Shown: one piece after another, positions 1 to 64,000 of the stretch
How positions within the stretch are numbered: the stretch's first letter is position 1
Layout of the letters: every line of letters starts with the position of its first letter
IMG/VR virus record: IMGVR_UViG_3300047510_003167
Coordinates: 1 to 64,000 of that record
Length of the DNA: 64,000 bases
DNA from: a virus
Strand: one strand, 5' to 3'
Translations under genes and position numbers: made by a program
The notes under the pieces: model-generated
The model's input: the letters and a program-made list of their open reading frames with translations, nothing else
Databases searched by the model: none
Told to the model about the DNA's origin: nothing

Positions 1-2
1 CA

Positions 3-629
3 AACGTTGGCCCTTATGCCGAAGTCACACAAACTGCAGCAGGAACTGCAATCCGTGGAGCATCGCCCAGTTATTACGAAGCTGCGCCTAAACAAGAACT
101 TCGGCAACTTTCTCCCAACCCCAGCCCACTGGTTCGAAACGTCCCTGAACAGCTTGGCCTTGATTTACCGGGTGCTTTGCGAGTTCGTGGAGGCGTTCAA
201 CCTCAAGCAGAGCCCGGTCAGCTGTCTAAACAAGAAATTAAATACAGCGTTCTTGATCGTCCCGCGCAAGAAGAACTTGCAGGTGGTTCAGCAGGTATTG
301 GTATTTACGGCGAGGAGACAGGTTATGTACCTGGTGCAATGAGCAAAGCAACGGGTGAATATTCTGCTGCTTCTAGCCGCCAACCGTCTTATGTTCCCAA
401 GTGGATCGCTAAGCAAGAACAAACTCCTTTCTCTGGTGTGTCGACAGAAGGTTTGTTACGTGCCCAAGAAAAATCCGGTAAATCTGGTCAAACGGCAATT
501 GAACAAGAACTTGGTCGGCGGCAAAGAGCCTTGGAAAGTATTGCGGTTAGTGAAACGTTGCGGCGAGCTAATATTGAAGGACGTAATCCTCAAGAGTTCT
601 TACGTCGTCAACTTAGAGGTGGCATTTGA
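3..629 (+). CDS. Hypothetical protein, 5'-truncated by the window edge
   Basis: The frame of ORF 177..629 is open back to position 3, and its stop overlaps the next gene. Confidence 0.6.
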   Translation, partial: NVGPYAEVTQTAAGTAIRGASPSYYEAAPKQELRQLSPNPSPLVRNVPEQLGLDLPGALRVRGGVQPQAEPGQLSKQEIKYSVLDRPAQEELAGGSAGIGIYGEETGYVPGAMSKATGEYSAASSRQPSYVPKWIAKQEQTPFSGVSTEGLLRAQEKSGKSGQTAIEQELGRRQRALESIAVSETLRRANIEGRNPQEFLRRQLRGGI

Positions 630-853
630 TCATGGCTGAAGATAAAAAGAAAAAAGATAAAAAATGGATTCAAGGCATGGAGATGAAGGAAGGCGCCTTC
701 ACTGCCAAGGCAAAGCGTAAGGGCATTACCACTGCTCAACTGCAAGAAAACGTTCTTGCTAATCCAGAAAAGTACGACGAAAAAACTGTTAAACAAGCCA
801 ACCTGCGCAAGACGTTGGTAGGATTAAATGACAAGAAAAAAGTTAAGAAATAA
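626..853 (+). CDS. Small basic phage protein
   Basis: Lys-rich 75 aa ORF (KKWIQ...KEGAFTAKAKR), translationally coupled to its neighbours. Confidence 0.7.
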   Translation: MIMAEDKKKKDKKWIQGMEMKEGAFTAKAKRKGITTAQLQENVLANPEKYDEKTVKQANLRKTLVGLNDKKKVKK

Positions 854-1503
854 TGGCAAAAGATGCACGTCTTGATTTAGGTCGTTACGTACAAAACCCT
901 TTCAATCGTCAAGGTCAAGTCACCAAGCGTCTTGACTTTAACGAGCTGTTTCGCGCCAAGCCTACCAATGGTGGATATCCTTGGAACCCATCGCGGTTTA
1001 CAGAGGAGGACCTAACTAAGCGCATGATGACGCGCAAACAAACTTTAAACCCTAGTTTAAATTTCATTAGTAACTCTCCGTTTTTTGATAACAACAATGA
1101 AGTTACTCCTCAGTATGAGATGTTTGAGGGCTTGGGACGCTTTGACCGTCCTGTTGATTATGACTTTGAGGAAGGTCGTCCAAACACTGCTCAACGTCCA
1201 CAACAGCAACCAGATTTTAATCCGCAGTGGGTTGAGGCATACAAACTTAGTCCGACTTTAAATCCAGGCAAAGTTGCTAAAAATCCAATGCCACGTATGA
1301 AGAACCCTGATCCAAACGGTTATCTGATGGCCATGGCTGAAAGACGAGCCAAGAACGAGGCCGAGGGCAATTCTTCTGTTGCACAGCTTCTTAGTCAACA
1401 AGGTTCTGTAAATAACAAAGTTGTTAAAAAAGAAGAAAGCGAAGGAGAGGAAACTGCTACAGATTCAGAAACTAATGTTTCTCCCGGCAAAACCGTAAGT
1501 TAA
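853..1503 (+). CDS. Hypothetical protein
   Basis: 216 aa ORF, TAATG coupling with the upstream gene. Confidence 0.7.
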   Translation: MAKDARLDLGRYVQNPFNRQGQVTKRLDFNELFRAKPTNGGYPWNPSRFTEEDLTKRMMTRKQTLNPSLNFISNSPFFDNNNEVTPQYEMFEGLGRFDRPVDYDFEEGRPNTAQRPQQQPDFNPQWVEAYKLSPTLNPGKVAKNPMPRMKNPDPNGYLMAMAERRAKNEAEGNSSVAQLLSQQGSVNNKVVKKEESEGEETATDSETNVSPGKTVS

Positions 1504-1536
1504 TCTTCGATAAAATAAAAGAACTGAGAGCAAAAT

Positions 1537-2091
1537 ATGTTACCCACCGTTGCAAAACAGTTAGGCAATTTATTAAAAAGCCAAACGTCTCGCCAGTCTG
1601 CTGTAGCAGCTTTGCCCGGTGCAGGAGTTAACGCGGCTCTTGGTGCAGTTATTGGCGGCCCACAAGCCGCTGTTGGATATGCAGCTGGAGATTTTCTTCT
1701 TAATTATCCCCTTGTTGGTTTAGCGCGTAAATATTTCCCTGGCTCAACAGCAACACTTACTTCTGCCGCTGGTAAAACAACAAAACAGTATATGCCTTCA
1801 AAGGTGGAGCAGGGTGTTAATTTTGGCGCTTCTCTTCTTTCTGCTCCTGTTACTGACATTGTTACTGGTGGGGCACTACTTCCAACTCCTCAAGTAATGC
1901 CTACAAATATGTCACAAGAACAGCAAGAATACGCTCAACTTGTTCAACGGCAACAGATTAATAATTTACAAACACAAGCGTTATCCCCTGGAACCATGTA
2001 TCAGATGCAGGGAATTGAACATACAGCTTTTCATTATCCTGGGGTCACCTTACCGCCTGACGTGCTTCGTCAAATGCAGGAGGGAGCATGA
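1537..2091 (+). CDS. Gly/Ala-rich putative virion protein
   Basis: 184 aa with hydrophobic G/A segments and a Gln-rich C-terminus. Confidence 0.55.
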   Translation: MLPTVAKQLGNLLKSQTSRQSAVAALPGAGVNAALGAVIGGPQAAVGYAAGDFLLNYPLVGLARKYFPGSTATLTSAAGKTTKQYMPSKVEQGVNFGASLLSAPVTDIVTGGALLPTPQVMPTNMSQEQQEYAQLVQRQQINNLQTQALSPGTMYQMQGIEHTAFHYPGVTLPPDVLRQMQEGA

Positions 2092-3035
2092 ACGTTATTG
2101 GAAAAGTAGGAAGCATTGTTCAAAACGTTAAAAAAGGTTTTAAAACTGCTGATCAAATTCAAGCTGATTTAATTGCACAACAAAAAGAAAAAGGTGTTGG
2201 CTATGGCCAAAGTGTTTTAGATCCGCGTTTTAAACAGGAAATTGCAAAAGCGGGAATCACTGCTCGTGAAACGCCAGCTCAATTCCTAGGTGCTTATGCG
2301 TCTCGTGCAACAATTGATGTTGCAAACGATGGAACTCGTACGTATTGGTGGCGTTACAATCATCCACTTGCCATTGCGCAAAAAGGATTAGAGCAAGGAA
2401 TAAACCGCGACTTAATTCAATCTCCTACGGCCAGAGCAGCAGTTGCTTTAGGTGTTGCAGTACCAGCTATCGCTGCCGCTGGTACTTACGACATCACAAA
2501 TCCGGAAGAACAATTTCGTCCCAAGGGATACTCTCAAACTTATGCTGAGAAAGGCTCTCAAGATCGCCGTCAAACTTCTCAACCTGTTCAAGAATTATTT
2601 GAACGTTTCTTCCTTGGCCGTACTGGAGATCCGCTTAAGTATGAAACTGCGAAACAAGATATTCCTTCTTTAACGCCTCAACGTTACGCAAATTATCAAA
2701 ATTTTTTGTACAACGAAAAAGGTTTATTAGGCCTGGGAATTATTAAAGCAACTCCTGAAAATCTTGAAGGTAAACCTGAATTAAGAATGTTAGGTTTTCC
2801 TGCAACTATTCCAATGGCAGGAGGTTTTGCCGGAGGAACGGTTGCTGCAACGGTTGCTGGTCGAACAGGGACAACTCCAAGACAGCGTGCAGTGCGTGCA
2901 ATGGTTGGTGGTTTAACAGGTTCTATTGGTGGTGTTGCAGGAGGCAATGTAGTTAACGAAGTAATTGCGTCTGCAAATCGCCCACAACTTCCAACTATTC
3001 AGGAGTATCAAAGTACATCTCCTGATAGAATTTAA
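2088..3035 (+). CDS. Putative virion/internal protein with Gly-rich hydrophobic segments
   Basis: 315 aa, ATGA coupling, glycine-zipper-like C-terminus. Confidence 0.55.
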   Translation: MNVIGKVGSIVQNVKKGFKTADQIQADLIAQQKEKGVGYGQSVLDPRFKQEIAKAGITARETPAQFLGAYASRATIDVANDGTRTYWWRYNHPLAIAQKGLEQGINRDLIQSPTARAAVALGVAVPAIAAAGTYDITNPEEQFRPKGYSQTYAEKGSQDRRQTSQPVQELFERFFLGRTGDPLKYETAKQDIPSLTPQRYANYQNFLYNEKGLLGLGIIKATPENLEGKPELRMLGFPATIPMAGGFAGGTVAATVAGRTGTTPRQRAVRAMVGGLTGSIGGVAGGNVVNEVIASANRPQLPTIQEYQSTSPDRI

Positions 3036-3056
3036 AAATAATACAAGTTAAGTAAT

Positions 3057-3881
3057 ATGGCTGACGGCCAAGCTGGTATTGTTCCATATCAAACGGGTTT
3101 AGGCGGTTCTTTTGAGCGCCTCATGAACCGTGCTCGTTATTACGGTCCTGATGTAGCCCAGAAGGCCTCTAAGCTGCCCCTTGGTCGTTACGCAACTCTT
3201 GGTGCCGCTGGTCTTGGTGCGGCAACTACTGCAGCCAGTGGCAATCTTCTTGGCGCCGCTGGTGAATTTGGTGGTGGCTTGGCTGGTGGTGCTTTAGGTG
3301 GTGTTGCTGCAGGAGCTGCGCTTAAAGCAGCAGGTGGTGTAATTCCCCCCGCAGGCCCTCTTGGCATTGCACTGAAGATTGGCCTTCCTCTTGCGGGCGC
3401 CATGCTTGGTGGTGGGGCTGGCAAAGCTATTGCAGGCGGCGCTGGACAGGCCGCACAAGAAGCAGGCGCTTCTCCTTCTGGTCCCGATATTGCAATCGCT
3501 GGTGTTCCTTTGACTGCCGCTGCACGTGAGCGTCAAATGCGTGAGCGCGATCGTGAGCAAGCCATGAAAGATTTAAGTGTTCTCGGTGGTGCTCAACAAG
3601 CTCTTGATAAAGACATGCTTGATTTCTCTTTGAAAAAGAGTGTTGAGCAACAAAAAGCCATGCTCCCCATTATGGAGCAAATCAATCGCGCTAATTTGGT
3701 CAACGCACAAGCAATGCTTGCTAGTCAAACTTCTGCTTATCAGCAACTTGGTCGCCAAGCAGGAATGTTTAAGTTAGCTGGTGGCGCTCAGGCAGAAGCT
3801 GGTGCAACTCTTCGTACTGCAATTAGTGCTAATCCGTATTTGGGCGCAACCCTTTCGGCTCCCAATATTAATTTTGGTTGA
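3057..3881 (+). CDS. Putative DNA ejection/pilot-like protein
   Basis: Long Gly/Ala glycine-zipper N-half followed by a Gln/Ala helical C-half. Confidence 0.45.
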   Translation: MADGQAGIVPYQTGLGGSFERLMNRARYYGPDVAQKASKLPLGRYATLGAAGLGAATTAASGNLLGAAGEFGGGLAGGALGGVAAGAALKAAGGVIPPAGPLGIALKIGLPLAGAMLGGGAGKAIAGGAGQAAQEAGASPSGPDIAIAGVPLTAAARERQMRERDREQAMKDLSVLGGAQQALDKDMLDFSLKKSVEQQKAMLPIMEQINRANLVNAQAMLASQTSAYQQLGRQAGMFKLAGGAQAEAGATLRTAISANPYLGATLSAPNINFG

Positions 3882-4357
3882 TCATGGCGGCAAATTATTT
3901 TTCTAAAGCTCCTAAGTTTAATCCTGCAGCCTTTACGCAGGGTGCCAATCTTGGCATGTGGGGTAAAAGTAATTTAGATCCAGCTTCTCCGGTAAAGCCG
4001 TTTGTTGTTCCTGAAGGTGTTAATCCAAACGACGCCTATGTTTTAGAAAAACTATTTCCCTCTACAAATCCAGAACAGGCTTGGGAAATGGATAAAAAAC
4101 GCCTGGAATACATGGATCAATTGCAAAGAAGTCAGGCGCAATATCGTCAAAAGTTAGGTGAAGAAAGTACCGGTAAAGCCGTGTTATATCAATCACTTGC
4201 AAACCTTGGCCCCATGATTGCGCAAGCAATGAATCCAGGGTATTTAATTGAAGGCGCCTCACGAATTACTGGTGCAGCAAACGAAGCTTTTAGGTCTGTG
4301 CCTTCAATGAACGTTCAGTCTCCTGGTTATAACGTAGCACAGTTTAAATACTTCTAA
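3878..4357 (+). CDS. Hypothetical protein
   Basis: 159 aa ORF in a co-oriented cluster. Confidence 0.6.
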   Translation: MIMAANYFSKAPKFNPAAFTQGANLGMWGKSNLDPASPVKPFVVPEGVNPNDAYVLEKLFPSTNPEQAWEMDKKRLEYMDQLQRSQAQYRQKLGEESTGKAVLYQSLANLGPMIAQAMNPGYLIEGASRITGAANEAFRSVPSMNVQSPGYNVAQFKYF

Positions 4358-4370
4358 AAGAGATATTTAA

Positions 4371-4952
4371 ATGTATAGCTCATATTTTGGATCTAATTCA
4401 ACGCCACTTTCTTTTGGTACTACAGACGCTTTTTCGAGTAAACTTAATTTATCACCTAGTTCATCTGGTTCGTCAGGAGGGGGAGGCGGAATGTTACCAG
4501 CGATTGCAGGAGGTTTAATCAGTGCCGGGGGAGGTTTACTCAGCGGCATGTTTGGTAATAGGACGCAAGCCAATATTGCCAATGCGCAAATGAAAGCGCA
4601 GGCTGATTCCCTGAAACAAGGAATTCTTTTCCAAAGGGATGCAGCCAAAGCCAATATGGGCCTTGGAATGTTCGGCCAAATTTTTGGCTCTACAACTGCT
4701 CCGGATCTTGAGTTTGGTCGCCAAGCCGCTGCAGAGCGTATGCGTCTTGGTGAATTTGCGCCTAAAGAGTTGGGTCTTGGTAGAGAGCAGGCCCGTTGGC
4801 AAGCAGCATTTGAAAATTCTGCAGATGTAAAAGAGAATTCACGAAGAGAAAGACTTGGTAGAATGCAAGAACGTATTGCGGAACTACGTGCAACTCCAAC
4901 TGGTATGTTTGGACGTATTGCACAAGCTCCCATTGAATCGTTGATGGTGTAA
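4371..4952 (+). CDS. Putative DNA ejection/pilot-like protein
   Basis: AIAGGLISAGGGLLSGMFG segment then a helical Q/A/R-rich region, an architecture typical of ejection proteins. Confidence 0.45.
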   Translation: MYSSYFGSNSTPLSFGTTDAFSSKLNLSPSSSGSSGGGGGMLPAIAGGLISAGGGLLSGMFGNRTQANIANAQMKAQADSLKQGILFQRDAAKANMGLGMFGQIFGSTTAPDLEFGRQAAAERMRLGEFAPKELGLGREQARWQAAFENSADVKENSRRERLGRMQERIAELRATPTGMFGRIAQAPIESLMV

Positions 4953-4954
4953 TC

Positions 4955-5842
4955 ATGGGCTCTAAAAAAGTAAAATATAAAGCTCCGGTAATTCCTAAAG
5001 ACGATAGTTTTGCGAATTTTCTTAAATATTCGCAAGAAATGCAATCAAAAGCAGATGCAACTGCTGCGCAAGAAAAAGCGGAAGTCAAGGCAGCTGAACA
5101 AGCACGTACTTCTGCAGGCGCTGCTAGCTATTCGAGTTTGGCAAGTGGCCTTGAATCGCAGCTTCGTCAAAATTTAATTAATTACACAGACGCTACTTCG
5201 CAACTTCGTGATTACGCAGCTAAGTATAACCTGGCACCACCAGAGCAAGATGTAGCTCGTTTTACCGATATTTATACAAAAGAGCTTCTTCCTGGCCGCA
5301 GGCAAACTGGAATTACTTCTGCGTATGAAGAAATTTTAGGCCGTCAAGCAACTACAGAAGAACAACAAAAAGCAACTGAACGTTTTAATCAAGGCTACTA
5401 TTCTTCTGTTGAAGATCTTCGTAATTCTCTTTATAAAGGTCAAGAATATCAAGATAAATTTAATCAAAGCTATCTTGATAACTATTACGACACAATGTAT
5501 GGCAAGCAGACTACTGATGCTGCTGGTAAAAAAACAGGTCAACGAACTTTTAAATTCTCTTCTAATCTTTTGCCAACAATGGCAGAAGGAACTGAAAAAC
5601 GTGCTGGTGTTGTTACACCAAATTTTGGTGAGTCTTTTACAGGTACTGCCGCTGAGATTGAAGAGCAGCAGCAAAATATTCGTGATACCCGCCAGTATCT
5701 TTATAGTGCTGGTTTAACAAATCTTCAAGGTGAAATTGATAAAGAAACTCAGAAATTAAAAAATGAAGGTACCAAAGAAGTAGCACGGATTGGAGCCGCC
5801 GGTTCTCTGTATTCCAATCTTGTGGGCAGTTTTAGTTTTTAA
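4955..5842 (+). CDS. Hypothetical helical protein, probably virion-associated
   Basis: 295 aa ORF with coiled-coil-like composition. Confidence 0.6.
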   Translation: MGSKKVKYKAPVIPKDDSFANFLKYSQEMQSKADATAAQEKAEVKAAEQARTSAGAASYSSLASGLESQLRQNLINYTDATSQLRDYAAKYNLAPPEQDVARFTDIYTKELLPGRRQTGITSAYEEILGRQATTEEQQKATERFNQGYYSSVEDLRNSLYKGQEYQDKFNQSYLDNYYDTMYGKQTTDAAGKKTGQRTFKFSSNLLPTMAEGTEKRAGVVTPNFGESFTGTAAEIEEQQQNIRDTRQYLYSAGLTNLQGEIDKETQKLKNEGTKEVARIGAAGSLYSNLVGSFSF

Positions 5843-5882
5843 ACTAAGATTGCTATAATTACTTTAGTTATTAATTAACGAC

Positions 5883-6047
5883 ATGACTGGTACCGCTCCC
5901 GCCGACGACTATTTTGATATCAATAAGTTCCAGGCACTTCTTGAGCGTCTGGAAGGCTCCAAGGGTCGTCAACAGCGTCAGAAGTCTTTGGAAGGCCGCC
6001 GCGACATCTATGCTCAGGGTCTTGCTTCGATGATGAGCAATTTCTAA
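5883..6047 (+). CDS. Small protein (54 aa, MTGTAPADDYFDINKF...), absent from the ORF track
   Basis: Read manually. TATAAT box upstream, highly-expressed-type codons, shares a DD(Y/W)FD-x-x-K motif with the next gene. Confidence 0.7.
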   Translation: MTGTAPADDYFDINKFQALLERLEGSKGRQQRQKSLEGRRDIYAQGLASMMSNF

Positions 6048-6072
6048 TTTTTTCTTGTAATATTTATAAGCC

Positions 6073-6321
6073 ATGACCAGCAGTGTTCCTACAGGCCAAA
6101 CCGATGTTGATGATTGGTTTGATCTAGACAAATATCGCCAAGCTGCTGGCGTGGCTTACGAATTTTCCAAGAAAAAAATGGAGACTGCGGGTGAACAAGA
6201 ACGTGAAACCATCGGAAAAGGAGCTGAAGAGCAACGAACTTCCGGTGCCCAAGCCCAGCGTTTCGCCCAAGAAGACGAAGCTCGTGACTACGGTCAGGCC
6301 CAACGAGCTTATCGATATTGA
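6073..6321 (+). CDS. Small hypothetical protein
   Basis: 82 aa, DDWFDLDKY motif similar to the upstream gene. Confidence 0.65.
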   Translation: MTSSVPTGQTDVDDWFDLDKYRQAAGVAYEFSKKKMETAGEQERETIGKGAEEQRTSGAQAQRFAQEDEARDYGQAQRAYRY

Positions 6322-6808
6322 AGTATTTGACACCTGGGTCGATAATTTAGACAGCTCTACCCAAGAGTCTTTCTGCAGCTTTGCTGCAGATAATTATTCT
6401 GTAATTGAAACTTTTTTATACGCCAGGTTTCTTGGTTACGAAGGAAGTATTGTTGCGTGTGATCTTTGGGTAAAACAAAACTATAAAAAGCCCGATCACC
6501 GGAAAACACTTCTTTACGAAATTGACGAGATGCAAGAAGACATCCGTAAATTACGTGAAGATGTTGAAAATGGAATCGTTAAACGCGATGCAGGAGTAGC
6601 ACGTATTGCGTCCATGCAAAAAGAATTACGTGGCACTATTGCACAAATTGAAACTTTTACTTCTGCCAGGGACCGCAAAGGTTTGTTAATGGCTGGCGCA
6701 GATAGGGCCATTCGTGAGTTAATGTTCATCTTCAAAGACGATCCTATTGAGATCCCCTTGGAAGAAGCAACCATGAGCGTATGGGCCAGAATGCAGTTGG
6801 AAGAATAG
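6191..6808 (+). CDS. Helical protein, possible terminase small subunit (true start uncertain)
   Basis: Coiled-coil protein shortly upstream of terL; the function call is positional only. Confidence 0.4.
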   Translation: MNKNVKPSEKELKSNELPVPKPSVSPKKTKLVTTVRPNELIDIEVFDTWVDNLDSSTQESFCSFAADNYSVIETFLYARFLGYEGSIVACDLWVKQNYKKPDHRKTLLYEIDEMQEDIRKLREDVENGIVKRDAGVARIASMQKELRGTIAQIETFTSARDRKGLLMAGADRAIRELMFIFKDDPIEIPLEEATMSVWARMQLEE

Positions 6809-6842
6809 TCGTTTTAAAATTAGTACAACAAACATTTGAATT

Positions 6843-7112
6843 ATGGGCGCCGGAAAATCCAACATGCGTTTTGCGGGTGATTCTGTAAAACGTCAAAATG
6901 CAGGCCGTCGTCCTCTTCCGGAGAACGCTTCTCCTATGGCCCAAGAGCGTGCTCCGGGCTTGGAAGCAACGCCTCCTGGTGCTGATATCAGCCAGGGTCG
7001 CCTGCCCCGCATGGAGCAGTTCATGCAGAGTAAAGGATCCCCTGAGTATGAACAAGTTATGGAACGCATTCGTGGCATGAATGCACTGAAAAACACAGGA
7101 TCAAAATTCTGA
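6843..7112 (+). CDS. Hypothetical protein
   Basis: 89 aa, -10-like TAAAAT upstream. Confidence 0.55.
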   Translation: MGAGKSNMRFAGDSVKRQNAGRRPLPENASPMAQERAPGLEATPPGADISQGRLPRMEQFMQSKGSPEYEQVMERIRGMNALKNTGSKF

Positions 7113-7276
7113 TGTCTAAAAACAAAATGCCAGCTGAACTTCTTGCTCACTTCAAGAAGAAAGAAGCCAAGAACGAAGATGGCTCTGAAATGAGCGACAA
7201 TGAAAAAAGGAAAGCTGCATTAGATAAAGCACGTAAATATCAAGATCAAAAAAAGAAAAAGCCTGAAGAAAAATAA
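7112..7276 (+). CDS. Small charged protein (54 aa, MSKNKMPAELLAHFKKK...)
   Basis: Read manually; TGATG coupling. Confidence 0.6.
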   Translation: MSKNKMPAELLAHFKKKEAKNEDGSEMSDNEKRKAALDKARKYQDQKKKKPEEK

Positions 7277-7308
7277 GTTAGTATTCAGTAACGTTCTGAA
7301 TAACTACC

Positions 7309-8835
7309 GTGCCTTCTTATCAGCACCTTGCGTATCGACGCAATGCCCGTGCAGCGGCGCGTAATCAGATTCTTAAACAACCTAAAAATCTTGCGGATCT
7401 TCAACGCGCTAGAGAAGATTTTGGTTTCTTTTGTGAGTTTGTAGCAGATAAGCCCCCAGCTAAACATCACCAGGAATGGAACCGACATTTTGTTACGGGC
7501 GAAGATAGTACTTGTTTAATTAAAATTGCTGGTCCCAACATTGACCTATTAGCTCCCCGTGGCTCAGCTAAAAGCACAGTACTTGGTTTGTTAACTGCAT
7601 GGGCAATTGGTGTGCATACAGAAGCTAAGTTGCCTTTACAAATTTTGTACTTGTCGTACACCGTTGATATTGCAAGATCTAAGTCGGCAACCATTAAACG
7701 AATCATTGAAAGCAAACGCTATCAAGAAGTATTTCCAACGGTACGCCTTTTAAAAAACGTAACCAGTAATGAGTATTGGTCTATTGATCATAAATTTGCT
7801 GGAATTGATGTTACTGGTGATGAACAATTCACTCTCTGCGCGGCAGGCTTGAAAGGTTCCGTGACTTCAAAACGTTCTCACCTCGTCATGATTGATGACG
7901 CTATTAAATCAGCTGCTGATATTGCAAACCCTGACATCAGGAAAATGATGCAGGACAACTGGAACGCAGTGATCGCACCCACCATGTTTGAAGGAGCCAG
8001 GGCTATTTGCCTGGGTACTCGTTTCAGGCATGATGACATTCACGCAACAACTTTCAACGAACAAAACAATTGGATGCAAATTATTCTTTCTGCAATCATT
8101 AATGATCCTGTTACAGGTGAAGAAGAGTCTTATTGGCCAGATATGTGGTCACTCGAATATTTAAAAGAAAAGAAACGACAAGCACCCATTGCTTTTTCTT
8201 TTCAGTACATGAATCAAATCATCAGGCAAAACGAACTTTCGCTTGCGCCTGAACTTATTGTTAAAGCCGAAATTGCTACTGAATTTGATACGTTAGGGAT
8301 TGGAGTTGATTTGTCGGCAGGCGTCAAAGAAAAGAATGACTACACCGTAATGGTTCTTGGCGGACGAATTGAAGATCGCATTCATATTATTGATTACAGA
8401 CGTATCCGCGTCATGGGTAATCTTGAAAAATTAGATGCCATGAAAGAACTGCTTAACGACTGGTCTATTCTTGGAAAAGATGACAACGGTAATTATTTCC
8501 CAACTTATTCAACGTGTGATATTTGGTCTGAAGCTGTACAGTATCAGGCTTCCCTGGAAGCAGACTTTAAACGAGTTTGTTTAAATGATGAAGGTTTATA
8601 CAATTTGCTCTGGCATCCAGTCAAAGGATTCAGAGCAGATAAGTTAGCTCGTTTCAGGGGAATTATTGGTATGTTTGAAGATCGCAAAATTATTTTTAAT
8701 CGATATCGTAATTTTACAAATATGTTTGAAGAGTTGACTAACTTTGGTGTCAGCAGTCATGACGACACGGTTGACGCGTTAGTATGGTTGGTAACAGGCC
8801 TTATGCGAAAAGGACAACTCCATCTTGATTATTAA
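7309..8835 (+). CDS. terL: Terminase large subunit
   Basis: Walker A APRGSAKS, Walker B LVMIDD, coupling motif GTR, RNase H-like nuclease motifs GVDLS...DYT...HDDTVDA. Confidence 0.92.
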   Translation: MPSYQHLAYRRNARAAARNQILKQPKNLADLQRAREDFGFFCEFVADKPPAKHHQEWNRHFVTGEDSTCLIKIAGPNIDLLAPRGSAKSTVLGLLTAWAIGVHTEAKLPLQILYLSYTVDIARSKSATIKRIIESKRYQEVFPTVRLLKNVTSNEYWSIDHKFAGIDVTGDEQFTLCAAGLKGSVTSKRSHLVMIDDAIKSAADIANPDIRKMMQDNWNAVIAPTMFEGARAICLGTRFRHDDIHATTFNEQNNWMQIILSAIINDPVTGEEESYWPDMWSLEYLKEKKRQAPIAFSFQYMNQIIRQNELSLAPELIVKAEIATEFDTLGIGVDLSAGVKEKNDYTVMVLGGRIEDRIHIIDYRRIRVMGNLEKLDAMKELLNDWSILGKDDNGNYFPTYSTCDIWSEAVQYQASLEADFKRVCLNDEGLYNLLWHPVKGFRADKLARFRGIIGMFEDRKIIFNRYRNFTNMFEELTNFGVSSHDDTVDALVWLVTGLMRKGQLHLDY

Positions 8836-8865
8836 AGTCTAAAATAAGAAAAAAGCATTTTACAA

Positions 8866-9159
8866 GTGGGCTCTGAATTTTTAGCCCTGATACTAACCGC
8901 AAGCATCTCCGCAATTAGCGGAGGCAGCTGGGTTGCTAGCAGGATCTTAAACCGATCACACGAACGTGTACAACAAGTACACACACTGTTAAACGCACAA
9001 GAAAATAGGTTGGACACTTTGGAAAATCAATTAAACCGTTTACCTCTCGAGTACGTATTGAAGGTTGATTTTTTGAGGGAAATTAAAGAAATGCATGACA
9101 ATTTTAAGCAGATCAATAATAAGCTTGATAAGCTAATGGAAAAGATTTTGAGCAAATGA
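8866..9159 (+). CDS. Membrane-anchored coiled-coil protein
   Basis: N-terminal hydrophobic helix followed by heptad repeats. Confidence 0.6.
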   Translation: MGSEFLALILTASISAISGGSWVASRILNRSHERVQQVHTLLNAQENRLDTLENQLNRLPLEYVLKVDFLREIKEMHDNFKQINNKLDKLMEKILSK

Positions 9160-9341
9160 GTGATTACGTTTTAGAAGTTCAGGAAGACAATGACGGAGAA
9201 GCGTTCATTGTTTTACCAGACGAACTAATAGAGCACCTTGGCTGGCAAGAAGGAGACATTCTTGATTGGGACGTAAGAGGAGAGAAGATTTTTCTCAGCA
9301 AGGTTAACGACCCTTCCGGTTATCAAGTAATAGAAGAGTAA
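9156..9341 (+). CDS. AbrB/MazE-like small DNA-binding protein
   Basis: IVLPDELIEHLGWQEGDILDW matches the AbrB swapped-hairpin pattern. Confidence 0.65.
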   Translation: MSDYVLEVQEDNDGEAFIVLPDELIEHLGWQEGDILDWDVRGEKIFLSKVNDPSGYQVIEE

Positions 9342-9367
9342 AATAAAAATAAGCAATATTCAGTTGT

Positions 9368-9697
9368 ATGTTTTATACAGGGCAACGGGTAACAGGCGGT
9401 CTTCCTACAGGCCTTGGAAACGAAGGTGGACTGACCGCTGGTAGTCCCGGCTATTTTCCTTCGGATCGGGAAATACAGGATCGGTTGTATCGCTACGGGA
9501 TGGACAATACTCCCGCTGGTCGAAGCATGAAAGAACGTATAGAACAATTACAAAAAACTTTTCCAGCTAATTTACGCTCCGCTGCAATCCCTGGTGGAAT
9601 GCCTGCCATGGGTAACGCAGGTTTCTTTTATGGTCCCCAGGCGGGTCAAGTTTCCCCTGAGGTACCAGTAGGTTTTCAGAACAAATACGTTTCTTAA
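9368..9697 (+). CDS. Hypothetical protein
   Basis: 109 aa ORF between terL and portal. Confidence 0.55.
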   Translation: MFYTGQRVTGGLPTGLGNEGGLTAGSPGYFPSDREIQDRLYRYGMDNTPAGRSMKERIEQLQKTFPANLRSAAIPGGMPAMGNAGFFYGPQAGQVSPEVPVGFQNKYVS

Positions 9698-9740
9698 ATC
9701 CTCTGCTAAACTGACAACAACAAGAGCAGGCAAATAGTTA

Positions 9741-12059
9741 ATGGCTGTTGACGCTAAGGCTAGGCTTAAGGAGATTATTGATTCGTATCTTGAAAAAGAT
9801 GGCGGAACAATGATTGACACTGGCGTCGTGGCAGCCCACCTCGCCCAGATGCGTTTATTTGGCATCCGCCAAGGTGTTGAATTTTTTCCTGCTCAAGACA
9901 ACTTTGGAAATCAAAGAAAAGACTTTATTGATCGTGTTGTTAAATACAACCAACTTGACACCCGCTTAGATTCCATCTGGGACTATTTCCTTTGTGATGG
10001 CCAGGGACTTTTTTACATTCGTCCAACTCAATCCAATTATCGGCTTTATTACTTTCGTCAGCACGAATATCGCACCTATTACAACATTGATGGCGAGCTT
10101 GATGAAGTTGTAATCATCTATAGCTACAAAGTTCGTAAAGGCCTTGGGTTCCAGCAAGACATTGAAGCTGGTAATTTAACTGGTCAAGCTGGCATGGGCC
10201 AGCAAGGAACCAAGCGTTATATTCGTCTTTCCATCAAACGTAAGACTATTGAGGAAACTCATTCCGAAGGCGAAATCTCATTTGATACGCAGTATCAAGC
10301 AGTACCTGGTAAAACTAAAACGTTTAAAAACACACTTGGTTTCATTCCTTGTGTTGAGATCTTCAATAACCCCAAAGGCTTTTCAACTGAAGGTGTTGGT
10401 GAATTTGATGCGTTAGCAAATCACATTTGCACGCATGACGACATGGTTCGCACCATGCGCAAGAACGTTCAGTTTTTTGGCAACCCAACTCTTCTTTCTT
10501 CTCGTCCCAAGACAGATTTGATGGAGTCTGGAACCGAAACTACGGTTCAACGTCCCTCCATTGCAGCAAACTCAGGATTCACCAGCATGAATCCCCTGAG
10601 TCGCTCAACCTTTAAGTCGGATCCTATTAGTCGTGGTGTAGACGGACAGATTCGTGTTCCACGCGTTATTGCAAACCTGGAACCAAACGATCGTGTTGGT
10701 TACATTGTTCCCGACGCAATTACCGGTGACCAGAACTCATTTGCTCGTCAGTATCGCGAAGAAATTCGCACCGCTCTTGGTGGCGTAGACGAATTATCAA
10801 TTTCGGCAGGCGTTACTGCAACTGAGTATAAGTCACTGTTTGGACGTGTCTCTGCTACATCAAAGAAAAAAGCAATTGCTATTTACACATACGGTATTTC
10901 TCGTTGTCTTGAGTTAATTCTTTATCAAGAAGAACGTTTGTTCCGAGAAACGCTTGCCGCCGCAGCTGGAATTGAAAAGCCCCTGGAACTTCCAGAGAAT
11001 GCTTCGTTTGAAGAAGCCAGTATGTATGAAGAAGCAATGAGCATGTTTGAGAATCAGGTAAAGCAATTAATGCTTGCTTGTCTCAAAACTCAACAGGTTC
11101 CTCCTGGCGTCTTAGGTTTAATTCCCGATGGGGATGTAACTGTTTTATGGCGTTGGATGGGACCTGTTTATGAAGATTCCACGCAAGACATTCTGAACAA
11201 TTCTATTGTTGTAAGGAACCTTCAGGAATTAGGTGTTGATAGCATTGAAGCACTGAAATACCTCTTCCCGTCAAAAACGGATGAGGAAAGAGCCGAGATG
11301 TTATCTGGGTTCCCCTTCAGGATGGTGAATGAATTACAGAGTGCTTACTCTCAATTCGCTCGCCTTGTGGGAGGCATGATGCAGACCCCCCACCCGCAAG
11401 CACCGGATTTACCGATGGCTGCGGATCCGAGATTGGATTTAACACCCTATCTGTATCGAACTTTAGAAGCTCTACAAAAGGAGATGAGTTATGCAGGACG
11501 CTACCGTCCAATCGATCCCACAGACGAGCCAAGCACCAGTGGCCGTAGCCCCCAGCAGCTACGTGGTGCCAGCACAGGCGCCCAGCAGCTACCAAGCTCC
11601 GGCACCCCAGGCTTATCAGGTGGGTACGAGTTACCCCCAAGCGGTACCTCAGGCAGCCCCCAGCTACCAATCAGCCCCTACTCAGTACGCCCCCCAATCC
11701 CAACCGGCGGCGGACTCGGCGGCGAATCCATGGGAATCGGCGTTCAACAAGGTGGTGAACCTGCTGAGCGCACCAGTCCAATCCCCGTTCCAGGGTCAAC
11801 CCTCAGCGAATCCGACACAGTTTACCCCGGCGAACTACGGTCTGGGCAGCAACCAAGTTACGCAACAATCGGCAGCGCCGACCTCGTATCCCAGCCAGGG
11901 TTACTCGCCCAACTCTTCCCCAACCTACTTAACGGGCTCCTCGGCGGCAGAAATGCACCAGGAAGTGAATACGGCGATCGCGGATTACCTGGAACTGAGC
12001 AACGAAAGCCGTCAGGTGATCGACGCGTTCGGGGTAGAGGCTCCCGCAATCCTAAATAA
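9741..12059 (+). CDS. Portal protein with a long low-complexity C-terminal extension
   Basis: Size and position between terL and MCP; NTLGFIPCVEIFNNP...GVGEF motif typical of portals. Confidence 0.75.
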   Translation: MAVDAKARLKEIIDSYLEKDGGTMIDTGVVAAHLAQMRLFGIRQGVEFFPAQDNFGNQRKDFIDRVVKYNQLDTRLDSIWDYFLCDGQGLFYIRPTQSNYRLYYFRQHEYRTYYNIDGELDEVVIIYSYKVRKGLGFQQDIEAGNLTGQAGMGQQGTKRYIRLSIKRKTIEETHSEGEISFDTQYQAVPGKTKTFKNTLGFIPCVEIFNNPKGFSTEGVGEFDALANHICTHDDMVRTMRKNVQFFGNPTLLSSRPKTDLMESGTETTVQRPSIAANSGFTSMNPLSRSTFKSDPISRGVDGQIRVPRVIANLEPNDRVGYIVPDAITGDQNSFARQYREEIRTALGGVDELSISAGVTATEYKSLFGRVSATSKKKAIAIYTYGISRCLELILYQEERLFRETLAAAAGIEKPLELPENASFEEASMYEEAMSMFENQVKQLMLACLKTQQVPPGVLGLIPDGDVTVLWRWMGPVYEDSTQDILNNSIVVRNLQELGVDSIEALKYLFPSKTDEERAEMLSGFPFRMVNELQSAYSQFARLVGGMMQTPHPQAPDLPMAADPRLDLTPYLYRTLEALQKEMSYAGRYRPIDPTDEPSTSGRSPQQLRGASTGAQQLPSSGTPGLSGGYELPPSGTSGSPQLPISPYSVRPPIPTGGGLGGESMGIGVQQGGEPAERTSPIPVPGSTLSESDTVYPGELRSGQQPSYATIGSADLVSQPGLLAQLFPNLLNGLLGGRNAPGSEYGDRGLPGTEQRKPSGDRRVRGRGSRNPK

Positions 12060-12483
12060 CTATGCTCTCCAACTGGAAGGCATGCTGGATAGCGCAGTTG
12101 CCTGGGGCAATCAAGCCGCTGGTCTGATCACTGGTTATGCTGATTTTGCGGTTAATGAGCACCAGGAGAACCTGGCTTACAACGAGATCCTGACCAACCC
12201 CGACGTTCTTAGCGATTACACGCTGAAGTTCTTTGGTCCCGAAGGTCCCTATCCTGTGTACGAAAGCGAAGAGCAGCTGGAAACCCGTGGCTATCCCACT
12301 GGCTCCATCGAGCCCCAAATGGGCCAATTCCCTGCTCCTCCCGCTTCTGCTGCTCCTCAGCAGCCTGAGAACTTCTGGGGCAGCTTCAACGAGCTGATGG
12401 CCCGTGATCCTCAAAACGCTTGGCGCGTGCTTAACCAAGCCCAACCCCAAACCGTTGCTAACAAACTGTTTGTGATGGAGTGA
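11491..12483 (+). CDS. Putative capsid scaffolding protein
   Basis: AAGGAG about 7 nt upstream of the ATG; P/Q/A/S-rich N-half and helical C-half; lies upstream of MCP. Confidence 0.6.
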   Translation: MQDATVQSIPQTSQAPVAVAPSSYVVPAQAPSSYQAPAPQAYQVGTSYPQAVPQAAPSYQSAPTQYAPQSQPAADSAANPWESAFNKVVNLLSAPVQSPFQGQPSANPTQFTPANYGLGSNQVTQQSAAPTSYPSQGYSPNSSPTYLTGSSAAEMHQEVNTAIADYLELSNESRQVIDAFGVEAPAILNNYALQLEGMLDSAVAWGNQAAGLITGYADFAVNEHQENLAYNEILTNPDVLSDYTLKFFGPEGPYPVYESEEQLETRGYPTGSIEPQMGQFPAPPASAAPQQPENFWGSFNELMARDPQNAWRVLNQAQPQTVANKLFVME

Positions 12484-12487
12484 GGCC

Positions 12488-13036
12488 ATGCGTCCTCTTC
12501 TTAAATATGGTGTACCTGCCGCTGCTGGTTTAGCAGCTGGTGGGTACGCCCTTTCCCAGGGTGAAGATCCTGGTTCTGCTGCTCTTGCAGGACTTGCGGG
12601 CGGAGCTGGTGCCAGGGGCGGCTTGCTTGCTGGACGCCTAGCTGGCAAGTATGCTCCTGCTGTTGCCGAGCTTATTCAATCTCGTGCGTTAACTCCAGCA
12701 GGGAATGCACTTGGTAATCTTGCACGTAGTCTTCCAGATGAAGCGGTGCAAGGTAAACGGATGGCTGCAATTAACAAAGTTGCTTCTGGTCTTGAAGCTG
12801 CAGAGCAAGGCATTGCTTCTCCTGGTATGGGCCGAGCTGTTCAATCAGTTTCTGCAGGTCTTGCTGCACCTGGTGCCGCAGGACTTGCGGGTCTTGGTGG
12901 TATTGCTGCTGGTGCAATTCCCGGTGCATTAGGTGTACCCGGTTTCCAGCAGGGCATGCCCGTTGATCCGGAATCTTACGGCTCTAGTAATTCAGCTGGA
13001 GCACGCTATAAAACGCCCACTACGCAGTATGTGTAA
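12488..13036 (+). CDS. Gly/Ala-rich hydrophobic protein
   Basis: 182 aa with glycine zippers. Confidence 0.6.
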   Translation: MRPLLKYGVPAAAGLAAGGYALSQGEDPGSAALAGLAGGAGARGGLLAGRLAGKYAPAVAELIQSRALTPAGNALGNLARSLPDEAVQGKRMAAINKVASGLEAAEQGIASPGMGRAVQSVSAGLAAPGAAGLAGLGGIAAGAIPGALGVPGFQQGMPVDPESYGSSNSAGARYKTPTTQYV

Positions 13037-13142
13037 TTAAATAAATTACCAACTGCTAAAATTTGTGTTAGATAAGACATATAAATGTCTGAATCTTTCA
13101 CCCGATAAAAACACTTCCTGAGATACTGGAGGATAAAACAAA

Positions 13143-14303
13143 GTGTTCATTGATAACGACTTTCCAAAGATTCTAGGCGCGGAACTTTACCGTCCTCACC
13201 CCGCCTATATTGCTGAAATGGCGGTTGAGCCCGTGGTGGTTCATGACTTTACCCGTCAGCCCGGTCAAACCGTTCAGCTTGATCGCTACAAGTTCTGGGG
13301 AACCCCCGGTACCAAGGACAGCCGTGAGCGTATTGCCGACCAAACGATCGGTACCGCTAACAGCCGTAACATCACCAAGGAGAAAGTCCTGGTGGTGCTT
13401 AAGGAGTACACCGGTCCTGCGGACCCGGGCGATCCGACCCAGCCCAGCACCTTCAAGATTGCTCGCGAAACCCTGATTACCGCTCAGCGTCTTCTGCTGG
13501 ACACCGGTAACCTCAACATGTTCCACCAGTCCATCGGCAGCCTGACGCTGCTTGATGACTATCGCCGGTGGCGTGACCGCGTCTTTATTGACGAACTGGC
13601 CAAAGCCGAAGCCAATGGTGCCGCCAGCACCACTCAAGGCGGTTACTACTTCGCTGGTGGTAAAACCAAAGATTCCCAGGGTCGTGTTTCTTACACCACT
13701 GGTGAGTATGGCGCTCAAGTTCAGCAGTTCCAGGTGCGTACCGACCTGCTGACCGTTGTTAAGGACCTGCGTAAGCGCAACGTGCCGACCTATTCCGATG
13801 GTCTGTATCGTTGCATCTGCGATCCCACCTTCATGATGCACCTGCGTCGTGATCCTGACTTCCGTGAGATTGCCCGTTACGCTGGTAACCCTGGTCAAGG
13901 CATGTACATGGGCAACCCCATGATGCCTAACAACGCCAGCTTCTACATGGGTCCTCAAGCTGGTCAGGGCTATTTCCTGGCTGGTGAGCCCGTGATGCCG
14001 ACCGGCGTCCAGTTTGAAGGTGTTAAGTTCTTCGAGTCGACCAACTTCCCGACCAAGAACGTTAACGCTTCTTTCAACGCTTCTACCTACTCTTCTCAAG
14101 AAGTTGCCCAAGGTTACTTCTTTGGTCCTCAGGCCATTGGTGTTGGTATCGGCGGCCCGAACGCTCAAGTCCTCATTAACAATAACGATGACTTCAGCCG
14201 TTTCATCATCCTCATCTGGCAACTGTACGCTGGCTTCGAGATTCTGAACAAGGACTTCGTGACCACCGCCTTCAGCTTTGTGTCCGATGATGGCGACATC
14301 TGA
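13143..14303 (+). CDS. Major capsid protein
   Basis: 386 aa, strongest codon bias in the window, GGAGG RBS, position after portal and scaffold, HK97-like features (PGQTVQL; FFGPQAIG). Confidence 0.82.
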   Translation: MFIDNDFPKILGAELYRPHPAYIAEMAVEPVVVHDFTRQPGQTVQLDRYKFWGTPGTKDSRERIADQTIGTANSRNITKEKVLVVLKEYTGPADPGDPTQPSTFKIARETLITAQRLLLDTGNLNMFHQSIGSLTLLDDYRRWRDRVFIDELAKAEANGAASTTQGGYYFAGGKTKDSQGRVSYTTGEYGAQVQQFQVRTDLLTVVKDLRKRNVPTYSDGLYRCICDPTFMMHLRRDPDFREIARYAGNPGQGMYMGNPMMPNNASFYMGPQAGQGYFLAGEPVMPTGVQFEGVKFFESTNFPTKNVNASFNASTYSSQEVAQGYFFGPQAIGVGIGGPNAQVLINNNDDFSRFIILIWQLYAGFEILNKDFVTTAFSFVSDDGDI

Positions 14304-14327
14304 TTTTAAATAAAAACGGAGAAATAA

Positions 14328-15122
14328 ATGACTTATCTGTCTTCTAAGAAAATCTACCCCGGTAACTGGGCAGAGCCTCTGAACGGTTGGTACAAGAATA
14401 TTGATACCGACTCCAGCGGCACCAATGATGGTTCCAAGGGCGGCCCCACTTCGGTGCTGGCTACCCCTGGCTACCGCTATTTCCAACAGCGTGGTTACGT
14501 CCCCGTGACCTGGGCCTCTGGTGAGCAAACCACCAAGGGTCAGACCATGAGCGTGATCGTTCCTTCCCCTTACCGGAACGACGACACCCGTACCGATATC
14601 ACCGGCATGGTTGTGAGTGGCAACACCACCACCCCCATTTACGTGTATCGCGCAGCCATCTCGGTTGCCTCCGGCTGGGGCGACGGTCGCGTTGCCTCCG
14701 GTGTGTATGCCTCCACCGGTAACACCATCACCTTCGCAACTGGCCTGGTTTCCAATGCTGGTGTTGGCGAAGCTGTTGCTCAAGCCAACCTGACCTCCAC
14801 CGTTTCCGGTGGTGTGGACCTCGTCTACTTTGCTGGCGGTTCCCAGGGTCTGAGCGCTGCGCCCTTCATCACCGCTACTGGTGCTGCTGGTGTCGCTGCA
14901 AACACCATCTACAAGACCCTGACTGGTGCTGCAACCTACAGCGTGCTGTCCCGCGATACCGTGACCGGTACCGTTGCTTCTGGCGGTGTGTTCATCTCTG
15001 ATGCTGACGCAGCTGCAGGCCGCACCGGTTACCTGGTTGTGGAAGTGTGCTACATCCAGCCTGATGAAGCTCCTGGCTACGAGGACATCGACGGCTATCT
15101 GCTTGGTCGCACTGTTAGCTGA
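14328..15122 (+). CDS. Abundant structural protein (capsid decoration or minor capsid)
   Basis: Directly follows MCP with the same codon bias and a GGAG RBS; beta-rich T/G/A composition. Confidence 0.6.
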   Translation: MTYLSSKKIYPGNWAEPLNGWYKNIDTDSSGTNDGSKGGPTSVLATPGYRYFQQRGYVPVTWASGEQTTKGQTMSVIVPSPYRNDDTRTDITGMVVSGNTTTPIYVYRAAISVASGWGDGRVASGVYASTGNTITFATGLVSNAGVGEAVAQANLTSTVSGGVDLVYFAGGSQGLSAAPFITATGAAGVAANTIYKTLTGAATYSVLSRDTVTGTVASGGVFISDADAAAGRTGYLVVEVCYIQPDEAPGYEDIDGYLLGRTVS

Positions 15123-15160
15123 TTGAGGTAAACTAAGACCAGATAACTTCTGGTCTTAGC

Positions 15161-15574
15161 ATGCTCCTTTATCAACACAAAAAAACTGGCGCACGCGTCA
15201 AAATTGTAAGCGAATGGGATAACGGCGATTGGTTCATGGTCGAAGATCAGGACGGTCGCCTTTATACCGCTTACAAAAACGAATTGACTCCTGATGAGCA
15301 AGCAACCAAAAAGGTTCAAACTCTCCAGGTAAAAGATAAAGCAGCAAAAGAAGAGCCTCGCACGTTTCCTCCTGAAACGCGCTTGAACATTAATACGGCA
15401 ACTGCTCAAATGATTGCCGATCACATCAAGGGCATTGGTTTAAAAACCGCTCGTGAAGTGAAGGATTTACAGATGTCTCTGTCGGGTGAAAGATTCGCGA
15501 ATCTAGAGCAGTTAAAACAAATCAAGAGGGTTGATTGGGAAGCTGTTATTGCAGCAGATTTAATCCGTGTTTGA
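15161..15574 (+). CDS. Helix-hairpin-helix domain protein (ComEA/PsbU-like C-terminus)
   Basis: RLNINTATAQMIADHIKGIGLKTA...FANLEQLKQI. Confidence 0.7.
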   Translation: MLLYQHKKTGARVKIVSEWDNGDWFMVEDQDGRLYTAYKNELTPDEQATKKVQTLQVKDKAAKEEPRTFPPETRLNINTATAQMIADHIKGIGLKTAREVKDLQMSLSGERFANLEQLKQIKRVDWEAVIAADLIRV

Positions 15575-15590
15575 TACTCATCTCCTAAAC

Positions 15591-15615
15591 GCCCCTGGGA
15601 AACCGGGGGTTTTTT
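15591..15615 (+). terminator. Rho-independent terminator
   Basis: GCCCCTGG-GAAA-CCGGGGGT followed by a T run. Confidence 0.85.
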
Positions 15616-15643
15616 AGTCTTAAAATTAAAAATAAAAAGTAAT

Positions 15644-16342
15644 ATGGCGGGCTTAATCCCACTAGGTTCAGTTATTGATCCAAGCAAAGATATTTTTGCA
15701 ACAACGGGTGCCCACCTGGATTTACGCGTAATCCCTCAGTTTGGCGCACAGAAAGGGAAAAAGATTGACCCCAAATCAGCCAAGAGTCTGCTGCAGAATG
15801 TTTTAGTTGGCCAAGACAGGAAACCCTTGGTTCAACAACAAGGTAATGATTGGAAATGGAATTTTCCACTTACTTCAGGTTTTGGTCCACGCTCAGCTCC
15901 AACTGCAGGAGCCTCTTCTTATCATGAAGGAATTGACGTTGGCTTGGGTGCTGGGACTCAACTGACATACAAGGGGTCAGGCTCTTTTCAACCTAATAAG
16001 GGTTACGGGAGCTTGATGACCACAGACGCGCAGGGCCAGCCGTATGAGCTTAGGTTTCTGCATACGCAACCAGGGAAAGCAACTTCTGTAGCAAGTACCG
16101 GCACCCAGACACCACAGACAAGTGCTCAGGTGAATCCAGATGATTCGGCAAATAAACTTCTTCAACTCTTGTTTGGAGAAAAAGAAAAACCTTCTTTGTC
16201 TCAACAAATTATTGGACAAGTTCTTGAGGCAAAGTTAGCTAACAGGGGTCAAAGTTTTCTGGGTAATTACACATCTTTGATGGGTGCTAATCCATACGAA
16301 GAATTTTTACTGGATCCCGCCAAGGCTGGAATCTACGGTTGA
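15644..16342 (+). CDS. M23-family peptidase, motif order permuted
   Basis: LTSGFGPR...YHEGIDV (HxxxD) plus N-terminal TTGAHLDLR...KIDP. Confidence 0.65.
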   Translation: MAGLIPLGSVIDPSKDIFATTGAHLDLRVIPQFGAQKGKKIDPKSAKSLLQNVLVGQDRKPLVQQQGNDWKWNFPLTSGFGPRSAPTAGASSYHEGIDVGLGAGTQLTYKGSGSFQPNKGYGSLMTTDAQGQPYELRFLHTQPGKATSVASTGTQTPQTSAQVNPDDSANKLLQLLFGEKEKPSLSQQIIGQVLEAKLANRGQSFLGNYTSLMGANPYEEFLLDPAKAGIYG

Positions 16343-16381
16343 TTATCTGCTTTTATAATTAAAAAATGAGGGAATTCAAAA

Positions 16382-16843
16382 GTGCATTTATCTGACTTTG
16401 ATAAGAGTAGGGTCAGGTATCACCTGGGCTATTTCACTGTGTCGGTTCCTGCGGGTGATTACGCTCGCCTGGAAGAAGCAATGAATACAGTTCCGGATTC
16501 CTTTTTTTACGACAAAATTGTAATTCAACTTGGCCGTTGTGATACCGCTGAAAAGAAAACAGAAGTCGCAACGTCTCCTTCCACTCGTTTAGAAAGTATT
16601 GCTGGGGACGTTGATCGTACAATTAGATCAAGTAATGCCAAAGAAGCATTAAAAGTTTGGGACGAAATTTACCTATACGAAACCAATCGTCTGGCAAATA
16701 TTCTTTACGTTCCCAACTACAAAGATCCATTCCAGGCTCGTTATAGATACGAACGCTCTGGTGCAGAATTTATCCAGGCACTACCTGGGCCTGCCGATAC
16801 CGCAGTTGGATCCCGTCTTTATTTACATGAGGTTTGGCGCTAA
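16382..16843 (+). CDS. Putative head-tail joining protein
   Basis: 153 aa helical protein after the capsid genes; the function call is positional. Confidence 0.4.
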   Translation: MHLSDFDKSRVRYHLGYFTVSVPAGDYARLEEAMNTVPDSFFYDKIVIQLGRCDTAEKKTEVATSPSTRLESIAGDVDRTIRSSNAKEALKVWDEIYLYETNRLANILYVPNYKDPFQARYRYERSGAEFIQALPGPADTAVGSRLYLHEVWR

Positions 16844-17748
16844 TGGCTAACGGAAAATGGGTAAATGTTCCTGGTAAGGGTCGTCGCTTTTTAACAAGTG
16901 AGGGCGAATATCGCTATGGCGATCCCAACGCACCTTTGGCTCCTGCGGCAAGTGCAGTTAAAAGCTTTTTTGGCGGAATTTTAAACGCACAACCGCGCTT
17001 TTCTCCAGAGCAGATGCGTGGTTTAACTGCTCCTGGCCTGTCGTCCTCCGCTGGTGCAGCCGCAGGTCCATCCAAGGGACAGCAACGTCCTGATGGTAAG
17101 TTCTACACAGGCTCTCGATATGGCTGGCAATCAGGTTCTTCTGCTGCCCGTGCCGGTTTATTGGGCTCTGAAGTTGTGGGTGATGCAGCCTTTGGTGGTG
17201 CCCGCTCTCCCATGGGACCCCCGATTCCTGGGCGTATTGCCAACGCCCCCAGTCCCTTAGCCCTTCCTTTACCAACCTCCGGAAGCTCTTTTGCCACTGA
17301 TGGTTCGCCCGCAGATCGTGCATATCAACAAGAAGCTTCTCGTGTCGCCCAATTGACCGCACAAGATCCTGAACTTCAGCGTTACGAAAAAGCACGTAGT
17401 GCTGCCAAGACTCAAGAGGAGATGAACGCAGCTCGTGACATCGGCATGCAGATTTGGCAGCAAAAGTATGGCGGCACTCCCATGGGACAACCTGGTGGTG
17501 CGGTTGGTTCTTTTAATCCCTTGATGCAAAAAACCTTTGGCTATCAGGCGGGCATGTCTCCGAATCAGATTGCACAGACGATTACTAACCCTGCAGATAT
17601 TCCGGTTGCCCCTGGTGAGGCTCCGTATCAAACAGGTGATTTTGGCACACGCGTGGGAGTTACCGGTTATGATCCGGTCAAGTATGGAATCACGCCTGAA
17701 ATGATTGAGCAACTTAAAGCTCAGTCCCTGGCACAAGCTCGAAAATAA
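16834..17748 (+). CDS. Hypothetical G/P/A-rich protein (likely ATG at 16843)
   Basis: About 300 aa ORF, TAATG coupling. Confidence 0.6.
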   Translation: MALMANGKWVNVPGKGRRFLTSEGEYRYGDPNAPLAPAASAVKSFFGGILNAQPRFSPEQMRGLTAPGLSSSAGAAAGPSKGQQRPDGKFYTGSRYGWQSGSSAARAGLLGSEVVGDAAFGGARSPMGPPIPGRIANAPSPLALPLPTSGSSFATDGSPADRAYQQEASRVAQLTAQDPELQRYEKARSAAKTQEEMNAARDIGMQIWQQKYGGTPMGQPGGAVGSFNPLMQKTFGYQAGMSPNQIAQTITNPADIPVAPGEAPYQTGDFGTRVGVTGYDPVKYGITPEMIEQLKAQSLAQARK

Positions 17749-17854
17749 CCAGTTGTTAAACTAGGTTTACTTGGCACCACACTTCGTGGGTAAGTCCACC
17801 TGCTGGATAACAGATCTTTTGATCTACGGAGGCCAGCGTTGTTGCTTTAAACCA

Positions 17855-17971
17855 ATGATTCTTTGCCCTAATTTTCTTCGTCGCCTTGTTGCCAAACTTA
17901 GTGTGATTCTCGCACTTCAAGCTGTGTTTACTCCCGCACTCAGGGCCGCGTCAAATTGGGTAGGAGCATGA
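17855..17971 (+). CDS. 38 aa signal-peptide-like ORF
   Basis: MILCPNFLRRLVAKLSVILALQAVFTPALRA-ASNWVGA: basic n-region, hydrophobic h-region, AxA-like c-region. Confidence 0.5.
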   Translation: MILCPNFLRRLVAKLSVILALQAVFTPALRAASNWVGA

Positions 17972-18011
17972 GAAAGAGCCAAAAAAAGAAGAAGTAAAAA
18001 CATCAAAGCCC

Positions 18012-18722
18012 ATGAACGAAAGAGAGTTTTTAAAGCAATTTAGAAACAGTCCCGAAGGTAAAAAACTTCTGGAGACTATTTCTTTTGCTGAAGGAACTCG
18101 CCGTTCTAATCCCACCGACTCTTATCGAGTCATGTTTGGTGGTGGACTTGCGCCTAGCCTTAAGGCACACCCGGACAAAGTGATTTCCAGCCCCGGAGGT
18201 TACTCAAGCGCTGCAGCAGGTCGTTACCAGTTCCTCCCAGGAACCTGGCAATCACAAGCGTCTCGCCTAGGTTTGTCTGGCTTTGGACCTGAAGAGCAAG
18301 ATATTGCCGCTCTGTCATTGGCAAGAAATCGTTTAATGCCTATTGGTGGTTTATCTGTTCTTCAAAAAGAGGGTCTAAGTTCCAGGGTTGCTGCCAAACT
18401 TTCTCCCGAATGGGCCTCGTTTCCTACGGAGTCAGGTCGTAGTTACTATGGTCAACCAGTAAAATCTTTATCAGAATTACAAAAGGTTTACCAATCAACT
18501 TCAGGGCCTACACCTGCAACTACCGCTCCGGCCCCCACCCCATCTCAACAAAAAGCAGCTAAAGGAAATTCCTTAGCTCAAGAGCTTATTGAACAACTGA
18601 TTAAATCTCGAATTCCCGCCATATTACAACAAAGAAGTAGCTTGGCATCTCCTGACGAATTGGTCTCTTTCTCTAATTCGATGATGCCATTACCTGATGA
18701 CTATTTAAACATGTTTGTCTAA
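18012..18722 (+). CDS. Lambda-R-type lysozyme / lytic transglycosylase (GH104-like)
   Basis: ISFAEGT...SAAAGRYQFLPGTW...QDIAAL...EWASFP. Confidence 0.85.
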   Translation: MNEREFLKQFRNSPEGKKLLETISFAEGTRRSNPTDSYRVMFGGGLAPSLKAHPDKVISSPGGYSSAAAGRYQFLPGTWQSQASRLGLSGFGPEEQDIAALSLARNRLMPIGGLSVLQKEGLSSRVAAKLSPEWASFPTESGRSYYGQPVKSLSELQKVYQSTSGPTPATTAPAPTPSQQKAAKGNSLAQELIEQLIKSRIPAILQQRSSLASPDELVSFSNSMMPLPDDYLNMFV

Positions 18723-19039
18723 TGGCATCCCTCAGAAATAGGTCCGATTACGTTGACGATTACACCCCAGGGGAGGCCTCAAGCCTCCTTGGGGGAAGTC
18801 GCTATACAGCCTTCACTTCTCTCCCTGGAAGCCTGGGAAATCTCTCAGGTGAGAACAAAAGGAGTTTAATCGGACGTATTTTTGATCGGTTAAGCGCCTT
18901 TGAGTCTGCCGAACAATCTCCCGGCGATAACTTCCAAAGATTTTTATCTTTGTATCAAAATCCCGACAAACTAGCCGAAAGCAAGATGAAAGTTCCTGTA
19001 GGCTTCAATCAGGCCTACGGGCTTTCGTCAATGTTTTAA
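18722..19039 (+). CDS. Hypothetical protein
   Basis: 105 aa, coupled to the lysozyme gene. Confidence 0.55.
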   Translation: MASLRNRSDYVDDYTPGEASSLLGGSRYTAFTSLPGSLGNLSGENKRSLIGRIFDRLSAFESAEQSPGDNFQRFLSLYQNPDKLAESKMKVPVGFNQAYGLSSMF

Positions 19040-19109
19040 TTTAAATTCGTTCCATTAGAATGTCAGTATTGAAAGAAGGTCCTAATAAGGGCTAAAAGGG
19101 GATTTGTAA

Positions 19110-19892
19110 ATGGCATCGACTTCTACCAATAAGCAACCTGTTTTTACAGACCGCCCGTTGTTTGACGTTGTGCGTGTTACGACGCAAACCGTTGGTAGCG
19201 CTACCACCAACACCTTGTTTGTTCAAGGTGGCCAAGCGCCGTCCATCTTGGTTGACATGGACGCAACCTTGAGTGATGACAACAATAATGGTGGTGTCGT
19301 TGATTCCATTACGATTACTCGTAACGACTTTTACCGTGATGCAGACTATACGGTGAATGCAGCAACTTCTGGCACTGCTATTTCTATCATTAGCGGTCAG
19401 ATTGTTAATGTTCAATCGACAGGCGTTTTAACAGGTTCGGGAGCAGCTAGCGGTGTCGGGTACTACACGTATACTGGATCTTCTGCTCTTGCGGGCATTA
19501 ACACGGCTTTACATTATTCTGGTGGTATTGCCAGTGGTTTTGTCTTTAACGGCATTGGTTATGGCAACCAGCCTGCGGTAACTTTTGTTTTCTATCACAC
19601 TCGTAACACCACCACGCCCATCCCTGGTTCTGGTGACTACCGCATTGTGTTTGCAAAGACTGTTGGTGCAAATGTCCAGACAGTTGACTGCAGCGATTTA
19701 ATGCCTCAACTGGCAGCACCAATTGTGCAAGCAGGTAATACCACTGGCCTTGGTGAGACTGCACCCCTTCGCAATAAAGGTATTTACCTGGAGCGAGGCG
19801 ATCGTATTTATGTGGGTGTTTTCCCGGATGCTCCTAACGCTGCTGGATATGCCCCTGGTGCCCACGTAATTGCTCAGGGCGGTTTCTTCTAA
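19110..19892 (+). CDS. Putative tail/structural protein
   Basis: 260 aa beta-rich; MASTSTNKQPVF N-terminus. Confidence 0.55.
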   Translation: MASTSTNKQPVFTDRPLFDVVRVTTQTVGSATTNTLFVQGGQAPSILVDMDATLSDDNNNGGVVDSITITRNDFYRDADYTVNAATSGTAISIISGQIVNVQSTGVLTGSGAASGVGYYTYTGSSALAGINTALHYSGGIASGFVFNGIGYGNQPAVTFVFYHTRNTTTPIPGSGDYRIVFAKTVGANVQTVDCSDLMPQLAAPIVQAGNTTGLGETAPLRNKGIYLERGDRIYVGVFPDAPNAAGYAPGAHVIAQGGFF

Positions 19893-19895
19893 ACC

Positions 19896-21536
19896 ATGGC
19901 AGCAAAGCGTGGAAACACGTTTGGAAATTTTGGCGCAACAACAATTAGTGCGCCTAAGGGTGTTGTGCCAATTACCACGGAGTTTTCCAAGGGAAGCGTC
20001 CCTGATTCGATCTATACAATTGACCGCGAATCTGCTTGGTCCCGCTGGAGAAGAGGTTACGAGTTAGCCACCGCTTCGTCATATGACAACGAATACGAAT
20101 ATTCTTTTACTTACAACATTCCATTACCGCCGGGCGTAACGCCCATCACCGGAAACCTGCCTACTATTCCAGGTGTTTTTAAAGGGTTCCCAACAAGCAG
20201 CAAAGAGTTTGGCATGCACTGGGCCGGGGTTCGTGTTGCGGGCAGCCTGCGCATGGACAATATTCAATTTGCTAAAGGCTCAACGAACAGGTACTGGTTA
20301 GACGCTCATATGGAAGATTATGAGAACGTCGGTTTATTTTTTGATAATGAATTTGAAGTAGCATCTGCACCTGCATATATTGAATCTGTTACTGAAGATG
20401 ATGATTTTTGGTATGTAAAAATTGGTGGAAATTGGAGTCCATCTAATCCCTTGCCCCCTCCGCTCTATGTTCCTATCCCCGGCATCCCTGGTGGACTGAA
20501 GGCAATTAATGGCGAAATTCTGGAAGATCGAATCATTACCAAGGGTGGTGTTCCTATTACCAGGGATTCAATTGATCCGACAACTCAAAAACGCTATGGA
20601 TATGTACAGGCCGTTCTTGCGGACACCAATCCATTCACAGGTGTTTTAAAGCTGCGTAAAAGAGGATCTGTTGAATCAACACCTGATCGCACCTTTATTA
20701 CACCTGCAACCAGGCCGCCTTCAGTTGGTCGTTTCTTTATGACAGGAACACGTTATTGCTGTTCGTGTCAAGATTTCAACCGACGCGATTACGCGTTCAT
20801 GACTAATTTAAACAGCAGAAAAAATCGTTATTTTCCGCGTTCAAACATCGCATCTGTGAAGCCCGGACGCTACGAAGAAATGAAAGATCGTTCAGGTCTC
20901 ATCGATAACAGCGCAATGACATCTGCGACAACAAATCGCAATATGGCTGTTATTTCACCTGCACCAGAATATAATTTACCCCCTTCAATTACACCTAATT
21001 CAACAACAAAACAAGGGGCTACCAGAGATAATCCAGGTGTGTTTAGAGACTTTGGTTCGACTTATTTACGGGGTACGGCAGATCCATCTTTGCCGGGATC
21101 GAGTGCAGACGGTATACCCGAGTATGGCGATTATGCATCCACTGGAAATGTAATTACGTCTTTAACTGATTATTGGACACCTTTGCTAGACGAAACACGT
21201 TATTGCAAACATATCTATGCCATGAAGTTTAAAGAGGGAGTCTTCCCTCCAGAGCCCTCTGACTTCCCTGTGGCCCAAGACAGCATGGCCGAATGGGAGC
21301 AGAAACTTGTACGTGATACCGAAGAAAAACGAGTTGACGGAAGAATTAAACTTACTCAGAATGCCTTGGCATATATGGACGTACCTCCATACAACTGTCA
21401 GTCGCCCATGATGATGCCGATGATGCAAAAATTGTTTAATATTCCATCAAGCTTTGTTCGCATGCAAGGTTTTATCATGTACGACAAAGATGGAACACCA
21501 TACACTCCTTCGCTGGGGCAAAGACCTTCTGCCTAG
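19896..21536 (+). CDS. Large protein with a split SWIM-like zinc finger
   Basis: YCCSCQDF ... YCKHIYA motifs. Confidence 0.55.
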   Translation: MAAKRGNTFGNFGATTISAPKGVVPITTEFSKGSVPDSIYTIDRESAWSRWRRGYELATASSYDNEYEYSFTYNIPLPPGVTPITGNLPTIPGVFKGFPTSSKEFGMHWAGVRVAGSLRMDNIQFAKGSTNRYWLDAHMEDYENVGLFFDNEFEVASAPAYIESVTEDDDFWYVKIGGNWSPSNPLPPPLYVPIPGIPGGLKAINGEILEDRIITKGGVPITRDSIDPTTQKRYGYVQAVLADTNPFTGVLKLRKRGSVESTPDRTFITPATRPPSVGRFFMTGTRYCCSCQDFNRRDYAFMTNLNSRKNRYFPRSNIASVKPGRYEEMKDRSGLIDNSAMTSATTNRNMAVISPAPEYNLPPSITPNSTTKQGATRDNPGVFRDFGSTYLRGTADPSLPGSSADGIPEYGDYASTGNVITSLTDYWTPLLDETRYCKHIYAMKFKEGVFPPEPSDFPVAQDSMAEWEQKLVRDTEEKRVDGRIKLTQNALAYMDVPPYNCQSPMMMPMMQKLFNIPSSFVRMQGFIMYDKDGTPYTPSLGQRPSA

Positions 21537-21578
21537 TTGTTAAGTTAAAATACATAAAGCGGAAAAGAATAAAAACAA

Positions 21579-24233
21579 ATGCTGCTCCTAACTTCAGTCT
21601 CAGACCAAGTACAGCTAGTTACCAGTGCTTCAGGTCTGGTTGAAGTTCATGTTTCGTATGCAGATAATCTCTCGGGTGTTGTTACCCCTGGAAGATTAAA
21701 CACACAAATTACGACCTCTGGTTCTTCTGTTATTGTTACTGCGCCAGCCGCAAATACTCAAAGAAACGTACGAAATATTAGCGCTCGAAATGAAACTGGT
21801 GGGACCAGGACGCTTACGGTCAATCATTTTGACGGTTCATTAACCAATACACTTTGGAATGGTGCGTTAGAAAATAACGAAGAGTTGGTTTTCACTCAAG
21901 AGGGTGAATGGTTCGTTTACGACGAGACAGGGCTTTCCAAGGTCTATAACATGATCGGGGCTACCGGCCCAGCTGGAAGTCCTGGTGGAGCTACAGGTGC
22001 AACCGGTATTGGTATTACGGGTGCGACAGGAGCAACAGGTGTTGGCACTACTGGTGCCACTGGTCCAACTGGGGTTGGAATAACAGGTGCCACTGGCCCT
22101 CAAGGAGCTACCGGCGTAGGAACCACTGGAGCTACTGGTATTGGCATCACAGGTGCTACAGGGGCTACGGGTGCCACTGGCGTTGGTGTCACTGGTGCTA
22201 CAGGGGTGGCTGGGGTAACTGGAGCAACTGGTGTTGGTATTACCGGCGTCACAGGGGCTACAGGTGCCACAGGTGCGGGAGTTACAGGAGCTACAGGTGT
22301 AAGTGGCGTGAGCGGTGCCACGGGGGCCACTGGTGCCGGTGTTACGGGAGCTACCGGGGTGCAAGGAGCGACAGGCGCGTTGGGAGCTACTGGTGCTACA
22401 GGGGCTGGCGTTTCTGGGGCAACAGGTGCTACTGGCCCAGCAGGTGTGTCCGCAGCAGGTCGTACATATTGGTTTCACTCCACGACAAGTGACATTAGTC
22501 CTTACGAAGAATTAATCGCAGATTTTCCTTCTTCTTTGGCAACTGATGACATGAGTGCCACTGTTGATAGCACCAGTGGTGAAGTTTTAATTGTTGGTCA
22601 CGTAACACCATCTGGTGATCCTGGCCTAGAAGTTTTTCCTCCAGGAAACTATACGTTTAATGTTTATCGTTACGTTGATACAACCAGTGGTGTAAGTGAG
22701 ATTGTTTTTCGGGTTTACAAAGTAGATACATTAAGTGGCAATGCAGAAACCGAATTATTTAATATCACCACAAATGAAATCAATGACACAGTTGCAACTT
22801 TTCAAAGCATTGCGTATACCCTTCCAACCCCTCAAAACGTTTTAGTAACAGATCGGATCGTTGTTAAAGCATATGCAAAAACAACGTATTCCGGAAATGT
22901 TGAAGTTCACTTTGTGCATGACGGCCCAACAACCGCTTCTTATGTACAAACAGCAATTGCCGCTGGAGCCGTTGGAGAAACTGGTGCGACAGGCGCTACA
23001 GGCGTAGGTGTCACGGGTGCTACAGGTGCCACTGGAGTTGGTATCACAGGTGCGACTGGCGCTACGGGAGCAGGAACAACTGGTGCCACAGGAGCTACGG
23101 GTGTCATTGGAGTCAGTGGGGCCACGGGTGCTATCGGTGCAACAGGAGCTACTGGCGTCGGCATCACCGGTGCGACGGGCGCTACTGGAGTAGGCATTAC
23201 GGGTGCGACGGGAGCAACAGGTATTGGTATCACGGGTGCAACGGGCGCTACTGGAGTAGGCATTACAGGTGCCACTGGAGTCGCTGGAGTTACAGGTGCG
23301 ACAGGAGCAACAGGCGTCGGTATTACTGGTGCAACTGGTGTAATTGGCGTCAGCGGAGCCACTGGAGCCACTGGTATAGGTATTACTGGTGCTACGGGGG
23401 TAATTGGCGTCAGTGGAGCTACCGGCGCAACAGGTGTAACTGGAGCTACGGGTGCCGGGGTAACTGGTGCGACAGGTGTAAGTGGGGTTGATGGTGCTAC
23501 AGGAGCTACGGGTGTAGGTATAACTGGTGCAACGGGAGCTACTGGCGTCGGCATCACCGGTGCTACAGGCGTTACAGGCGCCACAGGAGTTGGAGTCACG
23601 GGGGCCACCGGAGTCGTTGGTGTTACCGGAGCCACCGGAGTCACTGGAGCAACCGGTATTGGAGTTACTGGTGCCACTGGCGTAGTTGGCGTTAGCGGTG
23701 CTACCGGCGCCACTGGCGTAGCTGGTATTGATGGAGTTACCGGTGCTACGGGAGCTACTGGCGTTGGAGTGACTGGAGCTACCGGTGCTACAGGTGTTGC
23801 TGGTGTTGACGGAGTTACGGGCGCCACAGGCGTTACAGGTGCAACCGGTGTTGGCATCACAGGTGCCACAGGCGCCACGGGTGTTACAGGTCCCCAGGGT
23901 TCCGCTGCTCCTAAATCCATTACAATTATCAACCCAGGTGCAGCAGAAAAACTACCTCTGTTCTTTAATACAGAGTCAATTACATTCACAAAAATATGCT
24001 CCATTGTTGCTGGAACATCTCCTAGTGTTAGCTTTTCAATTAGATACGGTAGTAATTTTTCCGCTGCAGGAACAGAAGTTGTAACTGGAGGCATGACAGC
24101 TAACAACACAACAACAGGTGTTCATACAACCACTTTTAACAACGCAACAGTTGCAAGCGGAAACTTTGTATGGTTAACAACTACGGCATCATCTGGTCCC
24201 ACAACTACTTTTAATGTCACGTTAATTTTCTGA
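21579..24233 (+). CDS. Collagen-like fibre protein (G-X-T repeats)
   Basis: Two long (GAT/GVT/GIT)n tracts separated by a globular domain; globular N- and C-termini. Confidence 0.88.
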
Positions 24234-24234
24234 T

Positions 24235-24822
24235 ATGGCCATTGAATTTATTGGAGCAAGTGGTGTTGCTGCTACAACAATGACACTTCCAGCTCACGTG
24301 TCCGGAGATATTATTGTTATGTTTGCGTATAGAAACGGTAGCAACACTGCACCTACACTTCCAGCTACATGGTCTGGCATAGGAGCTACTGGGGGTAACA
24401 CAAACTCATCTAGACTTGCTTACAAATTTGTAACCAGCGGAAACACTCCATCTAATACCTGGACAAACGCAACGCACTTAGTTGCACACGTTTATAGAGG
24501 ATGTTCAAATATAGGCGCTTTTGCTGGTAGCAGCCAAGCAGCTTCAACAACAATTACCTATCCTGCATTAAGCATGCAGAACACAAACGGACGAAGTATT
24601 GTTGCTGGTTTTGCTGGTCATCGTACTGCTACGAACGTTGAATTAGCACCGGCGGGCATGACGAACAGAGCATTTATTGGTGCCGGTCCAGAGTCTGCAG
24701 GACACGATACAAATACTGGTGTTACAAGTTGGTCTGCCACAAACGTAACAGTAAACACATCAGCGGCTTCTAGAAGCTGGACTTTAGAGCTAAAAAGCGA
24801 CGGCGTCTCAATCATCAGCTAG
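24235..24822 (+). CDS. Fibre-associated beta-rich protein
   Basis: T/S/A-rich 195 aa protein immediately after the collagen-like gene. Confidence 0.55.
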   Translation: MAIEFIGASGVAATTMTLPAHVSGDIIVMFAYRNGSNTAPTLPATWSGIGATGGNTNSSRLAYKFVTSGNTPSNTWTNATHLVAHVYRGCSNIGAFAGSSQAASTTITYPALSMQNTNGRSIVAGFAGHRTATNVELAPAGMTNRAFIGAGPESAGHDTNTGVTSWSATNVTVNTSAASRSWTLELKSDGVSIIS

Positions 24823-24844
24823 AGTTTAAAAAAACAAATCTGAA

Positions 24845-25948
24845 ATGCGCCTTCATTTGATTGGGTTGTTTCACACAAAATCAACCGCTGCATATTCCCA
24901 CTGTGCCTTTACTGGAAAAGCTTTGCGCTTTCCCAAGATGATGCAAGGCCAAGGCTACGAAGTAATTGAATACTCAAATGAAGGAAGTGAAGCAAATGCA
25001 ACAAAACATATCCCTATTCTTACGGAAGAAGAGTTTGACTCAATATACGGAAAGAGAAAAAACACTGATTTCTATGGTGACGATGCAACAGTTGGTAGCG
25101 AAGGGCATCAACTCTTTGAAAAGAAATTAATTCCCCATTTAAAAGAACACCTGGAAAAAGAAGACATTATTTGCCACCCTTTTGGGCATGCACATCAAGG
25201 ATTAATGGACATCTTTCCTTCTCATCAACATGTTGAGACAGGAATTGGGTATCCAACTTTGATGCCAAATAGTTTTCGAATTTTTGAATCTTATGCCTGG
25301 ATGCATTACCATCAAGGCAAAGAAAATCGTGCAGGAAAAAATTATGAATGGGTTATTCCCAATTATTTTGATACTGATGATTGGAAACCAAAATACAAAC
25401 ACGGAGAATATTTAGCATTCTTAGGACGCATTTGTTCACCCAAAGGGTTAGATACAATTAAAGAAATTGCCAACCACAGTCCTTGGCCAATCATTCTTCA
25501 CGGACAGGGTGACGCATCCCCCTGGAAGCACCCAAACATTGAGTATCGTGGTCCAATTTCAGGACGTGAACGGTCAGAGTTTCTAGCCAATGCCCGTGCA
25601 GCATTGATGCCAACGGTATTCACTGAACCGTTTGGCGGCAGTGGCGTTGAAGCAATGCTGTGCGGTACCCCACTTATCGCTGTTGATTATGGTGCCTTTG
25701 CGGAGACAGTTGTTTCGGGTGTCACTGGATTTCGTTGCCATACTCTGCAAGATTGGCTAGATGCTATTGAAGATGTTGAAGATCTAGACCGCCGTCAAAT
25801 CGCAAAAATTGCCAAGCAACGTTATTCGTTAGAAGCTTGTGGAATCAAGTACGACAAGGCGTTCCAACAGCTTAATGATCTATGGCGTAAGGGCTGGTAC
25901 GAACTGCGTAATATGCCCGACCGTAGCATCCGCCCTCAGCCAAAGTAA
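24845..25948 (+). CDS. Glycosyltransferase, GT-B fold (GT4-like)
   Basis: FLGRICSPKG ... EPFGGSGVEAMLCGTPLI (EX7E motif). Confidence 0.88.
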   Translation: MRLHLIGLFHTKSTAAYSHCAFTGKALRFPKMMQGQGYEVIEYSNEGSEANATKHIPILTEEEFDSIYGKRKNTDFYGDDATVGSEGHQLFEKKLIPHLKEHLEKEDIICHPFGHAHQGLMDIFPSHQHVETGIGYPTLMPNSFRIFESYAWMHYHQGKENRAGKNYEWVIPNYFDTDDWKPKYKHGEYLAFLGRICSPKGLDTIKEIANHSPWPIILHGQGDASPWKHPNIEYRGPISGRERSEFLANARAALMPTVFTEPFGGSGVEAMLCGTPLIAVDYGAFAETVVSGVTGFRCHTLQDWLDAIEDVEDLDRRQIAKIAKQRYSLEACGIKYDKAFQQLNDLWRKGWYELRNMPDRSIRPQPK

Positions 25949-26453
25949 CCACGTCTCCTTTGGTACTTAACCAATAATCCAAATTAAATTGCGTAAGTTC
26001 ATGCGGGTGACCTGGATGGGGCGGAATGTCAATCCATTCGAAAATACGGAGTACCTTTCCAGCCTTTAAAGCATTGTCGATAATTAATGCAGGGTTTTCT
26101 ACATGCTGAAGGCAGTTGTAAATCCAAACTTCATCCCAACCAGTTTCAACAATCTCTTCGCCCTTTAATTGCCAGTATTCAATGTTCTTTGACGCGTAAC
26201 GATCTACGGTCCACTTGGGATAAGGCAAAGGATCAACAACTTTTCCTTTCTTTAGATTGATAGCTTTCAACAACAAAGAAACGGGTCCACCACCGATATC
26301 CAAAATAGATTTGTTTTCAACATCAAAAGAATAATGATTTCTTTTGAGTCCTAAAAAGCGTGAATAAACTAATTGCTTTTGCTCTTCGTCAATCGTATTA
26401 CAGCAATCTCCCCAGTAAGCCAGCTCAAATTCGTGGTCCTGTTCGGTACTCAT
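25872..26453 (-). CDS. Class I SAM-dependent methyltransferase
   Basis: ILDIGGG motif I; NCLQHVENP motif. Confidence 0.8.
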   Translation of the reverse strand: MSTEQDHEFELAYWGDCCNTIDEEQKQLVYSRFLGLKRNHYSFDVENKSILDIGGGPVSLLLKAINLKKGKVVDPLPYPKWTVDRYASKNIEYWQLKGEEIVETGWDEVWIYNCLQHVENPALIIDNALKAGKVLRIFEWIDIPPHPGHPHELTQFNLDYWLSTKGDVVTLAEGGCYGRAYYAVRTSPYAIDH

Positions 26454-26498
26454 ACCTAGCTTTGTCTGTTTGCCTATATTAACCTGATTAAAAGAGGA

Positions 26499-26738
26499 AT
26501 GAATTCAATGGACGAAATTAAATTCGGAGATGTTGTAGAGAGCACGTTTGTTCTTTCCCAGCGTCAGCTGGAAACACGTCAAGCAGGTTTTAGTCCTATT
26601 TCCTATCAAGGTGTACCCATTACTTATCACGCTGGGGATGTAGTCAATCTTCCTTACGAAGCGACTGAGCGATCTACAATTGAAGCAGTGGGGCTGGCCT
26701 GGGCCGCCTATGCACAAGGCATTGTGCCAGAAGATTAA
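26499..26738 (+). CDS. Hypothetical protein
   Basis: 79 aa, GAGG upstream. Confidence 0.55.
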   Translation: MNSMDEIKFGDVVESTFVLSQRQLETRQAGFSPISYQGVPITYHAGDVVNLPYEATERSTIEAVGLAWAAYAQGIVPED

Positions 26739-26755
26739 TTAATCTATACTTAAAT

Positions 26756-26773
26756 TGAGTCCAATAAGACTCA
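26756..26773. promoter_or_regulatory. Palindromic operator-like site TGAGTC-CAATAA-GACTCA
   Basis: 6-6-6 palindrome with a 17/18-identical inverted copy at 52722-52739. Confidence 0.6.
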
Positions 26774-26836
26774 TTAAGCTTTTATTTAGATGCCACAGTG
26801 CGTTGATAAGCTGTAGGCACTGATCCCCGTAAGGCT

Positions 26837-27265
26837 ATGGACAGCATCAATGCTCCTCCTGCGGATCAACTGATTGTTGATCATTACTTTCAACTATTAA
26901 CAACACCTCGTTTCAAGAAAGCTGCTTGGCTTTATGGAATGATTTCGACTTATGGCATAAAGCCAGAAGAAATAAAAGGATTCACCTGGAACGAAAACAA
27001 TACAATTAACGTCTTCACAAAGAAAAAAGCTGTACGCCCACTGCACCCTCAGTGGGTTTCTTTGTTTCAACTAAAGAAAAAGCAACCCTCAAATACTGAA
27101 GGTTGCTTAGATAAAATGATTGCTTGTTTGTATTCGTTCATTTCTTCTCCCTCGTCACGCTTAAATCTTACTGATTTAGTTTTAGCGTATCGAATGAGAA
27201 AGAAATTTTACGCACCCATCAAGAAGCAACCAGTTCAGAAGGAACTTTGCTCAGTTGCTTCCTGA
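26837..27265 (+). CDS. Truncated, degenerate tyrosine-integrase-like protein
   Basis: YGMISTYGIKPEEI...VRPLHPQWVSLFQL resembles cyanophage integrase box I; catalytic residues altered. Confidence 0.55.
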   Translation: MDSINAPPADQLIVDHYFQLLTTPRFKKAAWLYGMISTYGIKPEEIKGFTWNENNTINVFTKKKAVRPLHPQWVSLFQLKKKQPSNTEGCLDKMIACLYSFISSPSSRLNLTDLVLAYRMRKKFYAPIKKQPVQKELCSVAS

Positions 27266-27437
27266 CAGCAGCAACGTTCCAACGGTATCCATCCCTAGAG
27301 CGAGTCTCGGGGAAAGCTGCGTAGTGCGGGCCGAGCTTCAAGAAGCCTTTGTCGCGCATCTTGAAAAGCATTTTGCGGTCAATGCCCAGAAGCTCTTCTG
27401 CTTTCTGGACAGAAACCCATCCGTTTGTCGCTGCCAT
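27219..27437 (-). CDS. Excisionase-like HTH protein
   Basis: WVSVQKAEELLGIDRKMLFKMR...GPHY...YRWN, a MerR/Xis-type wHTH pattern. Confidence 0.6.
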   Translation of the reverse strand: MAATNGWVSVQKAEELLGIDRKMLFKMRDKGFLKLGPHYAAFPETRSRDGYRWNVAAVRKQLSKVPSELVAS

Positions 27438-27561
27438 GGTTTAAAACTGGCTTACATCAGTACGTTATCGGTCGCAAAGAAGCTGTCAACGTGATTAAAC
27501 AAAACTTAATCTGTTTGTTTTGGATGACCACTCTTAAAATTAGTTAACAGCCATTAGGTCT

Positions 27562-27924
27562 ATGTTCAGCAGCGCTAATGAACCGCTCGCTCTACTGATT
27601 GAACTAACACCAAAACTGGCTAAGAAACGTTTTAGAGAAGAGATCTATAAAGATTGGGATTATAAATGTGGATATTGCAATGCCCCGGCAACCAGTTTAG
27701 ATCACATTGTGCCGCGATTTAAATCAGGAACAAGTAATCGTAATAACTTAATACCGGCCTGTCAACGATGCAACAGCAACAAAGGAACAACTCCGATAGA
27801 AACCTGGTATTCTCAACAAGATTTTTTTTGTCAAGTTAGAATGGAAAGAATAAAAAACTGGATGATGCAAGAAGTTGCAGATATTTTTTTATACCAAAAA
27901 GAACATTTAAAAGAGGCTATTTAA
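27562..27924 (+). CDS. HNH endonuclease
   Basis: CGYC...LDHIVP...N LIPACQRCNSNKG. Confidence 0.88.
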   Translation: MFSSANEPLALLIELTPKLAKKRFREEIYKDWDYKCGYCNAPATSLDHIVPRFKSGTSNRNNLIPACQRCNSNKGTTPIETWYSQQDFFCQVRMERIKNWMMQEVADIFLYQKEHLKEAI

Positions 27925-27925
27925 C

Positions 27926-30595
27926 ATGGGATTAACATATACTCCGGGATCGGGATGGAATTTAAATTATGATGCTGTTCAATCTTTAATAAACCTTGAT
28001 CCATATCGACAAAAATCTTTTATGTTTCGAATCGTCAAGGATGGCGATTGGAAGGGTAATTGGATTATAACAATTCCTTCATATAAATTAGATGCAAGTG
28101 GAAATAGAACTTATTATTCAGATTCCGAATTGCAACAAAGAGCAATTGATCATGTTCGGTCTTTAGGTGTAAATAAGTCTCAAAACTGGGAAGCAAAACA
28201 TGTTCAGTATCTTGAATCAGCACCCGCTAGTTCGCTTAATTCACTTGGAACTACCTATTTTCAAAAAGAAGCAGAAAACAATACAATTACAGCTTCAAAT
28301 AATATTGCGACAACTAACAACGCTGCTTACGACAAAGTTTTACAAGTAGCAACATCAACCCGTGGAGGTGATTACACTACGCAAAGAGAGATCGTAAGAA
28401 GTCTTGGTAACATTAATCCTGAACTTAAATCTGCACTTGAAAATTCTTTTAAAACTTTTTATCTAACAGAGAAATTACAGCAGTGGGACACCGCTCTTGG
28501 CGCTCAACCGCCATATGGAGCGTTTGATCCAAACTACTACAAAACCCAAAATCCAGGTGTACAACAAGCCTGGCAAGCTGCTGTTAATAATGATGATCTT
28601 GATATTACTGCCAGATATGGCGAGAATGGCTATTATCTGCAGCACTATACATCACAAGGAAGACCTGCAGGTTTGCGAGGTAATGCAGCAGAAACAACTG
28701 TTGCTGCACAAAACTATGTAGAAAATAAACCAACAGATGCTGATTTACAAGCATTAAGAACCCTTCAGTTGGGCATAAATACTGAAAGCATTTCACAAAG
28801 ATTGCTTGCAGTGCCAGAAGTTTCTGCGGAATGGGAAAAAGCAAAAAGTGGCGATGCATATTGGGCCTCTTTAGGAAAACAATATTATTTAGACACAAAT
28901 AAACCAGATGAGTTTGCAGCACTTTTTCGTTTATCTAATCGAGAGCAAGACAAACAAGTCAGTTTTAATTACAACTTAAATACCGGTGCAGGCGTCACTG
29001 AATTGGAGGATGCTTTAAATACGGCTGTAGGAGAAAAAGCACTTATTGATACTAAAAAATTTGGTGCATTAACTCAAAACGTGTTAAAAGACACGATTGA
29101 GGAAATGAAAAAAGCTAAGGCAAATGAACAGTTCCTTAGTTTTATGAGTGGTTTTGGTGGTTTCCAGGAGATTGTAGATATCAACAAAACTTTAACCGAT
29201 TCAATTTTGGGTGATAGTGGAGTAGGGGGAGTCTTATCATTTGTTTCTGGCGACCAAGGAGAAAGCTCCCTGGAAAAAAGTCTGCAAAACATTACTGGTA
29301 TTAGAAATTCAGCGACATACAATTGGCAACAGTGGTTTGATACCGCTTTAAAAAATAAATACGATAAGGAAATTGAATTAGGTTATACAAAAGAAGAAGC
29401 GCAACAAACTATTAAAATTGAAGCACAATTTGCAAGAGATTTTATTGATAAGTATTTGATTCCCAGATTTAATACTGCACGTTCAATGAATGAATTTGTA
29501 GAATATTTAGATGTTAGGCAATCAGAAAAAAACCCATTTCAAACACAAGATTTACTCGATGCAACATCATTGGTTGCCGATTTACGTGCTCGACAATACA
29601 TTGATCAAATAAAAGCTACAAACCCTAGATATTTTAATTCTGACTTTTACTTCAATCCCAGTGGAGATCGAGCAAGGGAAGATCGGTATTTATCACAAAC
29701 TGCAGAAGTAAACGCTGATTGGGAAGCGGCTAAAAGAGGTGATCCCTACTGGGCGCAACAAGCTTATCGTTTTGGAATAGATGTAAACAATAAAGATTCT
29801 TTTGCACGAATGCACTTTCAGGTGAAAGGACAAGGAAAAGGCTATGACGCTGCAGATGACATCTTGAATGCAAGTAAAGTAAGCAGTCAAATTTATGATG
29901 TCATTTTACCCGCTTTAAAAGAAGAAGTCTTAAAACAAGGAACTATCTTTGGTCAATTTATTAAGCCAGAAGAGTTTGCAGATGAGATGTTAAAAGGTCT
30001 GGATCCCAACAACAAAGGAACGTGGCAAGAAGTGTTAGATCAATATGGACTTAGCGAATTCAAAGGCGATATTAATGGCTTGCGTACTTATGTTATTGAA
30101 GCTCTTCAAACAGGTTCGGCCCAGCAAATTCGAGAACAAATTAAATACTTAAACGAAAAGCGCAAACGACCTACCCAGGAACTGCTTGGCATCACATACA
30201 TTGAAAGAGCAGAAGATTACACTGGAACAGCCAAAGCGGAAACCGAACTCTATAAAACATTTCAATCTGCTGGATACAAAGGAACAGAAGATGAGTTTTA
30301 CGAAAACTTTTTTCCTGATTTAGATAGATCCGAAATGAGTGCTTTAACAAAAGCAGGAACAGGAGAAACGTTTGAATTAACTGGTTTAAATTTCAATACG
30401 ACAGACCCCTTTGAAGCCATGGGAAATATTGAAAGATTTTTCCCAGATGATGAAGGAGAGACTGTCAATTCCTCCACCGGTAGTTCTTCTGATTTTTTCA
30501 GCTTAAGATTAGATGATGACGAAGAAGGTTACACCAAATCAAAAGCTGGTAGTGATTTTCTTGGTGAGTTTACATCTATGTTTAAAGGATTGTGA
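27926..30595 (+). CDS. Large protein with internal repeats, probably internal virion protein
   Basis: 889 aa; repeated (A/D)WE.AK.GD.YWA and F(D/N)..YY motifs; acidic C-terminus. Confidence 0.6.
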   Translation: MGLTYTPGSGWNLNYDAVQSLINLDPYRQKSFMFRIVKDGDWKGNWIITIPSYKLDASGNRTYYSDSELQQRAIDHVRSLGVNKSQNWEAKHVQYLESAPASSLNSLGTTYFQKEAENNTITASNNIATTNNAAYDKVLQVATSTRGGDYTTQREIVRSLGNINPELKSALENSFKTFYLTEKLQQWDTALGAQPPYGAFDPNYYKTQNPGVQQAWQAAVNNDDLDITARYGENGYYLQHYTSQGRPAGLRGNAAETTVAAQNYVENKPTDADLQALRTLQLGINTESISQRLLAVPEVSAEWEKAKSGDAYWASLGKQYYLDTNKPDEFAALFRLSNREQDKQVSFNYNLNTGAGVTELEDALNTAVGEKALIDTKKFGALTQNVLKDTIEEMKKAKANEQFLSFMSGFGGFQEIVDINKTLTDSILGDSGVGGVLSFVSGDQGESSLEKSLQNITGIRNSATYNWQQWFDTALKNKYDKEIELGYTKEEAQQTIKIEAQFARDFIDKYLIPRFNTARSMNEFVEYLDVRQSEKNPFQTQDLLDATSLVADLRARQYIDQIKATNPRYFNSDFYFNPSGDRAREDRYLSQTAEVNADWEAAKRGDPYWAQQAYRFGIDVNNKDSFARMHFQVKGQGKGYDAADDILNASKVSSQIYDVILPALKEEVLKQGTIFGQFIKPEEFADEMLKGLDPNNKGTWQEVLDQYGLSEFKGDINGLRTYVIEALQTGSAQQIREQIKYLNEKRKRPTQELLGITYIERAEDYTGTAKAETELYKTFQSAGYKGTEDEFYENFFPDLDRSEMSALTKAGTGETFELTGLNFNTTDPFEAMGNIERFFPDDEGETVNSSTGSSSDFFSLRLDDDEEGYTKSKAGSDFLGEFTSMFKGL

Positions 30596-30894
30596 TGGCT
30601 GATAAACGGAAAAAAGCTGCATCTGCTGCCAAATTGGCAAAAGACAAGATGGCCTGTAATAAACCAAGGAAGACCCCTGGTCACCCCACCAAGTCACACG
30701 TTGTTAAAGCATGTGACAACGGCAAAGAAAAAATTATCCGTTTTGGCCAGCAAGGCGTAGAAGGTGCTGGTAAAAATCCTCAAACGGCAAAGGATAAGGC
30801 GAGAAAGCGATCTTATTACGCACGCCACAATGCCCAAGATCCCAACCCAGACAAAATGTCCGCCAGATGGTGGTCGCACCGCGTAAAATGGTGA
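30592..30894 (+). CDS. Small basic conserved phage protein
   Basis: KSHVVKAC...KIIRFGQQG...RKRSYYARH...SARWWS..KW pattern common in phages. Confidence 0.7.
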   Translation: MMADKRKKAASAAKLAKDKMACNKPRKTPGHPTKSHVVKACDNGKEKIIRFGQQGVEGAGKNPQTAKDKARKRSYYARHNAQDPNPDKMSARWWSHRVKW

Positions 30895-30912
30895 GGCCTT
30901 CAAATCAATCTC

Positions 30913-31035
30913 ATGGCAAAGCCCAAAGGAACAACCACTATCCGCCTGGAATCCAAGCCCAAAGCTACCAAGCAAGGTAACGGACGTAACTCCAAACCTT
31001 CCCACGGACGTAAATTAAAGCGCGGCCAAGGCTGA
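30913..31035 (+). CDS. 40 aa very basic peptide (MAKPKG...KLKRGQG)
   Basis: Read manually; fills the gap between co-oriented genes. Confidence 0.6.
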   Translation: MAKPKGTTTIRLESKPKATKQGNGRNSKPSHGRKLKRGQG

Positions 31036-31080
31036 TTGTTACATAATTTGTGTATATTGGGGATAGCAATAGTTATCCCC

Positions 31081-31740
31081 ATGGCTGATTTCAGCTGCGC
31101 ACTTAACCTCATTCGTAAGTATGAAGGTTTTAACGAAAAGGCGTACGCCGATCCGCTTACTGGTGGAGAACCTTACACCATTGGATTTGGCACTCAGTTT
31201 TACCCTGACGGCTCTCCGGTAAAGCGGGGACAATGCTGTACAAAAGAAAAAGCACTGGAATATTTGTTTCACGAAGTTCAAGTCATTGACTCACAACTTC
31301 AAAAACTCAACATGGGGCTTGATGACTCCATGCGTCAAGCATTAATTTCTTTTGTTCACTCTGTAGGCTGGGAGCCTTTTCTTTACAGCGGAGTCATTGA
31401 TGCCGTTGATTGCGAAGATTGGGCGATGGCCGCACAGGAAATTAACCGCTGGATCTTCAATGAGGAACATAAAGTCATTGGTGGTTTATTGGATCGTCGC
31501 AGGGATGAATCAAATCTCTTTCTCCTGGAAGTAGACGCCAACCCCTGGGTGTCAACTGAAATTCTTCTGACTGCCTTCAGGAATTATTCAGCTGCTCCTC
31601 ATCAAGTGCGAGCCATTCGTGTCTTGGAAGAAAAAATCAATCCTTACGTGTTGTCAGAATTTGCCAACGATTACCGCATTGACGATAATCCGTGGATTGA
31701 ATACCCCAGCGAAGAGCTTGACTCTTTATTTAATGTGTAG
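31081..31740 (+). CDS. GH24 (T4/P21-type) lysozyme with C-terminal extension
   Basis: IRKYEGFNEKAYADP...YTIGFG (E-x8-D...T catalytic triad)...GLLDRRRDE. Confidence 0.88.
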   Translation: MADFSCALNLIRKYEGFNEKAYADPLTGGEPYTIGFGTQFYPDGSPVKRGQCCTKEKALEYLFHEVQVIDSQLQKLNMGLDDSMRQALISFVHSVGWEPFLYSGVIDAVDCEDWAMAAQEINRWIFNEEHKVIGGLLDRRRDESNLFLLEVDANPWVSTEILLTAFRNYSAAPHQVRAIRVLEEKINPYVLSEFANDYRIDDNPWIEYPSEELDSLFNV

Positions 31741-31766
31741 ACTTAGAATACATTGAGTGAAGCAAG

Positions 31767-32066
31767 ATGAATGCGATGGATCGTTCAGTTGAGCCTCGGG
31801 AATTTGAACTTCCTTTAGAGCTTCAATTCTCCATGCGCAAAGCCGAGCTTCAAGCCAATGAAATGTGCTGGGAAGAACTCCACGCCGCACTCCTTAACCT
31901 GTACTACCAGCGGTTAATGGAGTGGCAGGCGGTTCGCGAAATCTTGGCAGATGAAAATATCGAGTTGAGTTTTGACGTTCCTACCGACTTGGAATTAGCA
32001 GAACTCGCCGCCGCCTGTATGGGCGACGACGAGGAGAATGACGAAGAAGAATATCAACCCTTCTAG
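31767..32066 (+). CDS. nblA: NblA-like phycobilisome degradation protein with acidic tail
   Basis: LPLELQFSMR..ELQANEM..EEL...LLNLYYQ matches the NblA pattern LSLEQQFSIR...QV..MS..Q....L..LY.Q. Confidence 0.6.
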   Translation: MNAMDRSVEPREFELPLELQFSMRKAELQANEMCWEELHAALLNLYYQRLMEWQAVREILADENIELSFDVPTDLELAELAAACMGDDEENDEEEYQPF

Positions 32067-32545
32067 ATTCCTTCGTCGAAAGCAACTAAGCGCTCAAGGT
32101 ACCACTGAGCTTTTTGCAACGACTCGGTACCGCCCTTAAGGCGTTCACGCCACAGATATTTAACGCAGTTGCCCTTGAGATAACCGCGATATTCTTCAGC
32201 CGTAAGCTGGGCTTCAATCGCTTCAATGCATTCAATTCCGCCATCAAGATAATGAGGCGGATGATTAACAAGATCAGGTTGAAGTTGTGGGGCGGCAGGG
32301 GTAGTTAGCCAGGGAACCGGGCAAACACCATCTTTGCAACCGTCTTCTTCTACCGGCTTAAACCACGACGCTTGCGTGACTGCTCCAGCATCTCCTCCTT
32401 GGGTCCCGCCAGGGCCAGCACTAATGCTTTGGGACGGGGTGATGCCCCCATTTCCATCCCCTGTTCCATCGACGGAATGTAACCCGTCATTCCGGGCCGT
32501 GCGCCCTCGAGTTCCAGATTCTTCCTGGGACGATCTTGCTGACAT
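32063..32545 (-). CDS. DUF3310-type (SaV-like) protein
   Basis: DLVNHPPHY..GGIECIEAI...GYLKGNCVKYLWR...KGG.ESLQKAQWYL. Confidence 0.8.
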   Translation of the reverse strand: MSARSSQEESGTRGRTARNDGLHSVDGTGDGNGGITPSQSISAGPGGTQGGDAGAVTQASWFKPVEEDGCKDGVCPVPWLTTPAAPQLQPDLVNHPPHYLDGGIECIEAIEAQLTAEEYRGYLKGNCVKYLWRERLKGGTESLQKAQWYLERLVAFDEGI

Positions 32546-32694
32546 GCGACGAGTCCACGATTGTACTGATCGTACAATGGTACATCATTTTCTTCGTTGT
32601 CCAGCGGAGCGCCAAACATTTCTTCAGTTAAGCAACGACACTTAACTTCATCTTGTACAAAACTATCTAAAAACCCCAGTGCATCGCCATGCAT
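32350..32694 (-). CDS. Hypothetical protein
   Basis: 114 aa; overlaps the downstream gene by 196 nt. Confidence 0.5.
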   Translation of the reverse strand: MHGDALGFLDSFVQDEVKCRCLTEEMFGAPLDNEENDVPLYDQYNRGLVACQQDRPRKNLELEGARPGMTGYIPSMEQGMEMGASPRPKALVLALAGPKEEMLEQSRKRRGLSR

Positions 32695-32732
32695 AATATC
32701 TGGACTTGTATTATCTCATTTACAATATTATC

Positions 32733-33107
32733 ATGGCAGATTTGTACCGCTCTACATACGATCCTCGGCAGCTCTCTGGTACTTCAGGGGCCGAACTTTC
32801 GGACTTGAATCCGGCCCAGGCGTATGACACAGACCTTAGGCGTGTAGAAGAAAAATCCAGGGGTGCAACAGAGTCTGTAAATGACGATCAGCTGCGTAAA
32901 GCAAAGTTCTTTGCAGCGGCAAAATCCGCTGGAAAGTTTAAACAAAAAGCTCAGATAGACGAACCAACTATTCGTGGAAGAACTCCACGTAATGAAGCGG
33001 TGCTGGATGGAACAAACCTCCCAAGCATGGGAGATGAGTTTGGCACCGTAGGCTCAACAAATTATGCAAACAAACCGTTGCCAAACTTTGGGCGACCCTT
33101 TGTTTAA
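32733..33107 (+). CDS. Hypothetical protein
   Basis: ATG at 32733 in ORF 32706..33107; TACAAT just upstream. Confidence 0.55.
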   Translation: MADLYRSTYDPRQLSGTSGAELSDLNPAQAYDTDLRRVEEKSRGATESVNDDQLRKAKFFAAAKSAGKFKQKAQIDEPTIRGRTPRNEAVLDGTNLPSMGDEFGTVGSTNYANKPLPNFGRPFV

Positions 33108-33319
33108 TATTCTTGTTGACTGTAATATTCAAGGTCCAAAGAATCTTGAAGTTGATCAAAAACTTCTGCAATCATATTGAGAACCCATTGAACATTGTCA
33201 GACCTGTAATTAGACAGGTTTTTAGAAAGCTCTGCATTTTCTAAATGAATTACAGAACGAATTAAGACATTCAAAATGTCTAGGCGTTGTTCAATATCTT
33301 GGGAAGTTACGGTATTCAT
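33104..33319 (-). CDS. Small helical hypothetical protein
   Basis: 71 aa, coupled to dcd. Confidence 0.55.
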   Translation of the reverse strand: MNTVTSQDIEQRLDILNVLIRSVIHLENAELSKNLSNYRSDNVQWVLNMIAEVFDQLQDSLDLEYYSQQEY

Positions 33320-33903
33320 GCTTTGGAGAAAACAATTTCTTTCTTTTGGTTTTGATATTTACCTTTACGGTCCTGGTAGGACACTTCGCAGGGATTACCT
33401 CGGTAGAAAAGAAGTTGAGTAATACCTTCGTTCGCGTAGATGCGATTGAATAAACCAGTACAGTTACTGATTTCCAACGTCAGGTAACCTTCCCACATGC
33501 TTTCGGCGGGCGTGATGTTCACGAGGATTCCTGAACGAGCGTAAGTTGACTTGCCAACAGCAACCACGCTCACGTCACGGGGAAGTTTAAGTCGCTCCTG
33601 GGCCACACCCAGACAATAGCCGTAGGGAGGAAGGATGAAATACTGACCCTTTTCGTCTTCGTGAAGCTCAGCCGGAGTCAGGATCGAAGGGTCAAAATCT
33701 TTTGGATCACAGTCACCGGCCTGGATACGACCAAAGATTAAACATTCTTTAGGCGACAAACGAATGTCGTACCCATATGAGCTAAGCCCATAGCTCAGGA
33801 TGCGCCTGCCATCTTCTTTACTGACCAAAGCCCCCTGGAAAGGCGAGATCATCTCTTCGTTTTCCGCGAGTTCTTTAATTTCCCAGTCAGCAAGAAGGCT
33901 CAT
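33316..33903 (-). CDS. dcd: dCTP deaminase
   Basis: SYGLSSYGYDIRL...GKSTYARSG..VNITPAE..WEGYLTLE...YANEGITQ...SYQDRKGKYQNQ. Confidence 0.92.
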   Translation of the reverse strand: MSLLADWEIKELAENEEMISPFQGALVSKEDGRRILSYGLSSYGYDIRLSPKECLIFGRIQAGDCDPKDFDPSILTPAELHEDEKGQYFILPPYGYCLGVAQERLKLPRDVSVVAVGKSTYARSGILVNITPAESMWEGYLTLEISNCTGLFNRIYANEGITQLLFYRGNPCEVSYQDRKGKYQNQKKEIVFSKA

Positions 33904-33934
33904 AATTTCACTGAATCCAGTTCAATATACCAAA

Positions 33935-34522
33935 TCAGCAAAGGACTCGGCCTTTTTCTGAATAAATGTCAACAAAGTTTTGAATGGCTCCCTCAGTATT
34001 TTTCATCGGAGGAAGATACACCAATAACGAGGTGCAGGTCTTATGTTTGCCGATTCCCTGACTTGTGTTTTTTATCAGGTTTGGGGCAGTGCGCAAGATA
34101 CATACAGGAAAATCAAAGATTTGCTGTTCGTACCGGATCATGTCAGGGCAATTCGTAAAGTAAAGGCCCTGGTCTACCTGGCGGTTAAACCAAAACTTAA
34201 ACAACTTACGAAACCACACCGCATGAGAAGAAACCAAAGAAGGTGACGAAGACCGCGTCATCTTCCACTTGTCGCTTTTCTTGTCCCAAAAGTAGGCCCC
34301 ACTTGGAGGAAACAAATACACACGTCCGTACCACTCCTGTGCGTTTAATCCATCGTCCAGGGGAGTGTAAAATTTTTCAGCTTGAACAAACGTATTTGCA
34401 ACCTTGGAACTGGCAACATCAAGTTCAATGCCCCCAAGTAAACCGTGCGCAGCGGCAACCAAGTCCTTATTGGTGATCAGTTCTAAGTCTTCTTTACGGC
34501 TATAAATGCTTGGAATAGCCAT
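33935..34522 (-). CDS. Phage DNA N6-adenine methyltransferase-like protein with altered catalytic motif
   Basis: IELDVASS..AN..V.A..FYT..DDGL..EW.G.VYLFPPS; canonical family has NPPY. Confidence 0.6.
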   Translation of the reverse strand: MAIPSIYSRKEDLELITNKDLVAAAHGLLGGIELDVASSKVANTFVQAEKFYTPLDDGLNAQEWYGRVYLFPPSGAYFWDKKSDKWKMTRSSSPSLVSSHAVWFRKLFKFWFNRQVDQGLYFTNCPDMIRYEQQIFDFPVCILRTAPNLIKNTSQGIGKHKTCTSLLVYLPPMKNTEGAIQNFVDIYSEKGRVLC

Positions 34523-34908
34523 TATTCCTCTGCCTTCTTGTTGTAATCAACTTGGCAGTACCTAAATCCTTCGCTGTCTTTAATAATGTAACCAGCAGCT
34601 TCCAGGGGATTAATTTTTTGTGCGGCTTCTAAGATGCGACGGAAGCTTTCGGCTGTGTCACCATCACTCGCAGATTCACACTCTTGCTGCGCTGCATACA
34701 AATCTTCAAGTGTCCAGTAAGCCATTGAGTTATTTCCGTTTTCTGGTTGGAAGACCATCACACCGGGCCCCCTCAGATCCCAAAATTGGCAATACTGCTT
34801 GCCCATGTCGCCAAGCGTAAGGCGAACCACAGCATCAAGCATCTTTGCTTTCATCTCATCTGCATCGGGACCAAGAGTCTTGGCGATCAGCTTCTCACGT
34901 CTGCTCAT
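34522..34908 (-). CDS. Hypothetical protein
   Basis: 128 aa in a coupled minus-strand operon. Confidence 0.6.
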   Translation of the reverse strand: MSRREKLIAKTLGPDADEMKAKMLDAVVRLTLGDMGKQYCQFWDLRGPGVMVFQPENGNNSMAYWTLEDLYAAQQECESASDGDTAESFRRILEAAQKINPLEAAGYIIKDSEGFRYCQVDYNKKAEE

Positions 34909-35414
34909 GGCTCAACCAACTTTTGTTTAATTAAAGCCTCTAGCATCTTAGGTAAAGGCTTGTAGATAACAACAAGCTTACCAAGATTTCCACGCTTTTT
35001 GACAAGCTTTCCTTTTTCATCACGAAGTTTGTCAAATTCTCCGGCGCGTATCAAATACTCTGCAACGCAACGCAATCGTCTCTTCAGAGGAAGTTCAGCT
35101 TGGGGGAATCGACCACAAATTGTTTCAGGACGCATATCTCTAAAAGCAATCCGCAGTCGATTGGCAAGAGTCATTGAAGAATGGGGGTCTTCTTCTTCAT
35201 AATTTCTTAAGTTTTCCAGGTACCGGCGTAATACCAAATCATCAAAAGAACCTTCGGGTGGAAGGAAGGACTGCACCTGTCGAATCAAGGATTCAGGCAA
35301 CAACTCTTCGTGGTTATCAACAGTGACAAGTGTGATGTCTAAACCATGGAAACGACTAGGCATGTTCCGACCGCCCCCTATCGGATGAAACATAGAAAGG
35401 CTTGGACACTTCAA
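34905..35414 (-). CDS. Hypothetical protein (true start probably MPSRF at about 35363)
   Basis: Coupled operon; basic winged-helix-like C-terminus. Confidence 0.55.
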   Translation of the reverse strand: MKCPSLSMFHPIGGGRNMPSRFHGLDITLVTVDNHEELLPESLIRQVQSFLPPEGSFDDLVLRRYLENLRNYEEEDPHSSMTLANRLRIAFRDMRPETICGRFPQAELPLKRRLRCVAEYLIRAGEFDKLRDEKGKLVKKRGNLGKLVVIYKPLPKMLEALIKQKLVEP

Positions 35415-35775
35415 AGTCTCGTTTTTCCAGCTTCCGATTTTTTACAAATTCTTGAACCAGTGTATTCCACGGAATACGGATAATTGCTTTTCGAACTGAA
35501 CAAGGACTGATATTGACGTAATGCAGACCCTCCACCCATCCCTTCTCTGGGTTCTTTTTGCCAACGCTGATCCAGTTCCGAATTGTTTGGTCGCTTATCC
35601 CAAGGCGAGTCGCACATTCTTCCGTGGAAATATACTCGTCAGCAAATGCGTCAGGATGAAGAGAGGCATCTGGCGCATTTTGAGCAGTGTTACGCCAAAT
35701 AGAAGAAAGGATATTTTTAATTCCCTTCAGCTCATGAGCTACATCTTCCAATCCTTTTCGGATTCCGTAAGCCAT
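35356..35775 (-). CDS. HTH DNA-binding protein (Xis/MerR-like)
   Basis: YISTEECATRLGISDQTIRNWI...WVEGLHYV. Confidence 0.7.
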   Translation of the reverse strand: MAYGIRKGLEDVAHELKGIKNILSSIWRNTAQNAPDASLHPDAFADEYISTEECATRLGISDQTIRNWISVGKKNPEKGWVEGLHYVNISPCSVRKAIIRIPWNTLVQEFVKNRKLEKRDFEVSKPFYVSSDRGRSEHA

Positions 35776-35831
35776 ACGTCGACACTTTTTGTTTAGATGC
35801 TAAGGTATGGGAAAAGATTTTGCACGGTTAA

Positions 35832-36167
35832 ATGGAAAATCAAATTCCGCCCAGTAACGTTCCTTCTCCCCTGGAAAACTTAGAAGGACAGCAACTGACA
35901 CTGCCCCCGAACATCACGCCGCAACAACTGGAACAATTGAAGGCTCGTGCCAGGGAGGCAGCCATCCGCATGACCCTGGAACAAAACCAAGCACAAGTCC
36001 CAGTCCCTTCTCAGGTTCCACCAAGGGTTGTTTATGTGCGGCGTAATTTGACAGTCGCAGAACTTTTAGTTGTATTTGTGATTTCCTGCGGGATTGTTAC
36101 AGGTCTTCAAGCAGGTTGGAGCCTTGCAACTAACCTTGTTCCGCGCATTGAAATCAAGCTGAAATAG
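35832..36167 (+). CDS. Membrane protein
   Basis: Q/P-rich N-terminus and a C-terminal hydrophobic helix. Confidence 0.6.
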   Translation: MENQIPPSNVPSPLENLEGQQLTLPPNITPQQLEQLKARAREAAIRMTLEQNQAQVPVPSQVPPRVVYVRRNLTVAELLVVFVISCGIVTGLQAGWSLATNLVPRIEIKLK

Positions 36168-36219
36168 CTTGGACACATTGCGATTATAATTCAATTTAAG
36201 GCCTTTTGTGATTGAGTAG

Positions 36220-37992
36220 GTGGCTAATAGGAGAATATCTGAACTGCCCGAATTGCTCGGAGCAGATATTGCGGATCAAGATCTGCTGACGATTGTTCAC
36301 GTATTTGAAGTTGACCCTACTCTCAAGAACAAAAAACTTACAATTTCCGGTTTTAATTCTTATTTAAGAACTAAGTATATTCCTGTTACCGGCGGCATAT
36401 TAACCGGTGACGTTGTAGTAAACGGCAACTTACAAGTCACTGGTGCCACCTCTGTAACAACTATTACAGGCACCAGTGTTGCAACGTTTAACTCGGTAAT
36501 CGTTCAGACCAACCTTCAAGCACTTGGCACTATTAGTGGCCAAACAATTACTGGCGTTCAAGTTCACGCCGAAACGGGCATCTTTAACTCGCAGGTCTTT
36601 TCTCCTGTTGTTACTGGTAATACCGGACGTTTTACCAATATTACCGGTGTAAGTGGTACGTTCACGTCCCAGTTATCAGGCGCCACAATCACTGGTAATA
36701 CAGGGCAATTTACAAATTTAACCGGAGTTGCGGGTACATTTACCTCTACGTTATCCGGCGCTAGCGTTACTGGAAATATTGGAAACTTCACAACCATTAC
36801 AGGTGCAACCGGAGTTTTTACCGGCACCTTATCTGGAACGACAGTAACCGGTAATACGGGCCAATTTACAGCTGTCACTGGAAGTACCGCAAACTTTACT
36901 TCTGTAACAGGTGTTAGCGGTGTATTTACATCACAACTTTCTGGTGCTGTCATTACTGGAAACACCGGTAGATTTACAAGCATTACTGGTGTCACAGGAG
37001 TATTTACGACTGTTGTTTCCGGTGCTACCGTCACTGGCAACACGGGTCAATTTACAAATTTGACTGGTGTTTCGGCAGGTTTTACCACTGTTACGGGTAT
37101 TACTGTTACCGGGACCACGGCTAATTTTGTATCCGGAACGTTTACCACACAACTCTCCGGTTTATTAATAACTGGAAATACGGCTCAGTTCACAACACTT
37201 ACTGGAGCTACTGCTGGATTTACCACCGTTACGGGCGTAACTGTTACGGGGACCACGGCTAATTTTGTTTCAGGTGTATTTACAACTCAGCTCTCAGGTA
37301 CGTCCATAACTGGACAGACGGCTAACTTTTCAAACATTACGGGCGTTAGTGGGACATTCACTACCACTGTCAGCGGAGCGACTGTTACCGGAAACACGGG
37401 ACGCTTTAGCACCCTTACGGGAAACACTGCTGGTTTCACAACCGTTACTGGTGTAACTGTTACAGGAACAACGGCTAATTTTACGTCAGGTGTATTTACA
37501 ACTCAATTATCAGGCACCTTGGTTACTGGTAATACAATTACTGCAACCAGTGGTGTCTTTCAGTTCTTAACGGCAGTAAACCAAGCGTTTGGCGGAAACC
37601 TTACCTTTTCAGGTAATACATTTACCCTTGGATCTGGTTATTTCAGCTCTGGGATTAGTGTCACTGGAACAGTCAGCGGCGAAACAATTACTGGAACCAG
37701 TGGTGTATTTACCACAGTTACTGGTACAAGTGGAGTATTTACAACCATTACCGGTGGAACGGTTAACTTCACTTCCGTAAATGCTGTAAGCGGAATCTTT
37801 GTAACCGTTACCGGAACGGATGGAAATTTCAATACAGTTACGGGTAATTCTGGACGTTTTACCAATATCACAGGCAGCACTTTAAACATCACAACCCCCT
37901 CTGGAGCAACTCCAGCTATTGTTTGTTCAGGCGTTGTGTCTGGCAGCACAAGTGGATTTGTTATCCAAGGCCCGCTAATTATCCTTCCTTAA
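36220..37992 (+). CDS. Thr/Gly-rich repeat fibre/spike protein
   Basis: MANRRISELP anchor followed by about 10 aa periodic repeats (TGNTGQFTN(I/L)TGVSGTFTSQLSG). Confidence 0.75.
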   Translation: MANRRISELPELLGADIADQDLLTIVHVFEVDPTLKNKKLTISGFNSYLRTKYIPVTGGILTGDVVVNGNLQVTGATSVTTITGTSVATFNSVIVQTNLQALGTISGQTITGVQVHAETGIFNSQVFSPVVTGNTGRFTNITGVSGTFTSQLSGATITGNTGQFTNLTGVAGTFTSTLSGASVTGNIGNFTTITGATGVFTGTLSGTTVTGNTGQFTAVTGSTANFTSVTGVSGVFTSQLSGAVITGNTGRFTSITGVTGVFTTVVSGATVTGNTGQFTNLTGVSAGFTTVTGITVTGTTANFVSGTFTTQLSGLLITGNTAQFTTLTGATAGFTTVTGVTVTGTTANFVSGVFTTQLSGTSITGQTANFSNITGVSGTFTTTVSGATVTGNTGRFSTLTGNTAGFTTVTGVTVTGTTANFTSGVFTTQLSGTLVTGNTITATSGVFQFLTAVNQAFGGNLTFSGNTFTLGSGYFSSGISVTGTVSGETITGTSGVFTTVTGTSGVFTTITGGTVNFTSVNAVSGIFVTVTGTDGNFNTVTGNSGRFTNITGSTLNITTPSGATPAIVCSGVVSGSTSGFVIQGPLIILP

Positions 37993-38035
37993 GATTAATC
38001 GCTTAGTTAAAGTAAAATAAGAAAAAAAGATTGCC

Positions 38036-41000
38036 ATGCCATACGGAACTATTAAGGTTGACAATATTGTTTTTACCAACTCGGGCATTGATCAAACCAT
38101 TGGAGTCTCTGGTCTTGTCCAATCAATCTCTGGTAATTTAACTGCGACCGGCACTATTTCCGGCAATGTGGTTCGCGGTACCACCGTAAGTGGTGCAACG
38201 GTTACGGGTGGAGCTGGTCAATTCACCACCATTACGGGCGGCGTTTTAAGCGTAACTTCCGGTGTGTTTGCCCCAGGTACATCTGGCGCCCCCTCAATTA
38301 GTTTTTCTAGCGACAGCAATACTGGATTCTGGTCCCCCGCTGGAGATACCGTTGCTATTAGCACGGGCGGCTCTGAGCGTATTCGTATTGACAGCGCTGG
38401 TGATTTAGGTGTTGGCACCACAGATCCAACAAGTCGTTTAACCGTCAGGGCCGATGCTGCCTCTGGTCCTAATACTATTATTCGGGTAGAAAATCGAGCT
38501 GTTTCAGCTGGTGTTACTACGCAAAATATTAAGGTTGAAGGTATTTTTGACTATAACAACGGCACGTCTGATGCTTCTGCAGGCGCTATTGTTTTTGGTA
38601 AAGACGGTACTTATACAACTGCAACTACAAATAACGATAGTTATTTAGCTTTTGAAACTGCAACCGATAACTCTTCTACTGAAAAACTACGGATCGACAG
38701 CTCCGGCCGCCTGTTGGTGGGGGCAAGTGCAGGCGTTGCCGTTGGCTCAACGTCTCAAGCTGTTTTTCAAGCCACTGCAGGAACTACAGGCAATCTTAGT
38801 GCATCAATTTATAGCGCCGTAAACAGCGCAACTTGGGGTGCTGTTATTGCATTGGGACATGGAAGGGCAACTACATCTGGCATTCTTTTAGCAGATGATT
38901 TAATTGGACAAATTAGATTTGCAGGTGCAGACGGAACTGACCTAGAGTCTCTTGCCGGCTCAATTTCTGCCTTCGTGGACGGCACCCCTGGCGCCAACGA
39001 CATGCCAGGCAGGCTGATTTTTAGCACCACAGCAGACGGCGCAGCCAGCCCCACTGAGCGGATGCGGATTGACAGCGCCGGAAACGTGGGTATTGGGGCA
39101 ACAACTTTTACCTTTGGAACAGGCTCAGGATTACTTATTCAAAGAGATTCAGTTGCAACAGTTAGAGTATTTAGCAACAGTAATGGAAAAGCCCTTGAAT
39201 TAACTGCCAATGCGACGGGAGGATTGGTAAGTGCGCGTGGAACAGGCTCTGCATTAGTTTTTGAAAGCGATGCCACCGAACGCGCCCGCATCGACTCCTC
39301 AGGCCGCCTGCTGGTGGGGCTATCTAGCGGCGCTGCACTTGTTCATATTGGAAATAGTGTTGACAATTTATTTATGGACCGCAACGAGTCGGTTGCTGGC
39401 GGTCCAAACGCTTCTTTTAGAAAATCACGGGGCACTTCAGGCGCCCCAACTATTGTTAATGACGGGGACTTTACAGGGGCACTGCAGTTCAGGGGGTACG
39501 ACGGAGCGGCTTACATAACAAATGCAACTATTCGTGGCGAAGTAGACGGCACTCCCGGCACCAACGACATGCCTGGCCGCCTTGTCTTCTCCACCACTGC
39601 AGATGGTGCCGCCAGCCCCACGGAGCGCCTGCGCCTGGACTCAAGTGGCCGCTTAGGTCTGGGGACTAGTAGCCCTCAGGCGTTGCTTGAAGTATCCAGT
39701 GCAACCGGAGCAAATCCTCCAACTCCCACAGAGATACGGATTAGGACATCCACGAGTGCTGCTACATGGTCCACTACAGATCCGTGGGGAAGATTGTCCT
39801 TCTATAGCGCGGATGCAACTGCCGGCGGCGCTAGAATACATTCCTCGATAGAAACTATTGCGGCGAATAGCACCGGACAGTCATCCGATCTTGTATTTAA
39901 GACAAGTCCCGATAGTGGCAGCTCTCTTGATGAAAGAGTAAGAATTTCCCAGACAGGGCGCGTGGGGATTGGCACTACTAGCCCTAGCCAACTGCTGCAA
40001 GTCAATGGCAATGCACTAATTGGTGCAACTCCCACAACACAGTACAGCAACCTTACAGTTGTTGGTACGTCAGGAATCCAAGCCGCCGCACCATTATTTA
40101 ACCTAACAAACGTCGCTGGTACTACTCGATTTGCTTATATTCAGCATACTGGAACAGGCGGAGATTTTTTTCTATTAAACCAAGAAGCTGGTGCGTTGCG
40201 ATTTGGCACAAACAACGCCGAACGTGCCCGCATCGACAGCCTCGGCAGGTTGCTGGTGGGTACAAGTACAAGTGTAGCAACAAGTGCACTAAATGCTGGC
40301 CTGCAAATAAGTAACTTGGCGACAGGCAACGGTGCATCAATATCAATTGCTAGGTATAGCAATGACGCAGGCGCAAGTGAATTTATTTTTGGCAAAAGCA
40401 GAAGTGGCATCAATGCTAGTCCTGGGGGGATCATTCAAAACGGAGATACTCTTGGAGTGATCCGATGGGTAGGAGACAATGGTACAGACCTGTCTAGCAG
40501 CGCCGCAACTATTTTGGCTGCAGTTGATGGAGAGCCTGGCACTGCAGGAGATCTTACAGATATCCCTGCACGCCTAGTTTTTACCACGTCACCAGATGGC
40601 GCCGCCGGCCCCACCGAGCGGATGCGGATTGACAGTGCGGGCACCACAACGCTTACTTCTGCTTCAGCAACGGCGCCCTTTATTTCTAAAATCAGCACCA
40701 GCGAAGTCGCCCGCATCGACTCTTCAGGCCGCCTGCTGGTGGGGACTAGTACCCCGTCCAGTGGAGCGCTCGGTAGCGGGAGCCTAGAGGTTTACTCACA
40801 ATCTTCGCTGGAGAACACGCATGTTCTCTTGCATCACAACAGCAACTCAGGATCGCGTTTTGCCAATCTTGAGTTTCTGAAGACGCATAACAACGCCGTC
40901 GTATTGACCGGCAATACGTTGGGCAGGCTTCGTTGGTCTGGCTATGACGGGACATCTGCTGTGACTGCGGCCCTTATTGAATCGGCTGTAGACGGCACCC

Positions 41001-42973
41001 CCGGCACCAACGACATGCCAGGGCGGCTGGTATTCAGCACCACCGCCGATGGTGCCGCTAGCCCCACTGAGCGGATGCGGATTGACTCTTCCGGACGCAT
41101 TGGCTTCAATAACACAAACCTCGGTGGAGCAAGTGGCAACTACCGTTTTGGAGGAATCATCTCTGGTGCAGCTAGTTCAAGTGGAATTTTATACACACCA
41201 ACAATACAGCCTGATGCAACAACTACTGCGAGTTTATTTCAAACTCAACCTTCAACTGCTAGCAATGGCGCTGTTCCTTATGCAATAACTAATCTTTTTC
41301 ACTACCAAACAGTACAGGGGACATTCAACGTTGATAGTACAGTAACCAATCAATATGGTTTTGGCGTAAACAGTTCTTTAACAGGGGCTACAAATAACTT
41401 CGGTTTTTACAGCAATCTTTCTAGTGCTGCAGGGCGATGGAATTTTTATGCTGCAAGTACTGCTGATAGTTATTTTGCCAGCAATAATTTCATCTTCGCT
41501 AATGGCGGCACCGAACGCGCCCGCATCGACAGCTCCGGCAGGCTGCTGGTGGGGACGTCTAGTTCTATTACTACAAACATAGACGGATTAAGCTATGGAT
41601 CAATAAAAAGCCAACTTGCAGGCATCGACGGAAATAACGGTACACAGCTTATTGCTCAATACTCAAACGTTACTGCATTTTCACCAACACTTGCATTGGC
41701 AAGAAGCGTAGCTGCAACGGTAGGAGCTCACACTGCGGTAACAGGCGGTGTCCCCATCGGTCGAGTTAGTGCCGCCGGATCTGATGGCACAACTTTTATT
41801 GAAGGCGGGCGGATTGATTTTGTTGCAGACGCTCTATTTACTACAAATTCCGCTCCCACTCGTTTAGTGTTTTTCACCACCGCCAACGGCGCCAGCTCGC
41901 CCACTGAGCGGATGCGGATTGACAGTGCGGGGCGTGTGGGCATTGGGACGAATAACCCTGGCAAAACTCTCCATGTAGCCGGAGATGCGCGTATTGGCGC
42001 TGCAGACTCAAACGATTGCAGCATTGAACTTGGAGAAGGGGCAACGGGGAATCGTGCCGCATTTATTGATTTTGTTAGTGATACAACTTATACAGATTTT
42101 GGACTGCGTATTCGCAGGAATAATGGTGGGGCCAATACCGATTCAAATATTAACCATCGGGGGACAGGCTCTCTTGTCCTAAACGCGTTGGATGCTGGAT
42201 CTGTGAGCGTTAGCTCTAACGGCTCCGAACGCGCACGCATTGACTCCTCAGGCCGCCTGCTGGTGGGCGCGAGTACAAGTGTTAGCCAATTTGGGGTTGC
42301 TCCTCAAATCCAGTCAACTGGTACATCAGGAGCAGGTGGTTACTTAGGTCTGACTGTTTTTAATACTGCTGTTGACTCTGCCCCAAATCTGGTTCTTGGC
42401 CATTCCAAGGGAGCAACTGTTGGCACATATACCGCCTCCGTTGCGGAAGACCTGTTAGGAGAAATTACTTTTACGGCAGCCAACGGTACTGATATGCGCC
42501 GTGGCGCATCAATCGGTGCTTGGGCAGATGCAGGCTGGGGCACAAATGATCATCCTGCGCGATTAGTTTTTTCCACAACCTTTGACGCTGGTTCTGGCCC
42601 CACCGAAGCCTTCCGCATCACCAACGACCGGGTGCATTGCTACAACCAAGCCGCACCAGCCGCTGTCGATACCACCGCCACGCTGACCGTCGCCAACCTC
42701 AAGACCGGCATTATCACCAGCACCACCGCCGCAGCCGTCACGATGACGCTGCCCACCGGCACCGACACACAAGCAGGATTCAGTGGCACCTACGACAACA
42801 TGACGTTCGAATGGAGCGTTATCAACACAGGCGCCACCAATGCCGTCACCGTGCAAGGCAACACCGGCCACACCTTAGTTGGTACAGGTACCGTTGCAGC
42901 TAGCAGCTCTGGTCGTTTTGCCTCACGACGCACGGCAGCTAATACGTTCGTAACCTATCGGCTTTCCAGCTGA
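38036..42973 (+). CDS. Long tail fibre with modular repeats
   Basis: 1645 aa; repeated ER(M/A)RIDSSGRLLVG and DGTPGTNDMPGRLVFSTTADGAASP modules. Confidence 0.85.
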   Translation: MPYGTIKVDNIVFTNSGIDQTIGVSGLVQSISGNLTATGTISGNVVRGTTVSGATVTGGAGQFTTITGGVLSVTSGVFAPGTSGAPSISFSSDSNTGFWSPAGDTVAISTGGSERIRIDSAGDLGVGTTDPTSRLTVRADAASGPNTIIRVENRAVSAGVTTQNIKVEGIFDYNNGTSDASAGAIVFGKDGTYTTATTNNDSYLAFETATDNSSTEKLRIDSSGRLLVGASAGVAVGSTSQAVFQATAGTTGNLSASIYSAVNSATWGAVIALGHGRATTSGILLADDLIGQIRFAGADGTDLESLAGSISAFVDGTPGANDMPGRLIFSTTADGAASPTERMRIDSAGNVGIGATTFTFGTGSGLLIQRDSVATVRVFSNSNGKALELTANATGGLVSARGTGSALVFESDATERARIDSSGRLLVGLSSGAALVHIGNSVDNLFMDRNESVAGGPNASFRKSRGTSGAPTIVNDGDFTGALQFRGYDGAAYITNATIRGEVDGTPGTNDMPGRLVFSTTADGAASPTERLRLDSSGRLGLGTSSPQALLEVSSATGANPPTPTEIRIRTSTSAATWSTTDPWGRLSFYSADATAGGARIHSSIETIAANSTGQSSDLVFKTSPDSGSSLDERVRISQTGRVGIGTTSPSQLLQVNGNALIGATPTTQYSNLTVVGTSGIQAAAPLFNLTNVAGTTRFAYIQHTGTGGDFFLLNQEAGALRFGTNNAERARIDSLGRLLVGTSTSVATSALNAGLQISNLATGNGASISIARYSNDAGASEFIFGKSRSGINASPGGIIQNGDTLGVIRWVGDNGTDLSSSAATILAAVDGEPGTAGDLTDIPARLVFTTSPDGAAGPTERMRIDSAGTTTLTSASATAPFISKISTSEVARIDSSGRLLVGTSTPSSGALGSGSLEVYSQSSLENTHVLLHHNSNSGSRFANLEFLKTHNNAVVLTGNTLGRLRWSGYDGTSAVTAALIESAVDGTPGTNDMPGRLVFSTTADGAASPTERMRIDSSGRIGFNNTNLGGASGNYRFGGIISGAASSSGILYTPTIQPDATTTASLFQTQPSTASNGAVPYAITNLFHYQTVQGTFNVDSTVTNQYGFGVNSSLTGATNNFGFYSNLSSAAGRWNFYAASTADSYFASNNFIFANGGTERARIDSSGRLLVGTSSSITTNIDGLSYGSIKSQLAGIDGNNGTQLIAQYSNVTAFSPTLALARSVAATVGAHTAVTGGVPIGRVSAAGSDGTTFIEGGRIDFVADALFTTNSAPTRLVFFTTANGASSPTERMRIDSAGRVGIGTNNPGKTLHVAGDARIGAADSNDCSIELGEGATGNRAAFIDFVSDTTYTDFGLRIRRNNGGANTDSNINHRGTGSLVLNALDAGSVSVSSNGSERARIDSSGRLLVGASTSVSQFGVAPQIQSTGTSGAGGYLGLTVFNTAVDSAPNLVLGHSKGATVGTYTASVAEDLLGEITFTAANGTDMRRGASIGAWADAGWGTNDHPARLVFSTTFDAGSGPTEAFRITNDRVHCYNQAAPAAVDTTATLTVANLKTGIITSTTAAAVTMTLPTGTDTQAGFSGTYDNMTFEWSVINTGATNAVTVQGNTGHTLVGTGTVAASSSGRFASRRTAANTFVTYRLSS

Positions 42974-43029
42974 TAGGTATTACTCTCTAAATTTCCCTGG
43001 TAGAATACAAAAAACTTAATTGATGAATT

Positions 43030-43350
43030 ATGGCTGACACTTACACTTGGGGTATTGCCAATCTGGAACGTCACGTTTCTGATGGCGCTGTTTATACCGC
43101 TCATTGGACCCTTAATGCAGAGCGTGTTACTGGTGGAGAACTTTACACCGCCAGCTCCTATGGTTCCGTTGGTTTCTCTGATCCTGATCCGGATGACTTT
43201 ACGCCGTACGAAGATTTGACTTCTAGCCAAGTTATTGGTTGGGTTCAAGATGCTCTTGGTGCCGATAAAGTAGTTGAAATGGAAGACTCGTTAAGCAGCC
43301 GCCTGGATGATGAGGTAACCCCTACCAGCGAATCCGGTATTCCTTGGTAA
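43030..43350 (+). CDS. Tail-fibre-associated/assembly protein
   Basis: Acidic 106 aa (FTPYEDLTSSQVIGWVQ...GIPW) directly after the fibre. Confidence 0.6.
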   Translation: MADTYTWGIANLERHVSDGAVYTAHWTLNAERVTGGELYTASSYGSVGFSDPDPDDFTPYEDLTSSQVIGWVQDALGADKVVEMEDSLSSRLDDEVTPTSESGIPW

Positions 43351-43385
43351 ATAATTGCTATACTTTTTGAAGTTATTTATTTAAC

Positions 43386-43577
43386 ATGGCTTGCAAGAAA
43401 AGCGAACTGGTTTCTGCCATTAATTCTTTTGGCTCTGCCCGTGCATCTGGCGATGGTAATTTGATTGCTTTTGCCGCTAACCTTATCGGTTCTCTTGTTG
43501 AAACCCTTGAGTTTGAACCTGAAGCAGAAGAAGGAACGATTGAAGTTAAGGACGCTGAAGTTGTTGAAGAAGGTTGA
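43386..43577 (+). CDS. Small hypothetical protein
   Basis: 63 aa, TATACT upstream. Confidence 0.6.
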   Translation: MACKKSELVSAINSFGSARASGDGNLIAFAANLIGSLVETLEFEPEAEEGTIEVKDAEVVEEG

Positions 43578-43620
43578 ATTAGTACACCTGACCTAAAGTT
43601 GTACTAACAGCTTTAGGTCG

Positions 43621-44733
43621 ATGACTATAAAACTGACTGACGCAGCAAAGTTCTATAAAGAACTTCAACATCAAAAGGATGCTTGGAATTGGCTCCAGGG
43701 TCAGGTGCCTCCTGAAACCCTGGAGTCTTTTAGCGTCAAATATCGCAGCGAACCAAAACCCAGCGAAGAATATCCCAATACCTGGGACGGTGTTTTAGCT
43801 GCAGGGAAAGCAATGGGTGCTAAGTATCCAGAATGTGTTGCAGCGCAGTGGGCCCTGGAAAGTGGTTGGGGTAAACATACGAGCGGTAAACACAATTACT
43901 TTGGTTTAAAGGGGTCTGGCACATCAACCACAACACAAGAGTTTATTAATGGTCAGTGGATTACAATCACCGCTGACTTTATTGATTTTCCTGACCTATC
44001 TACGTGTGTTGATTATCTTGTATCGCGCTGGTACAAAGACTACAAAACTTACAAAGGTGTAAATCGAGCAACCAGTCGAAATAACTGTGCAGAACTTTTA
44101 GTTCAAGAAGGTTATGCAACGGATCCAGACTATGCAACAAAATTAATTCAAATTATGGACAAACAACTCCAAACTCCTGGAGGTGATTCCACTGCAGTTA
44201 CGTCTTCTAAAACCCTTACCGTTCCTTACTTTTATCAACTAGACAATCAATCAGGCACTGGTTATCGCGAGTGTTTTTCTTCTTCTTGTGCAATGATTGC
44301 CGCTTATTACGGCAAAGTAAAAACAGATGATGAATACAACAAAATTAGGGCTAAATATGGTGACACTACAGATGCAAATGCGCAGCTAAAAACACTGCAA
44401 GCCCTGGGACTTAACGCCAAATTTATTACCAACGGTAATTCTGCTTTATTAGAAAACGAGATTCGTAATAACAGACCTGTTGCTGTTGGTTGGTTACATC
44501 AAGGAAATGTAAGTGCTCCCACAGGCGGCGGTCATTGGACTTGTTGTATTGGTTTCACAGAAACTGAATTTGTACACAACGACTCAAATGGGGAAGCGAA
44601 TATGGTCAATGGAGGGTACGTAAGCAATGCAGCATCCCGCGGAAAAGGTGTCAAATACAGTAAAAAGAATTGGTTACCACGTTGGGAGTGCGACGGTAAA
44701 AACACAGGTTGGGCAATTTTAGTTTCTAAATGA
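43621..44733 (+). CDS. Endolysin: GH73 glucosaminidase plus C39-like peptidase
   Basis: AQWALESGWG..HNYFGLKG..GYATDPDY; VPYFYQLDN...CFSSSCAM...GHW...HND. Confidence 0.85.
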   Translation: MTIKLTDAAKFYKELQHQKDAWNWLQGQVPPETLESFSVKYRSEPKPSEEYPNTWDGVLAAGKAMGAKYPECVAAQWALESGWGKHTSGKHNYFGLKGSGTSTTTQEFINGQWITITADFIDFPDLSTCVDYLVSRWYKDYKTYKGVNRATSRNNCAELLVQEGYATDPDYATKLIQIMDKQLQTPGGDSTAVTSSKTLTVPYFYQLDNQSGTGYRECFSSSCAMIAAYYGKVKTDDEYNKIRAKYGDTTDANAQLKTLQALGLNAKFITNGNSALLENEIRNNRPVAVGWLHQGNVSAPTGGGHWTCCIGFTETEFVHNDSNGEANMVNGGYVSNAASRGKGVKYSKKNWLPRWECDGKNTGWAILVSK

Positions 44734-44891
44734 AAAAGAATCGAGATCCGCGTATTCGCGTTAATGTTTGTTGGGAAGTTGCGGACGAAAAAAAATGCGC
44801 AACCCTCGATAAAAACGAGGCTTACGCATTGAAACAATGGGTAGAAGAAAATAACGGATGCGTTTGGTGGTTCCAGGGATTACCTGATTAA
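44730..44891 (+). CDS. Small protein (53 aa)
   Basis: Read manually; ATGA coupling to the endolysin. Confidence 0.55.
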   Translation: MKKNRDPRIRVNVCWEVADEKKCATLDKNEAYALKQWVEENNGCVWWFQGLPD

Positions 44892-45056
44892 TCAGCGTTG
44901 CTTAGCCCGACCAATAACCAAAGCACAAATTTCGATCAATTTATAAACCTTACCGACAAACTTATCGTCAGAAGGAGTAGGAGTAAGCGCACAAATAGCA
45001 GAAGCAGCTGCGTGAATAGCAAGAGCAACTTCTAAATAACGACCAAGGTGAGCCAT
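44892..45056 (-). CDS. Small membrane protein, holin-like (54 aa)
   Basis: Read manually: MAHLGRYLEVALAIHAAASAICALTPTPSDDKFVGKVYKLIEICALVIGRAKQR; lies near the endolysin. Confidence 0.6.
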   Translation of the reverse strand: MAHLGRYLEVALAIHAAASAICALTPTPSDDKFVGKVYKLIEICALVIGRAKQR

Positions 45057-45073
45057 GAGTAATACCTTTTTTC

Positions 45074-45511
45074 TTATTCTATATCTTGTGATTTATACCA
45101 AAAGAAAGATTTGTGCTCATCACTAATTTGCCATTCGGAATCTTCATGCTTGATGAACCATTTTTTCCAAACTTGAAACTGTTTATCTGCCAAGACTGAT
45201 TCACAGCACAACGAAATTGAATCCCCAGGTGGGATCTCCAACATCCATTGACGTACTTGACGTATAGCTAATGCTTGTGTTTTGGAGCCAACTTTACCGG
45301 TCAAACTCCCAGCCAGGAGGCGGGCCCTGACGTTTTTTCGTTCGTTCATCCAGTCGTTTATTTGCCTTGCAGATTTGCTGACAGCTAAGCTCGCAAGCCA
45401 CACGCACCCGTTCTTCGTACGAATCCAAGGGATCAACCTCATCCTCAAACGGAACTTCTGGGGCAAAAAAATCGTCCCAATCTTTTTGCGACGTTGTAAA
45501 TTCAATCCCAC
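45074..45511 (-). CDS. Hypothetical protein
   Basis: 145 aa; start uncertain; overlapped by ORF 45294..45521. Confidence 0.5.
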   Translation of the reverse strand: MGLNLQRRKKIGTIFLPQKFRLRMRLIPWIRTKNGCVWLASLAVSKSARQINDWMNERKNVRARLLAGSLTGKVGSKTQALAIRQVRQWMLEIPPGDSISLCCESVLADKQFQVWKKWFIKHEDSEWQISDEHKSFFWYKSQDIE

Positions 45512-45651
45512 CTTTAGTCATTACACGTCATAGATACGGCAGCTCTGCGCCCAAGGCGTAGCTTCACAATAAAGTTTAAAAGCAGTAGACGAATTATGCT
45601 TACTATTTTTTTGTTTTAAAAACATAAGCTTACAAATAGTTAAGAAATACT

Positions 45652-46551
45652 TCATGACCTAGTAATTAAAGGTACAAAAATCTCAGGTAGTGCATCGCCA
45701 GGGCTTCTTTCTCTTTGCCAAGCTTCAGTCCATTCAGATAATGAATGTTCGTGAATTGAATTGAAATCATATTCATTACCTGGCTCCAGGATAAATTTAT
45801 CTTGGGATTCAGGAATCGGCACACCAATTAACCAAGTAGAGTTTTCTGAAATAGTTACGGTATTTCCAGAGTTAATTGTGGCTACAGAAACAGTGTAACC
45901 ATTTGTAAAACTTGGAAGCGTGTAATTTGTATTGAAATCAGGACCGATGACAATAGTGTTACCCAAGTCAATGTTGGACTCAAGAGTTAAGAAACTACTG
46001 TCAAGGTCTTCAAGTAAAAGAAGGATTTCAGTAAGCGGAACCTCAATAACAAGACCCAACGAATAATCAAGGGGTTCGTTACGTGTACTGGATACACAAA
46101 ACAGATAGTTGCCGGGTTCTAGTGAGTAGTAGAAATCATCGCCTTTATTCAAAGCGTATGGGTTGAATTCGTTATATAAATCAGATTGGGCTCCAGCAAC
46201 CTTACCAAGATACGGATAATAAAGTTCTCCACTGATTCCCGCAAACTGACCGCTGTCAGCCTGGAAGATCATTCGACCTTGAATGGGTGTGTGATTTAAA
46301 TCGTACGCAGAGAGCTGAATGTAATTAGGACGCGGACCACCTTTGCGGGTAATGATCCAGGCAGGAACTTGTAAATTGATTTGATACCAATGGTTCATGG
46401 TGCCGCCACCATAACCATTAAGACCAACTACATATTCAGGACCAAGACTTCCGGTGAGGTAGCGCAGCGACGTTTCACTAAACGAACCAAGCAATTGTGG
46501 ATTTGCTTGGGTGCGTTGACGCTGAGAAGATTGAGCGCTACCCCTGGTCAT
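45652..46551 (-). CDS. Hypothetical beta-rich protein
   Basis: 299 aa, coupled to the upstream gene. Confidence 0.6.
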   Translation of the reverse strand: MTRGSAQSSQRQRTQANPQLLGSFSETSLRYLTGSLGPEYVVGLNGYGGGTMNHWYQINLQVPAWIITRKGGPRPNYIQLSAYDLNHTPIQGRMIFQADSGQFAGISGELYYPYLGKVAGAQSDLYNEFNPYALNKGDDFYYSLEPGNYLFCVSSTRNEPLDYSLGLVIEVPLTEILLLLEDLDSSFLTLESNIDLGNTIVIGPDFNTNYTLPSFTNGYTVSVATINSGNTVTISENSTWLIGVPIPESQDKFILEPGNEYDFNSIHEHSLSEWTEAWQRERSPGDALPEIFVPLITRS

Positions 46552-47279
46552 TAGATATCAATATTATCGTTTTCTTCATTGTACTCGGGGGCATCCTTAG
46601 CATATTGCGGATTGGTAATGGGCATTTTGTAAGTATTTTTCACAACTTCATCCAGGGATTTTTTCTCCCTGAGCTGCTTGCCCACCAGCATTAACTTCTC
46701 TGCATTGAACTTGGTAACAAGTGGATACACCTTTGACGGAGGGTAGGTTCTGTTCCAGGTAGACACCATATGTAACGGATTGGCACAGGCATTGTTCCCG
46801 CACAACCTTGTCACCAAGAGGTCGCCCACGTCCCCCCAAGCGCACTGGTACACCGCCTTGTGGACGTTGACGTTATCGGACAACCTGCCGGTGTACTTGG
46901 CCCTGTAGGAGGGCATGCAGATCCTTTTAGGCGTACCACCAGAAGCGTTTTTAATTTCCCAGCAGTCTCCCGGCTCACCAATCTCAACCATGTTCCACAG
47001 GTTGTGGCACTTGGCCTTGTAGTCGAAATGTAGGTAGTTGACATCAAACCCACAGACGTTGCTCAGGATCTTCTTGGCGCACTCGTAGCACCAATGGTGA
47101 ACTGAGTCTCGAATGAGATGACCGTGAACGCAAGGGTATCCCTGATAGTACCCATGTTCTGCAAGTTGCGACTCATTGAGACTTTCAATGAGATTGACAT
47201 GCCTAAAGCTTGTCTGCAACAGGGTTTTGGGATTTGGTTTCATTACCACCAGGGCTTGGCTATGGGTCAATCCTGGCAC
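46551..47279 (-). CDS. HNH/His-Cys-like Zn-binding nuclease-domain protein
   Basis: CVHGH...CYEC; DCWE...VHKAVY...VTRLCGNNACANPLHM. Confidence 0.6.
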   Translation of the reverse strand: MPGLTHSQALVVMKPNPKTLLQTSFRHVNLIESLNESQLAEHGYYQGYPCVHGHLIRDSVHHWCYECAKKILSNVCGFDVNYLHFDYKAKCHNLWNMVEIGEPGDCWEIKNASGGTPKRICMPSYRAKYTGRLSDNVNVHKAVYQCAWGDVGDLLVTRLCGNNACANPLHMVSTWNRTYPPSKVYPLVTKFNAEKLMLVGKQLREKKSLDEVVKNTYKMPITNPQYAKDAPEYNEENDNIDI

Positions 47280-47285
47280 GAGTGA

Positions 47286-47411
47286 GTGCAGACTTTCAGA
47301 CTTTGGGGGCCTTTTTAAAAACTTTCCCTAGAAAGGCGACAAGATTGCCAAAGTTGTCGCCTTCTTAGAAGGGTTTTATAAAAGGGACCCCAAAGTCTGC
47401 AATCTCTGCAC
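47286..47411. repeat. Long imperfect inverted repeat (arms about 57 nt)
   Basis: GTGCAGA..CAGACTTTGGGG..AGGCGACAA / TTGTCGCCT..CCCCAAAGTCTG..TCTGCAC. Confidence 0.85.
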
Positions 47412-47531
47412 CAACATTTGAGTCTCACCTTAAGACCCCTTCCCCTGCAAAGGATCTCATTTCAATACAAGTAAGACTCACTTCAAACTCTGCACGATCT
47501 CTGCACCAACAAATGAGTCTCACTTTAAGAC
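47402..47531. repeat. Two 35-bp direct repeats (47402-47436 and 47497-47531)
   Basis: ATCTCTGCACCAACA(TT/AA)TGAGTCTCAC(C/T)TTAAGAC, 32/35 identical. Confidence 0.9.
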
Positions 47532-47542
47532 AACATCCCAAC

Positions 47543-47570
47543 AAAAAACCCCCGCTCGTAGCAGGGGCTT
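47543..47570 (-). terminator. Rho-independent terminator of the glycosyltransferase transcript
   Basis: Minus strand reads AGCCCCTGC-TACGA-GCGGGGGTTTTTT. Confidence 0.75.
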
Positions 47571-47585
47571 CTGTCTCCTGGTAAA

Positions 47586-48842
47586 TCAGGCCGGAACCAG
47601 CTCTTTAGCACCCTTCTTCCGGCGCGTCCTGCTCTTGGTGCGCTTCGGCTCCTTGATCTCAGCCTTCACCGACACCTCCTGGAAGACGCCATCAAACTGA
47701 GCAGCGACCGTATCCCAGTCGAACTGAGGATCCGTCACGCGTTTGTAGCAGGCATCAGCGGTGCGCTGCAGCTCCTCACGGTCGTGGTAAAGCTCATTAA
47801 GGATCTCAGTGAGATGTTCATGAGACGGACAGGGCATTTCCCGTGAGTAGTTCACGTCTACATCAACGTGGTCGCAACGGATCAGCTTGCCATATCCCTC
47901 AAAAATTTCCTTGCAAGACGTATGATCAGGCACCACCTGGGCGACACCACAGGCAGCATGTTCAAAGTTGACCAGGCCCCAGCCCTCCCCTTTGCAGGTA
48001 TTGACGCCAACGTCGGCGCAGTTGTAGATGGTGTTGAGCAGCTCCACCTCAACCGCCGGGGGATTATGCGTATTGCCCGTCATGATGATGCGATTGTTTG
48101 GGTCAATACCCCTCCGCCCCATCTCCCTGGCGAAGACCTGCATGACATCCCAACCTTGATCTTTCATCCCCATGTGGAGATAGAGCATCGCTTCTGGCTT
48201 ATCTTTTGCAAATTCAGCAAAGCCCGCAATGGTGATGTCAATCCGCTTACGGAACTGATTGCGGTTTGCGTTCAGCACAATGAAAGCATCCTCCCGCAAC
48301 CCCAGCTCTTTCCGCGCTTGAAGTTTGTCCTTGGGATAAAACTGACCTTTAGTGACGCCATGGGGGATCACATCAATCGGACGACGAATGCCACCCGCAA
48401 TAAATTCATGCGCACCAAAGTCCGTGTATGAGATCACTGCATCCCAGGCATTGGCAGTATCAGCCAAACACCCAGTCCAGGCGTAGCTATCCATGGGGGA
48501 GTAGCCCACAAATTTAAATTTCTTCTGCTCATGCAGATCCTGGATGCGCCGGTACTGTTCATTAATGATCCACATGTCATTAATGGTGAAGACAATGTCC
48601 GGCTTCTCATTTTCTACAACTTCCCGAATGCGGTCCTCAGCAAAAGGCGCCGTCTGAAAACGGTTGGTCGCCGGATAAATCTTGTACTCATCTTGCAAGG
48701 GATCAGGATCCCCGTGGTAGTTACACCCCAATACCACTACTTCATACTTATCTTTAATTCGTGCAAGAACATTTTCCGTTACACGGCTAAAGCCTGTGCG
48801 AGCAATAATGTCACCCACCCAGAGCAGCTTTTGTTTCGTCAT
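47586..48842 (-). CDS. Glycosyltransferase, GT-B fold (GT4-like)
   Basis: TGFSRV...IPHGV...NRNQFRKRID...GEGWGLVNFEHAACGVAQV. Confidence 0.85.
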   Translation of the reverse strand: MTKQKLLWVGDIIARTGFSRVTENVLARIKDKYEVVVLGCNYHGDPDPLQDEYKIYPATNRFQTAPFAEDRIREVVENEKPDIVFTINDMWIINEQYRRIQDLHEQKKFKFVGYSPMDSYAWTGCLADTANAWDAVISYTDFGAHEFIAGGIRRPIDVIPHGVTKGQFYPKDKLQARKELGLREDAFIVLNANRNQFRKRIDITIAGFAEFAKDKPEAMLYLHMGMKDQGWDVMQVFAREMGRRGIDPNNRIIMTGNTHNPPAVEVELLNTIYNCADVGVNTCKGEGWGLVNFEHAACGVAQVVPDHTSCKEIFEGYGKLIRCDHVDVDVNYSREMPCPSHEHLTEILNELYHDREELQRTADACYKRVTDPQFDWDTVAAQFDGVFQEVSVKAEIKEPKRTKSRTRRKKGAKELVPA

Positions 48843-48936
48843 TCAGATAGTGAATTCTCAATTAACTATACATAAATAACAAACAACTTGAACCTCAGTC
48901 TTTTGTGTAGTAAACTTTTTAATTTAGAGTTCCGTC

Positions 48937-49473
48937 ATGCCCGCCCCTCTTTTATTAGAAATTACTCTTTTTGATATTCAAAACCGTCAAGGTCTAATGA
49001 CAAAACACGTTTTATACAATACCTGGAGAGGGATGATTGAAAGATGTAAAAATCCAAAGTCTCCTAATTATAAACGCTATGGAGGGCAAGGGATTTCTGT
49101 TTATCTTGAATGGCAAGATAAATCTAGACATCCTGTTTACAAACGTTGGAGCAAAGGTTTTTGTTGTTTTTTAAACTACATTGAAAAGTTTTTAGGAGAA
49201 AAACCCAAAGGCTTTTCTCTTGATCGCCTTGATAGCAATGGTAATTATTCTCCGGGTAATTTAAGATGGGCCAGTCCTTCCTTGCAAAAGAAAAATCAAA
49301 CCGTTTCAAACCTTACAGGTTATAAGTATGTTTATAAAGTAGCAAATTCAGCTTCTTGGCAAGGCGAATACAAGAATGGAAACTTAAGAGTTTACGTTGG
49401 TTGTTTTAAAACCAAAGAGCAGGCTTATTTTTCTGTTTTAGCTCATCGTTTAGAGAAAATGTGGCCTTTCTAA
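48937..49473 (+). CDS. HNH homing-endonuclease-like protein with AP2-like C-terminus (start probably 48997)
   Basis: YNTWRGMIERC.NP....YKRYGGQGI...SLDRLDSNGNYSPGNLRWA; AT-rich and antisense to its neighbours. Confidence 0.8.
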   Translation: MPAPLLLEITLFDIQNRQGLMTKHVLYNTWRGMIERCKNPKSPNYKRYGGQGISVYLEWQDKSRHPVYKRWSKGFCCFLNYIEKFLGEKPKGFSLDRLDSNGNYSPGNLRWASPSLQKKNQTVSNLTGYKYVYKVANSASWQGEYKNGNLRVYVGCFKTKEQAYFSVLAHRLEKMWPF

Positions 49474-49820
49474 TTTCTAAATACTTTTCTTTGTATTTCT
49501 TTTTCTTCCGAGTCTCTTGCTTTGAGTTTGTTTTTTAAAAATTCAGCAGCTTTATGAGAATTGGTCGTATCACCACACGTGTACAAATCAATAGCACAGT
49601 ATCCTTCGCAGGGCCATGAATGCAAAGAGCAATGCGACTCCGCCAGTAGTGCCAACAACGTCACTCCTTGCGGCTTAAATTTCTCACCGATAATCCGAAT
49701 GATGGTTGCGTTTGACATCTGGAGTGCCACCTCCATCAGTCGTTGAAGCTCCTCATAGTCATCAAGAAGCTTCTTGTCGCAACCATACAAATCTAAGATT
49801 AAGTGCCGACCATTACTCAT
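49470..49820 (-). CDS. speD: S-adenosylmethionine decarboxylase proenzyme
   Basis: GRHLILDLYGC...F.PQGVT...LLAESHCSLHSWP..GY.AIDLYTCG. Confidence 0.92.
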   Translation of the reverse strand: MSNGRHLILDLYGCDKKLLDDYEELQRLMEVALQMSNATIIRIIGEKFKPQGVTLLALLAESHCSLHSWPCEGYCAIDLYTCGDTTNSHKAAEFLKNKLKARDSEEKEIQRKVFRN

Positions 49821-52464
49821 TCACTTGTTTTAAATCATCTTCCATTCTCGCATTATCATTCGTCAATAATTCAGCGCCATAAAATTCTTTATATTCATCT
49901 TTATTGGAAGCGACCTCCACCAAGCTGGGATAGTTCTCGTACTTAGGACTGGACGACCGTACGGCAATGTTGAACACCTTGAGTCCACGCGTTGTTCGCT
50001 TGGAATAGACATTCATCCCCAACTGGTTGATGCAGATGTCCAGCAGCAGGGGTTCAAATCGATTCCTCGACATGATGCCCACATTACATTCACGACAGAA
50101 CTCGGCATAACTTGCATACAGCCATGTGTCACTATTGGCATAAACATTCGATCCACCCGACGGTGCAAACTTGGTAAAACCAATCGCCGTCATGATGCCT
50201 GGATCAAAGATAGTTTTGTGATCCATCCAATCCAGCAGTGGGTTCGACCTGAGGTTCTGCAGCTTGGCATATTTCTTGAAGAACGACACGCGCTTCTCGG
50301 TTTCCATTAGGTAGGAACGCATGTCCTCCTCCGACATATCCAACAACCAATTCACCAGCCCTGGGAGCAAAGGCGCAAACTCACCCTGCGGCTCCCCTTT
50401 GGAATTGAACTTAATCAACTCCTTCTGTTCATTAGGACCACCAGTGAACGGACGATCAAATGGAATGGTCAAACGACGACGTGCCAAACCAGACGTGTAG
50501 TCCGTCGATTGAATAGCTTCGTTTGCTGTAATGATCACAACACCCTTGAATTGAAAAGGCTCCTGATTCTCATTCTGATATTTGCGTTCACTACGGATCC
50601 AGTCATTACCCGTAATTGCTTTCAACCGAGAAACCGATCCGCCCCACCGATCAGCATCCTGGAACAGCAGCAGCTTCTTACCCATGTATCCAGCAGCTTC
50701 AAAGCGGTTCTTCTCCAGGTTCTCAAAGTCCGTCGAATAGACGTTCTTCTTACCAACCAGTGCCACCGCCAAGTTTGCGTAGGTGGACTTACCAGATTTC
50801 CCTGGGCCGACAATCTCCACAAACTTTTGCATTTCGTAACGACCCAGCAGCGTTGCCCGCAGCCAGGCCCTCAACACCTGGGTGCGATCCCAGCTATCCC
50901 GTTGCACATGCTTCAACCACTTAACAATTTCTTCACAAGTTGCAGACGGATCATACGGGTACGGCATCTGCTGCACCAAGTAGAAGTCCCGCTTGAACGG
51001 CAGCAGCTCCCGCGTCTCAACATTCAACACCCCATTGGTAAACAGCAGGAACTGGTTGCCTTCATACCAATCTTTAAAGTGAAGTGTCGATTGAAGCTGA
51101 TCGTGAACATCATTGATCAGTTTTGTGGTAAAGCCTGAGAGCAGGCTGCCCCTCATCATCGACAGCTTGGCGCGAATATCACCTAAGATTTCGACCTTCG
51201 TGAGGGGGGACCAGAGGCCACGCGCCTCTGACTCGTACATAAAAAATTGACCATGCCGTATGCTATACACTAAATTCCCCTGGTACAGCCCAAGCAAGGC
51301 ATCCGTAATTACATCAGATGAAACATTCCGTGGCTTGTAGTCTTCCTCTTTCCCTTTTTGTTTTGATTGCTGTTTTACCGCAGGCTTCTGTTGCTGCGTC
51401 CACATATTCTCGGCAACCTTACCAACCGGTTCCAGAGCTTGAGATAAAGCCATTTCCATTTCCTCGTCAAATTGAGCCTGTAATTGAGCCGCCCGCTCTA
51501 ATGTCTCATCATCAACATTCAACGCACGGTAGTCCTGTGAAGGACGCCAGCCATTTTCCTGGGCAATGTGAATGAGGGAGCCCATGCCCCTGCCACCACC
51601 TTTACTAAAGGAACGCCACCGCCTCTGGCATTCACCATCCCTATACTTTTCCGACTGCTTAGACCATTCTTCCCACACATCAAGCAGCGATTCATCCAGT
51701 GAGTGAAGCGCCTGACCGACCGTGATCCAAATGTCGTAGTCATCTGCAGCCTCTGGGGGCAACGACCAAGTTGCTTCCTCCGCCAGTTTCATGTCACGCT
51801 CAAGTGACACCTCTGACTGAACAACGAACGTAGGACCAACAATCCGGGTGGTTTCCTTTGATGGAATCCCCTGCTTAACATTCTTATTAATGATTGCGTT
51901 CAGCAACCATTCCGGAAATTCAGGCAGCTCATCAACCCACTCAAACCCCTGGTCAACATCCGTAAAGTAACCGTCCGTTTCTGGGTGCAGACCCATTAGC
52001 ACACCCTGGTGCCGCTTCCAAAGAATCTCCAGTTTTTCTTTATCACCTTCCGCGTGCCACGTGTATTTATTACGGGCAAAATGCTTGTGGCTATCCCTGC
52101 TGAGTTTGTAAAGTTTCCTTTCCCTTCCTTCTTTACCGCTTTTAATTGTCAGTGTTTTTGGCAGGGCCTTAACGAATTCAACTCCAGCGAGTGACTCGAT
52201 GAGGTCATAGACGGTAGGGCCATCAACATCGACCCAGACCAAACCATAAGGCAGATTGAAGACAGGCCCACCAATGAGGCCAACAGCTTTACAGGATCCA
52301 CTTACAATCTCCTCTTCAATTTCACGAATACTAAACGGCTTACCCTGCCAGCCTGCAATGTAAGGATCCTTGTTACCACCCAAGGGAGTCAGGGGCCAAT
52401 CTGCAGACAAATAATCGAGCCGTATTTCTCCCGGCTGAAGAGCTAACTGATTCCGACTCGTCAT
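49813..52464 (-). CDS. Primase-helicase (Prim-Pol, PriCT-2, D5-like SF3 helicase)
   Basis: WVDVDG; DYDIWITVGQALH...WSKQS.KY; LLFTNGVL; Walker A GPGKSGKST. Confidence 0.88.
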   Translation of the reverse strand: MTSRNQLALQPGEIRLDYLSADWPLTPLGGNKDPYIAGWQGKPFSIREIEEEIVSGSCKAVGLIGGPVFNLPYGLVWVDVDGPTVYDLIESLAGVEFVKALPKTLTIKSGKEGRERKLYKLSRDSHKHFARNKYTWHAEGDKEKLEILWKRHQGVLMGLHPETDGYFTDVDQGFEWVDELPEFPEWLLNAIINKNVKQGIPSKETTRIVGPTFVVQSEVSLERDMKLAEEATWSLPPEAADDYDIWITVGQALHSLDESLLDVWEEWSKQSEKYRDGECQRRWRSFSKGGGRGMGSLIHIAQENGWRPSQDYRALNVDDETLERAAQLQAQFDEEMEMALSQALEPVGKVAENMWTQQQKPAVKQQSKQKGKEEDYKPRNVSSDVITDALLGLYQGNLVYSIRHGQFFMYESEARGLWSPLTKVEILGDIRAKLSMMRGSLLSGFTTKLINDVHDQLQSTLHFKDWYEGNQFLLFTNGVLNVETRELLPFKRDFYLVQQMPYPYDPSATCEEIVKWLKHVQRDSWDRTQVLRAWLRATLLGRYEMQKFVEIVGPGKSGKSTYANLAVALVGKKNVYSTDFENLEKNRFEAAGYMGKKLLLFQDADRWGGSVSRLKAITGNDWIRSERKYQNENQEPFQFKGVVIITANEAIQSTDYTSGLARRRLTIPFDRPFTGGPNEQKELIKFNSKGEPQGEFAPLLPGLVNWLLDMSEEDMRSYLMETEKRVSFFKKYAKLQNLRSNPLLDWMDHKTIFDPGIMTAIGFTKFAPSGGSNVYANSDTWLYASYAEFCRECNVGIMSRNRFEPLLLDICINQLGMNVYSKRTTRGLKVFNIAVRSSSPKYENYPSLVEVASNKDEYKEFYGAELLTNDNARMEDDLKQVNE

Positions 52465-52646
52465 ACCAGCTGGGACTCCTTGACCTCTACTTTAAACTGT
52501 CGCTCAGGGAACGAAGCGTTTTTTACAATCCAAAAAATGTGTTCATGCATGGGAGTGGGAAGACAAAACAAGTCCCCATCAGCCGCATCATGCATGCGAC
52601 CCATGAGACTATTGGCCCACTCCCCAGGGAAAATATGGATTTCCAT
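52461..52646 (-). CDS. Small hypothetical protein
   Basis: 61 aa, coupled to the primase. Confidence 0.55.
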   Translation of the reverse strand: MEIHIFPGEWANSLMGRMHDAADGDLFCLPTPMHEHIFWIVKNASFPERQFKVEVKESQLV

Positions 52647-52721
52647 GGGGGCTTCTGTTTGGTGTTTTCTTATCCTACGGTCACCAATCCAAAAGGATCG
52701 TGATCTTTTTCTGTAAATCAG

Positions 52722-52739
52722 TAAGTCTTATTGGACTCA
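52722..52739. promoter_or_regulatory. Second copy of the operator-like site (inverted)
   Basis: TAAGTCTTATTGGACTCA, reverse complement TGAGTCCAATAAGACTTA. Confidence 0.6.
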
Positions 52740-52922
52740 TCTGCAACAGCTCTTCTTTTGTCGATCAACTTTTCATAAATATTTACAGCCTGTTCTCCAG
52801 TGCTCAAGGCACAGTCTGCAGCCACAGACCAGGCCACGCGCTTAAAATGTTTTTCAGAATCAATTTTATTTTTATTCACAAGTATGTTAAAGCTAAAATT
52901 AATCTAAGCCATCAAAATAAAC

Positions 52923-53162
52923 ATGGAATTCGCCGGTAAATACGCAGGCAAAGGCTCTGAGCGTGGTCAAACCCAACGTGCCGCTGGCATGGCTCGTGCC
53001 GCTGAAAACAAAGCCGCTGCCAAAGCTCGCGTCGAAGAAAAGAAATCTTCTATCGCTGCCCGCAAAGCTGAAGCTGCCAAGACCCGTCCCGCACCCAAGG
53101 GCTCCAAAGCCACTGGTACCGCTAAGTCTGCAGCCGGTCGTGCTAAGCGTCCCGCTAAATAA
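52923..53162 (+). CDS. Histone-H1-like K/A/R-rich small protein
   Basis: 79 aa, very basic, strong codon bias, TAAAAT upstream. Confidence 0.7.
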   Translation: MEFAGKYAGKGSERGQTQRAAGMARAAENKAAAKARVEEKKSSIAARKAEAAKTRPAPKGSKATGTAKSAAGRAKRPAK

Positions 53163-53973
53163 GATCAGGATCTGATTGACCAAACTCGTCAATCTGGTTG
53201 TAATACTCTTCAACGATCTGCAGCCAATCTCCCTGGAGGCTATCCAAAAACCTCCGGGAGATTTTAAATACTTGTGTGCGTAATGGCGTTGACACAAGGA
53301 TGGCGGCCTGCTGGACCCTCATCCCAAGTGTTTGCTCAATTGCCAGGTCATACGCAGCAAGTTGTTTGCAGGTTTTTTTAAATTTCAAATGCCCGCCAAG
53401 GAGATCTCTCCATTCCGGAGAGCCTTTCTCCAGGTGACTAGGCCACTTCCTGCTGTACGGCTTAACACTTGTCTTCAAGTCGGCAAGGGTTAATTTATTG
53501 TTTGCAACACCGATGATGTCAGGGGCACCAGCCCAGGCCCTACCTTTTTCATCACATCCCCACACCCTGGCGACTTCATCAGAGCCGATCGTGTAATTAA
53601 ACTTTTCCAGCACCGGGGATTCAGCCCACAACACCTCCTGGAACTGATCCAGAATTGACGGCATCCCCGCCCAGAACTCCTTATATTCGTCCTTAATATC
53701 AGGAGATTTATTCCCTTTTAGGTACTGCTCCATCCCGTAGTGGATTGCTGTACCCCTTTCGGCAGCTTGCTCCTTCACTCCAGGGTTTGCTTTGGACCAC
53801 ATCTCCAACTTTTTCTTGTTGGCTTCCGATGCAGTTTCTGAAATGATTGTGGTTACTGACGGAGCAGGACCCGTCGGCAGAGGTGTGACATAATGACGTT
53901 TGCCATTAAGTGTAATTCGTGCCGGACTTTGATTCAGCTTTTCAAGGCTGTGGTGCCACTGCTTTAATGTCAA
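53155..53973 (-). CDS. PD-(D/E)xK exonuclease
   Basis: PSVTTII...AERGTAIH...AGAPD...LADLKTS...QLAAY. Confidence 0.85.
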   Translation of the reverse strand: MTLKQWHHSLEKLNQSPARITLNGKRHYVTPLPTGPAPSVTTIISETASEANKKKLEMWSKANPGVKEQAAERGTAIHYGMEQYLKGNKSPDIKDEYKEFWAGMPSILDQFQEVLWAESPVLEKFNYTIGSDEVARVWGCDEKGRAWAGAPDIIGVANNKLTLADLKTSVKPYSRKWPSHLEKGSPEWRDLLGGHLKFKKTCKQLAAYDLAIEQTLGMRVQQAAILVSTPLRTQVFKISRRFLDSLQGDWLQIVEEYYNQIDEFGQSDPDLI

Positions 53974-54305
53974 TGCGTATTACAGGCCTTAAACCTGATG
54001 TATTACATATATTTTAACGTAATATAAAAAGAAACCATGCAAGACTACGATCCCCTCGGTGACTTAATGGCCGTAATCGTCGGCGCACTTATCTTCACCA
54101 TCGTTGTAGACGTTATATTAATTGCGTCAGATCCCAGTGTTTTCCAGTGATGGCAGCAAATCTGACTCGTTTCTATTTCAATGAATTCCCCTCTTCTGTC
54201 GAAGAGGGAAAAGCTTTTGTTGATATCGAAACACTTGAGGCAGATGAATATGAAATTGACTTGAAGGACCAAGAAGTCGACTACACCCGCATTGATTTTT
54301 AATAC

Positions 54306-55145
54306 ATGACTACCAAGACTGTTGCCATCCTTTCCCTCTGGCGCGATAGCGAATCGTACATTGAACGGTCCCTTGCACAGTTTGATGCGCTCCAAGAAAC
54401 CTTGCTTGGCCAAGGTATTGCAACGGTCTACGGCTTCTTTGAGAATGATTCCAAGGACAACACTGCCCACATCCTCCAATCCTGGTTGAAAAACCAAATT
54501 GGTTTCGTCGTATCCGAACGAATCGATGCCCCCCGCTGGGGAAGTGTTGCATCCCTAGAACGTGTTCGGTATCAGGCACGGTACCGCAATGCCGCACTTG
54601 ATCTTCTTGATAATTATCACTACGACTATCTGTTGGTTGCCGATAGTGACATCTATTGGACACCCGATCTAGTCATGGGAATGATAGAAAAGTTGGACGA
54701 TAATCCCTCCTATGGAATGATTTCCCCCAACACGACGCAAAATGTTCCTGATTTTATTGGTGGCACCGACAAAGAATCCTATTTCGACAGCTGGTCACTC
54801 CTTGATTTAGACGGTAATCAGTGCATGACGTTTGCAGCCAACCCCTTCTTGCGTTCAGAAGACCGCAAACTTTGGGACGCCAAAAAACCAGTATCCTGCA
54901 ACAGCGCTTTCGGATCCATCGCCCTGGTTAAATCAGAAGCCCTCGATGCGGGAGATGTCTACTGGAGTGTGGTTGATGGCGTTGAGCACTGGGAATTTTG
55001 TAGGCGAATTCGTGAGGCAGGCTTTGAAGTTATTGCCGACCCCACCCTTAGTGCCAAGGTGATCCACAAAGAGGACGTTGTCCCCCACCCAGAGATTGTT
55101 GAGCTTCACCGGCAACGCCTCAGTACATTCTTAAACAATCGTTAA
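54306..55145 (+). CDS. GT-A fold glycosyltransferase
   Basis: FENDSKDNT...ARYRN...VADSD (DxD)...YFDSW...SAFGSIAL...VEH. Confidence 0.78.
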   Translation: MTTKTVAILSLWRDSESYIERSLAQFDALQETLLGQGIATVYGFFENDSKDNTAHILQSWLKNQIGFVVSERIDAPRWGSVASLERVRYQARYRNAALDLLDNYHYDYLLVADSDIYWTPDLVMGMIEKLDDNPSYGMISPNTTQNVPDFIGGTDKESYFDSWSLLDLDGNQCMTFAANPFLRSEDRKLWDAKKPVSCNSAFGSIALVKSEALDAGDVYWSVVDGVEHWEFCRRIREAGFEVIADPTLSAKVIHKEDVVPHPEIVELHRQRLSTFLNNR

Positions 55146-56153
55146 ATCATACGCCACCATTTCTTCGACGAGGTTCTCAAGGCTGGTCGTAGGCTCCCAG
55201 CCCAAACAATTTTTTGCCTTGGAAGCATCCCCAAGAAGCGTATCTACCTCCGCCGGACGGTAGTATTCCGGATTAATTTGAATCACAGTTTTATTCAAAG
55301 CCCGGCTGTAACCAATTTCAGTTACCCCTTCGCCAATCCAAACAAGATCCAGATCCAAGTAGTCGGAAGCCATTTCGCAAAACCGACGCACACTTGTCTG
55401 TTTCCCTGTAGCCACAACGTAATCACTGGGCGTATCCTGCTGGAGCATCAGGTACATTGCTTCGACATAGTCACGGGCATGACCCCAATCCCTTAGGGCA
55501 TCCAGGTTGCCAAGCTCCAACACCTCCTGTTTACCCTTCATCACTGACACCAAACCCTTGGTGATCTTTTTTGTAACAAACTCTTCACCACGCACCGGAC
55601 TTTCGTGGTTGAAAAGGATGCCATTGCATCCAAACAACCCATAGCTTTCACGGTAATTAACCGTCAACCAATAGCCAAACAACTTGGCAACCCCATAGGG
55701 ACTGCGTGGATGGAAATAAGTTTCTTCATTTTGCGGAACCTGCCGCACCTTGCCAAACATTTCAGAAGTCGATGCTTGGTAGAAAGCAGGAACAACGGGT
55801 GCATTACGGCAAGCTTCAAGAATATTTAAGACTCCAAGGGCATTGGTATGTGCTGTGCTACCAGGAGACTTAAAGCTGACGCCGACATGGCTCTGGGCAG
55901 CCAAGTTGTACACCTCGGTCGGTAAGTAGTTTGCAACCAGTCGCCCCAGCGAGGTGGCATCAGTCATATCCGAGTATTCCAAGGTCAATTTCTTGGGAAT
56001 TTCTCCACCAAAAATCCACTTCAGCTTGGAAGTATGGTTGGGATTTGCATTGTTTCGCACCAATCCCAGCACGTCATATCCTTTATCGACCAGCAATTTC
56101 GCCAGGTAAGCACCATCTTGTCCGGTAATGCCTGTGACTAATGCTCTTGCCAT
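55131..56153 (-). CDS. gmd: GDP-mannose 4,6-dehydratase
   Basis: ALVTGITGQDGAYL...YNLAAQSHV...YQASTSEMFG...PRSPYGVAKL...NHESP...RDWGHARDY. Confidence 0.95.
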   Translation of the reverse strand: MARALVTGITGQDGAYLAKLLVDKGYDVLGLVRNNANPNHTSKLKWIFGGEIPKKLTLEYSDMTDATSLGRLVANYLPTEVYNLAAQSHVGVSFKSPGSTAHTNALGVLNILEACRNAPVVPAFYQASTSEMFGKVRQVPQNEETYFHPRSPYGVAKLFGYWLTVNYRESYGLFGCNGILFNHESPVRGEEFVTKKITKGLVSVMKGKQEVLELGNLDALRDWGHARDYVEAMYLMLQQDTPSDYVVATGKQTSVRRFCEMASDYLDLDLVWIGEGVTEIGYSRALNKTVIQINPEYYRPAEVDTLLGDASKAKNCLGWEPTTSLENLVEEMVAYDLTIV

Positions 56154-56188
56154 TTAGATTTATGCTTATACTTTTACTATAACCATAA

Positions 56189-57379
56189 TTGAAAGCAAAA
56201 GAAATGACGAAATTTGATTGGCCCCTCCAAAAGAACACCATCGGCTGGAGCGAAAAGATGGCCTTAATTAAATTTCTTCTAACCAGTGACCGGTTTACAA
56301 ATGGACCCAAGTGCAAAGAGTTTGAACAAGCGTGGTCCCGATGGGAAGGCTGTCAGTACTCCCTGTTCGTAAGCAGTGGCTCAACTGCTAACACCCTTTT
56401 GCTTGACGCTGTTCACGAAAAGTATTTTTCTCAGACCCCCAAATTAAAAATCTTGGCGCCAGCCATCAACTGGGCAACCAACATCTCAACATTCCGCCAG
56501 CAAGGACACGACATATCCTTCTATGACATCGACTACAAAACCTATTCACCAACCGTAGAATCCATCAACCACCATAAAAATGTACTGGACTTTACGCCAG
56601 ACATTATTTATGTCACGCACATCATGGGGATTGCCGCCGATCTTGCGGTGTTTAAACAAGAGTGGCCCGATGCAATCATCCTTGAAGACTGCTGCGAATC
56701 GCATGGAGCCAAAACTCTTACCAATCGAAAGGTAGGCACCGAAGGACTTGGCTCAACCTTTTCCTTCTACTTTGGACACCACATGACCACCGTTGAGGGT
56801 GGCATGGTTTGCACCGATGACGAAGAGTTGTACAACTTAATGCGAGCCAAACGCTCCCATGGAATGTCCAGGGAAATGATCTCACCCTACAAGGAGCGAG
56901 AAGAAGCACTGGCTCCGTCCATTGATCCGATGTTTCTGTTTCCAACCCTTGGTTACAACTTCAGAAACACAGAGCTTGGCGCTGTGCTTGGCCTTTGCCA
57001 ACTCCCAAAGCTTGATCATTACAACAAACGTCGCGCTGAAAACTATGAAGCCTTCGTTCATTACCTGTCCAACCACCCCTGGATCCAATACTTCCCCAAA
57101 GTTTGTGGTAATAGTGCCATGACCCTTCCGTTTCATTGCCATACTGAATGGCAACGAGATGAGCTAAAAATTCTTTTTACCCAAATGGGTATTGAAACTC
57201 GGCCTTTTCTTGTAGGCAACCTGCTCAAACAACCGTTCATGCAGTGGTACAAAAAGGACTGCCCATTACCCAATAGTGAACGTATCCACACACACTCTTT
57301 TTACATAGGCAACAACCACTTTGTTACCATTGAAGATATCAAGAACATGGCAACGGTAGCCCACCAATGCGCATCTTAA
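56189..57379 (-). other. No minus-strand gene here; the coding strand is + (see next entry)
   Basis: Only short shadow ORFs (56718..56945, 56882..57154) lie on the minus strand. Confidence 0.3.
56189..57379 (+). CDS. DegT/DnrJ-family PLP enzyme, ColD-type GDP-4-keto-6-deoxymannose 3-dehydratase
   Basis: VSSGSTAN...EDCCESHGA...SFYFGHHMTTVEGG, with His where aminotransferases have the Schiff-base Lys; adjacent to gmd. Confidence 0.8.
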   Translation: MKAKEMTKFDWPLQKNTIGWSEKMALIKFLLTSDRFTNGPKCKEFEQAWSRWEGCQYSLFVSSGSTANTLLLDAVHEKYFSQTPKLKILAPAINWATNISTFRQQGHDISFYDIDYKTYSPTVESINHHKNVLDFTPDIIYVTHIMGIAADLAVFKQEWPDAIILEDCCESHGAKTLTNRKVGTEGLGSTFSFYFGHHMTTVEGGMVCTDDEELYNLMRAKRSHGMSREMISPYKEREEALAPSIDPMFLFPTLGYNFRNTELGAVLGLCQLPKLDHYNKRRAENYEAFVHYLSNHPWIQYFPKVCGNSAMTLPFHCHTEWQRDELKILFTQMGIETRPFLVGNLLKQPFMQWYKKDCPLPNSERIHTHSFYIGNNHFVTIEDIKNMATVAHQCAS

Positions 57380-58092
57380 TTTCGACCATCATTCGCAATC
57401 GCGAATCACACGTAGCACGGTGGGCGGATCAGCTTTGCACCTTGACCGAACTGAATCCAACTATTCAATTTGATTTATCTGTTTTTGAGAATGACTCTAC
57501 AGACAAGACCAAACAACTCCTGGAAGCAGCAGAAGACCAGCTCCTTGACCATTTCTCATCTGTCTTAATTGAGACTCAAGATTTGAATTGGCCGTACTTC
57601 AATTCCATCAAAGAAGAAGAACGTGTTGGCTTCCTTGCCAGAGCACGCAACTTCACCCTTGATGTCATCGAAGAACTTGAGGGCCTAGATCAATATGACA
57701 AGATTGTTTGTGTTGAGCCTGACATTGAGTACGAACCAGCCGAACTAAGCAACCTCCTGTACACCAAAGATGACATTGCTTCCGGGTACAGCGTGCTCCC
57801 CGAAGGCAATAACTGGATCTACGACTGCTGGGCAACACGCATCCACCACGCAGACGAAGAGTTCACTGGGCCTGGCCTGGAGGAAATGCCTGAGCGTTTG
57901 CCCGTAGCATCAACCTTTAATTGTTTCTGCGTTTATAAAGCAGAACCTTTCAAGAAAGGACTCCGCTTTTCCGGCACCAACCCATTAACCAAGCGCTGGG
58001 ACTGCGATACCACAAACATCTGTTTATCTTTTCGGCAATCCGGATATAACAAGATCGGTCTCTACAACATCCCTGTAGTTCATTGCAGTTGA
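57367..58092 (+). CDS. GT-A fold glycosyltransferase, paralogue of 54306..55145
   Basis: FENDSTDKT...LARARN...EPD...YDCWATR...STFNCFCVYKA. Confidence 0.72.
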   Translation: MRILISTIIRNRESHVARWADQLCTLTELNPTIQFDLSVFENDSTDKTKQLLEAAEDQLLDHFSSVLIETQDLNWPYFNSIKEEERVGFLARARNFTLDVIEELEGLDQYDKIVCVEPDIEYEPAELSNLLYTKDDIASGYSVLPEGNNWIYDCWATRIHHADEEFTGPGLEEMPERLPVASTFNCFCVYKAEPFKKGLRFSGTNPLTKRWDCDTTNICLSFRQSGYNKIGLYNIPVVHCS

Positions 58093-58162
58093 TAATTACA
58101 ACAGTTGCTTTTACCTTGTGTTTACAACTGCGGTTATACTAAGGAAACCAAAAGATTCTGAA

Positions 58163-58369
58163 ATGGCATTATCTTCTCAAGTTAAAGAAGCTGTCAATCA
58201 ATCAGCCAGTGCCTTGCGTGAGGGCCTTGCTTTTGCCGCACGCACTGAACACCCTGTTGTAATTAGCACGATTACCGACATCTTGGTACGGCTTGAATCA
58301 CTTGAGTCCATGGAAGAAATCATGGAAAAGTTTGGCAAACCCCGCGACCTTCCTTCATTCTTTGGCTGA
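58163..58369 (+). CDS. Small hypothetical protein (MALSSQ...)
   Basis: ATG at 58163 within ORF 58118..58369; TATACT upstream. Confidence 0.6.
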   Translation: MALSSQVKEAVNQSASALREGLAFAARTEHPVVISTITDILVRLESLESMEEIMEKFGKPRDLPSFFG

Positions 58370-58535
58370 CTTTAAAGTTCCAAGCGACCAACAACGCCTT
58401 GAGAATTACTTCTGGGAACTAGAACGTCTTATCCCTAATCCGGGAAAAGACTGGGCCAAGGCTGCGAAACCATGCAAGTGGGCAAAGATACTAAAAGAAA
58501 AAGCCAATCGCAAGGGAGGCGAGCCCGGTAAATGA
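58362..58535 (+). CDS. Small hypothetical protein (TTG start)
   Basis: Overlaps the upstream stop; ends KGGEPGK. Confidence 0.5.
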   Translation: MADFKVPSDQQRLENYFWELERLIPNPGKDWAKAAKPCKWAKILKEKANRKGGEPGK

Positions 58536-58572
58536 TTTTGTGCTATTGTAAGGAAAGCACAAAACACCTCTA

Positions 58573-59181
58573 ATGCAAAAACTGTGTCGTGAATGCGGTA
58601 TTAGAAAACCGCACGAAAATTTTCAAAATAAAGGAGTTACATCTTCTGGCAATATAAAAAGAAGTAGTGTTTGTAAAGAGTGCAGCTCTATTCTTAATCG
58701 TCGTTTTAAACTTTTGTATGGCGTAGATGGACAAAAACAGTGTTCCAAATGCGCTCATTATTTAGATTGGGATTGTTTTAGAAAAAGAAAACAAGATGGC
58801 AAAACGTATTTACACTCTTCTTGTAAAACTTGCAACAAAATAAAATGGGACAAATGGGTAGAAAATAATAAAGAGCATTATCAAAAAATTAAAAAACAAG
58901 GTCAAAATATATTTCATCATGAACACAAGAAATACGAACGAAGAGGCATTACAAAAGAACAATATGAATTTGTTTTTAAATTACAAGAGGGAGTTTGCGC
59001 AATTTGCCAAGAATTACCTAAAGATAATCAATCTTTAGCAATGGATCACAACCATAAAACCAATGAATTTAGAGGATTACTGTGCAAAGAATGTAATAGA
59101 GCTCTGGGCTTGTTTGGTGATAATATAGATGTATTGACAAACGCAGTCATTTATCTTAAAGAACGAGGCAGCTATGGCTGA
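58573..59181 (+). CDS. Endonuclease VII-family nuclease, free-standing homing-endonuclease-like
   Basis: Two CxxC...CxxC fingers plus QEGVCAIC...MDHNH....RGLLCKECNRALG.F.DN; markedly AT-rich. Confidence 0.88.
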   Translation: MQKLCRECGIRKPHENFQNKGVTSSGNIKRSSVCKECSSILNRRFKLLYGVDGQKQCSKCAHYLDWDCFRKRKQDGKTYLHSSCKTCNKIKWDKWVENNKEHYQKIKKQGQNIFHHEHKKYERRGITKEQYEFVFKLQEGVCAICQELPKDNQSLAMDHNHKTNEFRGLLCKECNRALGLFGDNIDVLTNAVIYLKERGSYG

Positions 59182-59482
59182 AGATAAAAGCAAGTACACA
59201 AAACCTGACTTACGTGAACGTATTAAAAATCGCGTAATGCGCGAAGGCCGGGGTGGAAAACCAGGGGAATGGTCGTAGCCGTGAGGCTAAATAACTTCGG
59301 CACGTAAAGCTCAACTGGTTGCTCAGCAATATAAAGAAGCCGGTGGCGGATATAAAGGCGGCAAGGGTGAGAAGCAAAAGTCTTTAGAGAAGTGGGGAGA
59401 AGAAAAGTGGCAGACCAAGGATGAATACGAGAAGCGCTCCAAAGCTAAGTCTGCAGCCAAAAAATATAAGGAGAATAAGTAA
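59174..59482 (+). CDS. Conserved small basic protein (DUF5872-like N-half) interrupted by a 24-nt stop-containing insert; candidate translational bypass
   Basis: MAEDKSKYTKPDLRERIK...GGKPGEWS [TAG CCG TGA GGC TAA ATA ACT TCG] ARKAQLVAQQYKEAGGGYKG...KWQTK; both sides are in the same frame. Confidence 0.75.
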
Positions 59483-60192
59483 TGGACGCTCGTCAACAAG
59501 CTCAAAGCTTTTTAAAAACTTTTAATTTACAAGAAGCAAAAGATAAAATTATTCGTTCGTCACAGCTTTCAATAAATAGCGGCGGATATGAATTACCTGG
59601 AGCAACTTGGCGACAGCTTACCAATCAAATAGAAAAAGAAGAAAAACAAATACCTTTAGTTGCAAAAAATAAAATAGTTGAAAAACAATCTTTAAATCTA
59701 TTAAAACAACAAAATCTTCAACAAAAAATACAAGCAAATAAAGAAGATTTAAGAGCACAAGCCCATAAAGCTTTATCGACTAATCCGGCTGTTAAGTTAA
59801 ACACTAATCAAGTTATTAGCGATAGTTGGCTTCCCGGTCAAGCCAGTGCAGCAGCTCATTCTTACAAAGAAGATGTTTTGTCTTATGCATTAGAAGCTTC
59901 TAGAATTAGAAATATGCCAATTCAAAAAGCTGTTCAAGAAGCTGTTCAAAATGTCTCCCCTTCTTCTTATTTAGGAAACGTGCCTTTAAATGCTGGAGAA
60001 ACTACTCAGATAGCAACAGCCGCAAGTAATCCTTATTTTCAAAGGCTTGTAGAATCAGATGAGTTAGGGTATAGCCCAAGAGAAGCCCTGGAAATTTATA
60101 GTAAAACAGATCCAAAATTTTTATACGGAGCAGATAATTTGCGTACGCAAATTAAAAAAGAAGATTTTGACGATGAATGGGAAATGTATTAA
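59482..60192 (+). CDS. Hypothetical AT-rich protein
   Basis: 236 aa, TAATG-coupled on both sides. Confidence 0.65.
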   Translation: MDARQQAQSFLKTFNLQEAKDKIIRSSQLSINSGGYELPGATWRQLTNQIEKEEKQIPLVAKNKIVEKQSLNLLKQQNLQQKIQANKEDLRAQAHKALSTNPAVKLNTNQVISDSWLPGQASAAAHSYKEDVLSYALEASRIRNMPIQKAVQEAVQNVSPSSYLGNVPLNAGETTQIATAASNPYFQRLVESDELGYSPREALEIYSKTDPKFLYGADNLRTQIKKEDFDDEWEMY

Positions 60193-60401
60193 TGGCTGAC
60201 AAAGCAATTCAACCTGGGTATACCAAGCGTTACTTACCAGAAAAAGCGTGGGCTTCTTTATCGAAAGAAGAACGGGAGGAAACTGATCGCAAGAAACGAG
60301 AAGGTAGCAGGCAAGGAAAACAATTTATTCCTAATACGGAAACCGCCAAGAAAGCTGGTAAGGCTGCACGAGCTGCAAAGCATTATAAAAAGAAAAAGTA
60401 A
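60192..60401 (+). CDS. Small basic protein (DUF5872-like C-half)
   Basis: KAIQPGYTKRYLPEKAWASLSKEEREETDRKKREGSRQGKQFIPNT. Confidence 0.7.
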   Translation: MADKAIQPGYTKRYLPEKAWASLSKEEREETDRKKREGSRQGKQFIPNTETAKKAGKAARAAKHYKKKK

Positions 60402-60415
60402 TATAGAATACATTC

Positions 60416-60489
60416 GCTCTCTGTAAACCCAGAGAACAGGTATGGACACTCCCGTCACATGATCCCGGCTTGAGCAACCGGGATTTTTT
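60416..60489 (+). ncRNA. Candidate small RNA (hairpin, single-stranded core, terminator), Yfr1-like layout
   Basis: TAGAAT at 60404-60409; hairpin TCTCTG/CAGAGA; ACTCCCGTCACA core; terminator ATCCCGG..CCGGGAT-T5. Confidence 0.4.
60462..60489 (+). terminator. Rho-independent terminator
   Basis: ATCCCGG-CTTGAGCAA-CCGGGAT followed by a T run. Confidence 0.8.
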
Positions 60490-60509
60490 GTTATGTTAGA
60501 TTTGATATA

Positions 60510-60723
60510 GGTCAAAACTTTGCTTGGATACGCCTGGTTAACTCACAGCCCGATTGTCGGTACGTCAAGCACTTTTGATCCATCCCACCCCTATTGCTCT
60601 GTCGGTAGGGTGCAGCCAGCCTGCTGGTTTGCGTAACACCCCCTAAGCCTATCTCTCATTATGGATTCATTCGCTATTCGCGAATGGCAAATGGATTTAG
60701 AGATGAAGCTCAAACCTGGGGGT
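60510..60723 (+). ncRNA. Candidate structured non-coding RNA
   Basis: Multiple nested helices with G-U pairs on the + strand (see findings). Confidence 0.5.
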
Positions 60724-60727
60724 CACT

Positions 60728-60799
60728 CGGTCGGTAGTCCATTGGTAAGGACAGGGCGACAAGCTACGTAGATAGTTGGTTCGATTCCAACACGACCGA
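60728..60799 (+). tRNA. tRNA-like element with a non-canonical anticodon arm (pseudo-tRNA)
   Basis: Acceptor CGGTCG/CGACCG, T8A9, D arm GTCC-ATTGGTAA-GGAC, T arm GTTGG-TTCGATT-CCAAC; the anticodon stem does not pair. Confidence 0.65.
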
Positions 60800-60836
60800 T
60801 TTATATTGTTATATTTATAAGAGCTTTAATAGTTAT

Positions 60837-61085
60837 TTGCCTAACAGCAGAGCAAAACTTCAAGAGAATCGAAACAAACTCCTGGAGTATAAAAAAACTT
60901 TAAAGTGTGAACACTGTGGAATAAACGACCACAGAATCCTTGAGTTCCATCATGTTGGAACTAAGGATCACAACATATCAACAATGGTTAATTACGGATA
61001 CGCCTGGCGGCGCATCCAAGAGGAAATAGAAAAGTGTATTGCTTTATGCTGCAACTGCCACAGGCTTGAGCACTGGAGCGATTAA
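60837..61085 (+). CDS. Small HNH endonuclease
   Basis: CEHCG...LEFHH...KCIALCCNCHRLEH. Confidence 0.8.
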   Translation: MPNSRAKLQENRNKLLEYKKTLKCEHCGINDHRILEFHHVGTKDHNISTMVNYGYAWRRIQEEIEKCIALCCNCHRLEHWSD

Positions 61086-61633
61086 GAATTTCGGAGCGTA
61101 GCTTTGATAAACCAAGCAGCTTTAAACGCCTGACCAACAAGATCAGCCATGTAGTTCTGGATGTCAACAGCACCAACCTTGGCAGCAACAGGCTCAAGCT
61201 TTTTGGCTTTCATGCCCAGCTCCTCAAGGTTCTTGTAGTACGTAGCAAGTTGCTCGGTACCCTTGTAGCTGGTGACTTTCTGGATGCCAGGAGACATGTC
61301 GGTCAACCCACAGCCACACATCGGCATAAGGTAGTCCATGGACCTGATAAACTCACCTAGCGTGTCGAACTGGGTCAGATGAGCCTCGTATTGGTCTTTA
61401 AGGAACCCATGCACCCCGAGGAAGTTCGCCCCCTCGTAGTTCAGGTGAATGAGATGGGACTGTGTCTCAAGTTCCTTGATGTAAGCGCAGAGGGCAATGC
61501 ACTGCTGAATGAAGGACCCGACATCACCATTCTTTGATTTAGCCGGACCCTTAGGCTTGTCCTGGGGCTGAGGTACAGCTTGCATTTGGGGAGCCTCAGC
61601 AGACTGAGCCTGTTGTGGTGCAGGGGTATACAT
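61082..61633 (-). CDS. dps: Dps/ferritin-like DNA protection protein
   Basis: HLIHLNYEGANFLGVHGFLKDQYE....FDTLGEFIR...KAAWFIKA. Confidence 0.8.
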   Translation of the reverse strand: MYTPAPQQAQSAEAPQMQAVPQPQDKPKGPAKSKNGDVGSFIQQCIALCAYIKELETQSHLIHLNYEGANFLGVHGFLKDQYEAHLTQFDTLGEFIRSMDYLMPMCGCGLTDMSPGIQKVTSYKGTEQLATYYKNLEELGMKAKKLEPVAAKVGAVDIQNYMADLVGQAFKAAWFIKATLRNS

Positions 61634-61659
61634 AAGTCTTGATCAGTAGTTCTAGTTTA

Positions 61660-62979
61660 TCAGCGGCTAACCTCTTCCCAATCCATAGAAGCAAGGATAT
61701 CAGAACCTGCTTGAGCAGAGCTGCAAGCCAACGTAAGTTCTTCAGGAGTACTGGTGAAGCTATTACGCACCAATTGAAATTTAAACAAAGCTTCTTTTAA
61801 AATATCAATAACGCTTGATCCTTGGTTTGAACCAGTTGTGTAGCCACCAGCCAACACACGACCAGAGCCTTGAGTAAAAGAAGTACCACTGATGTTGTAT
61901 TCAACAGAAGAATCATCTCCCAAATTAGCCCATGTCCCGCCAGACGTTGTGCCTCCAGCAATGATTTTCCAGTTGTAATTTGAGTTGTTTGTAATTCCCA
62001 TGATTGATAAAGCAGTTAAGATAACCACTGCATCAAGGCGAGTTGATTTAAGACGAATAGAAACAACAGGATATTCCGTAGAAATATTTGTTAAATCATA
62101 CGGTGATGCAACAGGAGTACCAATAGAAGACTGTGCTCCACGCAATTCATAACCACCTTCTGAAATTACTGTTGAACAAACTTGCTTTAATGTGCTACTA
62201 CTTGCAGTTGTATCAAGATTTGTAATTTCATATCGCAAAGGAAGCGATGCAGTAGTGATATACGTTGATGTAATTAAATTGGCGTGATGGAAAGAATGGC
62301 AGTGAACTAATTCACCATTGATTACAAACCCAGCACGTACCGTGCCCAAGCCTAACCATTCAATATCAAACCAAAGGATTTGAGCCTTGGTAATATCTAA
62401 AGTAAATCCTGAAGGACCCTTGCCGTCAAGTTTATCAATATTCCAATTTTCTTGAACAGCAATTGTTTCAACAGGACTACCAGTTACAGAGCTTCTTTCT
62501 ACAAAAGAAGGTGAAGATGTACCACTTACTTCAAGGTAAACACCATTTGCTGATCCATAGTAACCAACTCTTTGACGCAAGTTGGCTTTACCAGAAGCCA
62601 TTACAAATGTACTCATAATCTGCAGGGATTTCCCTGGTTGATAAGAGCAGACTTTTGTAGTTTCTCTTATAACTTGAGCACCAGAAGCTGTAGTTACGTT
62701 TAAATTAATTAAGCCTTCACCACTGCTAAACGCATATGTACCACCAGTCCCTGTTGATGTAGCCCACAATCCATTATCACGATATCGATGACTGGAGTCA
62801 AAAAGAGTTAAAGGACTTGAAATACGTAAACGTCCAAATGCATCACCAGCTGTTGAAGTTGGTTTTATAGCAACAGAATAACCACTAGCTGTAATTACTT
62901 CTAATGGATTACCACTAGTTGTTTGTACTTTGATTACTTCATACAGATTAGTATCCGCCGGATCTCTATATAAAGGCAT
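61660..62979 (-). CDS. Beta-rich putative virion protein
   Basis: DAFGRLRISSP.TLFDS...YQPGKS...IEWLGLG pattern seen in phage structural proteins. Confidence 0.6.
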   Translation of the reverse strand: MPLYRDPADTNLYEVIKVQTTSGNPLEVITASGYSVAIKPTSTAGDAFGRLRISSPLTLFDSSHRYRDNGLWATSTGTGGTYAFSSGEGLINLNVTTASGAQVIRETTKVCSYQPGKSLQIMSTFVMASGKANLRQRVGYYGSANGVYLEVSGTSSPSFVERSSVTGSPVETIAVQENWNIDKLDGKGPSGFTLDITKAQILWFDIEWLGLGTVRAGFVINGELVHCHSFHHANLITSTYITTASLPLRYEITNLDTTASSSTLKQVCSTVISEGGYELRGAQSSIGTPVASPYDLTNISTEYPVVSIRLKSTRLDAVVILTALSIMGITNNSNYNWKIIAGGTTSGGTWANLGDDSSVEYNISGTSFTQGSGRVLAGGYTTGSNQGSSVIDILKEALFKFQLVRNSFTSTPEELTLACSSAQAGSDILASMDWEEVSR

Positions 62980-63024
62980 TGTCTTTTATGTTTTATTTCT
63001 TAATTCTATGACGTACTTTTTAGC

Positions 63025-63264
63025 TTAAAAATAGCCAAGCAATTCTTCTGCATGTTTGTGTTGAGCAAGCGTATATGCATACCTTTCTCTAAGCACTTCC
63101 ATAAACCCTTCCGCTATTTCTTTGGCGGACAACCCTTCTTCAAACTCAGTGAGAGTGTCGTGAAAATATTCTTTGATCCTTTCTTTGGTAAAGACAGGAG
63201 CTTTAAAAACAGAAGGCAAGTTGTTAATAGAGTTTGTCATTTGTTTTAAATAAATAGCGCCCAC
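63025..63264 (-). CDS. Hypothetical protein
   Basis: 79 aa in a minus-strand small-gene cluster. Confidence 0.5.
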   Translation of the reverse strand: MGAIYLKQMTNSINNLPSVFKAPVFTKERIKEYFHDTLTEFEEGLSAKEIAEGFMEVLRERYAYTLAQHKHAEELLGYF

Positions 63265-63282
63265 TGACGTGAGCGCAGGACA

Positions 63283-63573
63283 TCAAACAGCAAGTGCTTT
63301 TTCTTTTTCGTACTTTTCAATTGCATCAAGTGCATTAAAGTACTGATCACGGCAATAGGGACCAGCTTCGCTCAAGCAAAACCGTTCCCACAATCCTGTA
63401 TAGCAATGATTAGTGGGTTTGTAGATTTGATACATGTGTTCAGCAAAGTCCGCTTTGCGTTGTTCATATGCAACGTCCCAGTTTTTTAGTTGCTCTTTGA
63501 GCCAAGGAGTATCAAAAGCTCCAGTCGTATTAAGTTTCTTAGCCAGATCTTCAGTCATTGGCTGGACCTTCAA
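63283..63573 (-). CDS. Hypothetical protein
   Basis: 96 aa. Confidence 0.55.
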   Translation of the reverse strand: MKVQPMTEDLAKKLNTTGAFDTPWLKEQLKNWDVAYEQRKADFAEHMYQIYKPTNHCYTGLWERFCLSEAGPYCRDQYFNALDAIEKYEKEKALAV

Positions 63574-63754
63574 TTGCAGTAATGCTAGTAAAAACGTTTT
63601 TAATCTTGGGGCTAGCTTCCAAAATTAAATCGTCAATTTCATCTTGCAATCGAATGGCTAAGTCTTGAGAGGTAATGCCTTCAAAAGGATTGTGCTCAAT
63701 TTCAATATCGACCGCAAATGATACGGTCAACGTTGGAGTAAAAACTTTCTCCAT
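63551..63754 (-). CDS. Hypothetical protein
   Basis: 67 aa. Confidence 0.5.
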   Translation of the reverse strand: MEKVFTPTLTVSFAVDIEIEHNPFEGITSQDLAIRLQDEIDDLILEASPKIKNVFTSITAIEGPAND

Positions 63755-64000
63755 TGGTGGAACGAGGGAACCTTAACAGGATAGCAGTTTATTTTTCCAG
63801 CAACCGCTCAAGGGAATGAGTCTTAGCATTTTCATAATATCCAAGCCGCTCTTGGATAACGTTGTAATAATTAATAGAAGCATCAACCATTTCTTCTGCA
63901 GTCATTTGCGACGACAGGTTTTCATTTGAGATCATGGCGGCAGTAAGCACGGTTACGCCCCACTCAAGCTTGGAACCAATGATGGCAGAAAGAGGTGTAC

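What the first reader, a model, noticed from the sequence alone, without database searches (positions are those of the whole stretch)
59174..59482. Candidate programmed ribosomal bypassing element (24 nt) in a phage gene, next to a homing-type endonuclease
Seen in the sequence: the gene starting at ATG 59174 reads ...GGKPGE-W-S (TCG, 59273-75). It is then interrupted by TAG CCG TGA GGC TAA ATA ACT TCG (59276-59299) and resumes in the same frame with A-R-K-A-Q-L-V-A-Q-Q-Y-K-E-A-G-G-G-Y to TAA 59480-82. Removing exactly these 24 nt restores GGKPGEWSARKAQ, which I recall as the contiguous conserved core of DUF5872-like proteins. The insert has a take-off codon TCG, an immediate stop, a perfect TAGCC-GTGA-GGCTA hairpin (GNRA loop) starting at that stop, a GAGG mini-SD, and a matched landing codon TCG. 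An alternative helix, CGT(A)GCCG/CGGCACG (59274-81 with 59298-304), would bring the two TCG codons together. All three stop codons occur in frame, so readthrough or code reassignment cannot explain it. Both coding flanks look undecayed. Established: matched take-off/landing codons, a stop and a hairpin define T4 gene 60 bypassing and Magnusiomyces mitochondrial byps, and the T4 gap lies beside the mobA homing endonuclease. Inference: this is a new, very compact hop element giving a 94 aa product. It may destroy the target site of the EndoVII gene (58573-59181) that overlaps this gene's start.
Basis: partly seen in the sequence, partly recalled or inferred. Interest (0 to 1): 0.92.

Follow-up and report, generated by a model that had tools for sequence, protein, structure and literature searches.

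The report
Homing-endonuclease cassette with ribosome-hop gap
A small phage gene is interrupted by 21 untranslatable bases that arrived together with a selfish nuclease gene, and 56 wild versions of this interruption indicate that ribosomes hop over it, which would be a second, independent family of the rare translational bypass known from phage T4.

Summary
The gap is the 3' end of a 765-nt mobile cassette (window 58535-59299). The cassette holds a stop and a 9-bp hairpin, an Endonuclease_7-type homing endonuclease, its own copy of the gene's first 34 codons, UAG, a 5-bp tetraloop hairpin, an AU-rich spacer and a landing codon. A filled site (L017) and an empty site (L020) with 96-99% identical flanks show that the cassette replaces 4 nt at the Trp33/Ser34 codons.

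I found 56 distinct alleles with 25 different gaps of 20-30 nt. Eighteen alleles have gap lengths that are not multiples of 3, and in every complete allele the downstream ORF is open in the frame set by the landing codon. The take-off codon is TCG in 56/56 and the landing codon is TCG in 53/56 (TCT in 3). Insert-less alleles use TCG in only 4/92. The cassette's N-terminal copy has dN/dS of 0.07-0.10.

Programmed bypassing is the best explanation (about 0.78), but no RNA or protein data exist. The endonuclease, host gene and take-off codon all differ from the T4 gene 60/MobA element. Earlier notes of this scan list similar, unverified endonuclease-linked gaps on other DNA.

The parts
58512..58535 (+). 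Decayed relic of the gene's original N-terminal end (K-G-G-E-P-G-K-stop). It is fused in frame to the upstream ORF 58293-58535. The TGA at 58533-35 marks the 5' junction of the cassette.
   Evidence: In 27 other alleles a relic N-terminal ORF (25 ending GG.PGQ-stop with CAG TGA, L122 and L089 GGKAGQ-stop, and L137 GGKPGY-stop) lies in the same place just upstream of the endonuclease. In L017 the relic is 99% identical to the N-terminus of empty-site L020.
58535..59299 (+). The whole mobile cassette (765 nt), from the junction A of TGA to the landing codon.
   Evidence: Boundaries are inferred from L017 (filled) against L020 (empty). A 766-nt cassette replaces 4 nt (the last G of the Trp codon plus the Ser codon AGT), and the flanks are 96-99% identical. 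The same junction word occurs in the window.
58536..58564 (+). A 9-bp perfect inverted repeat (58536-44 with 58556-64, 11-nt loop) between the relic stop and the endonuclease start codon. Its role is unknown.
   Evidence: Read. The junction word is shared by 15 cassettes, the window included. It was not studied further.
58573..59181 (+). Free-standing homing-type endonuclease, 202 aa, Endonuclease_7 (His-Me finger) domain at residues 120-196.
   Evidence: Pfam PF02945, E 1.1e-20. It is full-length at the same place in 38 of 56 insert alleles, with 8 C-terminal remnants, 3 absent, 4 cut by a contig end and 3 not assessable. It is absent from that place in 53 of 53 insert-less loci. It has no similarity to T4-type MobA.
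59174..59275 (+). The cassette's own copy of the first 34 codons of the DUF5872-like gene ('homR'), ending in the take-off codon TCG (59273-75). The start overlaps the endonuclease stop by 8 nt.
   Evidence: dN/dS is 0.066 (dS 0.94) in clade 1 and 0.10 (dS 1.57) in clade 2. On the N-terminal tree the 51 cassette copies need only 2 changes of label, against a shuffled mean of 37.
59264..59269 (+). SD-like GGGGAA (GGR GAR) 3 nt upstream of the take-off codon; the GGRG core ends 5 nt before it.
   Evidence: The Gly codon is GGA or GGG in 56 of 56 insert alleles, against 31 of 92 insert-less alleles. Glu replaces the usual Gln (Gln in 86 of 92 insert-less). Any function is inferred.
59276..59289 (+). 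UAG stop in the A-site position and a 5-bp hairpin with a GNRA tetraloop (TAGCC-GTGA-GGCTA) that starts at that stop.
   Evidence: The hairpin is intact in 55 of 56 alleles, with loops GTAA 35, GTGA 14, GGGA 2, TTAG 2, GAAA 1 and GCAA 1. The stem has the same letters as the tip of the T4 gene 60 take-off stem-loop, read from NC_000866.
59290..59296 (+). AU-rich spacer (AATAACT), variable in length and sequence among alleles.
   Evidence: There are 22 distinct spacers of 6-16 nt with composition A 99, T 92, C 28, G 4. None contains a TC dinucleotide, against 8.6 expected, and 0 of 10,000 shuffles were as low.
59297..59299 (+). Landing codon TCG, the last 3 nt of the cassette.
   Evidence: TCG in 53 of 56 alleles and TCT in 3. 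Homology to empty-site alleles resumes at 59300 (table 7, 66).
59300..59482 (+). Recipient-derived C-terminal 60 codons plus the TAA stop.
   Evidence: The window has no ATG, GTG or TTG in this frame. All 53 alleles that do not run off a contig have a complete ORF here. dN/dS is 0.067 in clade 2.

Best explanation
This is a mobile homing-endonuclease cassette that carries a programmed translational bypass (ribosome hop).

DNA level (shown by comparison). A 765-nt element has inserted into a small DUF5872-like phage gene at the Trp33/Ser34 codons. It leaves the original 33-codon N-terminus upstream as a dead relic. It brings an Endonuclease_7-type nuclease gene, a replacement copy of the first 34 codons, and a 20-30-nt non-coding gap that ends in a landing codon.

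Translation level (inferred).
1. Ribosomes translate the 34 replacement codons.
2. With peptidyl-tRNA-Ser on UCG in the P site, the A site holds UAG, which is the first base pair of a 5-bp tetraloop hairpin. By analogy with T4 gene 60, this hairpin hinders RF1.
3. The peptidyl-tRNA lets go and the mRNA slides through an AU-rich spacer that holds no UCN triplet.
4. The tRNA re-pairs at the first UCG (UCU in 3 alleles), and translation continues with Ala35. The product is one 94-aa chain (34 + 60) with the family's conserved Trp-Ser-Ala junction restored.

Reason for the gap (inferred from the T4 MobA precedent). Without it, the junction between the replacement N-terminus and the C-terminus would recreate the nuclease's homing site, so the gap makes the carrier immune to its own nuclease.
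For: 1. Gap length and frame. There are 56 distinct alleles in 94 loci, with 25 distinct gaps of 20 (2), 21 (15), 24 (22), 25 (7), 26 (7), 29 (2) and 30 (1) nt. Eighteen alleles have lengths that are not multiples of 3. In all 53 alleles that do not run off a contig, the C-terminal ORF is complete in the frame set by the landing codon.
2. Take-off codon. It is TCG in 27 of 27 loci from a protein-based search, in 50 of 50 hits of a scan with the codon left free, and in 15 of 15 family hits of a scan blind to the hairpin.
3. Landing codon. It is TCG in 53 of 56 alleles and TCT in 3.
4. Serine codon in insert-less alleles (92): TCT 43, AGT 18, TCA 14, TCC 7, AGC 6, TCG 4. TCG is also the rarest Ser codon in the genome, 126 of 1760.
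5. Local conservation. Neighbouring third-codon positions have 0.6-1.8 bits of entropy, while the third base of the take-off codon has 0 and that of the landing codon 0.28.
6. Stop codon. It is always TAG. A scan for TAA or TGA after the same context gave 0 family hits among 29.
7. Hairpin. It is intact in 55 of 56 alleles. All loops are GNRA or UUAG even when the loop was left free in the scan. The stem letters equal the tip of the T4 take-off stem-loop. Cryo-EM shows that tip as a short hairpin in the A site that holds the stop codon (PMC5462505, passages read).
8. Spacer. It is 86% A+U and has no TC dinucleotide in 22 distinct spacers.
9. Selection on the cassette-borne N-terminus. dN/dS is 0.066 and 0.10 at dS of 0.94 and 1.57. 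This copy travels with the cassette (2 label changes, shuffled mean 37), so it evolved in the interrupted state and is under protein-level selection.
10. Start codons. No ATG, GTG or TTG exists anywhere in the landing frame in 9 of 44 alleles, the window included, and none before codon +10 in 23 of 44.
11. Codons after landing. In the unconstrained scans the five codons after landing (Ala-Arg-Lys-Ala-Gln) are kept while their synonymous sites vary.
12. Persistence. The gap persists intact in 11 alleles whose nuclease is a remnant or gone, and in the window, whose relic has decayed.
13. One domain. Pfam DUF5872 aligns uninterrupted relatives in one stretch across the junction. An AlphaFold model of relative L027 (pLDDT 71) puts the break between helix 11-24 and helix 35-47 of one helical hairpin.
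14. Mobility. Filled and empty sites are documented, and the insert state needs at least 13 changes on the C-terminal tree.
Against: - There is no RNA or protein evidence of any kind.
- The hairpin stem never varies, so there is no covariation support.
- One allele (L018, identical to L227) has a degenerate hairpin but intact ORFs, so either the hairpin is dispensable or that allele is dead.
- The SD-like AGG in the gap lies 9-19 nt from the landing codon, not the 5-7 nt reported for T4-type cassettes.
- Conservation of the C-terminal half is confounded by recent homing into intact alleles. For example, L017 and L020 are nearly identical downstream.
- Three alleles land on TCT, which needs a tRNA-Ser that reads both UCG and UCU. 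This is unknown for the host.
- Clade-2 alleles and L133/L143 have an ATG at codon +6. L087/L096 have an ATG-started ORF in the landing frame. Most in-frame alleles have ATA or ATT just before the landing codon. Restart is therefore not excluded everywhere.
- The nascent chain is only 34 residues long and is unlike the gp60 signal.
- Several invariances (TAG, Glu codon, Ser-type landing codon, Ala-Arg-Lys-Ala-Gln) were partly built into my search patterns and the regex. For those I rely on the less constrained.
Confidence: 0.78

Rival explanations
1. Split gene. The ribosome terminates at UAG and releases a 34-aa peptide. The C-terminal 60 residues are made separately by restart (termination-reinitiation or 70S sliding), and the two pieces assemble.
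For: Most in-frame alleles carry ATA or ATT one or two codons before the landing codon. Clade-2 alleles and L133/L143 have ATG at codon +6. L087/L096 have an ATG inside GAATGG that opens the landing frame. An AGG/GAGG sits in the 3' arm of the hairpin. Genes split by homing endonucleases that still work as two chains are known (MobE in nrdA of phage Aeh1, as described in section 12 of bioRxiv 10.1101/2022.08.31.505936).
Against: No single start solution fits all alleles. Nine of 44 alleles have no ATG, GTG or TTG in the landing frame, and L004 has no near-cognate start either. A restart at +6 would leave the Ser-Ala-Arg-Lys-Ala-Gln codons untranslated, yet they are conserved while their synonymous sites vary. 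Restart does not explain why both flanking Ser codons are the rare TCG, or why TC is absent from every spacer. The break lies inside one small helical hairpin domain.
Confidence: 0.09
2. Dead gene hitch-hiking with a selfish nuclease. The insert simply inactivates a dispensable gene. The downstream half looks intact only because each homing event is recent.
For: Homing is recent in some loci (L017 against L020, 96-99% flanks). Insert-bearing and insert-less C-termini are interleaved on the tree (at least 13 changes). The gene has no known function, and no fold match was found.
Against: The cassette's own N-terminal copy, which never exists without the gap, has dN/dS of 0.07-0.10 at dS of about 1-1.5. 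None of 53 complete alleles has a broken C-terminus, and this includes 11 alleles with a decayed or lost nuclease and the window with its decayed relic. Thirteen clade-2 alleles have C-termini with dN/dS 0.067, and no insert-less member fell among them in my sample. A mere disruptor would not need matched rare codons, a tetraloop hairpin or a TC-free spacer.
Confidence: 0.07
3. The 20-30 nt are removed from the RNA (a miniature intron or another processing step), so that ordinary translation follows.
For: I have no RNA data to exclude removal. The direct repeat TCG...TCG would allow precise excision.
Against: Rfam finds no group I intron or any other family at gathering score in the 64-kb window, and nothing near the gap at E up to 1. 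No placement of the boundaries gives both a U before the 5' splice site and a G as the last intron base (read; the rule itself is recalled knowledge). A 14-nt hairpin plus an AU-rich tail has no known catalytic or protein-guided splicing precedent in bacteria.
Confidence: 0.05

Closest known systems
Phage T4 gene 60 50-nt bypass within the MobA homing-endonuclease element (Manning & Atkins, bioRxiv 10.1101/2022.08.31.505936, Results and section 12 read; T4 sequence read from NC_000866)
   Same: The architecture matches. A homing endonuclease inserts inside a conserved gene. The downstream ORF starts a few nt before the nuclease's stop (8 nt here, 8-32 nt there). The element carries its own homologous replacement of the target region (homR), followed by take-off codon, UAG, a CC-tetraloop-GG hairpin that starts at the stop, an AU-rich stretch and a matched landing codon. 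The element ends at the landing codon. The nuclease is often decayed or lost while the gap persists. The first 14 nt of the gap differ from T4's only in the tetraloop.
   Different: The nuclease is unrelated in sequence (Endonuclease_7 against the MobA HNH type; BLASTP E 6.5). The host gene is a 94-aa DUF5872-like protein, not topoisomerase. Take-off is at Ser UCG, not Gly or Asp codons. The gap is 20-30 nt, not 50. The hairpin has 5-6 bp, against about 10 bp predicted for T4. There is no SD-like triplet 5-7 nt before landing. An SD-like GGRGAR lies before the take-off codon. The whole N-terminus (34 codons) is replaced and the old one is left as a dead relic, rather than being used as a second subunit. 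Only the T4 case is proven experimentally.
Aeromonas-phage clade of MobA cassettes with a 20-nt gap and reduced stem-loop (same preprint, Results part 2)
   Same: It shows that short gaps of about 20 nt occur naturally in endonuclease-borne bypass cassettes.
   Different: Those cassettes lie in Topo2L with MobA, have a much reduced take-off hairpin and use GAC codons. Here the hairpin is the best-conserved part.
Mitochondrial 'byp' elements of Magnusiomyces
   Same: They are short (tens of nt) mobile inserts with matched take-off and landing codons and a hairpin, and they are hopped by ribosomes.
   Different: There are many copies per genome in many genes, with no linked endonuclease, in mitochondrial translation. 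Here there is one copy per genome, tied to one gene and one nuclease.
Genes split by free-standing homing endonucleases without bypass (MobE in nrdA of phage Aeh1; described in section 12 of the same preprint)
   Same: The nuclease inserts inside an ORF and the element supplies new termini that rescue function.
   Different: Those give two polypeptides that assemble. Here the upstream piece is discarded and the downstream gene is rebuilt with a coding gap.

Membership tests
Programmed translational bypassing (T4 gene 60 type mechanism) | Matched take-off and landing codons readable by one tRNA | tested here: met
   TCG/TCG in 53 of 56 alleles and TCG/TCT in 3. The take-off codon was left free in the scans and was TCG in 50/50 and 15/15.
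Programmed translational bypassing (T4 gene 60 type mechanism) | [quoted passage not shown] | tested here: met
   TAG in 27 of 27 loci of the protein-based sample. There were 0 family hits with TAA or TGA among 29.
Programmed translational bypassing (T4 gene 60 type mechanism) | Stable stem-loop that includes the stop codon (take-off stem-loop) | tested here: met
   The 5-bp stem with a GNRA or UUAG loop is present in 55 of 56 alleles. Energy is -7.1 kcal/mol in the window and -10.4 kcal/mol in clade 2. 99% of cells are paired, but there is no covariation.
Programmed translational bypassing (T4 gene 60 type mechanism) | SD-like triplet 5-7 nt 5' of the landing codon | tested here: not met
   The only purine-rich triplet (AGG in the 3' arm of the hairpin) lies 9-19 nt upstream of the landing codon, computed from the gaps listed.
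Programmed translational bypassing (T4 gene 60 type mechanism) | Nascent-peptide signal that holds the peptidyl-tRNA | not testable with these tools
   The 34-residue N-terminal copy is conserved but unlike gp60, so nothing can be said about tunnel contacts.
Programmed translational bypassing (T4 gene 60 type mechanism) | One polypeptide made from the two ORFs | not testable with these tools
   No RNA holder was listed and no proteomics is available.
MobA mobile element (homologous family of T4 gene 60 cassettes) | MobA-type HNH endonuclease inserted in the Topo2L gene | tested here: not met
   The window's nuclease is PF02945. MobA of phage HY03 gives only a weak PF01844 hit and no BLASTP similarity (E 6.5). 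The host gene is DUF5872-like.
Free-standing homing endonuclease cassette | Filled and empty sites in otherwise near-identical genomes; the element is present or absent at one precise point | tested here: met
   L017 against L020: 766 nt replace 4 nt and the flanks are 96-99% identical. The nuclease is found only beside insert alleles: 0 of 53 insert-less loci have it there, and 38 of 49 assessable insert alleles have it full-length.
Free-standing homing endonuclease cassette | The nuclease cleaves the empty site and not the filled site | not testable with these tools
   This needs a bench assay.
Pfam DUF5872 (PF19197) | Score at or above the gathering cutoff of 27.5 bits | tested here: inconclusive
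   The window read through with X scores 18.3 bits. Insert-less relatives score 25.6, 23.2, 27.9 and 21.6 bits, and only L062 passes.
Pfam Endonuclease_7 (PF02945) | Score above the gathering cutoff of 23.6 bits | tested here: met
   73.7 bits, E 1.1e-20, profile positions 4-81 of 82.

The most novel reading that the evidence does not exclude
The UAG/CC-tetraloop-GG/CUA hairpin followed by an AU-rich tail is a portable bypass 'plug' that moves between, or is repeatedly recruited by, unrelated homing-endonuclease cassettes. It appears here with an Endonuclease_7 gene in a DUF5872-like gene and in T4 with MobA in topoisomerase. If so, recoding by ribosome hopping would be a general self-immunity device of selfish nucleases rather than a T4 oddity. 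The natural series of 25 gaps (20-30 nt, Ser UCG, 14 structured nt, 34-residue nascent chain) would define a near-minimal bypass signal.
Probability: 0.3. Interest if true: 0.92.

Novelty: new variant of a known kind. Interest (0 to 1): 0.8.

Why it matters
Efficient long-range translational bypassing has one proven bacterial example, T4 gene 60. The 2022 preprint that I read calls that cassette 'unique', and all its relatives sit in the same topoisomerase gene with the same element.

A second family would differ in nuclease, host gene, take-off codon and gap length while sharing the same logic. It would show that the solution 'selfish nuclease plus coding gap' evolved or spread more than once. 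It offers 25 natural gap variants as a ready-made mutational series. The variants cover spacer length 6-16 nt, five GNRA loops plus UUAG, a 5- or 6-bp stem, and a UCG or UCU landing codon. It also gives a much smaller signal on which to dissect take-off, sliding and landing.

It matters for annotation too. Gene callers will report a 34-aa ORF and no downstream gene. My library searches found no description of this element.

Synechococcus phage S-EIVl, which encodes an insert-less homologue, is the only cultured phage that one search found with DNA similarity to this region (74.7% over 165 nt), and its host offers a possible test system.

Tried and rejected
- Read-through or a changed genetic code is rejected. 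The window has three different in-frame stops, and 18 of 56 alleles have gaps that are not multiples of 3.
- Two compensating frameshifts are rejected. The -1 frame is open across the window's gap, but I saw no slippery site, and gap lengths of 20-30 nt would each need a different solution.
- An intrinsic terminator at the gap is rejected. The consensus scan found none there.
I left it as unsupported.
- Longer folds of the window (66 and 141 nt) gave window-specific helices that I did not find conserved by eye in alignment A1. I did not pursue them.
- Group I intron or a borrowed ribozyme: Rfam found nothing at gathering score in 64 kb and nothing near the gap at E up to 1. The last 8.5 kb of the genome were not scanned with Rfam.
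- RNA evidence: no RNA holder was listed, so expression and RNA processing could not be examined.
- Read laying used assembled contigs only, so rare variants and transcript ends are invisible.
- Function of the protein: Foldseek against the PDB gave no match with E at or below 0.001, on a model of moderate confidence (pLDDT 71).
- A phage-encoded tRNA-Ser was sought and not found.
- Complex prediction, the large protein searches and the protein atlas were not used.
- Supplementary files of the preprint (its tables of cassettes) were not opened. They might list cases outside topoisomerase that the main text does not mention.
- My note says the relic occurs in 'at least 30 of 56' alleles. A recount gives 28 of 56, and the report uses 28.
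- In one search my script mis-scored L127 as 'none' because of a negative slice. It has no upstream DNA, so I count it as not assessable.
Full report
**What is in the window.**
ATG 59174 opens 34 codons that end in GAA TGG TCG (TCG = 59273-75). Then follow TAG CCG TGA GGC TAA ATA ACT TCG (59276-59299). The same frame runs on for 60 codons to TAA 59480-82. The upstream ORF 58573-59181 is an Endonuclease_7 protein (PF02945, E 1.1e-20), and its stop overlaps the gene's start by 8 nt. The window is the first 64 kb of a 72.5-kb virus record. By DNA the only cultured relatives found are Synechococcus phages, at 69-75% over about 165 nt.

**The insert is real DNA and is widespread.**
- Contigs from three other studies span 58900-59485 with no gap at about 96% identity. 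In the same samples, insert-less alleles join the window exactly at 59300.
- A protein-based search of viral contigs with the X-masked read-through found 457 relatives, of which 80 were kept. Of these 80, 27 carry an insert at the same codon and 53 do not.
- I then ran four pattern scans.
  - The first fixed the hairpin stem and the first and last loop base: 48 stretches, 38 in this gene and 10 unrelated.
  - The second left the take-off codon and the loop free: 50 stretches, all in this gene.
  - The fourth asked for TAA or TGA instead of TAG: 29 stretches, none in this gene.
- Pooled and de-duplicated, this gives 94 loci and 56 distinct alleles.

**Anatomy across the 56 alleles.**
The regex fixed GG. 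GAR TGG, TAG, a Ser-type landing codon and the five following codons. The less constrained searches show the same picture.

| Feature | Result |
|---|---|
| Take-off codon | TCG 56/56 |
| Next codon | TAG |
| Hairpin TAGCC-NNNN-GGCTA | 55/56 |
| Loops | GTAA 35, GTGA 14, GGGA 2, TTAG 2, GAAA 1, GCAA 1 |
| Degenerate hairpin | 1 allele (L018, identical to L227) |
| Landing codon | TCG 53, TCT 3 |
| Distinct gap sequences | 25 |
| Gap lengths (nt: alleles) | 20: 2, 21: 15, 24: 22, 25: 7, 26: 7, 29: 2, 30: 1 |

- Eighteen alleles have gaps that are not multiples of three. In all 53 alleles that do not run off a contig, the C-terminal ORF (47-62 codons, one of 120) is open in the frame set by the landing codon. 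This alone removes read-through and code reassignment.
- The spacer after the hairpin is 86% A+U. None of the 22 distinct spacers contains a TC dinucleotide, against 8.6 expected, and 0 of 10,000 shuffles were as low. The spacers are related to each other, so that figure is not a true probability. The first UCN triplet that a scanning peptidyl-tRNA-Ser could meet is therefore the landing codon.
- In 92 distinct insert-less alleles the same serine is TCT 43, AGT 18, TCA 14, TCC 7, AGC 6 and TCG 4. TCG is also the rarest Ser codon of this genome, 126 of 1760.
- Third-codon positions on both sides vary freely (0.6-1.8 bits). The third base of the take-off codon has 0 bits and that of the landing codon 0.28 bits.

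**The gap is the 3' end of a mobile cassette.**
- The nuclease gene lies directly upstream in 38 of 56 alleles. It survives as a C-terminal remnant in 8, is absent in 3, is cut by a contig end in 4, and cannot be assessed in 3 (with L127 corrected by me).
- None of the 53 insert-less loci has the nuclease at that place. Three have a distant (32-39%) homologue more than 1.2 kb downstream.
- L017 (insert) and L020 (no insert) are 96-99% identical on both sides. L020's first 98 nt of the gene reappear in L017 upstream of the nuclease. There they end in CAG TGA instead of CAG TGG. Homology resumes at the Ala35 codon. So 766 nt have replaced 4 nt.
- Such a relic of the original N-terminus (in most cases ending GG.PGQ-stop) stands just upstream of the nuclease in 27 further alleles. 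The window has a decayed remnant, K-G-G-E-P-G-K-stop at 58512-58535, fused to the upstream ORF (28 of 56 in all).
- The cassette therefore consists of: junction TGA, a 9-bp hairpin, the nuclease gene, its own copy of codons 1-34, the gap, and the landing codon. In the window this is 58535-59299.
- On a tree of the N-terminal 75 nt, the 51 distinct cassette copies need 2 changes of label (shuffled mean 37). The relics mix freely with empty-site N-termini (13 changes, shuffled mean 13.5).
- On the C-terminal tree the insert state needs at least 13 changes, 4 of them forced by well-supported branches.
- The N-terminal copy thus travels with the nuclease and the C-terminus belongs to the recipient. 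That is the pattern expected of homing.

**Is the interrupted gene still read?**
- The cassette-borne N-terminal copy never exists without the gap. Its dN/dS is 0.066 (dS 0.94, 28 sequences) in the window's clade and 0.10 (dS 1.57, 14 sequences) in a second clade (pooled pairwise Nei-Gojobori, not tree-corrected).
- The C-terminal half has pN 0.12 against a saturated pS in clade 1, and dN/dS 0.067 in clade 2.
- Not one complete allele has a broken C-terminus. This includes the 11 alleles with a decayed or missing nuclease and the window with its decayed relic.
- Independent initiation is not a general option.
  - Nine of 44 alleles, the window among them, have no ATG, GTG or TTG anywhere in the landing frame.
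  - Twenty-three of 44 alleles have none before codon +10.
- Where an ATG exists at +6, the five codons before it are still conserved while their synonymous sites vary.
- Pfam aligns uninterrupted relatives to DUF5872 in one stretch across the junction.
- An AlphaFold model of relative L027 (pLDDT 71, moderate) places the break between two helices of one small hairpin domain.

**Mechanism proposed.**
- Shown by comparison: the cassette structure, its mobility, the conserved matched codons, the stop, the hairpin and the TC-free spacer, and selection on the N-terminal copy.
- Inferred: peptidyl-tRNA-Ser leaves UCG while the UAG-containing hairpin occupies the A site. The mRNA slides 20-30 nt. 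The tRNA re-pairs at the next UCG or UCU, giving one 94-aa chain.
- The inference leans on T4 gene 60. Its gap, read from NC_000866, begins TAG CC TTCG GG CTA, which is the same stem with another tetraloop. Cryo-EM shows this tip as a 12-nt hairpin in the A site that holds the stop codon and hinders RF1 (PMC5462505, passages).
- A feature I did not see described in the parts of the T4 papers I read is an SD-like GGR GAR 3 nt before the take-off codon (the GGRG core ends 5 nt before it). The Gly codon ends in a purine in 56 of 56 insert alleles, against 31 of 92 insert-less. Glu replaces the usual Gln. Its role is unknown.
- The gap lies exactly at the point homologous to the cassette's insertion site. 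I therefore infer that it keeps the rebuilt gene from recreating the nuclease's homing site. This is reported for MobA and the T4 gap (section 12 of bioRxiv 10.1101/2022.08.31.505936, citing work I did not read).

**Comparison with what is known.**
- Manning and Atkins (Results and section 12 read) describe T4-type cassettes only in the Topo2L gene of myoviruses. Those carry MobA, or secondarily GIY-YIG or VSR nucleases. They use Gly or Asp take-off codons and gaps of 50 nt (20 nt in an Aeromonas clade), and the authors call the bypass cassette unique.
- Here the nuclease is unrelated to MobA and the host gene and take-off codon differ. This is therefore not a member of the MobA element family, although it works like one.
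- Five library searches found no paper on this element. 'DUF5872' occurs in one unrelated paper.
- Earlier notes of this scan list several endonuclease-linked coding gaps on other DNA, unverified or partly contested. One gap was reinterpreted as a mini group I intron. I tested that rival as far as possible, and it remains open only because no RNA data exist.

**Verdict.**
The best explanation is an endonuclease-borne bypass cassette (0.78). The rivals are split-gene restart (0.09), a dead hitch-hiking gene (0.07) and RNA-level removal (0.05). The class is a new variant of a known kind, and interest is 0.8.

Noticed in passing
window 59482-60401: The 74-aa ORF 60177-60401 matches the C-terminal half of long DUF5872-like proteins such as L062:2747-3142 (131 aa). 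In this lineage the family gene is therefore in two cistrons, separated in the window by an unrelated 236-aa ORF (59482-60192) that most related loci lack.
   Followed up: partly
L152, L154, L155, L157, L163, L216 and many others of L149-L223: Many more distant homologues stop right after GGGY(K/TS) and continue with ...SQKSL..W.. after an in-frame stop or in another frame. This is a second recurrent break point of the family. It could be a two-gene arrangement or another recoding site.
   Followed up: no
window 58536-58564: A 9-bp perfect inverted repeat with an 11-nt loop containing AAGGA lies at the 5' end of the cassette, between the relic's stop and the nuclease ATG. The junction word recurs in 15 cassettes, the window included. 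It may regulate nuclease expression.
   Followed up: no
window 59264-59269 and alignment A1 columns 52-57: An SD-like GGR GAR lies 3 nt before the take-off codon (its GGRG core ends 5 nt before it) and is invariant in insert alleles (GGA 45, GGG 11 of 56). Insert-less alleles mostly have GGY CAR.
   Followed up: partly
window 60639-60797: There are sub-threshold Rfam hits: abiF RNA (29.2 bits, E 0.024) and a tRNA-Sec-like match (23.1 bits, E 0.27). They lie in the stretch that another first-stage note calls a tRNA-like ncRNA. ARAGORN finds no tRNA in the genome.
   Followed up: no
L084, L102, L109, L130; L086, L095, L105, L110, L128: The 18-nt word of the gap also occurs in two unrelated contexts. 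One is followed by GGGGAGACGGTTACA, possibly a structured RNA. The other is a hairpin right after the stop of an ORF ending ...MFFLNS.
   Followed up: no
L083:2538-2759 (Synechococcus phage S-EIVl, KJ410740): This cultured phage encodes an insert-less homologue, annotated as 73 aa starting at the residue that corresponds to Met22 of the family. The annotated start may be too far downstream.
   Followed up: no
L134/L136 versus L145/L146: These insert-bearing and insert-less alleles share an identical C-terminal tail but differ in the first ~15 codons after the landing codon. This suggests that co-conversion tracts sometimes extend past the cassette.
   Followed up: no
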